IMG/VR virus record: IMGVR_UViG_3300012942_000058
Span: 1 to 51,183 of that record
Source of the DNA: a virus
Lineage: Duplodnaviria > Caudoviricetes
Length of the DNA stretch: 51,183 nucleotides
Direction: 5' to 3' (one strand)
Shown: positions 1 to 51,183 of the stretch, piece after piece
Layout: every line of letters begins with the position of its first letter
Numbering within the stretch: the first letter of the stretch is position 1
Notes under the pieces: generated by a model
Databases searched by the model: none
Told to the model about the DNA's origin: nothing
Seen by the model: the letters and a program-made list of their open reading frames with translations, nothing else
Program-made: the position numbers and the translations under genes

Positions 1-30
1 GGGCGGGGGCTTCTCGTCCCCTTCTGTTAT

Positions 31-173
31 ATTATCCTACGCGTATACACGTTGTGTAACGGTTTGACGCTAACTCGTCGCAGCGACCATGCGATAAGTA
101 ATAATCAATAGCAACACCGACGCGCGCCGCGCGCTGCTTGGACTTGCGTGCTATTGGCTATTATTACGTGAGC
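31..173 (+). repeat. Copy A of a 143-bp non-coding element duplicated in inverted orientation at 34192-34334
   Basis: Gapless manual alignment to the reverse complement of 34192-34334, about 98/143 identical by hand count; shared blocks GTGTAACGGT, TGCGATA, GTAATAATCAATAGCAAC, CGCGCGCCGCGCG, TGCTATTG, TATTAC. Confidence 0.9.
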
Positions 174-340
174 GTGAAGAGGGACTAAAAAGCCGACCAA
201 ATCCTCCGGCTCTTTCCGTTAGAAAAAAGCTAACGTTAGAGGCTCCTCGGCGTCCAGGTCTACCACACCCTGCTGCGAGCCGTCCCCGGAACCCCTGCCA
301 GACCGCCGGAACGATCGCGCAGGAACCCCGCAGCCAGGGA

Positions 341-369
341 TTTACTCCGGACCCCGGCCGAGCTATAAC
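341..369 (+). promoter_or_regulatory. sigma70-like promoter TTTAC-N16-GCTATAAC upstream of terS
   Basis: Matches a motif recurring about 12 times in intergenic gaps; the terS ATG begins 7 nt after the -10 octamer. Confidence 0.65.
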
Positions 370-375
370 CGTGGT

Positions 376-870
376 ATGGCCGAGTATCCCTCTCGCTGGA
401 CCGACGAAGACTACAGGTCCCGACCGCGCGACTTCGATCCTCTCCTCGCCGACCAGATTCTGGAGCGGCTGGAGAACGGCGAGATGCTCCCCGAGATCTG
501 CCGCATGTCCCTCTCCCTGCCGCTCCCGGCCACCTTTCTGCGGTGGCTGGAGGAGGATCAGGCGCTGGCGGATCGCTACGCCCGCTCTCGTCGGCTGGGC
601 AACGAGGTCAACTTCGACGAGATCGTGGCCGAGGCCCGGTCGGGCCGACCCGACGCACCCACCCGCGTTGCCGCACTGAAGCACCATACCGAGCGGTCCG
701 AGCCCGAGAAGTACGGGCCGCGAGTCACCAACAGGAATGTCGATGTACCAGACGACCGACCAGCCGGCATCGATCACGCAGCCGAGTTCCGCCGACGCAT
801 CGAGGCAATGGCGGCGCGCAAGGCCGCAGCCCGAGAGGCTGCCCGGAGCGACGAGGCCGCGCAGCGCTGA
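376..870 (+). CDS. terS: Terminase small subunit (Sf6 gp1-like HTH)
   Basis: 'LADQILERLENGEMLPEICR...PATFLRWL...RYARSR' pattern typical of this TerS type; lies upstream of terL. Confidence 0.75.
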   Translation: MAEYPSRWTDEDYRSRPRDFDPLLADQILERLENGEMLPEICRMSLSLPLPATFLRWLEEDQALADRYARSRRLGNEVNFDEIVAEARSGRPDAPTRVAALKHHTERSEPEKYGPRVTNRNVDVPDDRPAGIDHAAEFRRRIEAMAARKAAAREAARSDEAAQR

Positions 871-1345
871 CCGCGAGAGAGACGACCTGAGAGCAGCCGA
901 GCGGGCGCTCAGGGTCGTGTTCCAGGTGGTGATGCCAGCCATGGCTCGGTCGGCCGACGCGCTGCCCTCGGTCCTCGGCTACTCTCGCCCGCACAGCGCT
1001 ACCTCGTGCGCTCGCAATCACGAGTTCTACCTCGACCTGGCTGCCGAGCTGGGCGAGGACTGGGTCAAGCTGGTGCGCGAGCTGGAGGACCACTCTGTCA
1101 GCGACGGCTGGAGGCGCGTGGAGCGCCAGCACATGGAGGAGGCGGCGACCGACATCCTCTCCTCCCTCAGGCGGCTCCCCCGGCCAGTGCGCGACGTGGT
1201 CTACCGACGAGCAGCCGGTGTCTCGTGGCGCCGGATCAGCGCCGACCTGCCGGGTCGGGCATACTTCTCGCTCACGGACGACTGGACCAGCGCCCTGCGC
1301 TGGCTGTGCCGCGAGCACGGCGAGCTTGTGAGGAGACTGACCTGA
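737..1345 (+). CDS. Hypothetical protein with C-terminal HTH/sigma-region-4-like segment; true start probably further downstream (about 917-941)
   Basis: 'LRRLPRPVRDVVYRRAAGVSWRRISADL' resembles a C-terminal HTH; stop overlaps the next ATG. Confidence 0.5.
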   Translation: MSMYQTTDQPASITQPSSADASRQWRRARPQPERLPGATRPRSADRERDDLRAAERALRVVFQVVMPAMARSADALPSVLGYSRPHSATSCARNHEFYLDLAAELGEDWVKLVRELEDHSVSDGWRRVERQHMEEAATDILSSLRRLPRPVRDVVYRRAAGVSWRRISADLPGRAYFSLTDDWTSALRWLCREHGELVRRLT

Positions 1346-1719
1346 TGCCACCGCGCGGCCATCGCGACGCAGCCGAGCCCAGAGGACCCAGGGAGCGGGT
1401 CTACCACCGGGGCGGAGCCTACCTGCCCGCCGACGCCCGAGGACGCGGGCAGACGACGGAGCAGCTGGAGGGCCTGGAGCCGGGGATGACGTACATCGTC
1501 CACACCCGGTCGATGGCGGTCTACGTGCGGCATCTTGTGGCTGATCGCATCCCTCAGGTCAGGCCACTGTCGGTGGTCGTCTGCGCCACGGCCGAGGATG
1601 CTGCTCACCTGCTGCGGGGCACCCGCATACGTGCGGTCGCCGACCACGCCTGTCCCGACGAGGTCCGCTGGGCCGTGGACCAGCACACCCGGAACGTGCC
1701 TCGGTCGGATGGGCTCTAG
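1345..1719 (+). CDS. Hypothetical protein
   Basis: ATG at 1345 coupled to upstream TGA, with AGGAG SD; 3' part of ORF 1006..1719. Confidence 0.55.
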   Translation: MPPRGHRDAAEPRGPRERVYHRGGAYLPADARGRGQTTEQLEGLEPGMTYIVHTRSMAVYVRHLVADRIPQVRPLSVVVCATAEDAAHLLRGTRIRAVADHACPDEVRWAVDQHTRNVPRSDGL

Positions 1720-1774
1720 GGCCAGCTCACCGCCCGCACAACCGCCTCTCGCGTCCTTCGTCTGTGTTCCTCGG

Positions 1775-2143
1775 CTAGGTCCCCGGGAGAGTGGCCTCGC
1801 CGGCAGCCGCTACTGCCTGCCCGCTAGGGGCTGGATGGTCAGGCAGCGCGGCAATCTCATCAAGGCAACCCTGCACGATGTCTGCGATGGGCTGATCCGA
1901 GAGACCGTCCGAGGTTGCCTTAACCTCGGCCATCGCTTCCGCGAGAATATCGAAATGACGAGGGTCCACCGCCCGCCCGCCTGCGCCCATGGCGGCTCGG
2001 CAATCTTGGGCAAAGCGAAGGTATTCTTCGCGGGGCTGGTAGACCACGCTCAGGGTTGCGGATCGCTCGGCCATCTCGGCAGCTGCGAGTAGTAGGTCGC
2101 CGACTCCCCGCGCCGGGCTGGTGGTGTCTGTCGTCTGGGTCAT
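1775..2143 (-). CDS. Hypothetical protein
   Basis: 122-aa ORF, AGGAG SD on minus strand, ATGA overlap with 2140..2421. Confidence 0.6.
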   Translation of the reverse strand: MTQTTDTTSPARGVGDLLLAAAEMAERSATLSVVYQPREEYLRFAQDCRAAMGAGGRAVDPRHFDILAEAMAEVKATSDGLSDQPIADIVQGCLDEIAALPDHPAPSGQAVAAAGEATLPGT

Positions 2144-2421
2144 GCTGGCTCCTGTCCTCTGGGCGGCATCTCTCGCCTATCGTAGTCTCTCTGGTCCCTC
2201 GCCGCAAGTCCGCCCCATGGGTCCAGGCCCCGCAGCAGCATGCGGCCGTCCTGGCGCAGGTAGTGCTCGCGAATCAGGGCCATCAGGCTCTCGGCCTCGG
2301 CTGTTCGCCAGTGGAGCTTCGGGCCGATCAGTGGCCTGCGGTCCAGCTCGCTCAGCGGTATGCCCGCGAGCCAGCATGCTCTGGCTGTTCTCAGTATCCG
2401 TGCGCTCTGCTCCGGGGTCAT
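2140..2421 (-). CDS. Hypothetical protein
   Basis: 93-aa ORF with AGGAGG SD and its own minus-strand promoter at 2450-2478. Confidence 0.6.
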   Translation of the reverse strand: MTPEQSARILRTARACWLAGIPLSELDRRPLIGPKLHWRTAEAESLMALIREHYLRQDGRMLLRGLDPWGGLAARDQRDYDRREMPPRGQEPA

Positions 2422-2449
2422 GTGTGCCTCCTGTGGTCTGCGGCCCTCC

Positions 2450-2540
2450 AGTGTAGCCGACCATCGGCGCTGTGGCTACCCCGGCGAGATAAAATAAATT
2501 AGGGTGCGAGATTTACTTTACCGCGCAGCAGGGCTATTTT
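2450..2540. promoter_or_regulatory. Divergent promoter pair: minus TAGCC-N16-GCTACACT (2450-2478) and plus TTTAC-N16-GCTATTTT (2512-2540), with AT-rich spacer
   Basis: Both match the recurring promoter motif with 16-nt spacer. Confidence 0.6.
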
Positions 2541-2653
2541 TCTGGCTAGGGTGAGAAGCTCGCCCTGAAGCGCACCCCTCTCCCTGTTCTCTGTCTGTCC
2601 CCTGTCTCCGCCGGGCGAGGGGTGCGCCGACGTACATCCCAGGAGCACATCCC

Positions 2654-4072
2654 GTGAACATCCAGTCGCTCGCATCTGCGCTGGCGGAGCTGCCTCCGCA
2701 AGAGCGCCAGATGGAGTACTTTCGCGTCACGAGCGAGATGGCTCTTGGCCTGAAGCACGACTGGTCGTTCTGGGGTCGCCCAGAGCAGCAGGAGCCGCCC
2801 GGCGACTGGTCGGTGTGGCTGCTGATGGCGGGTCGCGGCTTCGGCAAGACTCGCTCGGGTGCGGAGTTCGTCCGCTCTCAGCACTGCGGCCCCACTCCGC
2901 TGGCTCCCGGCAGGGTCCGCCACACTGCGCTGGTGGCCGAGACCGCCGCCGACGCACGCGACGTCATGGTCAGGGGCGTGTCGGGCATCATCGCCGTGCA
3001 TCCGCCCGAGTTCCGGCCGACCTACTATCCCTCGCTGCGGCTGCTGGAGTGGCCCAACGGGTCCATTGCCCACACCTACTCGGCCGAGGACCCCGAGCAG
3101 CTTCGTGGTCCGGAGCACGACCTTGCCTGGTCCGACGAGCTGGCCAAGTGGCGCTACGCAGAGGAGACCTGGGACATGCTCCAGTTCGGCCTCCGCGCGG
3201 GCGACTCGCCCCGTCAGCTCGTGACCACGACCCCGAGGCCCATCCCGCTGGTGCGGGAGCTGCTGAAGGGCGAGGGCAGACCGGGCGGCACCTACGTGAC
3301 CCGAGGGTCGACGTACGACAACAGCGACAACCTCGCGCCCAACTTCATCGCCAAGATGAGGGAGCGCTACGAGGGCACCAGACTGGGCCGGCAGGAGCTG
3401 CGGGCCGAGGTCCTGGACGACATTCCGGGCGCGCTGTGGACGCGCCTCATGCTGGACCGTAGGTCTGGCTCCAACCCGAAGGGTGCCGGCATGGCGCCCG
3501 ACGAGGAGCTCCCGGTCATGCGCCGCGTCTCGGTGGGGGTCGACCCCTCCGGCACCTACGGCGAGGACCGCAGCGCCACGTCGCGCGAGAACAAGGGCGA
3601 CGAGGCCGGGGACGACGTAGGTATCGTGGCTGCTGGGCTGGGCGAGGACGGGCAGATCTACATACTGGAAGACGCCACGGTCAATCTTGGCCCGGCTGGG
3701 TGGGCGCGCAGGGTGCGCGACACCTACCACCACCACGAGGCCGACATGGTGGTGGGCGAGGCCAACTTCGGCGGCGCGATGGTCGAGTACACGATCCGCT
3801 CCGTCGACCGCAACATTCCGTACCGGGCGGTTCACGCCTCTCGCGGCAAGCACATTCGTGCGCAGCCGATCGCTGCGCTGTACGAGCAGGGCCGGGTCCG
3901 CCACGTGGGGACGTTCGCCAAGCTGGAGGACCAGATGGTCAGCATGACCGACAGCGGATACGAGGGGGCTGGCTCGCCCGACCGCCTGGACGCCATGGTC
4001 TGGGCCGTCACCGACCTCGTCTTCGGGCGCTCTGCTCGCGGCGGCAGCACCACGGTCGGAGGACACCACTGA
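2654..4072 (+). CDS. terL: Terminase large subunit
   Basis: Walker A-like AGRGFGKT, Walker B WSDE, TTTP coupling motif, nuclease VGVDP...DRLDAMVWA. Confidence 0.95.
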   Translation: MNIQSLASALAELPPQERQMEYFRVTSEMALGLKHDWSFWGRPEQQEPPGDWSVWLLMAGRGFGKTRSGAEFVRSQHCGPTPLAPGRVRHTALVAETAADARDVMVRGVSGIIAVHPPEFRPTYYPSLRLLEWPNGSIAHTYSAEDPEQLRGPEHDLAWSDELAKWRYAEETWDMLQFGLRAGDSPRQLVTTTPRPIPLVRELLKGEGRPGGTYVTRGSTYDNSDNLAPNFIAKMRERYEGTRLGRQELRAEVLDDIPGALWTRLMLDRRSGSNPKGAGMAPDEELPVMRRVSVGVDPSGTYGEDRSATSRENKGDEAGDDVGIVAAGLGEDGQIYILEDATVNLGPAGWARRVRDTYHHHEADMVVGEANFGGAMVEYTIRSVDRNIPYRAVHASRGKHIRAQPIAALYEQGRVRHVGTFAKLEDQMVSMTDSGYEGAGSPDRLDAMVWAVTDLVFGRSARGGSTTVGGHH

Positions 4073-5655
4073 TGGCTGCTCGCGTCGTAGCTCGGGTGCC
4101 GACCGGCACCGCACCCGACCCGAAGGCCGCACCGGCCGACGCACGCGAGCGCGACGACGACCTGAGGGGCGACCCCAGTCAGCGCCATCCGGACCTGGTC
4201 CGCATGAGCGACGACTATCAGGAGATGCGCGACTGCCGCGCCGGAGCGACCACGATCAAGGCCGAGGGGCAGAAGTACCTGCCCATGCCCGACGGATTCC
4301 GCGCCCAGAACGACGGCGGCGCAGGAATGTACGAGTCGTACAAGAAGCGGGCTCAGTTCCCCGACATCGTGTCGCCCACGGTGCTCGGCATGGTGGGCAT
4401 CGTCCACTCGCGCGAGGCGCAGATCGAGGGCCTGGAGGAGGGATCGGCCCTGGAGTACCTGTGGGAGAAGGCCACGCCAGATGGCCTGCCGCTGGAGGTG
4501 CTCCACCGCATGATCACCGAGGAGATCCTGACCCTCGGTCGGGTGGCGCTGTTCGCAGATCCGCCCGCCGAGGGCGGCGAGCCGCTGATCGCGCTGTACA
4601 AGGCCGAGAGCCTGATCAACTGGTCGGACAGCCGCGACTTCTTCGTTCTGGAGGAGTCGTACCGCATCCGCACCGGCTTCAGCTGGGACGACCGCACCCG
4701 CTACCGCGTCCTGCGGCTGGTGGACGATCGCTACGTGGTCGTCGTTCTGGACAAGGACGGCACACCCCAGACCGTGGGGTCGGCCGAGGACACCGAGGAC
4801 CAGGAGGACCGCAGCACGGAGGCATCCCCGGTCGCCCGAGGCGGGCAGGCCCTGGAAGAGATTCCGCTGGTGGTGGCCGGGTCGCGCGACCTGTCCCTGG
4901 AGCCCGACGAGATGCCCCTGATAGGCGTGGCTCGCGCCGCGACGGCGATCTACCGGCTGGACGCCGACTACCGGCACCAGCTGTTCATGGCCGGACAGGA
5001 GACGCTGTTCGTGTCGGGCCTGGACGTCAAGGACGCACCCGACTTTGTCGGTGCTGGCGTGATCGTCTGCCTGCCCGAGAACGCCAGCGCCCAGTATGTC
5101 GGGCCGAGCGGCGAGGGCATCGACTCCCACAAGACCGCGATCGACGACGAGCGCGAGGTGGCTGCGGCCGCAGGGTCGCGGGTGTTCGAGACGGGCCAGA
5201 AGGGTCAAGCCGAGTCCGGGGATGCCCTGAGGATACGGGCGCGCGCTGGCACGGCGACGCTGGTCTCGGTGGCTCTGTCCTCGGCTGCGGCCCTGGAGCG
5301 CATTCTGCGGCACTGCGCCACGATGGTGGGTGCCGACCCGGAGAGCATAGTCGTCACGCCGAACCTGGACTTCGTCGACGCCAAGATGACGCCCGACGAG
5401 GCCGCCAAGCTGATGGAGCTGTGGCTGCAGGGCGTGATCAGCTACGACACCCTGTACGAGAACCTGCAGCGCGGCGAGATCGCCTCCCAGGAGCGCACCG
5501 CCGAAGAGGAGCAGGATCTGGTGGCCCAGGAGCAGACCCAGACCACCGACGACGAGGGTGGCGCGGGCGTGGACGACGAGACCGACGAGGACGCGGAGGG
5601 CGAGGAGGACCCCGAGACCGCAGCCTACTTCTCGACGGACTACCTGGATGCGTAG
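4072..5655 (+). CDS. Portal protein (DUF4055-type)
   Basis: Starts MAARVV at 4072 overlapping the terL stop; 'KYLPMP...YESYKKRAQF', 'YKAESLINW', 'AESGDALRIR'; acidic C-tail; position after terL. Confidence 0.85.
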   Translation: MAARVVARVPTGTAPDPKAAPADARERDDDLRGDPSQRHPDLVRMSDDYQEMRDCRAGATTIKAEGQKYLPMPDGFRAQNDGGAGMYESYKKRAQFPDIVSPTVLGMVGIVHSREAQIEGLEEGSALEYLWEKATPDGLPLEVLHRMITEEILTLGRVALFADPPAEGGEPLIALYKAESLINWSDSRDFFVLEESYRIRTGFSWDDRTRYRVLRLVDDRYVVVVLDKDGTPQTVGSAEDTEDQEDRSTEASPVARGGQALEEIPLVVAGSRDLSLEPDEMPLIGVARAATAIYRLDADYRHQLFMAGQETLFVSGLDVKDAPDFVGAGVIVCLPENASAQYVGPSGEGIDSHKTAIDDEREVAAAAGSRVFETGQKGQAESGDALRIRARAGTATLVSVALSSAAALERILRHCATMVGADPESIVVTPNLDFVDAKMTPDEAAKLMELWLQGVISYDTLYENLQRGEIASQERTAEEEQDLVAQEQTQTTDDEGGAGVDDETDEDAEGEEDPETAAYFSTDYLDA

Positions 5656-6676
5656 GGTCAAGAAGAAGGAGGAGGCGACCCACCTCTCGGGTCGGTCTCT
5701 CGGGGCGCGCGCCGCCTACCAGGAGAGCAAGCACCGCCGCGATGCGGAGGGACGCTACGCCGACAAGCCGGGGGCCGGAGACGATGCACCCAGGAAGGGT
5801 TGGCGTCCGGCTGCCGAGGACGACATCGTTGGTCGCCGGTCGGGCGGAGCGGGCGAGGAGACCGCCGCCGAGAGCCGAGTGCGCCCGGTGGAGAAGATGA
5901 GCGACGAGGAGGCGCAGGGGTCGCTGGAGTGGAAGAACGACCCCGAGCGCTGGGCCGCAGCCGAGGCGGGGGCAGAGGCCAGCACGCACGCTGCCCCCAC
6001 TCTCGGCACGGTGAGCGAGGCCGAGTTCACGCCCGAGCAGAAGCTGGCCGTGGATCGGATGGCCGACCAGCTAGACCAGATGGGCATAACCCACCTGACC
6101 TCGGCCGACAGCTCGGCCGTCAAGCTGTACACCGGCACCTCGTCGGCGTACAAGAACATAAACAAGGCGCTTCGTCGCGCCGACACCTCGAAGCTGAAGC
6201 CAGCCGAGCTGGAGGCGGCGAGGGAGCTGCAGGAGCACATGAAGGCGTCCGTCATGAAGCGGGACGCGGTGTTCTACCGGGGCGTGGAGAAGGTCGGCAA
6301 GTTCGACAAGATGCCGCCGCCCTCGGACTTCGCCGACAACGGATTCCAGTCCACCAGCATGAACTCTCGGTTCTCCGAGAAGTTCAGCGGCGCGACATTC
6401 GACAGTGCCGCGTTCGGCGAGGGCACCACGGGAACCATGTTCAAGATCCGGGTTCCCAAGGGCTCTCACGCCCTCAGCGTGTCGCGCGCCGACAACGTTC
6501 GCTCTGGGCTGGCCGAGTCGGCCGAGGTGCTGCTTCCGCCGGGCACGCGCTATCGCTACGTGTCTCACGAGGTGCAGACTCGGACGGTGCCGGGCTACGG
6601 CAGCGCGCCGGAGCGGAAGTTCCGGGTCAAGGTGATCGAGGTCGAGGTGGTGAGGGCAGATGGCTCGGGCTACTGA
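5648..6676 (+). CDS. ADP-ribosyltransferase 1 (VIP2/C2-like R-S-E clade)
   Basis: 'YT...YKNINKALR', 'VFYRG', 'GFQSTS', 'FKIRVPKG', 'SAEVLLPPG'; N-terminal 'ESKHRRDAEGRY'; ATG at 5648 overlaps the portal end. Confidence 0.85.
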   Translation: MRRVKKKEEATHLSGRSLGARAAYQESKHRRDAEGRYADKPGAGDDAPRKGWRPAAEDDIVGRRSGGAGEETAAESRVRPVEKMSDEEAQGSLEWKNDPERWAAAEAGAEASTHAAPTLGTVSEAEFTPEQKLAVDRMADQLDQMGITHLTSADSSAVKLYTGTSSAYKNINKALRRADTSKLKPAELEAARELQEHMKASVMKRDAVFYRGVEKVGKFDKMPPPSDFADNGFQSTSMNSRFSEKFSGATFDSAAFGEGTTGTMFKIRVPKGSHALSVSRADNVRSGLAESAEVLLPPGTRYRYVSHEVQTRTVPGYGSAPERKFRVKVIEVEVVRADGSGY

Positions 6677-6863
6677 CAAGGAGCGAGGCGCCAGCGGGCG
6701 CTTTCTCGCCGATCCGGACGACGTGGTGTTCCTGGAGCGCGACGAGCGCCAGCGCCGCGTGGCGGCGACCCCGGCCACCGACGACGAGGGCGGGGACGAC
6801 GAGTATGGCGAGGTGAGCGACGAGGAGCTGGCGGAGATGTTCGCCCCCGAGACCCTGGAGTAG
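6660..6863 (+). CDS. Small acidic protein downstream of ART1
   Basis: 67 aa, D/E-rich, overlaps the ART1 stop; 'RGASGRFLADPDDVVFL'. Confidence 0.65.
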   Translation: MARATDKERGASGRFLADPDDVVFLERDERQRRVAATPATDDEGGDDEYGEVSDEELAEMFAPETLE

Positions 6864-6866
6864 GCT

Positions 6867-8669
6867 GTGCAGCACCGCAAGAAGCACCTCGCGGACAAGG
6901 CTGTCGCGGCTCGCGCCAAGTGGGAGTCGTCCAAGCATCCGCGTGGTCCTGGCGGCAAGTTCGTGTCCAAGCCGGGGTCCGAGAAGGCACCGTCGGGTCG
7001 CCACTCGGAGGCGATGAAGGAGAAGGGCAAGACTTCCGGCATCAAGGACGAGGACATCGTCAAGCTGCACGTCGCCCAGAACCCGAAGAAGGCCGGCAGC
7101 AAGTCCGCCGAGGACTTCGCCAAGTACAAGAACGACATGACCGTGGCCGAGTTCAAGGCGGCGGTCGGCAAGGACGCCGCAGGGCACCTTGCGTGGGACA
7201 TCAAGAAGGGCTACATCTCGGTCCATGCGCCGGGGTCGCTGCCCGCAGCCAAGAAGGAGCTGACGAAGGAGAGCTACATCGGCTTCGGGAAGCAGTCCGA
7301 CGTGAAGGGCTCGGACGTGATCAAGCTGCACCCGACCGACGAGGTCGGGAAGATGGTCAACCCCAAGAAGGCCGGTAGCAAGTCCGAGGGCGAGTTCGCC
7401 AAGTACCGCGACGAGATGACCGTGGACGAGTACGTCGCGGCGGTCGGCGACAAGAAGAAGGCGCTGGCCAACATCAAGTGGGACACGGACAAGGGCTTCG
7501 TGTCGGTCCACTCGCCCGAGTCGCTGGAGAGCCTGAGAGCCGGCAAGACGACTGCGCCGAAGTCTCATCTGCCCGAGGGCATCGACGACAGCACTCAGCT
7601 TCTCAACGTCTCCACTGGCGAGGTGAAGACTGTAGCCGAGATGAAGAAGCCTCTTGTTGGCAGTGGCTTCAAGAACGAGACGGTAGAGAAGAGCATCGCC
7701 GCCTCCGTGAAGGAGGGCTCGCTGAAGAAGTACACTGCTCCTAAGGTCGCCGACCTGAAGAGTAGCGACCACCTTGTGCTCCAGACCACTGGGCCGAATC
7801 CCTACAAGGAGGGGTCGCCGGAGTGGATCAAGTACAAGGCATTCGAGCTGCAGCACGGCAAGCCGCACACGCTCGACTCGTATATGGCGACCAAGTCGCT
7901 GGACACGACCCAGAAGAAGGCGGTGCTGCAGACGCTGATCGACGACGGGCACATCAAGCTGGTGACCAAGGAGCAGCTGGCGGCGGTGGCCGCAGCCAAG
8001 GCGGCGTCCCCGTACCCTGTAGTCAAGCAGTCGGCGAAGCCGAAGCTGCCGGACGTGAGCGACGAGCGCTGGGGCAAGGTCCTGAGGTCCGACACTCTGG
8101 AGGACCTGCGCCACAAGGACTCCGGCTACGACCTGATGATGCAGTCGGCCAAGAACATGGGCGCTGTTCGACGCACGACCAGCTCCAGCTCGGCGCTGGC
8201 GAGCTATAAGGGTAGTGGCTACAGCTACATCAACAGCAGCCTGCGCGAGGGCAAGCCGCCGACGAGCCAGGCTCTGGCGCTGGACGCGCTGATGAAGCCG
8301 ACCACGGCAGACGCGATAGTCTACCGGGGTCACAACGTGAAGTACATGAACAACATGCCGCCTCCGCCGGAGTTCGAGGAGCTGGGCTTCAGCTCGGTCT
8401 CGCACAATCCGGCGGTGTCTCAGTCCTTCTCCAAGGGTTCGAACACCATCTTCAGGATAAGGGTGCCGAAGGGCACTCCTGCCCTGCAGATCACGCAGGG
8501 CGGCACGAGCGACGAGGCGCTGAGGAACGAGCTTGGCTACGAGGCCGAGGTGGTCCTGGCGCGCGGCACTCGCTACAAGTACGTCAGCCACGAGACGGTC
8601 GGCGGCTGGAAGATCATAGACGTGATTGCCGTCGGACCGCACGGCGGCGCGGCGAAGAGCGGAGTCTGA
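6867..8669 (+). CDS. ADP-ribosyltransferase 2 with N-terminal HPR motif and three 'NPK' repeat domains
   Basis: C-terminal 'YSYINSSLR', 'IVYRG', 'GFSSVS', 'FRIRVPKG', 'EAEVVLARG'; N-terminal 'WESSKHPRGPGGKF'; internal repeats NPKKAGSKS...MTV...WD..KG(Y/F)(I/V)SV. Confidence 0.85.
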   Translation: MQHRKKHLADKAVAARAKWESSKHPRGPGGKFVSKPGSEKAPSGRHSEAMKEKGKTSGIKDEDIVKLHVAQNPKKAGSKSAEDFAKYKNDMTVAEFKAAVGKDAAGHLAWDIKKGYISVHAPGSLPAAKKELTKESYIGFGKQSDVKGSDVIKLHPTDEVGKMVNPKKAGSKSEGEFAKYRDEMTVDEYVAAVGDKKKALANIKWDTDKGFVSVHSPESLESLRAGKTTAPKSHLPEGIDDSTQLLNVSTGEVKTVAEMKKPLVGSGFKNETVEKSIAASVKEGSLKKYTAPKVADLKSSDHLVLQTTGPNPYKEGSPEWIKYKAFELQHGKPHTLDSYMATKSLDTTQKKAVLQTLIDDGHIKLVTKEQLAAVAAAKAASPYPVVKQSAKPKLPDVSDERWGKVLRSDTLEDLRHKDSGYDLMMQSAKNMGAVRRTTSSSSALASYKGSGYSYINSSLREGKPPTSQALALDALMKPTTADAIVYRGHNVKYMNNMPPPPEFEELGFSSVSHNPAVSQSFSKGSNTIFRIRVPKGTPALQITQGGTSDEALRNELGYEAEVVLARGTRYKYVSHETVGGWKIIDVIAVGPHGGAAKSGV

Positions 8670-8670
8670 C

Positions 8671-8832
8671 ATGGCGCCAAGAGACAGCAACGAGCGCATG
8701 GGCTGGTCCGACGGCGACGTGATCCCGCTGGACGCCGACGAGATGGTTCAGCTGCCCGAGGGATACGACGTCGGTCCCTGGGCTGAGGCCGAGGACCTGA
8801 CCCCGGCAGACGACGAAGGAGACGACGAATGA
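8671..8832 (+). CDS. Small acidic protein downstream of ART2
   Basis: 53 aa from ATG 8671 with GGAG SD; 'NERMGWSDGDVIPL', D/E-rich. Confidence 0.6.
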   Translation: MAPRDSNERMGWSDGDVIPLDADEMVQLPEGYDVGPWAEAEDLTPADDEGDDE

Positions 8833-9146
8833 GCAGTGGTGGCGTTCAGGCGGTTCGCGATGTCGACCGCGAGGCACTCATCGAGGCACTGTCGGGCGGC
8901 GGTGGCGGAGGCTCGGGCCTCACAGACACCCAGCTGCGGGCCTCCCCGGTCCCCGTCAGCGGACCGCTGACCAGCGCGAACCTGACGGCGGTGACGGGCA
9001 CGGCAGCCCAGACTGCCGTGACGACCGATCCGGCCGCTGCGGGACAGACGATGCTGTCCGTCATGCGCGGCATTCTGGCGGAGCTGCAGACGCAGACAGC
9101 TCTACTGAACGACATCAAGACCAACACCGCTGGTGCTGGCGTATAG
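8829..9146 (+). CDS. Hypothetical protein, probably virion-associated
   Basis: ATGA overlap; Gly linker then 'LTDTQLRASPVPVSGPLT'. Confidence 0.6.
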   Translation: MSSGGVQAVRDVDREALIEALSGGGGGGSGLTDTQLRASPVPVSGPLTSANLTAVTGTAAQTAVTTDPAAAGQTMLSVMRGILAELQTQTALLNDIKTNTAGAGV

Positions 9147-9163
9147 TCTCCCATGGTGGGAGC

Positions 9164-9237
9164 TCGGCTGGCAGTGCCGCCGACAACCGCTCGTGCCAGT
9201 GGCCGGGCAAGCAAGAGGAGAGGTGTCAGTGACCCTC
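9164..9237 (+). promoter_or_regulatory. Three tandem bulged CAGUG-loop hairpins in the scaffold leader; the third contains the GTG start
   Basis: tcggc-T-gg-CAGTG-cc-gccga; ctcg-T-gc-CAGTG-gc-cggg; gagg-T-gt-CAGTG-ac-cctc. Confidence 0.75.
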
Positions 9238-10080
9238 AGAGCAGTAGTAGACTCCCTCGACGACATTCCCGAGGGGCTTCGCGACGAGTACGTCGAGCAC
9301 AACGGAAAGTTCTACCTGGACCTGGACGACACTCTGTCGGTCCACACCAGCATCGTTCCGCTGTCGACGGCTCTGGCCAACGCCAAGAAGGAGAAGCAGC
9401 GGGCGCAGAACGACTACAATGCGCTCAGGACCCGCATCGCGGGGCTGCCGGACGACTTCGATGCCGACAAGTACCAGCAGGTGCTAGACGAGCTGGAGAC
9501 GCTGCGTGCGGACCCGAACGGGGACCACGATGCGGAGGCCAAGCTGACCACCCTGCGCGACAAGTACGAGCAGCGTCTGCGCGACGCGGAGGCCAAGCGC
9601 GTGGCTGACCTCGCCGAGAAGGACGGAGTCATCGACTCCCTCGGTGGCGAGCTGGACGGCGCAGCGGCCAAGCGCGGCCTGTCCGACGCACTCGCCAAGG
9701 CAGGCATCGACCCGAAGTTCATGGCTGCTGCTCAGGCGCTCCTGCGCCCGACCGTCAAGGTCCGCAAGAACGAGACGACCGGCGACCGCGAGGCCGTCGT
9801 GGACACCGACCTCGGCGAGGTGACGGTGGAGAAGTACGTCGAGAACTGGGCCAAGTCCGACGAGGGCAAGCCGTTTGTGCTTCCCTCCAAGGGCAGCGGT
9901 GCCCCCGGATCGGGCCACACTGGCCGGACCGAGGTCAATCCGTGGGCCAAGGACACGCTCAACCTCACCGAGCAGGGCCGGGTCATCCAGTCCGATCGGG
10001 CGAAGGCCGAGCGCCTCATGAAGGCTGCGGGCAAGACCGCAGACGAGATCTCTCGGGTCCTGGGCCGCGCAGCGGCCTGA
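9229..10080 (+). CDS. Capsid scaffolding protein
   Basis: GTG at 9229 after AGGAG; 'LRAVVDSLDDIPE...Y...GKFYLDL', coiled coil, 'GSGA', 'NPWAKDTLNLTEQG'; precedes the capsid gene. Confidence 0.8.
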   Translation: MTLRAVVDSLDDIPEGLRDEYVEHNGKFYLDLDDTLSVHTSIVPLSTALANAKKEKQRAQNDYNALRTRIAGLPDDFDADKYQQVLDELETLRADPNGDHDAEAKLTTLRDKYEQRLRDAEAKRVADLAEKDGVIDSLGGELDGAAAKRGLSDALAKAGIDPKFMAAAQALLRPTVKVRKNETTGDREAVVDTDLGEVTVEKYVENWAKSDEGKPFVLPSKGSGAPGSGHTGRTEVNPWAKDTLNLTEQGRVIQSDRAKAERLMKAAGKTADEISRVLGRAAA

Positions 10081-10121
10081 TCCGGGAGGAAAAGGACGAC
10101 CAGCTCGTCCCGAGCAGGGAG

Positions 10122-10185
10122 CCCTGCTCCTCGTGCCAGTGGCCGGGGAGCGGGGAGACCAACCGGCCGATGTCAGTGACTCGGC
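10122..10185 (+). promoter_or_regulatory. Two bulged CAGUG-loop hairpins in the major capsid leader
   Basis: ccctgctcctcg-T-gc-CAGTG-gc-cggggagcgggg and gccga-T-gt-CAGTG-ac-tcggc. Confidence 0.75.
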
Positions 10186-10231
10186 AGGCTTCACCAGGAA
10201 GTGAAACCAGCCATCTGCAAGGAGAAACGAC

Positions 10232-11185
10232 ATGGCTGCTACCAAGATCGCGGACGTCATCGTCCCCGAAGTCTTCAACCCCTACTCGGTTCAGCGCACC
10301 ACGGAGCTGTCCCGGTTCTATCAGTCCGGCATCATCCAGACGGTGCCCGAGCTGAACGTCCTCGGCCAGAAGGGCGGCACGAGCATCGTGATGCCGTTCT
10401 GGAAGGACCTGACCGGCGTCGAGGAGATCCTGTCCGACACCACTCCGCTGGGCGTCGACAAGATCACCTCGGCCACGGACGTCGCGGTGCTTCACGCACG
10501 CGGCAAGGCCTGGGGCGTCAACGACCTCGCCGAGGCGCTGTCGGGCGACGACCCGATGGCCGAGATCGGCTCCATGACGGGCGACTACTGGGCCCGTCGC
10601 TGGCAGGCGATGATCCTGTCCATCCTCAAGGGCATCTTCGCCTCGGGCGACCTCGCCTCCAACCAGCTGAACATCTCGGCTACCGGAGACGGCGTCATCA
10701 ACGGCGACGCAGTGGTCGACGCCCTGTACAAGCTGGGCGACGCCTCGTCCCGCCTGACGGGCTTCGCCATGCACTCGGCCACGGTTGCCACTCTCGTCAA
10801 GCAGGGTCTCATCGACTTCCGCAACGACGCCGACGGCAACCCGACCCTGCCCTACTACATGGGCAAGGCCGTCATCGAGGACGACTCGATGCCGACGGCT
10901 GGTGGCGTCTACACCTCCTACCTGTTCGGCGCTGGCGCCTTCGGGTATGGGGAGGGCAACGCCCCGGTCCCGACCGAGACCGACCGCGACTCGCTCCAGG
11001 GCGACGACATCCTCATCAACCGGCGTCACTTCGTCATGCACCCGCGTGGCGTGGCCTGGATCGGAACGCCCACCGGCGTCTCCCCGACCAACGCCGAGCT
11101 GGAGGATGGCGACAACTGGGAGCGTCGCTACGATCCGAAGAACATCCGGATCGTGCAGCTCGTCCACCGCAACGTTCCGGCGTGA
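10232..11185 (+). CDS. Major capsid protein
   Basis: 'TKIADVIVPEVFNPY', 'MPFWKDL', 'RGKAWG', 'AMHSAT', 'RRHFVMHPRG'; AAGGAG SD; biased codon use. Confidence 0.9.
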   Translation: MAATKIADVIVPEVFNPYSVQRTTELSRFYQSGIIQTVPELNVLGQKGGTSIVMPFWKDLTGVEEILSDTTPLGVDKITSATDVAVLHARGKAWGVNDLAEALSGDDPMAEIGSMTGDYWARRWQAMILSILKGIFASGDLASNQLNISATGDGVINGDAVVDALYKLGDASSRLTGFAMHSATVATLVKQGLIDFRNDADGNPTLPYYMGKAVIEDDSMPTAGGVYTSYLFGAGAFGYGEGNAPVPTETDRDSLQGDDILINRRHFVMHPRGVAWIGTPTGVSPTNAELEDGDNWERRYDPKNIRIVQLVHRNVPA

Positions 11186-11195
11186 GCTCTCGCCT

Positions 11196-11222
11196 GGGAG
11201 GCGATCGTGCTGGTCGCCTCCC
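11196..11222 (+). terminator. Stem-loop after the capsid gene (no U-tract; partial terminator or mRNA stabiliser)
   Basis: gggaggcgatc...ggtcgcctccc inverted repeat. Confidence 0.4.
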
Positions 11223-11246
11223 TCCCCCTAACAGGAGAACACTGAC

Positions 11247-11480
11247 ATGGCTCTCTTCAAGCGGGGCAAGATCGGCTCGCGCAGTCTGGACAAGGCTCTC
11301 GCGGGCGGTGTGCCCCTCCCGACGTACACGGTTGCGCAGCTGACCACCCTGACCCCTGCCAAGGGCAAGGGGATGCTGGTCTTCTGCTCGAACGGTGCGG
11401 GCGGCTCGCCGTGCCTCGCCTACAGCGACGGCGCATCCTGGAAGCAGGTGGCTCTCGGCAACGCCGTGGCTGCAGCGTAA
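11247..11480 (+). CDS. Small virion/head decoration-like protein
   Basis: 77 aa 'LPTYTVAQL...GMLVFCSNG...LAYSDGASW'; AGGAG SD. Confidence 0.65.
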   Translation: MALFKRGKIGSRSLDKALAGGVPLPTYTVAQLTTLTPAKGKGMLVFCSNGAGGSPCLAYSDGASWKQVALGNAVAAA

Positions 11481-11491
11481 GGAGGACTCTC

Positions 11492-12169
11492 ATGGGTCTC
11501 GCATCCTTCAATCGCGCTCGGCGCTCCCGCAAGGAAGTCGAGAAGCTCGAGGCCGAGCGCTTCGAGCAGAACAACAAGGCTCGCTGGGCAGCCCACCACG
11601 CCCGCGAGAAGCGCCCGGAGGCCGACGACAAGGTCGTCGACAAGGTCCGGAAGGCAGAGCAGGAGGCGTCCGAGGAGATCGGCCGCAAGACTGTTCAGGG
11701 CATCGAGGACGGCGAGAAGGGCGGCATCATCGACGGCCCGCTGCGCCGCGACCACGCTGCCGAGATCGCCGGTCGGGCCGTCGAGGACGCTCAGGGTGTG
11801 CCGAAGAAGCCCACCGAGCTGATCGACGAGCGCATCCCCGACAGCACCGTCAACGAGAAGCTCGCCGACCACACGCAGGTCGACCGCGAGGGTCCGTCGG
11901 CTGCGCTGGTTCGCGATGCTCAGGTCGAGGCTGCTCCGGAGGCCGACAAGGAGTCGGTCAAGAAGCAGCTGGAGGCCGACGCCTCCCGCACGGAGGACAT
12001 CCGTAAGGAGGCCGTGGAGAAGCGCGACGCCCGCATCGCCGAGCAGGCGAAGCAGGAGAGCGAGCTCCCGGCTGCGGGCAAGTCCGCCGGTGCCGGCAAG
12101 ACCGAGAGCTCCTCGTCTGCGAAGCAGGCGGAGAGCAAGCCCGAGACCAAGACTCCGGCCAAGAAGTAA
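11492..12169 (+). CDS. Hypothetical charged head-associated protein
   Basis: Starts MGLASFNRARR at 11492 after AAGGAGG. Confidence 0.7.
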   Translation: MGLASFNRARRSRKEVEKLEAERFEQNNKARWAAHHAREKRPEADDKVVDKVRKAEQEASEEIGRKTVQGIEDGEKGGIIDGPLRRDHAAEIAGRAVEDAQGVPKKPTELIDERIPDSTVNEKLADHTQVDREGPSAALVRDAQVEAAPEADKESVKKQLEADASRTEDIRKEAVEKRDARIAEQAKQESELPAAGKSAGAGKTESSSSAKQAESKPETKTPAKK

Positions 12170-12174
12170 CTGCG

Positions 12175-12405
12175 ATGGCTGGCACCGAGGATCTCGACGT
12201 GCCAGCCATCAACCTCGGTCGTCGTCTCGCAATCCGCGAGGACGACGCTGTCGGTGACATCCGCATGCTCCTCGACATCGATGGGGACGAGACGGACGAG
12301 ACCGACGAGGCAGTGGTGGCGGTGGTGGAGTGGCAGGATGATCACACCTGGAGCGTTGTTGTGATCGGCGACTACGAGTTCGGGAGTCCGAAGACATGCC
12401 ACTGA
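12175..12405 (+). CDS. Hypothetical acidic protein
   Basis: 76-aa ORF filling the gap; 'LLDIDGDETDETDEAVVAVV'. Confidence 0.6.
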   Translation: MAGTEDLDVPAINLGRRLAIREDDAVGDIRMLLDIDGDETDETDEAVVAVVEWQDDHTWSVVVIGDYEFGSPKTCH

Positions 12406-12938
12406 TCGTAGAGGACGGCACCGGAAAGGCCGGTGCCAACGCATACCAGTCGGCAGCCGAGGTGGCCGCATACGCTGCCGATCACGCGCTGCCGTGGGCT
12501 CCGACCAGCGACGCCGCTGGCGAGGCCGCGCTACGCAACGCAGCCACGTGGATGGACGCCACGTTCCGCACTCGCCTTCCGGGTGCGCGTCTCAAGGGCC
12601 GAGCCCAGGGTCTGGAGTGGCCCCGGCGCGACGCCACGGACGCCTCCGGCGAGGAGCTGCCGTCCGACGAGGTTCCGGCCGAGTGGCTGTCCGCATGCGC
12701 CGAGGTCGCCACGCGTCTCCTGCTGCGGCCCGGCTCCTTGTCCCCCGACGTGGTCGTGGGCAAGGTGAAGCGGTCCGTGTCGGTGTCCGGAGCTGTCTCC
12801 GTGACCTACGCCGACGACGGCGACATTGTGGGCTCCCAGCGCCCGGTCCTGACCATGGTGGAGGACCTGCTGAGCGGCCTGCTGGGCGACAATCTGCAGA
12901 CCGGAAGGTCTGTTGTCAAGTTCCTGCGCAGGGCCTGA
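12396..12938 (+). CDS. Head-tail adaptor (DnaT-like family)
   Basis: 'MPLIVEDGTG...ANAY', 'QGLEWPR', 'EVP...ACAE'. Confidence 0.85.
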   Translation: MPLIVEDGTGKAGANAYQSAAEVAAYAADHALPWAPTSDAAGEAALRNAATWMDATFRTRLPGARLKGRAQGLEWPRRDATDASGEELPSDEVPAEWLSACAEVATRLLLRPGSLSPDVVVGKVKRSVSVSGAVSVTYADDGDIVGSQRPVLTMVEDLLSGLLGDNLQTGRSVVKFLRRA

Positions 12939-12939
12939 C

Positions 12940-13335
12940 ATGAGCGACGCATTCTACTCCGAGATGGCCGACATCGCCGACGAGCTCCTGACGGAGTTCT
13001 CGACCGGCACAGTCGTCCTCGTGCGCCGGACACGCGCCGCCGGAGCAGAGATCTGGACGCCCGGCGCGAGAACCGAGACCCGATACGACTGTGTCGGCGC
13101 GGTCGCGATCCCTGCCGGCAAGACGTTCGTCGGCAGCACCACTGTCGTGGCCAGCGACACCATGGTCGTTCTCTCCCCGCGCTTCGTGCCCGAGGGCGGG
13201 GACTCCCCGGTCGCCCTGGAGCCGACGATGGACGACAGGTTCGTGGTGCGTGGGCGCGAGCGCACCCCGAAGCAGATGCTTCGTGTGCCGGACGACGGCC
13301 CGGTCGTCGTATGGAAGATCGCACTGGAGAGCTGA
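12940..13335 (+). CDS. Head closure / head-tail joining protein
   Basis: 'FYSEMADIADELLTEF'; position in the connector module. Confidence 0.7.
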   Translation: MSDAFYSEMADIADELLTEFSTGTVVLVRRTRAAGAEIWTPGARTETRYDCVGAVAIPAGKTFVGSTTVVASDTMVVLSPRFVPEGGDSPVALEPTMDDRFVVRGRERTPKQMLRVPDDGPVVVWKIALES

Positions 13336-13337
13336 AG

Positions 13338-14408
13338 ATGGCCGACAGGACGTATCTCGAGCAGCTGCTGGACGACATGGAGCCGGCGATGCGGGAGGCA
13401 TTCCTGCAGGCGCTGCGCGACATCTCCAGTCAGGTTGTTCTCAGGGCACTGGTGGATCGCCTCGCCGCAGGAGATCTGGACGGAGCTGCCTCGGTGTTCG
13501 GTCTGGAGCCCGAGGTGTTCTCTGGCGTCGCCGACGCGCAGGAGACGACCTATCGGGATGCTGGCGTGCTGGTGGCCGACGCCCAGCGCGTGGTCCGCAC
13601 TCCCGAGGGTGCTCGGCTGGTGCTCCGGTTCAACGTGCGCAACCCGAGAGCCGAGGAGTGGCTGCGGACGGAGTCGTCCCGCCTCGTTCTTGGCCTGAGC
13701 CGCACGGCGAAGAAGACTGTTCGCGCTGCTCTCTCCGCCGGCATGGAGCGTGGCCTCAACCCGAAGACCACCGCGCTCGACGTGGTGGGTCGCGTGTCGG
13801 CCCAGACGGGGCGTCGGGAGGGAGGAGTGCTGGGACTCACGCCCACGCAGCTCGGCTACGTGGAGCGCGCCCGCGCAGAGCTCCTCAGCGGCGACCCTGC
13901 GGCCCTGCGGCGGTATCTGGGGCGTCAGCGGCGCGACGCCCGGTTCGACGCCCGCGTGCGCCGGGCCATCGAGAGCGGGAAGCCGCTCCTGGCCGACGAC
14001 GTGAGAAGGATGATCGGTCGGTACTCCGACCGCCTGCTCCAGCTGCGCGGCGAGACCATCGCCCGCACGGAGACCATTCTGGCTCTGCACGCAGGCCAGG
14101 AGGAGGCCATGCGGCAGGGCATCGAGTCCGGCAAGATTGCGGAGGACGACATCGAGAAGATCTGGCACCATGTTGCCGACTCTCGTGTTCGCCACTCTCA
14201 CGTGCTGCTCGGCGGCAAGCATGTTCCGTACAGCGAGGCCTTCGTCTCGCCCATCAGCGGCGCCAGGATGATGTATCCGGGCGACACGAAGACCGACCCG
14301 ACCCGCATCACTGGCGCGGACACCATCAACTGCCGCTGTCACGCGGAGTACAGGGTGGACTACGTCGGTGCGGCCGCGCGCCGGTTCAGGGCGAGGCAGA
14401 AGACATGA
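13338..14408 (+). CDS. Phage MuF / minor head morphogenesis protein
   Basis: 'RGETIARTE', 'KIW...DSRVRHSH', 'MYPGD', 'INCRC'. Confidence 0.9.
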   Translation: MADRTYLEQLLDDMEPAMREAFLQALRDISSQVVLRALVDRLAAGDLDGAASVFGLEPEVFSGVADAQETTYRDAGVLVADAQRVVRTPEGARLVLRFNVRNPRAEEWLRTESSRLVLGLSRTAKKTVRAALSAGMERGLNPKTTALDVVGRVSAQTGRREGGVLGLTPTQLGYVERARAELLSGDPAALRRYLGRQRRDARFDARVRRAIESGKPLLADDVRRMIGRYSDRLLQLRGETIARTETILALHAGQEEAMRQGIESGKIAEDDIEKIWHHVADSRVRHSHVLLGGKHVPYSEAFVSPISGARMMYPGDTKTDPTRITGADTINCRCHAEYRVDYVGAAARRFRARQKT

Positions 14409-14875
14409 CGACTGGTCCGTTCACTGCCTCGATCGAGGGCTGGGTGGCCGAGGAGCGGGAGCTCCTGCTGGCCGTCGTGCAGAGCTCGGCGCAGGACATC
14501 GTGCGCGAGATCAAGCGCCCCATCCGGGACGGCGGCAACATGCCGGTCGACACCTCGTTCCTGCAGCAGTCGCTACAGGCGTCGACCGAGAGCGCACCGG
14601 AGATCGACCCGACCCACGACGGGTCTCAGGGGCCGTCCTCGGCCAACGCAGCCGCCATAGAGGCGGTGATCGCGGGCCTCGAGATCGGCCAGACCATCTA
14701 CTTCGGCTTCACGGCGGTGTATGCCCTGAGGCAGAACTATGGCTTCTACGGAGTGGACACCCTCGGGCGCGCATACTCGCAGCCGGGGCGCTACTTCGTG
14801 GAGCACGCCATGGCCAAGTGGCCGCAGATCGTCGAGAACAATCAGCGTCGCCTCGCGGCGAACATAGTGTTCTGA
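14405..14875 (+). CDS. Tail completion protein (HK97 gp10-like)
   Basis: 'GGNMPVDTSFL..S', 'GFTAVYA..QNYG', 'KWPQIV'. Confidence 0.75.
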   Translation: MTTGPFTASIEGWVAEERELLLAVVQSSAQDIVREIKRPIRDGGNMPVDTSFLQQSLQASTESAPEIDPTHDGSQGPSSANAAAIEAVIAGLEIGQTIYFGFTAVYALRQNYGFYGVDTLGRAYSQPGRYFVEHAMAKWPQIVENNQRRLAANIVF

Positions 14876-14882
14876 GGGCAGC

Positions 14883-15308
14883 ATGACCGGCACCACACCA
14901 GAGGGACGCATCCTGGCTGCGCTGCTCCGCCGCACCGAGTCCGCGCCCGGCGCGCTGCCCATGGTGGCCGACAACATCGAGTTCCCTCCGCCCGGCGAGG
15001 ACGCACCGCAGACCTACCTGCTCGTGTCGGTCTCCCCCGGTGCCCCAGAGCGCAGACACATCGACCCGAAGAGCGAGAATCTTCTTCGGGGAGTTCTCGG
15101 CATCGCCGTCATGTCTCCTCTGGACGAGGGGCCGCAGGGCGCGACGGACCTTGCTGGTGCGCTGGCCGCGTGGCTGGACGGCGAGGACCTGACGGAGGAC
15201 GGCACGAGAGTGCGTATAGTCTCCCGACCCCGAGTGGTCGGGGGCTACAAGGATCGCGATCGCTGGAGGACACCAGTTGTCGCGGAGTACGAGGCAACTG
15301 GTGTTTAA
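14883..15308 (+). CDS. Tail terminator-like protein
   Basis: 'NIEFPPP', size and position directly before the tail tube gene. Confidence 0.7.
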   Translation: MTGTTPEGRILAALLRRTESAPGALPMVADNIEFPPPGEDAPQTYLLVSVSPGAPERRHIDPKSENLLRGVLGIAVMSPLDEGPQGATDLAGALAAWLDGEDLTEDGTRVRIVSRPRVVGGYKDRDRWRTPVVAEYEATGV

Positions 15309-15331
15309 CAAGAGCTGACAAGGAGATCGAG

Positions 15332-15820
15332 ATGCTCTACCCTGTATCCGGATGCAAGTTCTACATTGGCGGCGCAGTCGAGGAGAAGGACACGGCCTGG
15401 GTGGCTGCGGACTTCACCGCGCAGGCCTGGAAGGAGGTGAAGAAGTGGACGCAGATGGGGCCGATCGGTCCGGCTGCGCAGCTGATCACGTCCGACATCA
15501 TCGGCGAGGAGTACACGAAGAAGGCTAAGGGCACCCGCAACAACGGGTCCATGCAGAACGTCTTCGACGTGGACAACCTCGACGAGGGCCAGATTGCTCT
15601 GCTGGCTGCCGAGCAGACCCGCAACAACTACGCATTCCGCGTGGTTCTCAACGATGCGCCCGTCGCCGGCACTGCGCCTGCGCCGTCCGAGCGGCTGTTC
15701 ATCGGCCTCGTCATGTCTGCTCAGGAGCAGGGTGGCGGCGCCAACACGGTCCAGGCCCTCAACGCCACGGTCGAGATCAACTCGAACATCGTTCGGGTGG
15801 CCGCGACGGCTGGTGCCTGA
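15332..15820 (+). CDS. Major tail tube protein
   Basis: AAGGAG SD; 'KKAKGTRNNGS', 'DEGQIALLAAE', 'NYAFRVVLND'. Confidence 0.85.
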   Translation: MLYPVSGCKFYIGGAVEEKDTAWVAADFTAQAWKEVKKWTQMGPIGPAAQLITSDIIGEEYTKKAKGTRNNGSMQNVFDVDNLDEGQIALLAAEQTRNNYAFRVVLNDAPVAGTAPAPSERLFIGLVMSAQEQGGGANTVQALNATVEINSNIVRVAATAGA

Positions 15821-15858
15821 GTAGACCGAGCCCGAGAACCCAGCCAACGGAGATCATC

Positions 15859-16332
15859 ATGGCTAAGAACGAAGATCAGGCGGCTCCTGCCGAGAGCAAG
15901 GCTGCCGACAAGAAGGGCGGCGATCTCGCCAAGTACGACGAGATGCAGAAGAACCAGGAGGCGGGTCGCGATGTTCCCATCGTCGATCCGCACGGACGCC
16001 GGATCATGACCATCAAGATCGCGGGTCCGGACTCCAAGCGCCAGAAGGACGCGATCGAGCGGCTCGTCAAGGAGCGTATCGACGCCAACGAGACCGAGCC
16101 GCTGGACACCTACCAGCGCGAGCTGCGTCAGGTACGTGGCCTTGCCATGGCCACCATCTCCTGGGACCCCATCGTTCTCGATGGGCGAGAGGTGACCTAC
16201 TCCGAGGAGAACGCGACGCGCCTCTACCAGCGCTTTCCGTTCATCCGCGAGCAGGTGGAGGCTGCTGCTGGGTCGCGTGCCGGTTTTTTGAAGCTCTCCG
16301 AGCAGGACTCCTCCGCTCTGTCCGCAGAGTAG
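15859..16332 (+). CDS. Tail assembly chaperone (gpG-like)
   Basis: 'IAGPDSK', 'YSEENATRLY..FPFIREQV'; slippery site near the 3' end. Confidence 0.85.
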   Translation: MAKNEDQAAPAESKAADKKGGDLAKYDEMQKNQEAGRDVPIVDPHGRRIMTIKIAGPDSKRQKDAIERLVKERIDANETEPLDTYQRELRQVRGLAMATISWDPIVLDGREVTYSEENATRLYQRFPFIREQVEAAAGSRAGFLKLSEQDSSALSAE

Positions 16333-16637
16333 CGAGAGGCCTGCCGCCCCGGCCTCCCTCGGCTGGGGAGCACATCCTGGAGTACTTTCTCCAGCTCGTG
16401 CCGGTGCGACGCCCCATTCCTCAGGTGGGGTACGCACCGCTCGACTATGTCCAGATAGACGCCTGGAGGCGTCTTCTGGACATACAGCTCCGGCCCTGGG
16501 AGGCGACCATGCTGATAGCCATGGACGCCGAGCTCAGGCGCGTCAAGGAGGACTCTGGTCCTCCCAGCTCCCCCACTGGCGAGACGGTCAGCTCCCGACC
16601 GCTCTCTGCTCCTCTGTTCGACGCCCTGTTCGGGTAG
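16284..16637 (+). CDS. -1 frameshift extension of the tail chaperone (gpGT-like)
   Basis: T-TTT-TTG heptamer at 16284-16290; -1 frame open to TAG at 16637 and includes 'PLDYVQIDAW...LRPWE...MD'. Confidence 0.8.
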   Translation, partial: FFEALRAGLLRSVRRVARGLPPRPPSAGEHILEYFLQLVPVRRPIPQVGYAPLDYVQIDAWRRLLDIQLRPWEATMLIAMDAELRRVKEDSGPPSSPTGETVSSRPLSAPLFDALFG

Positions 16638-16652
16638 CGAGGTGAACCACCC

Positions 16653-19600
16653 ATGGCTCGTCTAGGCTTCGACATCGACACCGGCAGCCTCGTCCAGGCT
16701 CTCGAGGCCATGGACAAGGTGCCCCTGTCTGCTGGCAAGATGGAGCAGGCTGTCACCTCGGCAGCCACAGCCACCTCCGGAGCACTCTCCCGTACTGCCA
16801 CCACTGTTCAGTCCGTCGTGGACGCAGTTGTCGCGTCCAATGCGCGACTCGGCACGTCTCTTCGTCAGATCGAGACGTTCTCTCAGCGTCTGGACAGTGT
16901 CTTCGGCACCGGGCGCACTCCGTTTGCGCAGGCGGCGGAGTCGGCCTCGGTGTTCGGGGCAGAGCTGGATCGTCTGCGAGCCAAGTTCAACCCCGTCTTT
17001 GCTGCTGGTCAGCAGTACAAGATGGTCGTGGCAGAGATACGGCAGGCTCAGCTCATGGGTGCTCTGTCGTCTGCCGAGGCGACCGCCGCCATAGAGCGCG
17101 AGCGCACCGCCACCCAGAGACTCGTGGAGGCTCGACGCACCGCTGCTGCGGTGAGTGGTGCAGGCGGCGGAGGTGGTGCGGGGATGGGCGGCGCTGGCAA
17201 TGCGAACGCACGCTTCCTCGGCACCAACATCATGTACCAGCTGCAGGACGTCGCCGTCACCTCGGCCATGGGCATGAATGCCGGAATGATCGGCCTCATG
17301 CAGGGCTCCCAGATCGGTGCGGCGGGCGTGGCGGCGGGTGGCGGCATGGCTCTGCTGTCTGGCCTCAAGTCCGGTCTCCTGGCTCTGGTGAGCCCGACCA
17401 ACGTTGTCGCCATCGGCCTCACGACTCTCGCTGCGCTCACCATCCAGTGGGCTACGAGGGGACGAGACGGAGTCAAGACCCTCGACGAGGCAATGAAGGA
17501 CCACGGCAAGACCCTGGCCCTCCTGCGCGACTACTACGGAGAGGTGGCTAAGGCTCAGGGCCTCGTCACCTCCGGCGGCGTGGCCTTTGTCAGGTCCTCG
17601 GTGCGCTCCGACCAGAGTGTTCTGGCGGCACAGATGAGGACCATGGGAGCCTCGGCCATCGGCAGTCTGCACGGAGAGGGCTGGCTTGCCACCATGTCCC
17701 GCATGGGGCGCGGCGCACCGGACTTCTCCCAGCTCGGCGTGACGCAGGGCGGCGGACTCAGCCTCGGCCGCGACCAGCTCCCCTTCCAGTCCGCGATAGA
17801 GAGCTTCCTGGCGTCCGTCAGGCAGGGCTCCCCGGACATGGAGAAGTTCAGTGCGGACATCGACAGCGTGGTGTCGCGTCTTGCTCCCTCCTCCGGCGAC
17901 CCCATGGGACTGAAGCGTGCGGGGGACTCCCTCCTGACGATCGGCGGGCAGCTGATCACCACCGGAGGAAAGTTCTCTGCCTTCTCCGAGCCGATCGCGA
18001 AGTTCTTCCTGCAGCTGCAGGAGGGCGATCCCGACATCAGGGCTCTCACCTCGAGCATAGAGAAGATCGGCGAGAAGGGCGGACCGGCGCTGCGCAAGAC
18101 CGCAGACGAGGCCATCCTCCTCATGAAGGATCTCGTCGGCGTTGCGGACGCCGCGCGGGAGGCTCAGAGGAGCTTCGATCAGGCACGCGACACCCGCGCC
18201 CGAGACATGAGGGAGGCCAGTGCGGGTCGCGCCGACGCCAATCGCTACGTGGGAGCGCGCTCTCTGGAGGAGCGCCGGGCGCGAGCCTCGCTGGACGCCG
18301 AGATACAGAGCCAGAACGCACGGACTGACGCTGAGCGGCTGGCGGCTGCTCGCGCCTCGGCTGGTGCTCAGTATGCTGGGTCGGATCGGCGCAGGCTCCA
18401 GGAGGAGCTCGCTGTTCGCCGAGAGCAGGCCCGCATAGAGAAGGAGATCGCCGACCGCCGTCGCGATCAGCAGTTCACCAGCTCGGAGGCCATTCGCGGA
18501 GCCGAGGAGCAGCTGACGATGGTCGGCAAGACCTCGGGCGAGGTCGCTCGGCTTCAGGCCATGTATCAAGGTCTTGCCGAGGCGAGGCAGTACGAGCACC
18601 AGACCGGACGCAAGATGTCCGACGAGCAGCTGGCCGACATCAAGAAGCAGGCCGATGCTCTGGGCGATCTCGCCGACAAGCTGGCCAAGGTTCGTCTTGC
18701 CGACAGCCTCGCCTTCGAGCGCCGGCAGCTGGGTCGCACCGACATGGACGCGCAGGTGGCCTCTCAGCTGCGCAGCGCTGGTCTCGACGACAACGACCTG
18801 GACTCCCAGGCCGCCAAGGAGATACGGATCAACGAGATCCTGAAGCAGCGTGTCGCTGTGTGGAAGGATCTTCGCCAGACGGGCCAGGATGCCATCGACA
18901 AGCTCTTCGAGGGCTCTCTGGACGGCATAGACGGCATCACGAGCGCTCTGGAGGAGGTAGCCACCGACATCGTCAAGCAGATGACGCAGCTGGCCGCCGC
19001 CAATCCGCTGAAGAACGCTCTCTTCGGCACCAGCCTGCCGACCATGGACAGCGTTGGCGGCATCGGCGGCTTCTTCCGGACGATGTTCGGCCAGACGGCC
19101 AATCCTGCCGCAGGAGCAGCGAGCGTCGGCGCCATGACCGTGACCGCTGGCTCGGTGATCGTGACTGGGGGTGCTGGCGTGGGTGCCGGTGGCGCTCTGG
19201 ACGCCATCAATCGGGTCATGGGTCTCGGCGGATCGGGCAACTCGGGAGTGACCGGCAGCATGACCGCCTACGCCGCCGCCATCCGTCAGGTGGAGAGTGC
19301 GGGCTCTGGCGGCTACTCGGCTCTCGGCCCGGTGCTGCCGAACGGGAATCAGGCGCTCGGTGCCTACCAGATCATGCGCTCCAACCTGCCCTCGTGGTCG
19401 CAGGCAGCACTCGGTCGGTCGGTCTCCCAGAGCGAGTTCATGTCGTCGCCCAGCATTCAGGACGCCATCTTCCAGCACAGGTTCGGCGGGTATCTGGACA
19501 AGTACGGCAACCCGCAGGACGCCGCCTCCGTCTGGTTCACCGGACGTCCGCAGTCCTCGGGCGCAGGCGCCACCGACATTCTCGGCACCACAGGCAGCGG

Positions 19601-20297
19601 CTACGTCTCCAAGTTCAACGCAGCCCTGACCCAGGCAACTGGGCGTGTGGGCTCTCTGGCCGGTGCCTCGGGCGATGCTGCTGGTGGCCTCGGTCAGCTC
19701 GGCTCGGGCCTCACCAAGTTCGGCCAGAACCTGTCGCAGTTCCCCTCGGCTCCCTCGGGAGGTGGTGGCGGCATCGGTGGCTGGCTGTCCTCGCTGTTCG
19801 GCGGCGGAGGTCTCAGCTCGGCGTTCTCCGGCTCGTCGGCCTACAGCTGGCTCTCGGCCAATCCGGGCGGCTACATAGGACTGTACGCAGACGGCGGCTA
19901 CACCGGCCCCGGAGGCAAGTATCAGGTCGCTGGTCTGGCCCACAAGGGCGAGTTCTGGTTCTCCCAGGAGGCAACACAGAACCTCGGCGTCGACTATCTC
20001 CAGGCGCTTCACTCTGCGGCCAAGAGCGGTCGCGGCATGGCCTCTGGCGGACACGCAGGCGGTACGTCTCTTCCGCGTAGCGGCGGAGCCAACGCACCGC
20101 TCGTCGCTGTGTACGACATGCGCGAGGCGGGGAGTCCCCCGGTCGAGCAGCGCGAGAAGATCGGCCCCGATGGCCAGCGCCAGCTGGAGATCTACATTCG
20201 CCGGACGACGCAGGACGAGGTGTCTCGTCCGTCGGCCCAGACAAACCGCAACCTGCGCGGGACCTATGGTCTCTCCAATCAGGTGACAAGACGATGA
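16653..20297 (+). CDS. Tape measure protein with embedded lysozyme/transglycosylase-like domain
   Basis: 1214 aa, Ala/Gly-rich; 'YQLQDVAVT...QGSQI'; 'AIRQVES.G..Y...ALGAYQIM'; C-terminal 'ADGGYTGPGGKY..AGLAHKGE'. Confidence 0.92.
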   Translation: MARLGFDIDTGSLVQALEAMDKVPLSAGKMEQAVTSAATATSGALSRTATTVQSVVDAVVASNARLGTSLRQIETFSQRLDSVFGTGRTPFAQAAESASVFGAELDRLRAKFNPVFAAGQQYKMVVAEIRQAQLMGALSSAEATAAIERERTATQRLVEARRTAAAVSGAGGGGGAGMGGAGNANARFLGTNIMYQLQDVAVTSAMGMNAGMIGLMQGSQIGAAGVAAGGGMALLSGLKSGLLALVSPTNVVAIGLTTLAALTIQWATRGRDGVKTLDEAMKDHGKTLALLRDYYGEVAKAQGLVTSGGVAFVRSSVRSDQSVLAAQMRTMGASAIGSLHGEGWLATMSRMGRGAPDFSQLGVTQGGGLSLGRDQLPFQSAIESFLASVRQGSPDMEKFSADIDSVVSRLAPSSGDPMGLKRAGDSLLTIGGQLITTGGKFSAFSEPIAKFFLQLQEGDPDIRALTSSIEKIGEKGGPALRKTADEAILLMKDLVGVADAAREAQRSFDQARDTRARDMREASAGRADANRYVGARSLEERRARASLDAEIQSQNARTDAERLAAARASAGAQYAGSDRRRLQEELAVRREQARIEKEIADRRRDQQFTSSEAIRGAEEQLTMVGKTSGEVARLQAMYQGLAEARQYEHQTGRKMSDEQLADIKKQADALGDLADKLAKVRLADSLAFERRQLGRTDMDAQVASQLRSAGLDDNDLDSQAAKEIRINEILKQRVAVWKDLRQTGQDAIDKLFEGSLDGIDGITSALEEVATDIVKQMTQLAAANPLKNALFGTSLPTMDSVGGIGGFFRTMFGQTANPAAGAASVGAMTVTAGSVIVTGGAGVGAGGALDAINRVMGLGGSGNSGVTGSMTAYAAAIRQVESAGSGGYSALGPVLPNGNQALGAYQIMRSNLPSWSQAALGRSVSQSEFMSSPSIQDAIFQHRFGGYLDKYGNPQDAASVWFTGRPQSSGAGATDILGTTGSGYVSKFNAALTQATGRVGSLAGASGDAAGGLGQLGSGLTKFGQNLSQFPSAPSGGGGGIGGWLSSLFGGGGLSSAFSGSSAYSWLSANPGGYIGLYADGGYTGPGGKYQVAGLAHKGEFWFSQEATQNLGVDYLQALHSAAKSGRGMASGGHAGGTSLPRSGGANAPLVAVYDMREAGSPPVEQREKIGPDGQRQLEIYIRRTTQDEVSRPSAQTNRNLRGTYGLSNQVTRR

Positions 20298-21205
20298 ACA
20301 GCTGGCCCACATCTCTGCCACAGAAGGTACTTGCGGATGGATTCCAGGGCGCAGCGGCCGACGGTCGTCTCCGCACCGACACCGACTCTACCATAGCTAA
20401 GACGCGTCGGCGATTCTCCTTCGTCCCGCGCCCGCTTCAACTCCAGATGCGCATGACCGATGAGCAGCTCGCCATCTTCAGGAAATTTGTCGACAATGAT
20501 CTTCAGGGCGGCGTCTTGCCCTTCATCTTCGCGTCGGTGAGCCGGACCAATCTGTTTTCTTGGAGCGAGGAGTTCGACAACGCCTACTGGAACAAAATAA
20601 ACTCCTCAATCGTCGCCGATGCTGCTGTCGCTCCGGACGGCACGATGACGATGGACAAGCTGGTGTGTAATAGCGCTAACACGAATCATGGTCTCATTCG
20701 CGTGACGGCCTACGAGACCGGCGACACGCTCACCATCAGCTTCTTCGCCAAGGCGGCAGAGTTTCACAAGATACAGATCAACCTTCCCATGCAGGTCGGG
20801 TTGGGCTTTGCCCGCTTTGATCTTATCGCCGGGACCGCGTCCGCAGTCACTGGGGTCGGAGGCCACGCCTCCATAGAGGATGCTGGTAACGGTATCTATC
20901 GATGCTCGTTCACGATCACGGCGACAGAAACTCTCAGCCGCCAGTTCGGCGTCTACATGCTGAATAATGCTGATTTGGTCATTTATCAGGGAGACGGCAC
21001 GTCGGGCGTCTACCTATGGGGCGCGCAGCTGGAAGCCGGCGACCGCGCCACCGACTACATCAAGACAGAAGAGGCGTCGGTGACAGTTCGTACCGGCCCC
21101 GATGGTGACGGCACCTGGATCGCCCAGTTTGGTCAGAACATGCCGCGCTGGGTCCCGACTGGTCTGGACTGGACTGTCACGCTCGATCTGGTGGTGCTGC
21201 CGTGA
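20294..21205 (+). CDS. Distal tail protein with inserted beta-sandwich domain
   Basis: N-terminal 'WPTSLP...RTDTDS...KTRRRF...F', short C-terminal end, interrupted by 'RTNL...SEEFDN...APDGT...WGAQLEAG..AT.YI.T'. Confidence 0.7.
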   Translation: MNSWPTSLPQKVLADGFQGAAADGRLRTDTDSTIAKTRRRFSFVPRPLQLQMRMTDEQLAIFRKFVDNDLQGGVLPFIFASVSRTNLFSWSEEFDNAYWNKINSSIVADAAVAPDGTMTMDKLVCNSANTNHGLIRVTAYETGDTLTISFFAKAAEFHKIQINLPMQVGLGFARFDLIAGTASAVTGVGGHASIEDAGNGIYRCSFTITATETLSRQFGVYMLNNADLVIYQGDGTSGVYLWGAQLEAGDRATDYIKTEEASVTVRTGPDGDGTWIAQFGQNMPRWVPTGLDWTVTLDLVVLP

Positions 21206-21711
21206 GAACCTTCTCTGCTACATTCCGCAAGGCCATGTTTGGCCAGGAGACGGGAGAGATTCCTGTTCTCCTGATCACGATCTCGCATCCTGACCTCGAG
21301 ACGGTCTGGCGCATATCGACGGACAATGCCGACCTGCTGGACGAGGAGCAGCAGCTGCGCGGAACCGTCAGCCGGGGGCACGACTTCGCCTTCTTTCCGC
21401 TGAAGGTCTCGCTGCCGGAGGAGGGCGACGATGCGTCCAACGTCATTCAGCTCACGCTGGACAACGTGACGAGAGAGATCACGCCGCTTCTCCAGTCCAC
21501 GCTCACTCCGGCACAGGTGACGCTCGAGATGGTTCTCGCCTCGGCTCCCGACGACGTGGAGATGGAGTTTCCGGACTTCGAGCTGGTCTCGGCCGACGTG
21601 GATGCCGGCACGGCGGTGCTGTCGCTGACGGTGGACACGATGGCCTCGGAGCCGTATCCGTGCGACAACTTCACGCCGGGCGCGTTCGGCGGGCTGTGGG
21701 CTACCACATGA
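21202..21711 (+). CDS. Minor tail protein (DUF1833-like)
   Basis: 'LITISHPDL', 'FFPLKVSLP', 'LTLDNV', 'LASAPDDVE', 'FTPGAFGGL'. Confidence 0.8.
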   Translation: MRTFSATFRKAMFGQETGEIPVLLITISHPDLETVWRISTDNADLLDEEQQLRGTVSRGHDFAFFPLKVSLPEEGDDASNVIQLTLDNVTREITPLLQSTLTPAQVTLEMVLASAPDDVEMEFPDFELVSADVDAGTAVLSLTVDTMASEPYPCDNFTPGAFGGLWATT

Positions 21712-22118
21712 GTGTCGCGCTCGACACAACCGCATACGTCGGCATTCCGTGGCTGGACCGTGGCCGCACCCGAGAGGGATGCGACTGCTGGGGTCTGCTG
21801 CGCCTCGTCTACACCGAGGTGCTCGGCCTGGAGGTGCCCGACTACTCCGAGGGGTACGCCTCGGCCGGGGAGCGAGCCACCGTGTCGTCCCTCGTCGCCG
21901 CTGGCACTCGCGCGTGGACGCGGCTCGCGCCGGGCTCGGAGCGCGCGGGCGACGCTGTACTGCTCCGCCAGGCTCCCTGGCACGTCGGTGTCGTCGTGCG
22001 GCCCGGCCTCATGCTTCACATGCCCGAGGACAGCCTCAGCTGCTGCGAGCCGTACGACTCGGGTCGCTGGGGTCGTCGCGTCGAGGGCATCTACCGACTG
22101 ACGGAGGACGCGTCTTGA
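21708..22118 (+). CDS. NlpC/P60-family tail tip assembly protein
   Basis: 'YVGIPW..RGR...GCDCWGL', 'HVGV', 'MLH'. Confidence 0.9.
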   Translation: MSVALDTTAYVGIPWLDRGRTREGCDCWGLLRLVYTEVLGLEVPDYSEGYASAGERATVSSLVAAGTRAWTRLAPGSERAGDAVLLRQAPWHVGVVVRPGLMLHMPEDSLSCCEPYDSGRWGRRVEGIYRLTEDAS

Positions 22119-25100
22119 ACCAGATGATCCGAGCTCCTCTGCAGGGCGAGCTTCTGCTGCCGGGCGACACGATCACAGTGTCCGCCGGCATGCATCCTCT
22201 GCGCGCCTCGGCGGAGGTGCTCGACCTCCCCTCTGGCCTCTCGCTGACAGAGATCGTCGAGATCGTCGAGAAGAGGTGCCATGTCTCGCGTCTGGCGGAG
22301 GGAGCCGACGTCACCATCTCCGGCCACGTCGTGGACCCTGCCCTCTGGAGCCGGGTGCGTGTCAAGGCCGGAGCTCACGTGGGCATACGGGCGCGGGCCG
22401 GCAAGGGCCTCGGCGGCATCCTGCGCTCCCTCCTCCAGATAGCTCTGGCTGTCGTGGCCTCGTTCATCGTGGGTCCGGCCGGACTGGGCATCGCCGGAGC
22501 TATCGGCGGCATCGCAGGTCAGGTTGTTGCTGGCGCAGTCTACGGCGCTATCATGATCGGCGGCGGGCTGCTGCTCAACGCCCTGTTCCCGCCCACGTCC
22601 ACGAAGTCGGACGACCAGAATCAGTCGTACTCCATCTCGGCCGGTAGGAACGCCGCGTCCAAGTGGGGTGCCATCCCGGTGGTGCTCGGCAAGATCCGCG
22701 CATCCCCCAAGTACGCCTCCTCTGCCTACACGGAGTTCGACGGAGACGACCAGTACCTGCGGATGCTCTTCGTCTGGGGCTACGGCCCCATGAAGATCGA
22801 GGACATCAAGATCGGCGACACGTCCATCGACGAGTACGACGATGTAGAGATCCAGACGTTCGAGGGCTACGCCTCCGACGGCCAGCAGACTCTGTATCCC
22901 TCGGAGGTCGTCCAGGAGGACATGTCCGTCCAGCCGGAGTATGACGACCCGGTCAAGCGCACCTCCGCCGAGGACGCGGTTGAGATCGTGCTGGACTTTG
23001 TTGCTCCGTCGGGTCTTGGCAAGCTGAACAGCAAGGGCAAGTTCGACTCTCGGTCGGTAGTGTTCAAGGTGGAGATGTCTCCGGCAGGAGCCGACACGTG
23101 GACCGACAAGGGCACGATCACGCTCCGGGGCAAGTCCAACAAGGCTATCCGTCAGTCGTTCCGCTACCCTGTCGCTCTGGGCGAGTACGACATCCGCGTG
23201 ACGCGGCAGACGGCCGACTCGGACAGCTCCAAGGTCTTCGACGACGTTGTGTGGTCCGCGATCAAGTCCTTCCGCACCGCGCCACCGATCGACTTCGCCA
23301 AGCCGCTCGCCATCACCGCACTGCGCATCCGCGCCACCAAGCAGCTGAACGGCGTCGTCGACAACCTCTCGGCCATCGTCACCTCGCGCGGCCACTCCTG
23401 GGACGGCACCCAGTGGGAGCTGGACACGGAGACCAACAACCCCGCCGACCTGTTCCGTCTGGTTCTTCAGGGTCCGGCCAACGCCCGAGCCCAGCCCGAC
23501 GCACGCCTCGACCTGAGCACCATTCAGGCGTGGGCGGACAGGTGTCGCGCGGCGGGCTTCGTCTTCAACATGTACCGAGACTTCACGGCCTCCGTGCGCG
23601 ACACTCTGCGCGACGTGGCCGCAGCCGGGCGCGCAATCCCGGTCTTCAGGGACGGTCGCTGGTCGGTGACGTGGGAGGAGGACACGGCTCCTGTCGTGCA
23701 GCACTTCACGCCCAGGAACAGTCGCGACTTCCGCTGGACCCAGACGTACCGCATTCTCCCTCACGCCCTTCGGTGCAAGTTCGTCAACGAGGACAAGGAC
23801 TACATCGAGGACGAGATGCTCGTCTATCGGGACGGGTACACCAAGGAGAACGCCACCCTCACCGAGCAGGCGGAGTTCCCCGGTGTCACGAAGTCCGATC
23901 TGATCTACAAGCACGGAAGATACCGCATCGCCGACGCAGAAGAGCGCCCCGCCGTCTACACCGTGACGGTGGACTTCGAGCATCTGGTCTCTCAGCGCGC
24001 CGACCGCGTTGCCGTGGGTCACGACATCATTCGTCAGGGCCTCTGCTCCGGTCGCATTCGGGCAATCGCCGGTCAGGTCCTCACTCTGGACGAGCCCGCG
24101 CCCATGGAGGCGGGAAAGCTGTACGGCATCCGCATACGCAGAGAGGACGGCTCGTCGGTTGTTCGTCAGGTGACGACGCAGGCTGGTGTCCACGACCAGA
24201 TCACCATCGTGGGTGCAGTGCCCGAGGTTGGCGATCTCTACACCTTCGGCCCGCGCGACCACGAGACCGGCATCTACCGCATCCTAGCCATTCGTCCGGG
24301 AGAGGACCTGTCGGCCGAGGTGGACCTCGTGGACGACGGCGAGAACGTTCAGGCGGGGGACTCCGACACTGACATCCCCGGCACCAGCAACGAGCCGCCC
24401 TCCCCGCTCGCGGTCTATCGCCCTACCAATCTGCGGGCTGAGGGCTTCGTGGAGACGATCACCACTGGCAACAGGTACAATGTTCGTCTGTACTGGGAGG
24501 CTGTAGTTGGGCCGGAGTATCAGTCGTTCGAGGCGGTGGCCATCTCTTCCGAGACGACGTGGAGGGTTGTCGTCGACGGGCAGACGCGCGCCTGCGACTT
24601 CCGCAACATGCAGACCGACACCTGGGAGTTCCAGGTACGAGCCATTCTTGCGGACGGGCGACCCACTCCTCCCTCCGACACTCTCGTGCTGGCTGTGGAT
24701 GTTCCCTGGGACGATCTCGGCGTGGACGGCTCCAACGTCATAGACGGCACTCTCTCCATCACCAAGTTCGCCGACGACATCACGCCGGTCGAGCTCGGCG
24801 AGGGGGACCCGTCGGACGCGGACCCGAACAACTTCGAGGGCCGAACCTACGTCAATACACTGACGGGAGTTCTGTGGACCTATCACGACGGTCACTGGGG
24901 TCACATAGAGGCCGACGTCCTGGACGACTCCATCACGACCGCCAAGCTGGCGGACTCTGCCGTCACAGCCGACAAGCTGATGAACGCGGCGGTGACGGCG
25001 CTGAAGATCGCCGACTCGGCGGTACAGGCCAACAAGATCGCGACCGGGGCCGTTCTCGAGAGCAAGCTGGCCGACAATGCGGTGACGGTCAACAAGATTG

Positions 25101-27835
25101 CTGCTGCGGCGGTCAATGCAACCAAGCTCGCAGACGGCTCCGTACTAGAGGCAAAGATCGCCAACAACGCAGTCACTGTGAACAAGGTCGCCGACCTTGC
25201 GATCAGTGCGGCTAAGATCGCCAACGGCGCTGTCACCACCCTGAAGCTCGCCGACCTTGCGGTCGACGCGAGCAAGCTGGCGGCTGGCGCGGTCACGACG
25301 GCCAAGTTTGCGGCAGGGCTCACGCCTGTCGAGGTCGTGTCGACGCTGCCGACGACCGGCAACTTCGAGGGTCGGCAGGCGTATCTCACCACGGACGACA
25401 AGGTGTATCGCTACACCGGGACGGCATGGACGGCGGCGGTGGCAGCCGCGAACGTGACGGGGCAGCTGACGGACGCGCAGATAGCGGCGGTGGCTGCGGC
25501 CAAGCTGACTGGGCAGATCGCGGGAACGCAGATCAGCGACGGGGCCATATCGACCCCGAAGCTGGCGGCGGGGTCTGTCACCACGGCTGCGCTGGCGGCG
25601 GGAGCCGTGACCGCCGACGACATAGCAGCGAACGCCGTGACGACTGCCAAGCTGGCGGCTGGAGCCGTGACAGCCAACGAGCTGGCCGCGAACGCGGTGA
25701 CTGCGGACAAGATACTGGCGAATGCCATCACGACGGGCAAGATTGCGACTGGTGCCGTGACCGCGGACCAGATTGCCGCGAATGCCGTCACCACGGAGAA
25801 GATTGCCGCCAACGCCGTCGTTGCGGATAAAATTGCCGCTAACGCCGTCACCGCTCGCAATCTGGTCGTGACGGACGGGAACAACCTCGTCCCGGACAAT
25901 CAGATGCTAGATGTTGCATCTTGGGTGCTTGTCGATGCTGCGTGGAGCTATGTAGGCACCGTCGCTAGTGGTTTCGCTAATGGACGAGGATTTCAGTATA
26001 CCAAGGCTGGCGGCACAACCGGATACAGCGGCTTTCTTGGAAGCCTTCCATTTCCGGTTGTTCCTAACGAAAAATATCTTGCATCTATCCAGACTTACAG
26101 CACAGGAACCTATGGTGTCTTAGCTAGAATACAGTGGTTCAAAGTCGATGGCACCCCGGCATCGGCGGGTCAAACGGTGTTCTGTGATGCAGTCTACACG
26201 GCAGGAGGTGTTCGCACCACAGCAGCCGAAGTTCAGGTTCCTGCCGATGCGCGAACAGCAAGATGGCATGTCTATGCGAACAACGACCAGACTACTGCGG
26301 CAAACTTCCTAGTTGGTGCCCCTGTAGTAAAGCGCAAGGACGCCGCGAGCCTGATAGTGAGCGGGGGGATCCTCGCGGACTCGCTGGCGGCGAACTCGGT
26401 CACCACGGCGAAGATTGCTACCGGGGCGGTGACTGCCAACGAGATTGCGGCGGGTGCAATTGTTGCGGGTAAGATCGGGGCGGGTGCTGTCGTTGCTGCG
26501 AGTATTGCGGCAAACGCGGTCACCACCGCCGCGCTGGCCGCTGGCGCGGTGACGGCCAACGAGATCGCGGCAGGCGCCATCACGACTGCGAAGCTGGGTG
26601 CGGGCGTCGTGACTGCCAACGAGCTGGCGGCCGGAGCCGTGACAGCCGCGAAGATTGCGGCTGGCAGCGTCACCAGCGACAAGATGGTCGCGAACTCCAT
26701 CACGGCGCGGGAGCTGGTTCTCACGGACTTCTCCAACGTAGTCCCGGATGCCGACAAGATGACGGACGGCTGGACGCGGGGCGCTACTGGTGTGACTGTG
26801 GGTGGTCTGGCAGGTTCGCCGTGGCGCTCCGCTAGGGGCTTGTACTATACCAAACCCGCTGGTGCGACTGGCTACTACAATATAGGGTCCAGCCCGATCT
26901 TCTCCGTCATGGCCGGTCAGGTCTATCAGGCGTATGCGCAGATATGGGTCAATACCGGCAGTCACCAGTACTGGATACGCATACAGTGGTTCGATGCTAC
27001 AGGTGCTGCCCTGACTGGCGGAGAAGGCACGGAATACACGACCTCTGTTCCGAATGTATCCCGGACTGGGTTCGTAGATATCAACACGGAGGTCACGGTC
27101 CCCGCTACCGCTCGCTTCGGTCGCGTGGACATATACGTCCTCCAGCAGACGTTCAACGATGGCGCGATTGGCATCGTTGCGGGTCTCATGCTTCGCAAGA
27201 AGGGCGACGCGAATCTCATAGTGGACGGAGCCATCACTGCCGGGAAGATCGCTGCAAATGCTGTTACTGCTGGAAAGATCGCTGCGAATGCCGTCACAGC
27301 GGGAACGATTGCGGCAGGTGCAGTATCTGCCACTGAGATTGCTGCAGGTGCTGTCACGGCTGTCAAGATAGCAGCTAATGCAATCGTCGTCGGCAAGATA
27401 GCTGCCGACAGCATCGTGACTAACAACCTCGTGCTGGATACTGCAACAAAGGTCATATACAATGTTAAGAGCGACAGCGAGACCTTCGCCAGCTCCGGAG
27501 CTGGCTTTGTGCGCGGATGCCAGAATACTGTGGACTACACCGCAGGAGCCATATCGGGGAGCGCCACCATAAAGTTCTCGTCCAGCATCAGCAATGGAAA
27601 GATCGGCTTCTTTGTCATGGCGTCCACGGACGGAGGTACGTCCTGGACTCAGCTGGCAGGTATCGCGCTCAACAGCGACAATGTAAATAGTCCCTACAAC
27701 TTTACACTGACATACAGCATGAAGCCCGACTCAGCTGAAGAGGTTATAATAGCCCTGCAGCTAGAGAGTCAGACATCCAGTGGCACATACACATGGATCT
27801 CGGCATCCAACCTGACAACATACTTTCAGAGGTGA
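22115..27835 (+). CDS. Tail tip / host specificity protein J fused to a long fibre (decapeptide repeats, two CBM-like domains)
   Basis: TTG start after GGAGG; 'IPVVLGK', 'TNNPAD', 'HFTPRNS'; many AVTAxK(I/L)AAG repeats. Confidence 0.88.
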   Translation: MNQMIRAPLQGELLLPGDTITVSAGMHPLRASAEVLDLPSGLSLTEIVEIVEKRCHVSRLAEGADVTISGHVVDPALWSRVRVKAGAHVGIRARAGKGLGGILRSLLQIALAVVASFIVGPAGLGIAGAIGGIAGQVVAGAVYGAIMIGGGLLLNALFPPTSTKSDDQNQSYSISAGRNAASKWGAIPVVLGKIRASPKYASSAYTEFDGDDQYLRMLFVWGYGPMKIEDIKIGDTSIDEYDDVEIQTFEGYASDGQQTLYPSEVVQEDMSVQPEYDDPVKRTSAEDAVEIVLDFVAPSGLGKLNSKGKFDSRSVVFKVEMSPAGADTWTDKGTITLRGKSNKAIRQSFRYPVALGEYDIRVTRQTADSDSSKVFDDVVWSAIKSFRTAPPIDFAKPLAITALRIRATKQLNGVVDNLSAIVTSRGHSWDGTQWELDTETNNPADLFRLVLQGPANARAQPDARLDLSTIQAWADRCRAAGFVFNMYRDFTASVRDTLRDVAAAGRAIPVFRDGRWSVTWEEDTAPVVQHFTPRNSRDFRWTQTYRILPHALRCKFVNEDKDYIEDEMLVYRDGYTKENATLTEQAEFPGVTKSDLIYKHGRYRIADAEERPAVYTVTVDFEHLVSQRADRVAVGHDIIRQGLCSGRIRAIAGQVLTLDEPAPMEAGKLYGIRIRREDGSSVVRQVTTQAGVHDQITIVGAVPEVGDLYTFGPRDHETGIYRILAIRPGEDLSAEVDLVDDGENVQAGDSDTDIPGTSNEPPSPLAVYRPTNLRAEGFVETITTGNRYNVRLYWEAVVGPEYQSFEAVAISSETTWRVVVDGQTRACDFRNMQTDTWEFQVRAILADGRPTPPSDTLVLAVDVPWDDLGVDGSNVIDGTLSITKFADDITPVELGEGDPSDADPNNFEGRTYVNTLTGVLWTYHDGHWGHIEADVLDDSITTAKLADSAVTADKLMNAAVTALKIADSAVQANKIATGAVLESKLADNAVTVNKIAAAAVNATKLADGSVLEAKIANNAVTVNKVADLAISAAKIANGAVTTLKLADLAVDASKLAAGAVTTAKFAAGLTPVEVVSTLPTTGNFEGRQAYLTTDDKVYRYTGTAWTAAVAAANVTGQLTDAQIAAVAAAKLTGQIAGTQISDGAISTPKLAAGSVTTAALAAGAVTADDIAANAVTTAKLAAGAVTANELAANAVTADKILANAITTGKIATGAVTADQIAANAVTTEKIAANAVVADKIAANAVTARNLVVTDGNNLVPDNQMLDVASWVLVDAAWSYVGTVASGFANGRGFQYTKAGGTTGYSGFLGSLPFPVVPNEKYLASIQTYSTGTYGVLARIQWFKVDGTPASAGQTVFCDAVYTAGGVRTTAAEVQVPADARTARWHVYANNDQTTAANFLVGAPVVKRKDAASLIVSGGILADSLAANSVTTAKIATGAVTANEIAAGAIVAGKIGAGAVVAASIAANAVTTAALAAGAVTANEIAAGAITTAKLGAGVVTANELAAGAVTAAKIAAGSVTSDKMVANSITARELVLTDFSNVVPDADKMTDGWTRGATGVTVGGLAGSPWRSARGLYYTKPAGATGYYNIGSSPIFSVMAGQVYQAYAQIWVNTGSHQYWIRIQWFDATGAALTGGEGTEYTTSVPNVSRTGFVDINTEVTVPATARFGRVDIYVLQQTFNDGAIGIVAGLMLRKKGDANLIVDGAITAGKIAANAVTAGKIAANAVTAGTIAAGAVSATEIAAGAVTAVKIAANAIVVGKIAADSIVTNNLVLDTATKVIYNVKSDSETFASSGAGFVRGCQNTVDYTAGAISGSATIKFSSSISNGKIGFFVMASTDGGTSWTQLAGIALNSDNVNSPYNFTLTYSMKPDSAEEVIIALQLESQTSSGTYTWISASNLTTYFQR

Positions 27836-27838
27836 TAG

Positions 27839-28282
27839 ATGCGCCAGCTGTATGCAGTCTACCTGGAGTCCACCGGACGAGTGGTCGGAGCAAAGGTGTG
27901 CGCAGAGGAGGATGCCGCGCGTCAGGAGACCGGCGAGGTGCGTCTTCTGGCGCTGTGCCCGGAGGACGAGATGACAGACCGAGGACTCGCGATGGAGAGT
28001 GTGTCCGGACACCGCGTGGTAGGAAGGGGCAGCGACGCGACACTCGAGCCGCTGATCGTGCTTCCGGAGCCTAGCTCGGTTCATGTATCCGCGAGTGAGC
28101 CGGTCGTCTGGACGAGTCTGCCAGAGAACACGCAGATACTTGTAGATGGCGAGCTGATTGGTCTTGTGGAGAGTGACGGCAGGGTGGAGCTGGAGCTCCC
28201 GGTCCCCTCGGTCTACAGGGTAGAGCTGAGACCTGCGCACACATATGCTGCTGCCAGCTGGGAGGTGACTGTCGATGGTTAG
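27839..28282 (+). CDS. Hypothetical tail-associated protein
   Basis: GAGGT SD; follows the fibre gene. Confidence 0.65.
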   Translation: MRQLYAVYLESTGRVVGAKVCAEEDAARQETGEVRLLALCPEDEMTDRGLAMESVSGHRVVGRGSDATLEPLIVLPEPSSVHVSASEPVVWTSLPENTQILVDGELIGLVESDGRVELELPVPSVYRVELRPAHTYAAASWEVTVDG

Positions 28283-28682
28283 GCTGACCTACGCTCCCGA
28301 TCTCGTGGCTCTTCGGGCCGAGGCCGCAGCCAGAGTAGATGCCGAGGCCGAGAAGGTGCGGGGGCTATTCGTGACTCTTGGCTCAGGACAGGCCATGGTG
28401 TATCAGGAGAAGCGCGTCGAGGCAGAGCTTGTTCTGGGAGCAGAGGCCGAGCCAGCCGCGCAGCTTATTCCCCACATAGCTGCGGAGGCAGCCGCGAGCG
28501 GGGTCTCCGTGCGGGAGAAGGCCGAGGAGATCATGGCTGTGTCGCGACAGTGGACGCAGGTGTCGTCAGTCATAGAGGAGATAAGACTCGCAGCCAAGGC
28601 TGCCATAGCAGCAGCGAAATCCCCGGATGCCATCGCAGCAGCAGCCGAGGCCGACTGGTCGCGAGCGGAGAGTATGCGGTGA
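28275..28682 (+). CDS. Putative tail fibre assembly chaperone
   Basis: 'VDAEAE..R...T.GSGQAMVYQEK..EA', 'IEEIRLAAK'. Confidence 0.65.
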   Translation: MVRLTYAPDLVALRAEAAARVDAEAEKVRGLFVTLGSGQAMVYQEKRVEAELVLGAEAEPAAQLIPHIAAEAAASGVSVREKAEEIMAVSRQWTQVSSVIEEIRLAAKAAIAAAKSPDAIAAAAEADWSRAESMR

Positions 28683-29182
28683 GGTGGGTTCTCCTGATTC
28701 TTGTCTCCGCGCTCTGCGCCTGCTCGAGAACTGATGCCGGTCTTCTAAGCGACAGCAGATACATGGGTCCGAGCTGTGTTGTCGGTCGTCCCTGCGTGAT
28801 TCGCAAGGATCTAGGCGGATATGTTGTTGTGTACAAAGATCTCGCGCGCAAGATAGTTGAGAATCGCATAGAGCTACGGATCGACGGGGTCTGCGCCTCG
28901 GCATGCACGATACTCGCTGATCAGGCGCGGCCCTGGGTCTGCGTAACTCCCAGAGCAGTGCTGAAGTTTCACAAGTCGAAGGATCTTGCCGGTCCGACGA
29001 AGGGACGAAGGAGCCAGGTCGGGTTCTCTCCGGCGGTCGAGCGCTGGATTGCGATCAGAGGTGGCCTTCCCTCCGACGGACTGCTCGTGATGAGCTATGC
29101 GCAGGCGCGCCAGCTCTGGCCAGAGTGCTCCGTAGACCTCGACATTACGCATGCCACCCCACACCAGACGACTCATTCCTAG
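28679..29182 (+). CDS. Putative lipoprotein with IDGxCxSACT motif
   Basis: GTG start; hydrophobic signal ending LCAC; 'DLGG', 'RIDGVCASACT', 'FH'. Confidence 0.6.
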   Translation: MRWVLLILVSALCACSRTDAGLLSDSRYMGPSCVVGRPCVIRKDLGGYVVVYKDLARKIVENRIELRIDGVCASACTILADQARPWVCVTPRAVLKFHKSKDLAGPTKGRRSQVGFSPAVERWIAIRGGLPSDGLLVMSYAQARQLWPECSVDLDITHATPHQTTHS

Positions 29183-29191
29183 GAGATAACT

Positions 29192-29473
29192 GTGAGAAAC
29201 ATAGACAATCTGACACCAGAGATGCAGCAGCTGATGCAGGAGGAACAGAGCGACTCTGCGCAGGCAAGCTACATCGAGGCACTGAAGATCCAGAGAGATC
29301 GCTGGGAGCAGGAGTGCGTCGAGGCACAGGCCGAGGTTCGTCGGCTCCGGCGCAACAACAGGATTCTTCAGCTGCGGATCGAGCAGCTGGAGGCCGAAAC
29401 CGAGAGCGCGGAGCAGCCGCCTCCGCCCTCCCCGGACGTAGCCCTGGCGGCGGACAAGAAGAGGAAGCACTGA
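29192..29473 (+). CDS. Hypothetical coiled-coil protein
   Basis: AGGAG SD, GTG start. Confidence 0.6.
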   Translation: MRNIDNLTPEMQQLMQEEQSDSAQASYIEALKIQRDRWEQECVEAQAEVRRLRRNNRILQLRIEQLEAETESAEQPPPPSPDVALAADKKRKH

Positions 29474-29474
29474 C

Positions 29475-29720
29475 ATGGCGTACAAGGTGATGATGAAGAC
29501 TGGGCAGACGGTGACGATCGCAGATGCTGTGCGAGCGGAGACGGACGGGTCCGGAACGCGACTCTACTCCGAGGACGGCAGCATGGTGTCGTCGTTCTCC
29601 GACGGAAGCGTGTCGGCCGTCTTTCCGGCCGACAGCGAGGTGGAGCAGCCGGCAGCTCCGGCGGATGTCCCGGAGCCCGACTCGGAGCCCAAGAGCGAGA
29701 GCAAGAAGAGCTCCAAGTAG
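29475..29720 (+). CDS. Hypothetical protein
   Basis: 81 aa, tightly packed with neighbours. Confidence 0.6.
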   Translation: MAYKVMMKTGQTVTIADAVRAETDGSGTRLYSEDGSMVSSFSDGSVSAVFPADSEVEQPAAPADVPEPDSEPKSESKKSSK

Positions 29721-29725
29721 ACAGC

Positions 29726-29754
29726 TATTCACGGCGGCTCCGAGGCGCTATAAG
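29726..29754 (+). promoter_or_regulatory. Putative promoter TATTC-N16-GCTATAAG before the lysis cassette
   Basis: Recurring motif with the same spacing. Confidence 0.45.
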
Positions 29755-29782
29755 TAGCCGGGTCGCCTCGGAGGTCGCAGAC

Positions 29783-30643
29783 GTGACAATACTCGACACA
29801 GGATTCGTGGGGGAGGCGAGGAGAATCGACGACGTCGACCTCCCCCGCATCGCCTCCGCCATCGGAGCGGGGGAGGACGAGCTTCACGCGTTCATAGACG
29901 TGGAGACCGGGGGCGGCGACGGGTTCGACTCGCGAGACAGGCCGACTGCTCTGTACGAGCCGCACGTGGCCTACCGCTGCTCGTCGGGCGCGACGCGCTC
30001 GGCTCTCGTGGCGGCGGGCCTCGCCTACCAGAATTGGGGAGAGCAGCCCTACCCGAAGGACAGCTATCCGCGCATCCTGGCCGCCGCGAGAATCGATCTG
30101 CGCGTTGCCTGCCTGGCCACGTCCTGGGGCATGACGCAGATCCTGGGCGAGAACTATGCCATGTGCGGGTACGACTCGCCAGAGGCGATGGTCGGGGCGT
30201 TCATGGACGACGCCGAGCATCATCTGGAGGCCTGCGTCCAGTTCCTGATCGCCTCGGGAATAGCCGACGACCTCGTGGCGCACCGCTGGGCAGTCGTGGC
30301 GCGAGTCTACAACGGACCCGGCTACGCCAAGAACAGCTACGACACGAAGATGGCGGCGCGGTTCGCGTGGTGGGCTAAGATTCCCGACACACCCTACCTT
30401 CCGTCGGAGGGTCCTGTGGCTGGCTACGAGCGCCCTGTGCTCCGCCGCAACGCCCGAGGTGCGGACGTGGTGGCGCTTCAGCAGCTGCTGATCGCCTCCG
30501 GTCTGCAGATCGCGGCCGACGGAGACTTTGGTCCGCGCACCGAGGGGGCGGTCAAGACGTTCCAGGGCCGCGCGGGTCTGACGATGGACGGCATCGTCGG
30601 CAGGAGAACCTGGACGGCACTCGACTCTGCAGTGTCCGTCTAG
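29783..30643 (+). CDS. Endolysin: N-acetylmuramidase (DUF3380-like) plus C-terminal peptidoglycan-binding domain
   Basis: 'DVET.G.GF', 'LYEPH', 'TSWGMTQILGENY', 'YNGPGY..N.YD'; 'ADGDFGPRTE.AVK.FQ...GL..DGIVG..TW.AL'. Confidence 0.92.
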   Translation: MTILDTGFVGEARRIDDVDLPRIASAIGAGEDELHAFIDVETGGGDGFDSRDRPTALYEPHVAYRCSSGATRSALVAAGLAYQNWGEQPYPKDSYPRILAAARIDLRVACLATSWGMTQILGENYAMCGYDSPEAMVGAFMDDAEHHLEACVQFLIASGIADDLVAHRWAVVARVYNGPGYAKNSYDTKMAARFAWWAKIPDTPYLPSEGPVAGYERPVLRRNARGADVVALQQLLIASGLQIAADGDFGPRTEGAVKTFQGRAGLTMDGIVGRRTWTALDSAVSV

Positions 30644-30686
30644 TCACCGAGTCGGCCGGCTGCCGATACTACGAAGGAGAAGTAGA

Positions 30687-31022
30687 ATGAAGAGACTCGC
30701 ATCACTCGCGCTGGCGCTCTGTGCCGTCGCGGCAGTCATGCTCGTGTCCGGCTGCACCACCGTCCAGAATGCGGACGACGCTGCCCAGAAGGTCCTGAGC
30801 TACGCCTGCCCGGCTCTGGAGACGGCCTACGTCAGCCTCACTGCCTACCAGTCCGCTGGTGGCTCCGTGTCCGACAGGGACATGGCGACGGCTCAGGCTG
30901 CGTACGACCTCGGGCAGCAGACCTGCGCCAAGGTGAAGGCCGGAACCGCTACCGCCCAGGACGCACTCGTTCTCGTAGTCAGCGAGACGGCGGTGCTGTC
31001 CCGGATCATCAGGAAGCACTAG
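30687..31022 (+). CDS. Lipoprotein in the lysis cassette (possible spanin component)
   Basis: Signal peptide with lipobox VSGC; AAGGAG SD. Confidence 0.65.
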   Translation: MKRLASLALALCAVAAVMLVSGCTTVQNADDAAQKVLSYACPALETAYVSLTAYQSAGGSVSDRDMATAQAAYDLGQQTCAKVKAGTATAQDALVLVVSETAVLSRIIRKH

Positions 31023-31059
31023 GTCGCTCTCGGCGGCCTCCAGAAGAAGGAGCCAGCTC

Positions 31060-31410
31060 ATGCTGGACAAGATCCTCAATCCCATCACCACAGCGTCCTC
31101 CGTCGGGGTGGCGCTGAGGTACATCTCGACGATCGTTGGCTCCGTGCTGACGATTCTCGGTGTACTCGGACTGCTCTCGCAGGAGCAGGTCGACACCATC
31201 ACGGCGCAGATGCCCCAGATCGTCTCGGCGATCGGTGCTCTCGTGGCCGTGTGCGTACCGATCTACGCCATCTTCACCAAGTCCAGCTCCGACAAGGCTG
31301 CGGAGGTGGCCAAGGTCGTGGACCAGACTATCCCCGAGAAGGAGCCAGTGCTAGTCAAGTCGGCCAGCGTGGCGGCCTCCCCGGAGGTCGTCGTCCCGGC
31401 CAAGAAGTAG
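31060..31410 (+). CDS. Putative holin
   Basis: Two hydrophobic segments, charged C-terminus, next to the endolysin. Confidence 0.65.
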   Translation: MLDKILNPITTASSVGVALRYISTIVGSVLTILGVLGLLSQEQVDTITAQMPQIVSAIGALVAVCVPIYAIFTKSSSDKAAEVAKVVDQTIPEKEPVLVKSASVAASPEVVVPAKK

Positions 31411-31420
31411 GGGTGCTGTC

Positions 31421-31747
31421 GTGGGTGGGCTGGACGATCTCGCAGTCGACACTGTCGGCAAGTTCAACGACGGCAGTGTTCTCGGGGCTCTGTGCGTTCT
31501 CCTAATGCTGCTGATCATCTACCGAGAGGGCTGGTTCTGGCCCCGTCAGGTGGCGAAGCTGGAGGAGGAGAACGACAGGTCCCACGAGGCCCACGACAAG
31601 ACTCGCGACGCACTCCTGGACGAGGTGCGCAAGGGCGGGGAGATGCTGGTGCTGGTGAAGGAGCAGCTTCGTGCTCAGCAGCAGGCAGTAGACTCGTTCA
31701 TGAAGCTCGCCACCGAGTGGAGGAGCAGAAGAGGAGACAGCACATGA
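31421..31747 (+). CDS. Membrane protein (one TM plus coiled coil)
   Basis: 'VLGALCVLLMLLIIY' followed by a charged helix. Confidence 0.6.
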   Translation: MGGLDDLAVDTVGKFNDGSVLGALCVLLMLLIIYREGWFWPRQVAKLEEENDRSHEAHDKTRDALLDEVRKGGEMLVLVKEQLRAQQQAVDSFMKLATEWRSRRGDST

Positions 31748-31959
31748 GCTGGATTACCAGGATCTTCTGCGCTCCCCGACGGGAGACCCGACGGTCCGAG
31801 AACAAGACGGCCGAGCGCGCGCTGGCAGAGAGCCTCATCGAGGAGCATCGGCGGGCAAACGACACGGCACTCACCGCTCTCAAGAGGGAGGTGCCGGTGT
31901 CCAACCGAAGATACGCCGTAGCGATGGACCGAGCTGTGTCCATCATCAGAGGAGAGTAG
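31744..31959 (+). CDS. Hypothetical protein
   Basis: ATGA overlap, GAGGAG SD. Confidence 0.55.
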   Translation: MSWITRIFCAPRRETRRSENKTAERALAESLIEEHRRANDTALTALKREVPVSNRRYAVAMDRAVSIIRGE

Positions 31960-31962
31960 ACA

Positions 31963-32514
31963 ATGCCTGTTCATCTCAGCTCTCATCGCCTGCTGTCGTG
32001 GGTGCTGGGGCTCACGGCGGCTTACTGGATGATCGGCCTGCTGTCCGACCACCTCTGGTACTCCGTGGTGATCTCCGCATGCCTCTTCGTAGGCGGGGTG
32101 TTCGTGGCTGCTCGGGCTGTACCCGACGCAGTCTCCATCGTCAAGAACGACGAGATAGGCCCCGGAGAGCTCGCGGTGATAGCCCTTGCCCTCATGTCGG
32201 CGGGAGCCGTCTGGGCCGGAGCCTTCAACGTGGTGTATGCCTACTACGGTCGTCCGCTGTCGTGGATCGGCCCGCTGTCGTCCTTCGGCAGAGCGATGAC
32301 TGCGGCGGGCTTCTTCACGGTGTTCCTGTCTCCGGAGGCCACCCGACAGGGAGTCGTGTGGCCTCGGTGGTACATACTGCTCGCCGCAGCCGCTGTCATC
32401 GCCGTGGTGTCCTTCCTCATAGGCTATACCGTGAGCGGCGGAGACGAGAAGAGCGCTCTGTTCGACATGACTCGCAGAGCGCCTATCGCATACGCGGCGC
32501 GGACCACGACCTAG
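31963..32514 (+). CDS. Multi-pass membrane protein
   Basis: About five hydrophobic segments; GAGGAG SD. Confidence 0.7.
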   Translation: MPVHLSSHRLLSWVLGLTAAYWMIGLLSDHLWYSVVISACLFVGGVFVAARAVPDAVSIVKNDEIGPGELAVIALALMSAGAVWAGAFNVVYAYYGRPLSWIGPLSSFGRAMTAAGFFTVFLSPEATRQGVVWPRWYILLAAAAVIAVVSFLIGYTVSGGDEKSALFDMTRRAPIAYAARTTT

Positions 32515-32600
32515 CTCGTCCGTGCGACCGCCTGCCAGGACCGCTGGTAGCTCGCAAGAAGGCTGCGGACGCGCCGGGCTCGGACCGCTACTCCACAGTC

Positions 32601-34079
32601 CTATATCCAGGCCTCCAGGCCGTCTCCCATGACGGCCTGAGCCACCTGCTTGTGGGACCTCAGAGTGGAGATGATCTTCTCGTCCGGGGTTCCGGGGGCA
32701 ACGATGTCCCAGTAGACGACCGTGCCAACAGTGCCGATGCGGTGTGTGCGGTCCTCGCTCTGCTCGCGCAGCTCCAGCGACGTGCTGTTGGAGTAGTAGA
32801 TCACGCAGGTCCCTGTCGTCCAGGTGCGGCCTCGTGCCCCGGCGCTCTGCGTCGCCACCATGAAGCGACGCCTCCCCTCCTGAAACTCCGTCTCCATGGC
32901 CTCTCGCGCACCCATGCTGTGCGCTCCGGTCCACTCCGACACAGAGTCCTCCCCGTAAAGCCGCCTCAGCTCCTGAGCAACATAGTCCGCGTCGGGTCGG
33001 TATCCGCACCAGATCACGACCGACTCGCTGGTGGCGTCCACTATCTCCAGCAGCGCCCTCAGTCGGTTGCTCTGCAGACGCATGACCCTCCTGTCGTCGG
33101 TGGTCACGTGGCCGCACACGACCTGATGCATGCGCATGAGCTGCGTCATGACAATCTCCGTCGTCACCTCCGAGCCGTCGCGCAGCACGGCCATTGCGCT
33201 CGTCCGCAGGTCCCTGTACACCTTCTTCTGCTCGTCGGTCAGCTCCACCTCTCTGCGTCGGTACTGCTTCGGCTCCAGATCGAGGCAGTCCTTCTTGCGG
33301 CGGCGGAACGAGTGCCGAGCCACGATCTCGGCCAGCTCGCTGGTGTTTCGCGGACCCTTCTCCACCTTTACGGAGCGACCGCCGACGAAGATCTCTCTCA
33401 GGTCGCAGAACCTTGCCCGGAACACAGAGAACTTGTGGTATCCCAGAAGATTCTGGCCGGGGCGGCTCAGGAACTCGAACTGAGCCCACGCGTCAGACTG
33501 AGACGAGGTCACGAGAGAGCCGGTGAGTATCCGTCGCATCGTGGCGAGCCGTCGCAGACGCAGGCAGATCTTGGTGCGGTGCGACTGAGGGTTCTTCACG
33601 AGGGTACTCTCGTCAATGGCGATCATGGTTCGGTGCGCCTTCAGGAAGTCCAGGCACAGGTCGGTGGCATCTCCGGTAGAGGCCAGAGCCTCGACGTTGA
33701 CCACGAGTATGCGCGGGCCGGGCTCCATCGTGTCCAGCAGCCTGCGCCTCTCCTCGCGGTCCTGCCGCACGCGCCCACTGCGATACGTGTATACACGTGC
33801 GTTCTTACTGTGCTGGGACCACAGCCACCTCTGCAGCTCCCCGGGATTCTCGCGGTCCTGCCGAGTCCAGTTGGAGTAGACCGACTTGGGCGCGATCACC
33901 AGAAGTCCGTCGACGCGGGACTCCGCATAGTTGATGCAGAAGTCGTCGATGGTGACTCTCGTCTTGCCGAGGCCCATCTCCAGGAGATAGGCAAAGCCCT
34001 CCTGCTGCCAGCCCTTCTCCAGGGCCTCCCTCTGGTGGGCGAGCGGGGGTGTGTCGGGGGTGTAGGTTTGTGGTAGCAT
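32601..34079 (-). CDS. SNF2-family (SF2) helicase
   Basis: 'EMGLGKT', 'IDES', 'LTGS', 'QSEDRTHRIG'. Confidence 0.92.
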   Translation of the reverse strand: MLPQTYTPDTPPLAHQREALEKGWQQEGFAYLLEMGLGKTRVTIDDFCINYAESRVDGLLVIAPKSVYSNWTRQDRENPGELQRWLWSQHSKNARVYTYRSGRVRQDREERRRLLDTMEPGPRILVVNVEALASTGDATDLCLDFLKAHRTMIAIDESTLVKNPQSHRTKICLRLRRLATMRRILTGSLVTSSQSDAWAQFEFLSRPGQNLLGYHKFSVFRARFCDLREIFVGGRSVKVEKGPRNTSELAEIVARHSFRRRKKDCLDLEPKQYRRREVELTDEQKKVYRDLRTSAMAVLRDGSEVTTEIVMTQLMRMHQVVCGHVTTDDRRVMRLQSNRLRALLEIVDATSESVVIWCGYRPDADYVAQELRRLYGEDSVSEWTGAHSMGAREAMETEFQEGRRRFMVATQSAGARGRTWTTGTCVIYYSNSTSLELREQSEDRTHRIGTVGTVVYWDIVAPGTPDEKIISTLRSHKQVAQAVMGDGLEAWI

Positions 34080-34099
34080 GACGTCTCCTTTCGTCCCAA

Positions 34100-34128
34100 A
34101 GTATAGTCTGCGGGGGCTGCCGGGGCTA
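34100..34128 (-). promoter_or_regulatory. Putative promoter TAGCC-N16-ACTATACT for the SNF2 helicase
   Basis: Recurring motif on the minus strand upstream of an AAAGGAG SD. Confidence 0.55.
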
Positions 34129-34191
34129 TCAGCTAAAGTCGGAGCCCGAGGAGTCGCTGGGAGCCGGTACGGAGGCCGTGGTTACTAGCGA

Positions 34192-34334
34192 GCGCATGTA
34201 ATAGCACGCAATAGCAGTACAACCGACCTCCCGCGCGGCGCGCGCGATGGTTGCTATTGATTATTACCTATCGCAGCCTGGCAGCGACGTGTGACGGTCA
34301 GACCGTTACACGCATAGCGTACACGTTGACTAAT
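34192..34334 (-). repeat. Copy B of the 143-bp non-coding element (candidate origin or protein-binding array)
   Basis: Reverse complement aligns without gaps to 31-173; lies in the divergent gap between the helicase and the replication operon. Confidence 0.9.
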
Positions 34335-34344
34335 AATTTACTGG

Positions 34345-34373
34345 TAGTCTTCCCGCCCGCCGCAGGGTAGGTT
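34345..34373 (+). promoter_or_regulatory. Putative promoter TAGTC-N16-GGTAGGTT for the replication operon
   Basis: Recurring motif spacing. Confidence 0.45.
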
Positions 34374-34403
34374 TAAGCCTCCGACACGACACAGGAGACG
34401 TAG

Positions 34404-35006
34404 ATGACAGACGTGATGAGCGACATCGCGGCAGAGGCCGCTGCAGCCGACCAGGAGGCGTCCCCCGCTCCCCCGGCCACGCTCGAGGCGGCACAGGCGC
34501 TGGCGGCCGAGGTCAACACCCTCAGCTCGCGCATCGAGAAGGGCGAGGAGCTGCTGAAGGAGCTTCGTGGCCGTAAGAACGCCATCCTGGGGCGCGAGCT
34601 GGTCGAGCTCATGGACACTCTCAAGATCGAGAACTTCACGGTGGACGGCACCAAGTTCGAGGTCGGCCCCTACTACCACGCGAGCATTCCCGAGGAGCAT
34701 CGCGACACGGCGCACGACTGGCTGGAGGAGAACGAGGCCGGAGACCTGATCAACAATCAGGTTGTGGCGTCCTTCTCCAAGGACGACGCCGAGGAGGCTC
34801 GTGCGCTGGAGACGTACATTCGCGAGCGCTACCAGATGGCCACGGTCGAGCGCAAGCGGGGTGTTCCGTGGGCACGCCTGACCTCGTGGCTGAAGGAGCT
34901 GTTCGAGACCCAGGACGAGCACACTGTGCTGCCGCCGCTGGACATCATGGGCGCGACCGTGGGTCGCGTCGTCAAGATCAAGCCGCCGAAGAAGTCGCGC
35001 GGCTGA
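34404..35006 (+). CDS. Conserved phage replication-module protein, function unknown
   Basis: AGGAG SD; coiled coil then 'ASIP......AHDWLEEN..GDLI.N.V'. Confidence 0.7.
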   Translation: MTDVMSDIAAEAAAADQEASPAPPATLEAAQALAAEVNTLSSRIEKGEELLKELRGRKNAILGRELVELMDTLKIENFTVDGTKFEVGPYYHASIPEEHRDTAHDWLEENEAGDLINNQVVASFSKDDAEEARALETYIRERYQMATVERKRGVPWARLTSWLKELFETQDEHTVLPPLDIMGATVGRVVKIKPPKKSRG

Positions 35007-35052
35007 CGAGACCCGGAGAGGCCGGGAGATCAAACGCCAGAAAGGAGATACC

Positions 35053-35916
35053 ATGGCGAGCGAAGACAAGAAGAGCAGTGCGGTGGCGGTCAAGAAGGAT
35101 CAGCTGCCGGCGGAGCTGATGGAGGAGCTTGCGGCCGACGCCGGGGCGGGCACCTCGCAGTCGGCAGACGACAACATCGTGCCGTTCATCGTCCTGCTTC
35201 AGGACATGTCGCCCGAGGTGAAGAAGCGCGATCCCGAGTACGTCGACGGCGCCGAAGTCGGCATGCTGCTGAACAAGGCCACCAAGCAGCTCTATGCTGC
35301 GGACGAGAAGCAGGCCGAGGAGGCGGGCCTCCCGATTCTCGAGTTTCAGCCCTGCTACTTCGACCGCTGCGTGGTCGAGTGGGTGCCGCGTGCTGACGGT
35401 GGCGGCTTCGTCGCTCGTCACGAGCTCCAGGGCTCGCCCGAGCAGACGATGGAGAAGCTGGGTGCCCGGCAGGTTCCCGATCCGCAGGACCCGAACAAGA
35501 AGATCTGGCGCACCAGCGACGGCAAGAACGACCTCATCGACACGCGCTATCACTTCGGGCACGTGATCTCCGAGGACGGTATCTCGCCCGCTGTGCTGGC
35601 GTTCAGCTCGACCGGACACACCGCATCCCGCGAGTGGATGACGATGATGAACAACTTCAAGGTTCCGGTGAAGCAGGCGGACGGCACCACGGTGCTCAAG
35701 TCGGCACCGTCGTGGTCCAAGAAGTATCGGGTCGGCTCCAAGCCCAAGTCCAACAAGAAGGGCGACTTCTTCGTCGTCAACATCGCCGACGCGGGTGTGA
35801 TCGTGGACACAGCGGTGCGTGCGGCCGGCAAGGCGCTCAACGCCTCGGTTGGCTCGGGTGCTGTTCGTGCTGCGCAGGACGAGGCTCCGGCCGGAGGCGA
35901 GGACTCGCCCATCTGA
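35053..35916 (+). CDS. Putative ssDNA-binding/annealing protein
   Basis: 'PFI.LLQ.MSPEV', 'YVDGA..G', 'VEWVPR..GGGFV', acidic C-terminal 'EDSPI'. Confidence 0.6.
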   Translation: MASEDKKSSAVAVKKDQLPAELMEELAADAGAGTSQSADDNIVPFIVLLQDMSPEVKKRDPEYVDGAEVGMLLNKATKQLYAADEKQAEEAGLPILEFQPCYFDRCVVEWVPRADGGGFVARHELQGSPEQTMEKLGARQVPDPQDPNKKIWRTSDGKNDLIDTRYHFGHVISEDGISPAVLAFSSTGHTASREWMTMMNNFKVPVKQADGTTVLKSAPSWSKKYRVGSKPKSNKKGDFFVVNIADAGVIVDTAVRAAGKALNASVGSGAVRAAQDEAPAGGEDSPI

Positions 35917-35935
35917 TCGCTAGGACACGGAGAGC

Positions 35936-35960
35936 GGACCCGCCCACTGTGGGCGGGTCC
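35936..35960. terminator. Perfect GC-rich stem-loop between the ssDNA-binding gene and primase
   Basis: ggacccgccca-ctg-tgggcgggtcc. Confidence 0.5.
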
Positions 35961-35984
35961 TGATCAGCTGCGGCAGGAGTAGAG

Positions 35985-37544
35985 ATGGCAGAGACAGCAG
36001 AGAAGCTGAGCCCGGCAGCCCGAATGATGCGGCTGTTCGCCGGGTACTCGGATGCGTACGGGACATATCGGGTGAGCGACACGGTCTCGCCCAGCGGCAC
36101 CAAGGTGGAGATCAAGTCGTCCGCCTCGACCATGAGAGGGGCGGTGACAGAGGAGCTCTGGCGCGCACATCTTGAGGGGCGTCAGCCGCTCGGGATCATA
36201 CCCATACGGCAGGACAACACAGCGATGTGGGGCTGCGTGGACGTGGACACGTACGACCTGGATCATCTCGCTCTGGTGGAGGCATGCGACAAGGAGGGGC
36301 TCCCGCTCCTCGTCTGCCGGTCGAAGTCTGGTGGCGCGCACCTGTTCCTGTTCATGAAGGAGGGAGAGGCCGTGAGCGCCGAGATCATGCAGATGCGCCT
36401 GAGAGAGATGGCTGCTCTGCTGGGTCACGGCTCGGCCGAGGTCTTCCCCAAGCAGAAGACGGTGGCGCTGGACCGGGGCGACCTTGGCAACTGGCTCAAC
36501 ATGCCGTACTTTGGCGGCGACAAGACCGATCGCTACGGTGTGAACAAGAAGGGGATGGAGATGTCCCTGTCTCAGTTCCTGGCGCGAGCCGAGACGCTGA
36601 GGCAGCCAGCTCTGGCGCTGGACCGCGAGTTCCGCAAGAAGTCCGATGGGGCGAAGGACCCCGACTGGGGCGACGGACCGCCCTGCATGCAGCATCTTGC
36701 TGCTGCCGGCTATCCTGAGGGCATGCGCAACAAGGGTCTCTTCAATCTGGCGACATTCGCCAAGAAGAAGTATGGCTCGCGCTGGGTGGAGGTTCTGGAG
36801 CGCTGGAACCGAGACCACTTCGATCCGCCGCTGCCCACCTCCGAGGTGATGGACATCATCAAGAGCCAGGAGAGGAAGGACTACAACTATCAGTGCAAGG
36901 AGCATCCTCTCGTCTCGCACTGCAACTCCGTCATGTGCCGGATGCGCAAGTACGGGGTCGGCGGCGACGAGGACCTGCCGGTGCTCTCGGGCATGTCGGT
37001 GCTGGACACTGTCCCTCCGCTGTGGTTTCTGGACGTCAGCGGCACGCGGATAGAGCTCACGACCGAGGAGCTGCAGAACTACAAGGCATTCCACCGAATC
37101 TGCATGGAGCGCCTGCATCTGTGCTTCCGCATGATGAAGCAGGACACGTGGCTTCAGGTGGTCGGGGCAGCCATGAAGGACGCCATCCGTGTGGAGGTGT
37201 CGGCCGAGGTGTCGGACACAGGCACGTTCGCCGAGCTGCTGGAGGACTTCTGCGTCAACCGCCACCGGGGCGAGCAGCGAGAGGACATCCTTGTTGGTCG
37301 TCCGTGGGAGGACGAGGACGAGCGCCGCCACTACTTCCGTCTGCGCGATCTGCAGAGGTTCCTGGACAGCGCCAACTTCAAGTCGTTCACTCGCGCCAAG
37401 ATCGTCAGCACTCTGCGCGACATGGGCGGCGGCAGGGCCTTCTTCAACATCAAGGGCAAGGGACTCAACGTGTGGTGGGTGCCGAGCGACTTCGTCCCCA
37501 CCCCGACACTCAGTGTCCCGAAGATCGAGCGGGAGCCGATATGA
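35985..37544 (+). CDS. AEP-superfamily primase with PriCT-like domain
   Basis: 'HLEG...LGIIP', 'WGCVDVD', 'RSKSGGAHLFLF', 'EVFPKQ', 'GNWLNMPY', 'PPC...EGMRNKGLF'. Confidence 0.85.
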   Translation: MAETAEKLSPAARMMRLFAGYSDAYGTYRVSDTVSPSGTKVEIKSSASTMRGAVTEELWRAHLEGRQPLGIIPIRQDNTAMWGCVDVDTYDLDHLALVEACDKEGLPLLVCRSKSGGAHLFLFMKEGEAVSAEIMQMRLREMAALLGHGSAEVFPKQKTVALDRGDLGNWLNMPYFGGDKTDRYGVNKKGMEMSLSQFLARAETLRQPALALDREFRKKSDGAKDPDWGDGPPCMQHLAAAGYPEGMRNKGLFNLATFAKKKYGSRWVEVLERWNRDHFDPPLPTSEVMDIIKSQERKDYNYQCKEHPLVSHCNSVMCRMRKYGVGGDEDLPVLSGMSVLDTVPPLWFLDVSGTRIELTTEELQNYKAFHRICMERLHLCFRMMKQDTWLQVVGAAMKDAIRVEVSAEVSDTGTFAELLEDFCVNRHRGEQREDILVGRPWEDEDERRHYFRLRDLQRFLDSANFKSFTRAKIVSTLRDMGGGRAFFNIKGKGLNVWWVPSDFVPTPTLSVPKIEREPI

Positions 37545-37888
37545 CCCCGCGCCCGCTGCCGCAGCCCTCCGAGGCCGACATTGCGAGGTTCATGTCGCGC
37601 GTGGACCGGCTGCCCTGTGGTTGCTGGTTCTGGACCGGGGCTAGGTCGCGAGGGAAGGGGAACCTCAAGTGGTACGGAACATTTTCGTATCAGGGTGTCT
37701 CCATCCGGGCGCATCGCTTCTCCTGCGAGTTCCTTGCGGACCCGCCGAAGCCCTGTCCGCCGGGACACCACAGAGACCACACGTGCGAGTTCTCGCTCTG
37801 CGTTGCGCCGGAGTGCTTCGAGATCGTGACGCACGAGGAGAACGAGAGGCGCAAGCAGGAGCGAAGGAGGCGACATTGCCCACAGTGA
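37541..37888 (+). CDS. HNH-like (HNH_3-type) protein with atypical motif
   Basis: 'CWFWTG', 'YGTF', 'AHRFS', 'DHTC...CVAPECFEIVT..EN'. Confidence 0.7.
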   Translation: MTPRPLPQPSEADIARFMSRVDRLPCGCWFWTGARSRGKGNLKWYGTFSYQGVSIRAHRFSCEFLADPPKPCPPGHHRDHTCEFSLCVAPECFEIVTHEENERRKQERRRRHCPQ

Positions 37889-38145
37889 AGAGCTGGACGA
37901 GACACCAGACAGAGACGAGTGTTCACCTGACATGGGAGGACCTGCGCAGCGCCATCCAGACGGCGGCGCTGGCTGCCATGAGCGAGGCAGGGGAGCGATG
38001 CGTGTTTCCGGGTGGCATCAAGATCGACATAATGATCCGGCAGGAGACGGAGGGCTCTCCTCCGTACAACGTGCCCCGCTGGTTTGCGCACGTGGCTGTG
38101 GTCGGCGAGCATCTTCCCGACGGACCAGAGGAGAGCGAGACATGA
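37885..38145 (+). CDS. Hypothetical protein
   Basis: GTGA and ATGA overlaps on both sides. Confidence 0.55.
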   Translation: MKSWTRHQTETSVHLTWEDLRSAIQTAALAAMSEAGERCVFPGGIKIDIMIRQETEGSPPYNVPRWFAHVAVVGEHLPDGPEESET

Positions 38146-38381
38146 GCGGACGCGATGTTCTTGTGGAGCTGCACTGGCACCATACCCGAGACACCGAGGC
38201 CTCGTACTGCGTCTCGGAGACCGGCGACTCCGACGACGCCATCTATCTGCCCAAGTCCGAGTGCGCTCGGCTGGTAGCGCGACGACCGAGCGGAGGCTAT
38301 GCTGCTCCGGTCTGCGTCTACCGTGTTCCGGAGTGGCTGGCGCGGCGGCACGAGCTGGACTACGAGGAGGACGACGAGTGA
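38142..38381 (+). CDS. Hypothetical protein
   Basis: 'AIYLPKSE...VPEWLA' small phage protein pattern. Confidence 0.6.
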   Translation: MSGRDVLVELHWHHTRDTEASYCVSETGDSDDAIYLPKSECARLVARRPSGGYAAPVCVYRVPEWLARRHELDYEEDDE

Positions 38382-39118
38382 GGTACATTCTGGACGTGGA
38401 CGGGACGCTGGTCGAGCCTCACGGCGAGATCGACGACGACATGCTGGCGGAGCTGGACTCCATGTGCGAGGACGTCGGCACCGAGAGCATCTATCTGCTG
38501 AGCGGCGCAACCTTCGACAAGATGCGCCGTCAGCTCTGCGGAGCCGAGACCTACGCCTCCGTGCTCTTCACCGAGCTGGGCAACGTCTGCACAACCTGGG
38601 ACCACGAGCGCGGCGGCTGGACCGAGCGGTGGCGCCGCGAGGGAGTCCCCGGTCGCGAGGTCGTGGAGAGCTTCCTGCTTCTCCGGGAGGCCTCGCCGTG
38701 GGAGGGCGAGCGGGCGGGGCGGTACGTCGAGACTCGGTCGGGGATGATCAACCTCTCGGTGGTGGGTCGTGACTGCTCCGAGGAGAGCCGGCAGGCATAC
38801 TCCGCCTGGGATCGCGAGCACCGGGAGCGTCTGGGGATCGTGGACGCTCTTCGCCGTCTGCATCCTGAGTGCGTGTTCACCCTTGGTGGTGCCATCTCGG
38901 TGGATGCGACGCTCTTCGAGAGGACCAAGGCGCAGATACTCGCCGACATTCGCCAGAGCTACACAGGGCCTCTGACTCTCGTCGCAGACGGCATGATAGT
39001 CGGCAACGACGCGCCGCTGGCCTGGGCTCTGTGGACGGAGAGCGAGGACAACCGTCTGGAGCCGGTGCGCTCTCGGCGCGACACTCTGGCGTGGATGCGC
39101 CGAAGGAGACGAGCATGA
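38378..39118 (+). CDS. HAD-IIB eukaryote-type phosphomannomutase-like protein
   Basis: 'LDVDGTL', 'ETRSGMINLSVVGR', 'GGAISVD', 'K', 'GND' match PMM2-type motifs. Confidence 0.8.
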   Translation: MRYILDVDGTLVEPHGEIDDDMLAELDSMCEDVGTESIYLLSGATFDKMRRQLCGAETYASVLFTELGNVCTTWDHERGGWTERWRREGVPGREVVESFLLLREASPWEGERAGRYVETRSGMINLSVVGRDCSEESRQAYSAWDREHRERLGIVDALRRLHPECVFTLGGAISVDATLFERTKAQILADIRQSYTGPLTLVADGMIVGNDAPLAWALWTESEDNRLEPVRSRRDTLAWMRRRRRA

Positions 39119-39540
39119 CCTACACCTCCGATCAGTTCCTCACCACCGATCGGGTGCGCCGGACGTACGAGCGCTGCTGGCGCGACGAGAGCAAGGCTGG
39201 CAGGGCGACATCCGTGACCGTGACGGCGTGGATGCTGCGACACACGTTCGGCGTGCGTCGCATCCAGACGGAGCGTGAGAGCATCATAAGGATGCTGCTC
39301 AGCCTGCCCGAGGGTTTTCGCGCCGACGTGGGCGGAGGTGGCTCGGTTGCGACGGCCACGTCCCGAGGCGACGGAACCTTCTGGACTGGCGACATGACCG
39401 ACGTGGAGAAGCTGGTTGCGCTGGGCGTGGCCTCGGGACTCGTGTCCTTCTGCGCCGCCCGCGAGAGCTGGGCGCGGCTTCCGGGTGGTCTGCCGTACAT
39501 TCGGATCGAGATAACGCGCTTTGGGGTCAGTGTGAACTGA
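39115..39540 (+). CDS. Hypothetical protein
   Basis: AAGGAG SD; 'GGGSV..A....DG..WTG....VEKLVALG', 'LPGGLPY'. Confidence 0.65.
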   Translation: MTYTSDQFLTTDRVRRTYERCWRDESKAGRATSVTVTAWMLRHTFGVRRIQTERESIIRMLLSLPEGFRADVGGGGSVATATSRGDGTFWTGDMTDVEKLVALGVASGLVSFCAARESWARLPGGLPYIRIEITRFGVSVN

Positions 39541-40025
39541 TGGGATACAGCAACAGTATATCGCGACGACCGTACAGTGAACTCGGCGAGGACGACGAAG
39601 TTGAGGTTCTTCTGGAGCGGGTGTGGTGTTGCTCGTGGAAGGGGAGATTCGACTTCGTCTATGCTCTTCGCGCTGGCGACGCTGTAAAGATTGGTAGGTC
39701 GAGAGACCCGCGTAAGCGTATTCGGCAGCTGAAGAACATGACTGTCGAAGAGACGACACTTGTGGCTCTTGTTCCTGCCGACGACGACAAGGAGGAGGAT
39801 CTTCACCGACAGTTTCGTCATCTTCACATAAAGGGCGAGTGGTTCCGAGCGACAGACGAGCTCGTGGACGCTCTTTGCAGGGAGCAGGAGCTTGGCGACC
39901 GTACTGCTGCGAATATGCGAGCTGTCATTCAGAGGCACGAGGAGTGGCTGATAAGAAGAAAGATGAAGTCTCTTGTTCCACGAGAATTAATGGAGGATAT
40001 TTTATCATGTCCCACCCCAGCCTGA
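39540..40025 (+). CDS. GIY-YIG nuclease (T5orf172/MUG113-like)
   Basis: 'FVYAL', 'VKIGRS.DP.KR..QL', 'EEDLH..F..L.IKGEWF'; lower GC. Confidence 0.8.
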   Translation: MGYSNSISRRPYSELGEDDEVEVLLERVWCCSWKGRFDFVYALRAGDAVKIGRSRDPRKRIRQLKNMTVEETTLVALVPADDDKEEDLHRQFRHLHIKGEWFRATDELVDALCREQELGDRTAANMRAVIQRHEEWLIRRKMKSLVPRELMEDILSCPTPA

Positions 40026-40309
40026 CACCGGCCCAGGCCGAGAGACTCGAGATGCTGGCCGAGGAGGCCGCAGAGGTCGTCCAGATGTGCACGAAGATCC
40101 TTCGGCACGGATACAGCAGCTATCATCCGGACGATCCTAAGAGGACGCGGAACGGCGTCCTTCTGGAGAAGGAGCTGGACGAGCTGGACGCGATCCGCAG
40201 AGCGATGCACGAGGAGAGAGATCTCCCTGCCGTGTCGGCCGAGTTCTGGCGCGACGTCTGGCGACGCAAGCTCCGCTGGACGCACCACCAGACGGAGGAG
40301 CATCAGTGA
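40007..40309 (+). CDS. MazG-like nucleotide pyrophosphohydrolase
   Basis: 'LAEEAAEVVQ...KILRHG', 'LEKELDEL'; GGAGG SD. Confidence 0.65.
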   Translation: MSHPSLTPAQAERLEMLAEEAAEVVQMCTKILRHGYSSYHPDDPKRTRNGVLLEKELDELDAIRRAMHEERDLPAVSAEFWRDVWRRKLRWTHHQTEEHQ

Positions 40310-41826
40310 CTCCGGAGATCGTCCTCGGGCCACCGGGAACTGGAAAGACAACCACACTTCTCGGCATGGTCGAGGAGGAGCTGGCGCGCGGCGTCGCTCC
40401 GGACCGCATAGGGTACATCAGCTTCACGCGCAAGGCGACCGAGGAGGCTCGCTCCCGCGCCACGCAGCGCTTCTCCCTGCGCGCCAGCCAGCTGCCGTGG
40501 GTCCGCACCATCCACTCGCTGTGCTTCGCTGCTCTCGGTCTGTCGTCGTCGGAGGTGCTGGAGGGACCGAAGCTGCGCGAGTTCGGCGACTGGATCGGAG
40601 TCCCGGTCACCGGAATGGTCTCCGGCGCGGAAGAGGGGTCGACGTTCGGCTTCGAGACCGGGGACCGCTGCCTGTTCATGGAGAACCTTGCCCGCGTCCG
40701 CATGATTCCTCTGCGTCAGCAGTACGACACCAACTCGGACGATCTCCCGTGGGCGCTGGTCGACCGGGTGTCTCGGGGTCTTGCCGAGTACAAGAAGGCG
40801 CGGGGTCTCGTGGACTTCACCGACATGCTCCAGATGTTCGCCGACTCGGAGTGGAGCGCCCGGCTGGAGGTGCTCTTCGTGGACGAGGCTCAGGACCTGT
40901 CGCTGCTTCAGTGGCGAGTCGTGGAGCGCCTTGCTCGGGGCGCACGCCGCGTCGTGCTGGCCGGAGACGACGACCAGGCAATCTACTCCTGGGCGGGCGC
41001 AGCGACGGAGCACTTCGTCTCCATGCCGGGCCAGGCAAGGACGCTGGAGCGCTCCTGGCGCGTGCCCTCGGCCGTTCAGCCCACGGCGCTACGCATCCTC
41101 GCTGGTGTTCGTCAGCGGCGCGACAAGGTCTGGAGGCCGCGAGAGGGCAGCGCGGGCGTGGTCTCTCGGGTCCAGTCGCTGGACGAGGTGGACTTTGCCT
41201 CCGGAGAGGAGACGCTGGTGCTCTCCCGCAACGCCTGCTTCCTGCGGGACGATGCCATGCCTCTTCTGCGCTCCGAGGGTGTGCTGTACGACTTTCGCGG
41301 CGCGACGTCCGTGCGTCAGTCGCTGGTCGAGGCCATCCTCGACTGGGAGACTCTGCGCCGAGGCGAGCGCATCTCGATCAAGCAGGCCGAGCGAGTGTAC
41401 CAGCAGCTGCGTGTCGGAGAGGGTGTAGCCCGAGGACACAAGAAGCTACCCGCCTGGACCGATCGAGACGAGGAGGTGGACATTCGCGACTTGAGGGGAC
41501 GCGGTGGTCTCCTGACTGACGCCATCTGGCACGAGGCGATGGACCGCATCGACCCGAGCGACCGAGCCTACATGGTCAAGGCCCTACGCCGAGGCGACCG
41601 GCTGACGCGTCGGCCGCTCGTGCGTCTGTCCACCATCCACGGCTCCAAGGGCGGCGAGGCTCCTCATGTGGTGCTGATTCGGGACGTGGCGTGGCGCACC
41701 TACCGAGAGAGCCTGGACGCTCCCGAAGACGAGTCGCGCGTCTGGTACGTGGCTGCGACCAGAGCCCAGGAGCGACTGACCATCGTTGCTCCGCAGACGC
41801 GCTCCGAGAGAGCCTTCGACATCTGA
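40306..41826 (+). CDS. UvrD/Rep-family SF1 helicase
   Basis: 'GPPGTGKTT', 'RTIHS', 'VDEAQD', 'AGDDDQAIY', 'STIHGSKGGE', 'YVAATRA'. Confidence 0.92.
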   Translation: MTPEIVLGPPGTGKTTTLLGMVEEELARGVAPDRIGYISFTRKATEEARSRATQRFSLRASQLPWVRTIHSLCFAALGLSSSEVLEGPKLREFGDWIGVPVTGMVSGAEEGSTFGFETGDRCLFMENLARVRMIPLRQQYDTNSDDLPWALVDRVSRGLAEYKKARGLVDFTDMLQMFADSEWSARLEVLFVDEAQDLSLLQWRVVERLARGARRVVLAGDDDQAIYSWAGAATEHFVSMPGQARTLERSWRVPSAVQPTALRILAGVRQRRDKVWRPREGSAGVVSRVQSLDEVDFASGEETLVLSRNACFLRDDAMPLLRSEGVLYDFRGATSVRQSLVEAILDWETLRRGERISIKQAERVYQQLRVGEGVARGHKKLPAWTDRDEEVDIRDLRGRGGLLTDAIWHEAMDRIDPSDRAYMVKALRRGDRLTRRPLVRLSTIHGSKGGEAPHVVLIRDVAWRTYRESLDAPEDESRVWYVAATRAQERLTIVAPQTRSERAFDI

Positions 41827-41848
41827 CCACTGTCTCCGAAGATTGGAC

Positions 41849-41877
41849 TTTACGCTCCTCCCGGGAGAGGCTACAAC
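41849..41877 (+). promoter_or_regulatory. Promoter TTTAC-N16-GCTACAAC
   Basis: Recurring motif. Confidence 0.65.
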
Positions 41878-41905
41878 TGATAATGTACCGCAAACGGAGT
41901 CTGCC

Positions 41906-42574
41906 TTGGCATGCGTGGTCGTAACCAGAAACGGAGAGGGATCGGTGTGGAAGTTCTCCACGCTGAGGGAGGCACGCCTCCATCCCATTCCGCAGATGGA
42001 CGACGTGTATGCCGAGTCCGCCGATCAGCTTGTGGCGCAGTACGGAAGAGAGCACATCGACGGCCTCCTGAGGCTGTTCGAGGGGCGCGACAGGTCCCGT
42101 CTTGTCGACGCCATCGAGACGTGGAGGGCCTCCAGACCCTCCGCGACGCTCGCTCCGGAGGCGCGTGGGCTGATCTGGGATCGGCTGGTGCGTGCTGCCG
42201 CGTCGCCACCAGCCGATCCCGCGGACATCGTTCGCATCACGAGAGAGGATCGGGCTGCTCGGGAGGGAAGGGTTCTGAGGTCCTTCTCCGCGAGCACCCG
42301 ACCCCTGGACCCGGCTGACATGCAGCCATCAAAAGGAAGCAACATGACCAAGCGTAGCCGCATCGCCGACACGTCGACGATCTCCATCACCACCGAGGAA
42401 GGCAAGAATCCGAAGCGCGAGGGCACGCCCTCGCACGAGCGATTCGCCCTCTACAAGGACGGCATGACCGTGAAGCAGGCCAAGGAGGCCGGTGTTCGCG
42501 CTGCCGACATCAGCTACGACTCGGAGAAGGGCTTCATCTCCCTGACCGAGGCCGAGGAGACCGCTGCCGAGTAG
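41906..42574 (+). CDS. Hypothetical protein with C-terminal 'NPK' domain; likely in-frame internal start at 42344
   Basis: TTG after GGAG (start uncertain); AAAGGAAG SD before ATG 42344; 'NPKREGTPSHERFALYKDGMTV...YDSEKGFISL'. Confidence 0.65.
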   Translation: MACVVVTRNGEGSVWKFSTLREARLHPIPQMDDVYAESADQLVAQYGREHIDGLLRLFEGRDRSRLVDAIETWRASRPSATLAPEARGLIWDRLVRAAASPPADPADIVRITREDRAAREGRVLRSFSASTRPLDPADMQPSKGSNMTKRSRIADTSTISITTEEGKNPKREGTPSHERFALYKDGMTVKQAKEAGVRAADISYDSEKGFISLTEAEETAAE

Positions 42575-42596
42575 TCCTCCCCTCTTGGCATCGTAG

Positions 42597-42630
42597 AGCC
42601 CAGGCACCCACCCCTCCGGGTGCCTGGGCT
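42597..42630. terminator. 13-bp stem-loop directly upstream of the tRNA
   Basis: agcccaggcaccc-acccctcc-gggtgcctgggct. Confidence 0.5.
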
Positions 42631-42641
42631 TGCTCTGTTCG

Positions 42642-42716
42642 GCGGGCGTAGCTCAGTGGTAGAGCATCACGCTGCCAGCGTGACTGTCGTCGGTTCGATC
42701 CCGACCGCCCGCTCCA
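42642..42716 (+). tRNA. tRNA-Gly(GCC) with encoded CCA
   Basis: Acceptor GCGGGCG/CGCCCGC, U73, D arm GCTC/GAGC, anticodon stem TCACG/CGTGA with loop CT-GCC-AG, T arm GTCGG-TTCGATC-CCGAC. Confidence 0.95.
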
Positions 42717-42818
42717 GGAGAGCAGTCTCGACGATTCGCTCCTGCTGTGGGCCTCCGGGCGACCAAAGAGCGTGCGTGACAGGCGGGGAGAGACCCGCGC
42801 ACATCACGGAGACCGCGA

Positions 42819-43682
42819 GTGAGAGAGGCAGCCGAGCGACTTCTGGCCTTTGCCGAGGAGCGGCACCGCATCTATCTCCGCCGCGCCGAGGGCGGACCCG
42901 GTCCCTGGACCGAGGACCCTATTCTCCGCAAGTTTCGCTTCTGCAACATCTACAGAGAGCTGGACACGGTCACCGACTGGCTGCGTCGCGAGTGGCGCGA
43001 GCCGCACTCGGACGATCCCGACCTGTGGCACGCGCTCGTCGTCGCCCGTCACATGAACAACATTCCTCTCCTGAGCGCCCTCGGCGGGCCGGTGCTGCCG
43101 TGGGACCCCGAGCGCTACGAGTCCGTCTGCGCCACCCAGCAGGCGCGCGGTGGGCAGGTGTTCGGCGCAGCCTACATGATAGGCACCCGGCATACAGGCT
43201 CCAAGGCCGACTACCTGTCGCGCATGGTCTTCACGCCCCTGTGGGAGGCGCGAGAGAGGCTTCGGCCTCTGCCGGGGGACACCCTGACGGGCTTCCACAT
43301 GAGTCTCGGGCTGTTCTACGGGCTGGCCTCGTTCATGTCGGCTCAGGTCGTTGCGGACCTGAAGTACGCCGAGGGCTCGCCGCTGCGCACCGCCGCCGAC
43401 TGGCACTCGTTCTGCGCCTCCGGACCGGGTAGCCGCAAGGGCCTGAACAGGCTCCTCGGGAGGCCCCCCCGGACGCCCATGCGGGAGGACGACTTCCGCC
43501 TGAGAGTGACGGAGCTCCGCGAGCTGATGCTTCCTAGATTCCGAGAGCTTGGCTGGGAGGAGCCGCATGCTCAGGATGTGCAGAACATGCTCTGCGAGGC
43601 AGACAAGTACATACGAGCCCAGACGGGCGAGGGCCGACCCAAGCAGCTGTTTCGCGGCGCGGCCGGAGAGGCTAGTATCTAG
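42819..43682 (+). CDS. aGPT-Pplase1 family (alpha-glutamyl/putrescinyl thymine pyrophosphorylase clade 1) DNA base-hypermodification protein
   Basis: 'ERHRIY..R..G...PWTEDPILRKFRFCNIYRELD', 'AYMI', 'FMSAQVVADL', 'GPGS..GL', 'LCE.DKY.R'. Confidence 0.85.
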   Translation: MREAAERLLAFAEERHRIYLRRAEGGPGPWTEDPILRKFRFCNIYRELDTVTDWLRREWREPHSDDPDLWHALVVARHMNNIPLLSALGGPVLPWDPERYESVCATQQARGGQVFGAAYMIGTRHTGSKADYLSRMVFTPLWEARERLRPLPGDTLTGFHMSLGLFYGLASFMSAQVVADLKYAEGSPLRTAADWHSFCASGPGSRKGLNRLLGRPPRTPMREDDFRLRVTELRELMLPRFRELGWEEPHAQDVQNMLCEADKYIRAQTGEGRPKQLFRGAAGEASI

Positions 43683-43689
43683 CTCAGGT

Positions 43690-43848
43690 AGGACACTTCG
43701 CCAGGGTCGGAGGCTAGTCGACCTCCAGTCGGGGCATACGAGCGTAGTGGCTCGCGCACCGGGGTGATCGCGCCCAGAGTGCGCCGACGAGTGGCAAGGG
43801 GAGTGACTTCCCTAAAATAGCGTTCTGGCTCCGGAACTGAAACGGGCA
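43690..43848 (+). ncRNA. Candidate structured non-coding RNA
   Basis: No convincing ORF; several nested hairpins (see findings). Confidence 0.35.
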
Positions 43849-43877
43849 TTTATCATCTCCCTTGGAGAGGCTACACT
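43849..43877 (+). promoter_or_regulatory. Promoter TTTAT-N16-GCTACACT upstream of ssb
   Basis: Recurring motif. Confidence 0.6.
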
Positions 43878-43978
43878 CTAGCCGTCGTCGCAGCCTCGGC
43901 TCTGCCGTGTGGTGCCTTCAAGCCCAGCCGCAGGGATGTGGACCTGGCTGCGGCGACACCGAGACACAGGAGAGACAC

Positions 43979-44452
43979 GTGACAATATCGGTTAACAGAG
44001 CCATCGTCTGCGGGCACGTTGGGGCAGACCCCGAGACCAAGGGGCGCGACGCCATGTTCGTCACCTTCAACGTGGCAACGAGCGAGCGCTGGAAGGATCG
44101 CGCTGGCGATCAGCACGAGCGGACACAGTGGCACAGGATCGTCGTCTACGACGAGCGAGCCGCAAAGTTCGCCAGCCAGTACATCAAGAGGGGCGACAAG
44201 GTCTACATCGAGGGTCAGATCGAGACTCGCAAGTGGGAGAAGAATCCCGGCGAGGAGGTCTACATCACCGAGATCGTGGTCCGGCCCTTCCGGGGTCTGG
44301 TGCAGGCCGATACCCGGCAGTCGCGAGACGACGACAGCGACAGCCGCGACGACCGTCGCTCGTCCGAGCAGTCGCGCTCGCGAGACTCGGGCGGCGGCTA
44401 CGGTGGGCGCGACCTGGACGACGAGATTCCCTTTGCGCCGGAGTGGCGCTGA
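43979..44452 (+). CDS. ssb: Single-stranded DNA-binding protein
   Basis: 'SVNRAI..G.VG.DPE', 'ATSERWKD', 'WHRIV', 'VYIEGQI.TRKW', C-terminal 'LDDEIPFAPEWR'. Confidence 0.95.
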   Translation: MTISVNRAIVCGHVGADPETKGRDAMFVTFNVATSERWKDRAGDQHERTQWHRIVVYDERAAKFASQYIKRGDKVYIEGQIETRKWEKNPGEEVYITEIVVRPFRGLVQADTRQSRDDDSDSRDDRRSSEQSRSRDSGGGYGGRDLDDEIPFAPEWR

Positions 44453-44697
44453 TGGGCGACAAGACCTGGGCAGAGAGGATTGCCGAGCGACGGGCAGCGG
44501 GAGCGGACTGCTCCCCGGACGTACTGCTCGAGATGGCGAGAACTCACCGAATGAGCTTTCAGGAGATTGTCGAGCAGCGTCGCTCCTGGGTGATTGGGGA
44601 GCTCATGCTCGAGCATCCCGAACTGACTCGGGAGGAGGCTCTGCGGCGAGTGAAGGCTGCAGAGCTGGGTCTCATGTACGGAGGTAACACGAGATGA
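44452..44697 (+). CDS. Hypothetical protein
   Basis: TGATG coupling; 'MS..E..EQRRSWV.GE'. Confidence 0.55.
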   Translation: MGDKTWAERIAERRAAGADCSPDVLLEMARTHRMSFQEIVEQRRSWVIGELMLEHPELTREEALRRVKAAELGLMYGGNTR

Positions 44698-44828
44698 GAC
44701 TTCTGTTCGAGACCGTGGGCATAGTCGTGCTGTGCGCGCTTGTTGCGTACGCAGCAGCCGACCTGAACCGGCGCGGGATTGGCCCGCGTCCGAGAGACGA
44801 AGAGGAAGAGGAGAAGGACGATGAGTAA
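44694..44828 (+). CDS. 44-aa membrane peptide with acidic tail (not in ORF track)
   Basis: GGAGG SD, ATGA overlap; MRLLFETVGIVVLCALVAYAAADLNRRGIGPRPRDEEEEEKDDE. Confidence 0.5.
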   Translation: MRLLFETVGIVVLCALVAYAAADLNRRGIGPRPRDEEEEEKDDE

Positions 44829-45738
44829 GGTGTTTGGGGGCGTCTTCGGAGCCCTTCTGTTCGTTGCGCTGCTGACAGTGGCGTTCGGGTCCTGGTACAC
44901 GATCGATCAGGGCGAGCGGGGAGTGATCCTCCGAAACGGAGCACTCGCTGGGGTAGCGGAGCCGGGTCTCGGCTTCAAGACTCCGTGGATCGAGAGTGTG
45001 GTCGACATACCCGTCACCCAGCAGATCGTGCTGTGGAACTGCGCCGTGAAGGACGATGGCACTCCGGCGGAGGCGTGTCCGTCCGATCGGAGCTACGAGA
45101 TGATGGGCTACAGCGCCGACACGCAGAACGCTGCCATACGAGTCTCCGTCGCGTATCACGTACCACCCGAGAAGGTGGCTGAACTCTACTCGCAGTACAC
45201 GTCTATCGACAACATGAAGGAGCGACTGATCGCTCGTGAGGTTCCTCGAATCGTGAAGACCGTCTTTGGTCACTACAATGCGGCGACGTTTGCCGCTAAC
45301 CGAGCGGACTTCAACGTGAACGCGGAGAAGACGGTGAAGGACGAGGTTCACGGACCGGTCGTCATCGACAGCGTCAACATCGAGAACGTAGACTTCAGTA
45401 CGGAGTACGAGAAGTCCATCGAGGCAAAGATGCTTGCTGAGGTCGACGTCCAGAAGGTTCAGCAGAACGCTGCGAAGGCAAAGGTCACGGCTCAGATCAC
45501 CGTCACCGAAGCTCAGGCCCAGGCGGACTCCCGGCTTGCGCAGGCTCGCGCTGCCGCCGAGGCCACCCGCATTCAGGGCGAGGCCGAGGCCGATGCCATC
45601 CGGGCACGTGCCGCCGCTCTCGGAGCCAATCCCGGACTGGTGGAGCTGACCAAAGCCGAGCGCTGGGACGGGAAGCTCCCGACCACGATGCTCCCCTCCG
45701 GTGCTGTCCCCTTCCTGGACGCCGGAGCTGCGCGATGA
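44821..45738 (+). CDS. SPFH/band-7 (prohibitin-like) membrane protein
   Basis: N-terminal TM, 'GSWYTIDQGERGVILRNG', 'PGL.FK.PWI', 'GEAEA.AI', 'WDGKLP'. Confidence 0.92.
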   Translation: MSKVFGGVFGALLFVALLTVAFGSWYTIDQGERGVILRNGALAGVAEPGLGFKTPWIESVVDIPVTQQIVLWNCAVKDDGTPAEACPSDRSYEMMGYSADTQNAAIRVSVAYHVPPEKVAELYSQYTSIDNMKERLIAREVPRIVKTVFGHYNAATFAANRADFNVNAEKTVKDEVHGPVVIDSVNIENVDFSTEYEKSIEAKMLAEVDVQKVQQNAAKAKVTAQITVTEAQAQADSRLAQARAAAEATRIQGEAEADAIRARAAALGANPGLVELTKAERWDGKLPTTMLPSGAVPFLDAGAAR

Positions 45739-46016
45739 CAGCGACGATTGACAGAGCCACCGTCGGCCAGCTGCACGAGCTCTACGAGCGCCGTGCGGCG
45801 CTGGAGAAGGCCAAGACCTACGCGAGCGGGAACCACTACATCGAGAGGTTCTGCGAGAGCTTCTCGTCCGGATCGGGCTCCAACTCCTCGCTCGTGTCGG
45901 CTCTCGGCGGGCAGAAGAATCTCCAGGCCCTGATGGAGCGCTGGATGCGAGAGGAGCTGAGCCGCCTCCAGCTGAACCTGGACGCGCAGATAGAGAAGCT
46001 CGGAGGGAAGCCGTAG
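45735..46016 (+). CDS. Hypothetical protein
   Basis: ATGA overlap. Confidence 0.6.
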   Translation: MTATIDRATVGQLHELYERRAALEKAKTYASGNHYIERFCESFSSGSGSNSSLVSALGGQKNLQALMERWMREELSRLQLNLDAQIEKLGGKP

Positions 46017-46084
46017 GGCTTTCTCTTCTCCGAGCGAGAGGGTAGAGTCGTGATCAGTGCCATGGCGGCACAAGGAGACAGAAG

Positions 46085-46588
46085 ATGAGGACTATCATTG
46101 CCGCAGCTGCGGCCCTTGCGATGACTGCCACCTCGGCGATGGCCGGAAGCGTCACCAGTACCACCAACTCGGACTCCCAGTCCGGTGCCTGGTCGGGATC
46201 CAACGTGGTCATGAACTCGGGCAAGACGACGGGCCTCGCGTCCGCTCCCGGTCTTATTGCCTCGGGTCTGTCCTGCTCGGGATCGGCCTCGCTCGGCGGC
46301 GCGGGTGCCGGCTGGGGCATCTCCCTCGGCATCACGAAGGAGGACCGGGCCTGCAACGCTCGGGAGGACGCCAAGTACATCCACGGTGTGACGGGGGACT
46401 CGCTGGCGGCAAAGGAGCGCCTCTGCGCTCAGCCCGAGATCCGCTCCGCGTTCCTTCGTGCCGGCCATCCCTGCGCCGCCGACGCCCAGCGCGTGGTCCG
46501 GACGACCACCGTCCAGAGCTTCAAGAGCATGGCTGCGTGCCGCCGCTACGCAGCCAAGCACCCGGGAGTCGCGTGCCGATCGCGATGA
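46085..46588 (+). CDS. Secreted Cys-containing protein
   Basis: Sec-type signal peptide (...SAMA); AAGGAG SD; six Cys in the mature part. Confidence 0.75.
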   Translation: MRTIIAAAAALAMTATSAMAGSVTSTTNSDSQSGAWSGSNVVMNSGKTTGLASAPGLIASGLSCSGSASLGGAGAGWGISLGITKEDRACNAREDAKYIHGVTGDSLAAKERLCAQPEIRSAFLRAGHPCAADAQRVVRTTTVQSFKSMAACRRYAAKHPGVACRSR

Positions 46589-46597
46589 CCTGCGGAG

Positions 46598-46631
46598 GCG
46601 ACCTCCCGGATACCCCTCTCCGGGAGGTCGC
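46598..46631. terminator. 13-bp stem-loop between the two secreted-protein genes
   Basis: gcgacctcccgga-tacccctc-tccgggaggtcgc. Confidence 0.5.
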
Positions 46632-46749
46632 TGCTGACGAGGCTCGTCCGGCGAGGGCCGGTGTGCACTGATCGTGCGCGACCCTCTCCAGACGCGCGTC
46701 GCGTCGAGCGCTGCCGGGCGCTGTCTCCCGGCGACAAGGAGAGTGCAGA

Positions 46750-47214
46750 ATGAAGATCGTTAACTTCCTCCTGGCGGCCTCGGCTGCCGTTCTTCTGGCC
46801 GCTGCGCCCGCGTCCGCGACGGAGTGGGGCTTTGGTGCGGGTGGCTTTGCCGGTGGTCTGTCCGGTGCCGGCCAGTCGTCGTCCGGTGCGGGCAACATGT
46901 CCGGCAGCTTCCGCTTCGGCAACTCGCAGTCGTCCGCCGAGTCTCAGTCGTTCGGCCGCGCCGAGTCCGGCTTCGGCGTCGGCGTCGGTCAGCTTCCCGA
47001 TGGCGCCGACGGCACGCCGGGTGGCTCGGCGGCGGGTGCCTACGGCAACTTTGCGGGAGCGAATGTCGGCTCGGGATCGATGTCCAATGCGGCGTCGGCC
47101 TCGACCGGCAACGGCTTTTCCGGCGCAGGTACGATCGGCTCCGGATTCGGCTCCACCACTCTTGGCGGTGCTGGCTTCGGCGTTGGCGGTGGGCTGGTGA
47201 CCTCCGGTCACTGA
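46750..47214 (+). CDS. Secreted Gly/Ser/Phe-rich protein
   Basis: Signal peptide (...PASA); AAGGAG SD; low-complexity GxF/GxG mature region. Confidence 0.75.
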   Translation: MKIVNFLLAASAAVLLAAAPASATEWGFGAGGFAGGLSGAGQSSSGAGNMSGSFRFGNSQSSAESQSFGRAESGFGVGVGQLPDGADGTPGGSAAGAYGNFAGANVGSGSMSNAASASTGNGFSGAGTIGSGFGSTTLGGAGFGVGGGLVTSGH

Positions 47215-47238
47215 CCTCGGACAGCACTCGTCTACTCA

Positions 47239-47276
47239 GTCGCCCGGCAGACGTCCTGCCGGGCGACGACTTTTTT
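47239..47276 (+). terminator. Rho-independent terminator
   Basis: gtcgcccggcag-acgtc-ctgccgggcgac followed 3 nt later by TTTTTT. Confidence 0.75.
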
Positions 47277-47279
47277 CTC

Positions 47280-47308
47280 TTTACATCTCGACAGAGGACA
47301 GCTACACT
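47280..47308 (+). promoter_or_regulatory. Promoter TTTAC-N16-GCTACACT
   Basis: Recurring motif directly after the terminator. Confidence 0.65.
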
Positions 47309-47349
47309 CCGGACATCGAAACAGCAGACAGCCGAGAAAGGCCCGAGCA

Positions 47350-48948
47350 ATGACCACGAAGAAGTTCTTTCCCTCCCCCGAGCAGCAGGCGTTTCTGGAC
47401 TGGATACGCGACGGCTCTGGCTCCTGCGTCCTGGAGGCAGTTGCCGGCGCAGGCAAGACGACAACTCTTGTGGAGGGCGTCAAGCTGATGAGCGGCTCGG
47501 TCTTCCTCGGTGCCTACAACAAGAAGATGGGCGACGAGCTGAAGAGCCGCATCGCCGGCATGCAGGGCAAGATTGCGGGCACCTTTCACTCCGCAGGCTT
47601 CCGGGCGCTGGCTCGCTCCGTGTCCGAGCTGAAGGGCTCCGACGGCAAGGTCCGCTCCGACGCCATCGACGACAAGAAGGTCCGCACCATAGCGGAGGAC
47701 ATGCTGGTCGGGACGGCCGACGAGCACACCGAGGGCCTGATACCCGCGATCTGCCAGCTGGTGAGTCTCGCCAAGCAGACCGGCTTCCTGGTGCGCGGCC
47801 TCGTGGACGAGGACCGACCGAGCTACTGGGCCGAGCTCGTCTCTCGCCACGACGTGGACGAGCGTCTCCCCGAGGACTATCCCGTCTCCCAGCTGTGCGC
47901 TCTGGCGGCTCGCGCCCTCCGCGCATCCAACCGCAAGCGCGACACCATCGACTTCGACGACATGGTCTATCTGCCGCTGCTGCTGAACCTTCGGATGTTC
48001 CGCAACGACTGGGTACTGATCGACGAGGCGCAGGACACCAACGCGGTGCGCCGCGAGCTTGCTGCTCGCATGCTCCGGCCGGGCGGGCGTCTGGTCGCAG
48101 TCGGCGACCCCCATCAGGCCATCTACGGCTTCACCGGGGCCGACAACCGCTCTCTGGACATGATCCGCGAGCGGTTCCGCGCCACCACCCTGCGCCTCTC
48201 CGTCAGCTGGCGGTGCCCGCGCTCCGTAGTCGCCGTGGCCCGCGAGTACGTGGGGCACATTCGCCCAGCTTCGACTGCTGCGGTCGGGGAGACCGCGCAC
48301 ATGACCTACACCGGGATGCTGGCTCGCGTCTCCCCCGGAGACGCTGTCCTCTGCCGGTTCAATGCTCCGCTCGTGGAGCTGTGCTTCCGCCTCATCCGCG
48401 AAGGCAAGCCTGCCAAGATCGAGGGACGCGCCATCGGCGAGGGCCTGATTGCTCTGGTCGGTCGCTGGAAGGTGAAGACTCTGGACGCTCTCGAGGGTCG
48501 CCTGCAGAAGTGGAATGACCGCGAGCGGGCCAAGATCGAGGGAGCCGCCAAGAAGGACGACGCCAAGATGGCGCGTCACGAGGACAAGTACGCAACCATC
48601 CTGGTGCTGCTGGAGCGCGCCCGCGAGCAGAAGATGACGACCGTCTCCGAGATGGAGACCATGATCCGCTCCATGTTTGCGGACGACGCCTCGTCGCCGA
48701 ATCTTGTGGTCCTGGCGTCGGTGCACAAGAGCAAGGGGCTGGAGTGGCCGTCTGTCTATCTTCTGGGCCGGGGCGACATCATGCCCTCGCCGCGCGCAAC
48801 GCAGGAGTGGCAGAAGGAGCAGGAGATCAACCTGTGCTACGTTGCGGTGACCCGCGCGCAGGAGCGTCTCGTGGATGTGGACATGCCTCGTTCCGGAGAG
48901 ACTGGGCAGGCGAAGAAGAGCGAAGAGAGCAAGGAGACAGCAGAATGA
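47350..48948 (+). CDS. Second UvrD-like SF1 helicase
   Basis: 'AVAGAGKTT', 'TFHS', 'IDEAQD', 'VGDPHQAIYGF.GAD', 'SVHKSKGLEW', 'YVAVTRA'. Confidence 0.92.
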   Translation: MTTKKFFPSPEQQAFLDWIRDGSGSCVLEAVAGAGKTTTLVEGVKLMSGSVFLGAYNKKMGDELKSRIAGMQGKIAGTFHSAGFRALARSVSELKGSDGKVRSDAIDDKKVRTIAEDMLVGTADEHTEGLIPAICQLVSLAKQTGFLVRGLVDEDRPSYWAELVSRHDVDERLPEDYPVSQLCALAARALRASNRKRDTIDFDDMVYLPLLLNLRMFRNDWVLIDEAQDTNAVRRELAARMLRPGGRLVAVGDPHQAIYGFTGADNRSLDMIRERFRATTLRLSVSWRCPRSVVAVAREYVGHIRPASTAAVGETAHMTYTGMLARVSPGDAVLCRFNAPLVELCFRLIREGKPAKIEGRAIGEGLIALVGRWKVKTLDALEGRLQKWNDRERAKIEGAAKKDDAKMARHEDKYATILVLLERAREQKMTTVSEMETMIRSMFADDASSPNLVVLASVHKSKGLEWPSVYLLGRGDIMPSPRATQEWQKEQEINLCYVAVTRAQERLVDVDMPRSGETGQAKKSEESKETAE

Positions 48949-49235
48949 GCATGGTAGTCTGGAAGTTTGTACCGGAGCCGTCGGCGGACAACACGAGCGC
49001 CACTGTGGAGATGCCGCGCGGCTCGAGGTTCCTGTCGGCGGGGCCGGATCCGCTGGGGGTCTACTGCCTGTGGGCGCTCGTGGACCCCGAGATGCCGCTG
49101 ACGAAGAGGCGCGTGACTCTTCTGGCGACCGGAGAGGTCGTGGACGAGGCTCCTGGTCGTCACATGGCGACGGTTGTCAGCCAGGACACCGGAACGGTCA
49201 GTCATCTGTTTCTCGAGGACGAGAAGCGGGGCTAG
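48945..49235 (+). CDS. Hypothetical protein
   Basis: ATGA overlap; 'VWKF...MPRG...LS....LWALVDP'. Confidence 0.65.
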   Translation: MSMVVWKFVPEPSADNTSATVEMPRGSRFLSAGPDPLGVYCLWALVDPEMPLTKRRVTLLATGEVVDEAPGRHMATVVSQDTGTVSHLFLEDEKRG

Positions 49236-49280
49236 GCGCAGAAGAGAGGAGAGGCTACTCTCCCTGTCAGGAGACAGACG

Positions 49281-49925
49281 ATGACAGAGCACACAGCCAG
49301 ACCGCCCTTTGGGGTGGGAGACGTAGTCCGACTGAGATCAGGCACCGCTCGTCAGGTGGTCGAGGAGATTACTCTCAAGGTGGCCAAGTTCACTGGCGAG
49401 GTGGTGTGGGCTGTGCGAGCCCGCTACCTCTCCGACAGAGGATACACAGACCACAAGGGTCTGCGTCTCAGGTGGCGCGCAGCGTCGGACTTCGTGAAGA
49501 TAGAAGACAGAGAAGAAGGAGAAGAGAGCATGAGCAAGCTGTACCAGACCAGGGACGGAGCGCGCTTCGGCACGTTCCTCGCACGAAACAGCCGGGGCGA
49601 GTTCGTCCTGGAGATGAAGGACACCGGGAAGGTGGAGGCGCTCGCCGCCGACCTTGTCGAGGAGGTTCGGCCGTACACCGTCCGCGTCCGCTTCATGGGC
49701 GACAGCGGCGGCGGAACCTACGACTACATCAGCCAGGCCGGAGCACTGGAGAAGGGCGACATGGTCGCTCTCACCTCCAGCGGCCGGAAGATCGTGATCG
49801 TCACCGCCATCGACACGAAGAGCGCGAAGGCGACCGTCGTCCTTCGCGGCCGGAAGCTCCTCACCGAGGAGCTGGCTGCTCCCGAGGGATACGACACCCG
49901 CTCGTCCGAGGACGAGGAGGACTGA
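49281..49925 (+). CDS. Hypothetical protein; possible internal start at 49530
   Basis: Promoter TAGGC-N16-GCTACTCT (49233-49261), AGGAG SD; second AAGGAG SD before ATG 49530. Confidence 0.65.
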   Translation: MTEHTARPPFGVGDVVRLRSGTARQVVEEITLKVAKFTGEVVWAVRARYLSDRGYTDHKGLRLRWRAASDFVKIEDREEGEESMSKLYQTRDGARFGTFLARNSRGEFVLEMKDTGKVEALAADLVEEVRPYTVRVRFMGDSGGGTYDYISQAGALEKGDMVALTSSGRKIVIVTAIDTKSAKATVVLRGRKLLTEELAAPEGYDTRSSEDEED

Positions 49926-50006
49926 CGTGACCTGTCTGGACAAGGACTCGGACCTCCGGCGCGGGCAGGGCTAGTCCGGGCGGCGCGGGCAGGCTATGGT
50001 TTGGAC

Positions 50007-50483
50007 ATGAACACATTCCTGCCCTACGAGTCCTTTGCCCACTCCGTCGCCTGCCTGGACCGTGCTCGTCTCGGCAAGCAGAGGCTGGAGTGCGCCCAGA
50101 TACTGGCCGCGCTTCTTCCTCACGCAGGCATGCCCTCTGGCTGGCGCAGCCATCCGGCCACTCTCATGTGGGCCGGGTACGAGTCCGCGCTGAGTCTGTA
50201 CCAGACCATGTGCTGCCGGGAGTGGGCGGCGCGCGGCTACCAGCAGACCACCGTGCCGCCCTACGGGGACGCGTGGCAGCTGCTGGCGTGGGCGGAGGGA
50301 CGCGGGCTCGCGGCGGACGCCAGAGACGCCCCTACTCCTCCCTGGCTCGGAGACGAGCGACTGCATCTCAGCCACCAGCGAGCGCTGATGGCCAAGGACC
50401 CCGAGCACTACCGCGCATTTGGCTGGCGCGTGGTGCCTGGCATCGACTACTGGTGGCCAACAAAGGAGACAGAGACAGCATGA
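50007..50483 (+). CDS. Pyrimidine-dimer DNA glycosylase-like protein (DenV/MSMEG_6728-like)
   Basis: 'MNTFLPY..F..S...LD..RLGKQR.E..QI', 'W.SHPA..MW.GYE', 'PPWLGD...H.SH...L..KDP..Y'. Confidence 0.85.
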   Translation: MNTFLPYESFAHSVACLDRARLGKQRLECAQILAALLPHAGMPSGWRSHPATLMWAGYESALSLYQTMCCREWAARGYQQTTVPPYGDAWQLLAWAEGRGLAADARDAPTPPWLGDERLHLSHQRALMAKDPEHYRAFGWRVVPGIDYWWPTKETETA

Positions 50484-51183
50484 GCAGCATGGGCATCTAC
50501 GTTCCCTCGTCGGGACGCACGCAGAACATAGGCATGGGGGTGTGGCGCTTCGCCTCTCCGGACCTGAAGAATCGGATGGTCTACGTTGTGCCGCAGGATC
50601 AGGTGCGCGACTATGCGCTTGCTCTACGCGACTGCGAGGTAGGCTTCTCGCCGGAGGTCGTCGGCTGCCCAGAGAAGGGCATTGCGGCCACCCGGCGCTG
50701 GATAGGCGAGGAGGCCGACAGGCGCGGGCAGGCCAGCTTCCTCATGCTGGACGACGACGTCTGGTTCTACACGAGGACGACCGACAACCCGAGCGACTTC
50801 CATCTGGAGTACTCTCGTCCCGAGCAGGTGGACGAGATGCTCGCGATGGTCGAGCGCTGCCTGGACATGTACGCTCACGTCGGCATCTCGGCTCGCGAGG
50901 GCAACAACCGGCTGGACCAGCAGGTGGCTCTGGACATCGGCGGAGCACGCACCATGGTCACGGCGCAGCAGTGCACTCGCACTCTGCGGGCGCTGGCCTA
51001 CCAGACCGACGAGTTCCTGGCCTGCGAGCACGGACGGGTGGATGTTCAGGAGGACTTCGACGTCAACCTCCAGCTTCTGGAGCGCGGCCTGCCGAACATC
51101 AACCTCGCCCACTGGGCGCAGGGCCAGCGCCAGACGAATGCGCCGGGCGGGTGCTCGGCCTATCGCTCTCACGAGGTGCAGGA
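50480..51183 (+). CDS. TAGT/GREB1-like (J-base glucosyltransferase-related) GT-A glycosyltransferase, truncated by the window end; absent from the ORF track
   Basis: Hand translation: 'IYVPSSGR', 'VYVVP', 'GIAATRRWI', 'FLMLDDD', 'EDFDVNLQLL..G', 'NAPGGCSAYR'. Confidence 0.8.
   Translation, partial: MSSMGIYVPSSGRTQNIGMGVWRFASPDLKNRMVYVVPQDQVRDYALALRDCEVGFSPEVVGCPEKGIAATRRWIGEEADRRGQASFLMLDDDVWFYTRTTDNPSDFHLEYSRPEQVDEMLAMVERCLDMYAHVGISAREGNNRLDQQVALDIGGARTMVTAQQCTRTLRALAYQTDEFLACEHGRVDVQEDFDVNLQLLERGLPNINLAHWAQGQRQTNAPGGCSAYRSHEVQ

Follow-up and report, generated by a model that had tools for sequence, protein, structure and literature searches.

The head-gene region of a virus genome recovered from soil encodes two ADP-ribosyltransferases (ARTs) between the portal and scaffold genes; both enzymes carry the same N-terminal leader, each is followed by a coupled small open reading frame (ORF), and in related phages the small gene changes with the cargo that precedes it. 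The interpretation favoured here, with moderate confidence, is that these capsid-operon enzymes are loaded into the head by the shared leader, injected to modify the host early, and held inactive in the producer cell by their own small proteins.

According to this proposal, the ARTs would be made late, together with the head genes, and the small partners would bind them in the cytoplasm, keeping them inactive in the producing cell; such binding is suggested by gene context and by precedent. The leader would load the ARTs into the head, perhaps aided by DNA-binding-like repeats, and the enzymes would then be injected with the DNA and without the partner. Because the small protein carries no leader, it would stay behind, and the enzyme is therefore proposed to be active only in the next cell, where it would ADP-ribosylate host or defence proteins early in infection.

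Organization of the locus

The window, that is, the whole stretch of 51,183 bases that was analysed, is a virus record found in one soil-metagenome run, and the stretch is spanned, with no indels and two substitutions, by Logan contigs from a single soil run that may be the source sample. The left arm reads terminase, portal, ART1, ORF1, ART2, ORF2, a 105-aa ORF, scaffold and major capsid protein, with a stand-alone MuF gene further on and then the tail genes; all features given with coordinates here lie on the + strand. The cassette is bounded upstream by the portal protein gene (4075–5655; phrog_145, E 1e-106) and downstream by that of the head scaffolding protein (9220–10080, start approximate; phrog_206, E 2e-22). 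The genome is of the siphovirus type, with no prohead protease detected between the portal and capsid genes and no integrase among the 35 other ORFs scanned in the record, which may be incomplete. The best portal match among annotated phages is a Paracoccus phage (39%). Partner homologues are present in Rhizobium, Pararhizobium and one alphaproteobacterial genome, and these matches together hint at a host among the Alphaproteobacteria.

ART1 (5648–6676; 342 aa) consists of a leader (5663–5782), an acidic linker and an R-S-E ART domain with a Pfam span of 6092–6565 (residues 149–306). ART2 (6867–8669; 600 aa, GTG start) comprises a leader (6867–6986), two NPKK repeats of ~73 aa (7023–7520), an NPY module and an R-S-E ART domain whose Pfam span is 8133–8588 (residues 423–574). 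The start of ART1 overlaps the portal stop, and the start of ORF1 (6660–6863; 67 aa), the candidate partner of ART1, overlaps the ART1 end. ORF2 (8671–8832; 53 aa) follows ART2 and is coupled in turn to the 105-aa ORF (8829–9146), to which no role is assigned and for which tblastn gave no match in the related phage loci. Codon use in the small ORFs is gene-like (GC3 of 0.90 for ORF1 and 0.81 for ORF2), and GAGG/GGAG is found upstream of them.

The original prediction that two R-S-E ARTs separate portal from scaffold, and that a coupled ORF of 53–67 aa comes directly after each, is confirmed by these data: Pfam recognizes both enzymes, PHROG identifies the flanks, and frames, coupling and codon use agree for the small genes. 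Its anatomy was correct as to the R-S-E domains and small ORFs, but overlooked the shared N-terminal leader and the ART2 repeats. The arrangement had also been described as independent of MuF, which holds for the ART proteins, since Pfam finds no MuF domain in ART1 or ART2, but not for the phage, in which MuF is encoded as a separate head-morphogenesis protein that carries no toxin domain (13341–14408; PF04233, E 3.5e-10; phrog_3517).

Co-variation of the small gene with its cargo

A portal search returned 28 loci, 20 of them at 62–65% identity, and the pre-scaffold stretch was readable in seven distinct loci (G001–G006 and L017), each of which has one or two leader genes at this place. Six of these leader genes end in an orthologue of ART2, and all six are followed by an ORF of 57–81 aa with the core RF[GS]DW-x-x-x-x-I-x-x-L. 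Behind leader genes with a terminal HExxH peptidase come different, unrelated ORFs of 68–76 aa (3/3), and leader genes that end in a third domain run straight into the next gene with no small ORF (0/3). L017 has neither an ART nor such a partner. The third domain is left unnamed; one motif makes it look ParB/Srx-like, but neither Pfam nor PDB searches bore this out.

When the ART alignment was used for wider scans, 40 loci emerged, from which duplicates were then removed. A partner of the RF[GSA]DW family comes next after all 14 distinct close C-terminal ARTs, which represent a single phage clade rather than 14 separate events; no partner adjoins two internal ART domains, and five distant ARTs differ in what follows them. 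Scanning in the opposite direction, with only the partner motif as query, returned 14 loci, 12 with an ART directly upstream and two that were chance matches; the match at L102 was due to chance. At L094, a protein that combines ART and peptidase is followed by two small ORFs, one of which has the core. The close loci show conservation and co-variation rather than many independent events. The cognate pairing of ART and small gene that had been predicted gains real comparative support, as the ORF2 family comes after every close C-terminal ART and, with other cargo, gives way to a different ORF or to none.

ORF2, with the core R-M-G-W-x4-V-I-P at about 8695–8727, aligns with this conserved ART-following family, of which 47 other homologues were found. 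When a profile of these 47, collected using an alignment that included ORF2, was compared with 974 window frames, ORF2 ranked first (E 0.005) and ORF1, with its core R-F-x6-V at about 6699–6731, third (E 8); the similarity noted earlier between ORF1 and ORF2 is weak by this measure. The partners (53–67 aa) match no family in Pfam, PHROG or NCBIfam, and Atlas gave no lead (best 0.78). Orphan partners are rare (1/401 and 1/201 genomes, both being the seeds themselves). The tblastn matches of ORF1 behind portals proved to be an acidic portal tail and not homologues.

Acidity had been considered the key feature of the partners. ORF1 and ORF2 do have net charges of −13 and −16 and D+E contents of 31% and 34%, but in the partner family (n=47) the median D+E content is 18% and the median net charge −2, with values of −10 or below in 2/47, and charge mimicry as a family trait was rejected since the family is not strongly acidic. 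A family of very short ART-blocking peptides would, if real, constitute a new kind of antidote and offer a way into the question of how phages keep from poisoning their own assembly.

A looser core behind distant ARTs

Among the 39 loci of the scan for distant ARTs were 16 C-terminal ARTs whose next gene could be called. The next ORF is of 100 aa or less in 3/16 of these, compared with 15/46 controls; most distant head-module ARTs are not followed by a separate small gene. None of the 16 next genes matched the partner profile, and a W-containing partner regex found 0/16. Eleven of the 16, which together form one family, have R-F-x6-7-[VI] at their start, and cores resembling it occur after several other distant ARTs; in distant phages such a core opens the large head-module protein encoded next.

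Scored with a matrix of the close family, ORF1 (12.0 bits) and ORF2 (12.8 bits) both exceed all 45 controls. With the distant-family matrix, ORF1 (13.5 bits) again exceeds all 45, and ORF2 (5.2 bits) lies at or below 7 of them. For 23 distant loci (the 16 plus 7 picked from earlier searches), and with a matrix layout chosen after the sequences had been inspected, core enrichment has a p value of 2e-4, which becomes 0.12 when the 11-member family is counted once; for the other 12 loci the distant-family matrix gives 0.01. Because this layout was post hoc and a high score is also reached by HHTV-1 gp14, which is not the neighbour of an ART, the link that the looser core may form between ORF1 and the peptides after some distant ARTs is suggestive only.

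These observations bear on a different reading, in which the ARTs are packaged and the small ORFs are not inhibitors but folding or loading chaperones, activators or decoy substrates. The conserved part of the partner amounts to only about 12–25 residues, many ARTs have no small gene, and a core that heads a large head-module protein would fit a role in assembly equally well. However, a different C-terminal cargo comes with a different small gene behind an unchanged leader, which is not expected of a chaperone for leader-mediated loading, and a non-inhibitory function is considered unlikely.

A leader at the start of head-module cargo

The N-terminus of each ART consists of a basic stretch together with the motif [WY]-x-E-x-K-H-x-R-x4-G-x-[FY], which alignment resolves as Y-x-E-S-K-H-R-R-x4-G-R-Y in ART1 and W-E-S-S-K-H-P-R-x4-G-K-F in ART2, and which is regarded here as a putative head-loading tag. 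A search of the window with the leader profile, which contained both leaders, gave these two as the only significant matches. Every leader gene at the locus in the seven related phages carries it. There the leader heads variable cargo (an ART, Nudix, HExxH peptidase or unnamed domain across the relatives), and in unrelated phages it is located behind portal or MuF and ahead of cargo. It is placed after the portal domain in portal–ART fusions and recurs within several multidomain proteins; the relatives reach 600–1100 aa with ART, Nudix and metallopeptidase domains, as exemplified by L053, which combines Nudix and ART. The leader was found in 52 of the 150 best representatives and in none of 3 shuffles, a count biased by a query that contained the leader. 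Under relaxed settings, annotated phages yielded five weak matches (E 1–2), and the three that were examined lie in portal extensions or next to MuF. Cultured phages with the leader include Xanthomonas phage PhiXhv-5, in its portal extension, and halovirus HHTV-1, in gp13.

When DNA was scanned independently for W-D-E-x-K-H-P-R, 125 loci were returned, with a total estimated at about 330; they represent 106 distinct contexts, and in 101 of these the sequence continues to G-x-[FWY]. Pfam was applied to 67 of the 106 proteins, leaving out 36 with short flanks and 3 that were tiny or false; 42 had a match and 25 had none. Head domains were present in 26/67 (portal in 20, MuF in 2 and capsid, protease or DUF2213 in 4), many of the portal fusions being near relatives, while the other domains were LPD3, PBECR, ART, kinase-like and Nudix. 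The motif marks the start of cargo in head-module proteins, because it lies C-terminal to the structural domain in 22/22 portal and MuF fusions, typically just before LPD3 or PBECR cargo. The leader matches no Pfam LPD family and gives only weak PHROG matches, one of them to a portal family; no description of it was found in the literature searched. From this placement we infer that the leader may load or eject cargo, and it lends support to the head association of the ARTs.

The position of the leader is also relevant to the possibility that the enzymes are not virion cargo, but that each gene couple acts like a toxin–antitoxin pair late in the infected cell, in superinfection exclusion, host shut-off or timing. 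The tight order of toxin and then partner would suit such pairs, as would ART proteins free of MuF or portal fusion, and the repeats, being lysine-rich and winged-helix-like, might attach to DNA in the cytoplasm. On the other hand, the place between portal and scaffold is fixed in the 7 related phages, the same leader precedes cargo fused to portal and MuF, and head-module ARTs have been argued to be packaged (PMC9503650), all of which renders this possibility quite unlikely.

A broader version of the favoured reading, namely head-loaded ARTs with cognate inhibitors, is put forward only tentatively. The leader, as W-x-E-x-K-H-x-R-x4-G-x-F, might be a general and undescribed head-loading or ejection tag by which a haloarchaeal virus and tailed phages in their hundreds, unrelated to one another, deliver exchangeable effectors independently of MuF. 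The R-F-x6-7-[VI] peptide, in turn, might be a minimal, widespread inhibitor of packaged ARTs, encoded by a micro-gene of its own or placed as a leader at the front of the following head protein. How proteins are chosen for the head and for entry with the DNA is largely an open question in tailed phages beyond the T4-like ones. A cargo-start motif of ~20 residues would allow injected effectors to be predicted from sequence alone and would flag many unnamed domains as candidate effectors, such as those of the leader proteins to which Pfam gives no match.

The two ADP-ribosyltransferases

ART1 and ART2 are classed by domain as R-S-E (Alt/VIP2-type) ADP-ribosyltransferases, with 51.7 bits (E 9e-14) and 45.7 bits (E 6e-12), respectively, against the Pfam family ADPrib_exo_Tox (PF03496; cut-off 23.4). 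The Arg, S-x-S and catalytic Glu are invariant in the ART alignment, and a profile of nine such domains retrieves 14 solved R-S-E ARTs. Each window ART holds one enzyme domain only, and no ADP-ribosylhydrolase adjoins them. The catalytic loop, for which [EQ]-x-E is the form expected of this class, is E-x-E in ART2 and most relatives and an atypical S-x-E in ART1; among 173 regex matches the loop residue is E in 110 and S in 4. An E-x-E loop, as a rule, denotes arginine as the acceptor, and arginine is accordingly the probable target residue of ART2.

The two enzymes are 36% identical over 208 columns. They do not represent a recent duplication, because their domains are 36–39% identical overall and the tree gives no sister pairing; the simple duplication of a cassette, as first envisaged, is not supported. 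ART2 is the orthologue of the conserved pre-scaffold ART gene of the related phages, and it has no match in annotated phages. ART1 has no relative by word-based search; it matches the MuF-ART of Raoultella phage RP180 and the stand-alone ARTs of Streptomyces phages, whose next genes have low or middling core scores. Locus scans with the single proteins ART1, ART2 and scaffold gave no matches, nor did a scan of genome contigs with the ART alignment.

The AlphaFold2 model of NPKK repeat 1 (pLDDT 94.5) is winged-helix-like. Against solved structures the best Z scores are 7.4, a middling score, and 6.8, and Foldseek gave no significant match; the repeat also matches gp18 of phage PhiJL001 (E 2e-4). 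The predicted fold and the charge suggest that the repeats may bind DNA.

That only ART2 and ORF2 work as a pair, with ART1 a diverged or weakly active copy or a NAD hydrolase and the likeness of ORF1 a matter of chance, would be in keeping with the S-x-E loop, the long ART1 branch (2.3), the word-based search without a relative of ART1 and the poor score of ORF1 against the partner profile (E 8), but is improbable given that ART1 retains the Arg, S-T-S, the final Glu and an intact leader and that the ORF1 core beats every control under both matrices.

Comparison with known systems

Alt of phage T4 is a head-packaged R-S-E ART, and the T4 capsid targeting sequence is a short N-terminal loading signal. 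The window enzymes resemble this system in that an R-S-E ART is combined with a short, here putative, N-terminal loading signal; unlike in T4, the leader differs in sequence from the capsid targeting sequence and the genome is of the siphovirus type. The ARTs are not indicated to be Alt orthologues (phrog_802 E 0.039 for ART1, no match for ART2), and we know of no small inhibitor of Alt. About 40 Alt molecules are packaged by T4 (PMC9958956).

The closest parallels are shared with the MuF polymorphic toxins, in which a small gene follows the toxic domain in 89.4% of 191 muf toxin genes (Jamet 2017, PMC5576092). As outlined for those toxins (PMC5576092; Zhang 2012, PMC3482391), the genes described here occupy a head-module position and combine a constant N-terminus and variable C-terminal cargo (ART, metallopeptidase) with a small downstream gene that varies with the cargo. 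However, ART1 and ART2 do not belong to the MuF polymorphic toxins because their cargo is not fused to an N-terminal MuF, which is here a separate gene; the constant part is instead a leader of ~20–40 residues, and one or two cargo genes stand in tandem.

A prophage of Bacteroides stercoris encodes the MuF-ART Bxa together with Bsi, which binds to the enzyme and blocks it (PMC11699363). The order of a phage ART and then a small non-enzymatic gene is the same, although Bxa, as presented there, is fused to MuF and also has a hydrolase antidote, BAH (PMC11699363), and the present partners are set beside Bsi by description.

ARTs near head genes have been argued to be packaged (Iyer 2022, PMC9503650), and phage polyvalent proteins, multidomain products of late genes in which ART, Nudix and metallopeptidase domains occur, are predicted to be packaged and injected (Iyer 2017, PMC5512222; PMC9503650). 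Polyvalent proteins have at least two unrelated effector domains per chain, a composition seen in relatives such as L053 but not in the window, and neither the leader nor the small partners feature in the excerpted accounts of these proteins (PMC5512222, PMC9503650).

MuF toxins with small immunity genes and ARTs in head modules are already in print, and the strong novelty at first attributed to the logic of the cassette does not stand. What appears to be new here is the MuF-free leader and, likewise, the family of short ART-following peptides.

Leader and core motifs in the head-region genes

The database gene call for ART2 (window position 6867), the second of the two ADP-ribosyltransferase (ART) genes, begins at Met50 and gives 551 aa, which removes the leader, the N-terminal motif of both ARTs that may serve as a head-loading tag. 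Similarly, the call for ORF2 (window position 8671), the small ORF directly after ART2, begins at Met10 (44 aa) and loses part of its core (R-M-G-W-x4-V-I-P). With gene calls of this kind, both motifs would escape notice. In 69 of the 106 distinct contexts from the leader scan (L119–L243; an uncontrolled count), the leader is directly preceded by DA, K, E, AAG or NA, residues that may resemble prohead-protease cutting signatures.

In five relatives (L051–L055), the partner, the counterpart of ORF2, is followed by a tiny, very acidic second ORF (44–111 aa) just ahead of the scaffold, for which the acidic tail of the window ORF2 may be a stand-in. Between ORF2 and the scaffold lies a Gly/Thr/Ala-rich ORF of 105 aa (window 8829–9146), which gave no match in family searches and for which no counterpart was found in the related phages. 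Elsewhere, the window carries two paralogous helicase genes (40306–41826 and 47350–48948; phrog_1967). Related phages carry the NPKK repeat, predicted to adopt a winged-helix-like fold, beyond their head modules too, in further genes on the reverse strand upstream of the terminase (L009, L012 and L018).

Partner homologues apart from ARTs

Two partner-family homologues (L100:9960–10138 and L101:10070–10160) belong to genomes in which a genome-wide search revealed no ART relative, and are possibly orphan antidotes. One, from an uncultured alphaproteobacterium, lies directly behind a gene for a tyrosine integrase. The other, from Rhizobium sp. YTU87027, is a fragment. Pararhizobium capsulatum supplies a third protein of the family. 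The taxa bearing these homologues hint at an alphaproteobacterial host for the window phage.

Comparison with other systems

In a distant phage group (L247, L256, L258 and eight similar loci), the ART gene and the next gene have a different leader in common, K-H-G-x-H-D-Q-x-x-H-G-x-W, and the next gene opens with the R-F core (R-F-x6-7-[VI]), N-terminal to that leader. The archaeal halovirus HHTV-1 has the same gene layout as the window: its gp13 (1100 aa; L099:3605–7191) contains the leader as well as HExxH motifs, and behind it come first a 95-aa ORF, then a stand-alone MuF.

Follow-up and report, generated by a model that had tools for sequence, protein, structure and literature searches.

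The virus contig IMGVR_UViG_3300012942_000058 (51,183 bases), which was analysed over its entire record and is referred to here as the window, runs from terminase, head, tail and lysis genes to helicase, primase, UvrD and base-modification genes. It raises the question of why an ADP-ribosyltransferase (ART) encoded in the head block should carry several copies of a small domain, called NPK in what follows, of which another copy lies close to the base-modification genes. The answer proposed here, held tentatively and with a probability that we put somewhat below even, is that the NPK domain reads the phage's own sugar-modified DNA and holds a head-packaged, arginine-type ART on the incoming genome, the binding itself being predicted.

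ART2 and its repeat units

ART2 (6867-8669, + strand, 600 aa) is composed of a basic N-terminal motif, four NPK-family units and a C-terminal ADP-ribosyltransferase. The four motifs from which the preliminary description had recognized a repeated domain in ART2, as well as a distant copy of it, are all present, at 7080, 7359, 7797 and 42407. In a phmmer comparison over 767 six-frame pieces of the window, the two canonical copies, placed by sequence match and model at 7050-7229 and 7311-7514 (both + strand), match each other with an E of 7e-15, and the free copy matches them with E values of 7e-7 and 6e-6, respectively, while the third repeat gave no pairwise match. The latter reaches 3.7% alone against the family profile and 46% (E 2e-4, reversed control 0.24%) as a profile of seven members. 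Because its AlphaFold model displays the strand-helix-helix-helix-strand order of copies 1 and 2, this NPY-type repeat (7761-7967, + strand), previously described as degenerate and kept in related ART fusions, is considered a probable divergent NPK copy. The earlier count of three copies holds, but it missed a fourth, shorter remnant (7587-7733, + strand, seen by profile and model) without the NPK loop and helix 1. Its kinship with NPK is weak (14% profile match), and longer relatives contain several copies of this degenerate unit. AlphaFold resolves the N-terminal part of ART2 (12 sequences, pLDDT 81, pTM 0.39) into four separate units, which at this pTM are predicted to fold independently; the four-unit model found no Foldseek match at E<=0.001.

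Concerning the catalytic part, the ART domain (8133-8588, + strand) matches PF03496 with an E of 6e-12 and 45.7 bits, against a cut-off of 23.4, and contains R487, S510-x-S512 and E559-x-E561, with R487, S510, S512 and E561 invariant across 8 sequences. The ExE loop of ARTs marks arginine acceptors. ART2 has the motifs of an R-S-E ART, and by its E559-x-E561 loop it would be of the Arg type, an activity predicted from the sequence. The paralogous ART1 (5558-6676, + strand) shows S-x-E at the catalytic loop and has no NPK copies.

ART2 is located in the head block, between the terminase/DUF4055 genes and the major capsid gene and 5' of the presumed scaffold, a slot that its relatives also occupy among their head genes; the names 'portal', for the DUF4055 gene, and 'scaffold', for 9133-10080, are putative and were given by gene position. 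In the available parts of PMC9503650 and PMC5512222, ARTs encoded at head loci are generally read as packaged and injected, and T4 Alt, the Alt/VIP2 ARTs and the MuF/polyvalent effectors resemble ART2 in having an R-S-E ART among head genes. ART2 differs from Alt/VIP2 in the array of NPK units that makes up its N-terminal part, and from the MuF effectors in having no MuF domain, MuF being a separate gene of the window at 13311. An NPK-type domain is not named in those parts of the two papers.

The N-terminus of ART2 carries the motif ESSKHPRGPGGKF (6924-6962, + strand), a putative head-targeting signal. A HKR/HPR..G.F motif recurs N-terminally in related head-locus proteins, both with and without NPK. 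In the window, similar motifs are found in ART2, in ART1 and possibly in the small gene between them (6660-6863). Given that ART1 shares such a motif and lacks NPK, packaging of ART2 probably depends on the basic N-terminal motif, with NPK adding an address.

How widespread the fusion is was followed in 44 ART loci. All 11 full-length close ARTs (about 8 distinct) carry two NPK copies together with copy 3, and the same scaffold gene follows the fusion in 10 of these 11 loci, whereas none of the nine full-length distant ARTs has NPK, so that the NPK-ART fusion was seen in one phage lineage only. Three further records, which bear on whether such fusions are limited to modifying phages, are 36-54% complete, and a search of viral contigs with full-length ART2 as query found no loci. 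As to the link between the ART and DNA modification that was proposed beforehand, ART2 carries the copies, its neighbour ART1 has none, and the fusion was observed in this lineage alone. Upstream of the fusion lies a gene for a multi-domain protein of variable make-up, in which NPK is combined with NUDIX, ART, ParB-like or HExxH regions in mixes that differ among the three loci observed (L023:526-3273, L042:9141-10268 and L056:7453-10044).

The free copy and its gene

The copy outside ART2 (42362-42550, + strand, by sequence match and model) had been taken for an early gene of its own at 42344-42574. The NPK copy is indeed there, but the 76-aa frame does not stand alone, as it is nested in a gene of 222 aa that starts at TTG 41906 (41906-42574, + strand) and comprises an N-terminal domain, a linker and the C-terminal NPK domain. 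The short form would start from an internal Shine-Dalgarno site and ATG 42344 (42332-42346, + strand). The N-terminal domain (about 41912-42265, ~120 aa) is conserved and unnamed, with the pattern VVTRxG..W.F..HP..Q..D..PP.D and no Pfam match; it was found in 35 proteins of the assembled sets, a few of them duplicates, and NPK follows in all.

At least 100 open codons precede the best nearby ATG in 17 of 66 non-redundant free NPK frames, and in 15 of these 17 that internal ATG has a Shine-Dalgarno duplex of -4 kcal or better, compared with 44% of 783 windows from neighbouring genes that served as controls; the corresponding p of 2e-6 is overstated because the rows are related. In the window, both starts, 41906 and 42344, have a Shine-Dalgarno score of about -6, and therefore the gene likely gives a long as well as a short product, as judged from these start sites. 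A promoter scan found no site 5' of the NPK gene. The nested design recurs in these 15 of 17 long NPK genes (from L001-L174), where the internal Shine-Dalgarno site and its ATG sit immediately ahead of the linker although the N-terminal domains differ. The linkers before free copies are basic, with a median of 22% K/R in 104 proteins, and the domain itself has a median charge of +2. The short form of the window is acidic (pI 5.4), which counts against DNA reading.

The surroundings agree with what had been reported for the free copy, namely its closeness to a tRNA and a base-modification gene. A tRNA-Gly(GCC) (42642-42716, + strand) lies between the NPK gene and HMUDK_hel (PF18723, 42819-43682, + strand, E 3e-41), and the TAGT glycosyltransferase (PF20691, 50480-51183, + strand) is cut by the end of the record. 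In several relatives there is no room for a tRNA in that slot. The region also contains two UvrD-type helicases (40306-41826 and 47350-48948) and a pyrimidine-dimer glycosylase (50001-50483) directly 5' of TAGT. No dUMP hydroxymethylase was seen in the 51,183-base record, which stops inside TAGT.

Fold and family of the NPK domain

The NPK domain, of ~60 residues, is modelled by AF2 as beta-alpha-alpha-alpha-beta with a pLDDT of 95.9. The structural comparison suggested by the preliminary description gave this confident model, but no Foldseek match in the PDB at E<=0.001. The proposed winged-helix likeness is borne out weakly, by the model: the best of the weak Foldseek/VIA rows are winged-helix-type regions with Z<=6.4 and E>0.3, and the top VIA Z of 6.4 is under the typical background best of the tool, 7-8. 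As in the winged helices of PriA, Fur, MecI and Z-alpha, or those of RRE and NPRL2, there is a three-helix bundle followed by a C-terminal strand. NPK differs from them in its long loop before helix 1 and in the absence of the two-stranded wing, the beta-hairpin expected after helix 3, since the model has just one N-terminal and one C-terminal strand (E62-65). The J-DNA-binding domain of JBP1 is not among the best 50 VIA rows listed.

It should be noted that these rows mix DNA-binding domains (PriA, Fur, Z-alpha) with peptide-binding, RiPP/RRE-type domains, and a winged-helix-like fold does not in itself demonstrate DNA binding. NPK might instead be a protein adaptor of the RRE kind, an explanation that we consider quite unlikely; its partner would be the modification enzyme, the replisome or a target in the host, and ART2 would be recruited to that partner. 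This explanation draws on the RiPP-enzyme domains in VIA rows 6, 9, 15, 23, 26 and 36, on the high rank of NPRL2/MetAP2-type winged helices, on the modest domain charge given above and on the subtype changing along with the adjoining enzyme (see below). However, the subtype stays unchanged between the TAGT and the inositol cassettes, the loop and linkers are basic, and the fusions to ART, NUDIX, DUF2786 and PHD suit a DNA address better. Moreover, the model has no three-stranded sheet of the RRE type, and no RiPP enzymes occur among the common neighbours scanned.

Sequence conservation was obtained from 236 domains. N17, P18, K19, G22, F29, Y32, T37 and D54 are each conserved at 90% or more, followed by D50, S23 and R28; within helix 3, D50 is kept in 81%, D54 in 96% and W/Y53 in 82%. 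The conserved aspartates may be structural.

The profile search proposed in the preliminary description, carried out with six sequences, recovered an unnamed family of 3,577 clusters at E<=0.001. Short proteins account for 62 of the 150 matches listed; another 27 share the N-terminal extension, 43 are mid-size proteins of other kinds, 11 are ART fusions (including that of the window) and 7 other long proteins. The earlier remark that no named family could be assigned to the domain is confirmed: Pfam and PHROG scans gave no match over the domain, and over 111 members they yielded no family, with just two stray matches near E 0.004-0.01. PDB sequence searches returned designed repeat proteins only (E>0.03), and there the NPK profile matched nothing up to E 10; the ESM Atlas gave only unnamed viral clusters, and the eukaryote-type copy had no named match. 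No description of the domain turned up in the literature searched on phage base modification, ARTs and JBP1, or in the available portions of PMC8989533, PMC11946847 and PMC13697223, although Iyer et al. 2013 or supplements may name it.

The sole match in an annotated phage is gp18 of phiJL001, a phage of Alphaproteobacteria (tblastn E 3e-8). It is a true family member (model TM 0.94), annotated only as gp18, that adjoins, upstream, the HMUDK_hel, glucosyltransferase and dUMP-hydroxymethylase genes but has another N-terminal domain. This single NPK match in the phiJL001 record means that no ART fusion is seen there. A divergent subtype had no tblastn match in annotated phages, and one search pattern detected NPK at 2 loci in prokaryote genomes.

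Fusion partners comprise NUDIX and DUF2786/DUF7168; ParB-like and HExxH regions were recognized only by eye. Fusions to DUF2786 and DUF7168 were observed at L320:9129-10034 and L324:4006-4986. Three proteins, one of them with an SF1 helicase, combine tandem NPK copies with PHD fingers and are inferred to be eukaryotic, and two near-complete relatives hold 7 NPK copies each. The link to modification that the preliminary description drew for the ART is hence not specific for ARTs, since the domain is also fused to NUDIX, ParB-like, HExxH, DUF2786 and PHD proteins. A resemblance of the C-terminal region of one protein with two copies (P0020) to HMUDK_hel was set aside, the match being weak (21%, E 0.001).

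Modification genes and the reading of phage DNA

The co-occurrence of NPK with modification genes, also raised beforehand, proved to be strong for TAGT, HMUDK_hel and dUMP-hydroxymethylase-type genes. In a census of 34 distinct free copies (loci L001-L060), 27 have a pyrimidine-modification gene beside them within the locus. TAGT is in reach of 19 copies (one match being weak), an inositol cassette of 2, a dCMP-type synthase homolog of 2, and only HMUDK_hel or a dUMP-type synthase of 4; the remaining 7 have nothing in reach, and 3 of these have such genes elsewhere on the contig. For 19 of the 34, no more than 600 nt separate the end of the copy from TAGT or HMUDK_hel. The dUMP versus dCMP synthase call was based on the N177-equivalent residue, a criterion given in the accessible text of PMC13326640. 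In the reverse direction, with many loci incomplete, a strong NPK match was found in 8 of 80 HMUDK_hel-anchored loci and in 1 of 80 marine helicase loci. The notion that NPK is missing from the remaining hmU phages in the helicase set was rejected, as divergent homologs fill the same slot.

Two observations argue that the tie to modification goes beyond adjacency. First, in marine TAGT phages without an adjacent copy, weak members located elsewhere, far from TAGT, keep a DxxYD helix (4 of 5 records; 5 of 5 sequences listed). Second, four NPK carriers (G003, G004, G014 and G015) have HMUDK_hel and no TAGT match and encode an inositol-phosphate synthase, accompanied by kinase genes and by genes of the ADDT-like and phosphatase-like types. 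The idea that NPK requires TAGT was abandoned for this reason, the inositol cassette being present instead.

The cassette was observed at L323:4206-9329 (G004), L321:4956-10312 (G003), L044, L055 and L073, with genes for a myo-inositol-1-phosphate synthase, an ADDT-like transferase and a dual-specificity phosphatase, as well as hmdU-kinase-like and dUMP-hydroxymethylase-type genes. Its gene content predicts an inositol-modified thymidine, which would again be a hydroxyl-rich base. The literature searched showed no inositol-thymidine, and Iyer et al. 2013 or supplements may name the cassette. One NPK-ART fusion type occurs in both TAGT and inositol genomes, which counts against the proposed reading. 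So does G011 (96% complete), which has two NPK copies and a dCMP-type synthase homolog and no TAGT or HMUDK_hel match. In L327:7042-11535 (G011) and L011 the dCMP-type thymidylate-synthase homolog was observed with a dTMP-kinase-like gene, and G011 also has a C5 methylase; by these genes, both phages probably modify cytosine.

Covariation of the domain with the modifying enzymes was followed in 61 loci kept out of 80 helicase-anchored ones, after removal of duplicates and of loci in which the helicase was incomplete or no HMUDK_hel followed downstream. The kept loci divide into NPK with TAGT_A (21), DYG with TAGT_B (15), DYG with GT4 (4), KWD with kinase (6), kinase without a copy (6) and others (9). 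In these counts, which are biased by the derivation of the TAGT_A profile and the helicase query from NPK loci, NPK goes with the TAGT_A clade in 21 of 21 loci and never occurs without it, while 21 of 23 TAGT_A loci have NPK; DYG goes with the second TAGT clade or a GT4-like enzyme (19/19), and the Arg-rich KWD subtype with an hmdU kinase (6/6). NPK, DYG and KWD prove homologous by hhalign (94.6-97.7%, with less than 2% for reversed controls) and diverge most in helix 3, which is Asp/aromatic in NPK and Arg-rich in the kinase-linked subtype. DYG accompanies glycosyltransferases yet is devoid of the two aspartates, a further point against the proposed reading. A helicase tree of 70 rows counts 11 changes for both traits; of the independent pairs, however, no more than 3 (starred) fall on well-supported branches, and these agree (p 0.25). 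NPK and TAGT are adjacent and may therefore move as one block, and adjacency together with the profile bias could produce part of the pattern. The covariation lends real, though indirect, support to the reading of modified bases.

The same data bear on the main competing explanation, rather unlikely though by no means negligible, in which NPK binds DNA blind to its modification, as a coat of the linker-histone/HU type, tethers ART2 to any DNA and is tied to the modification genes by shared inheritance. The K/A/P-rich linker joined to a small globular domain would fit such a protein, as would the 5-7 copies per genome with unrelated partners and the tandem copies in PHD-finger proteins; one subtype occurs with TAGT, inositol and dCMP-type cassettes, and the independent pairs are too few. 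Blind binding nevertheless leaves unexplained the replacement of the Asp/aromatic helix 3 by an Arg-rich one where the kinase cassette is present, the DxxYD helix of distant, non-adjacent marine members and the near-restriction of the family to base-modifying phages.

If NPK does read sugar-modified DNA, the system could be pictured as follows. The phage would make hydroxymethyluracil, which TAGT would glycosylate to a base-J-like base, and ART2, packaged via its N-terminal motif, would be ejected along with the DNA. The NPK(R/K)xGS loop and R28 would hold on to the DNA backbone, leaving D50, W/Y53 and D54 of helix 3 to contact sugar hydroxyls. Several NPK copies would provide avidity, and the ART would modify arginines of proteins arriving on phage DNA, host RNA polymerase and modification-dependent nucleases being candidate targets. 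The short free form, made from the internal start and encoded at the front of the modification genes, would coat new phage DNA, and the long form would contribute a second domain.

The opposite preference is very unlikely in our estimate: NPK would bind unmodified host DNA or the hmU intermediate and be excluded by the mature base, with the ART steered to the host chromosome or with the free form shielding new DNA until it is glycosylated. The subtype would likewise follow the chemistry, the NPK gene stands at the head of the modification genes, and T4 Alc offers an analogy, as a protein acting on host DNA that is unmodified. However, positive contacts to the sugar are what the conserved Asp and aromatic residues would suit, with JBP1 as the precedent (available parts of PMC3141245).

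According to the same parts of PMC3141245, the J-DNA-binding domain of JBP1 from kinetoplastids is a helix-turn-helix variant in which one aspartate, Asp525, decides the specificity for base J, setting the preference for glucosyl-hmU. By prediction, the phage cassette yields a comparable base, and NPK keeps the helix-3 aspartates at the frequencies given above. The likeness is an analogy only, as the JBP1 domain is a helical bouquet of 160 residues and NPK is 60 residues of beta-alpha-alpha-alpha-beta. TF1 of SPO1 is another small phage DNA-binding protein, and it prefers hmU DNA (PMC3969353, in the portions available). It differs from NPK in its HU/type II fold. We know of no case in which TF1 occurs as a repeat fused to enzymes.

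An extension of the proposed reading, which we judge unlikely as a whole, would be a reader code in which helix 3 is retuned for each base chemistry and the domain serves as a self-DNA address that delivers the virion ART and is reused on other effectors, eukaryote-type PHD proteins having borrowed the same module. In detail, such a code would pair an Asp/aromatic helix 3 with glucosyl- or inositol-hmU and an Arg-rich one with kinase-made phospho forms.

The NPK family is unnamed in the libraries and the literature searched. Phage base hypermodification has mostly been treated as a shield against host nucleases, and to our knowledge phage-side readers of modified bases are barely known, TF1 being an example. 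With subtypes that sort with the modifying enzymes, it becomes testable whether phages read their own marks to aim injected enzymes. A by-product of the search for NPK is the cassette for which attachment of inositol to thymidine is predicted. If NPK reads as proposed, it would supply small probes for glucosyl-hmU and related bases; should the reader code hold as well, it would amount to an epigenetic reader code of viral origin, from which affinity reagents for base J-like marks could readily be drawn.
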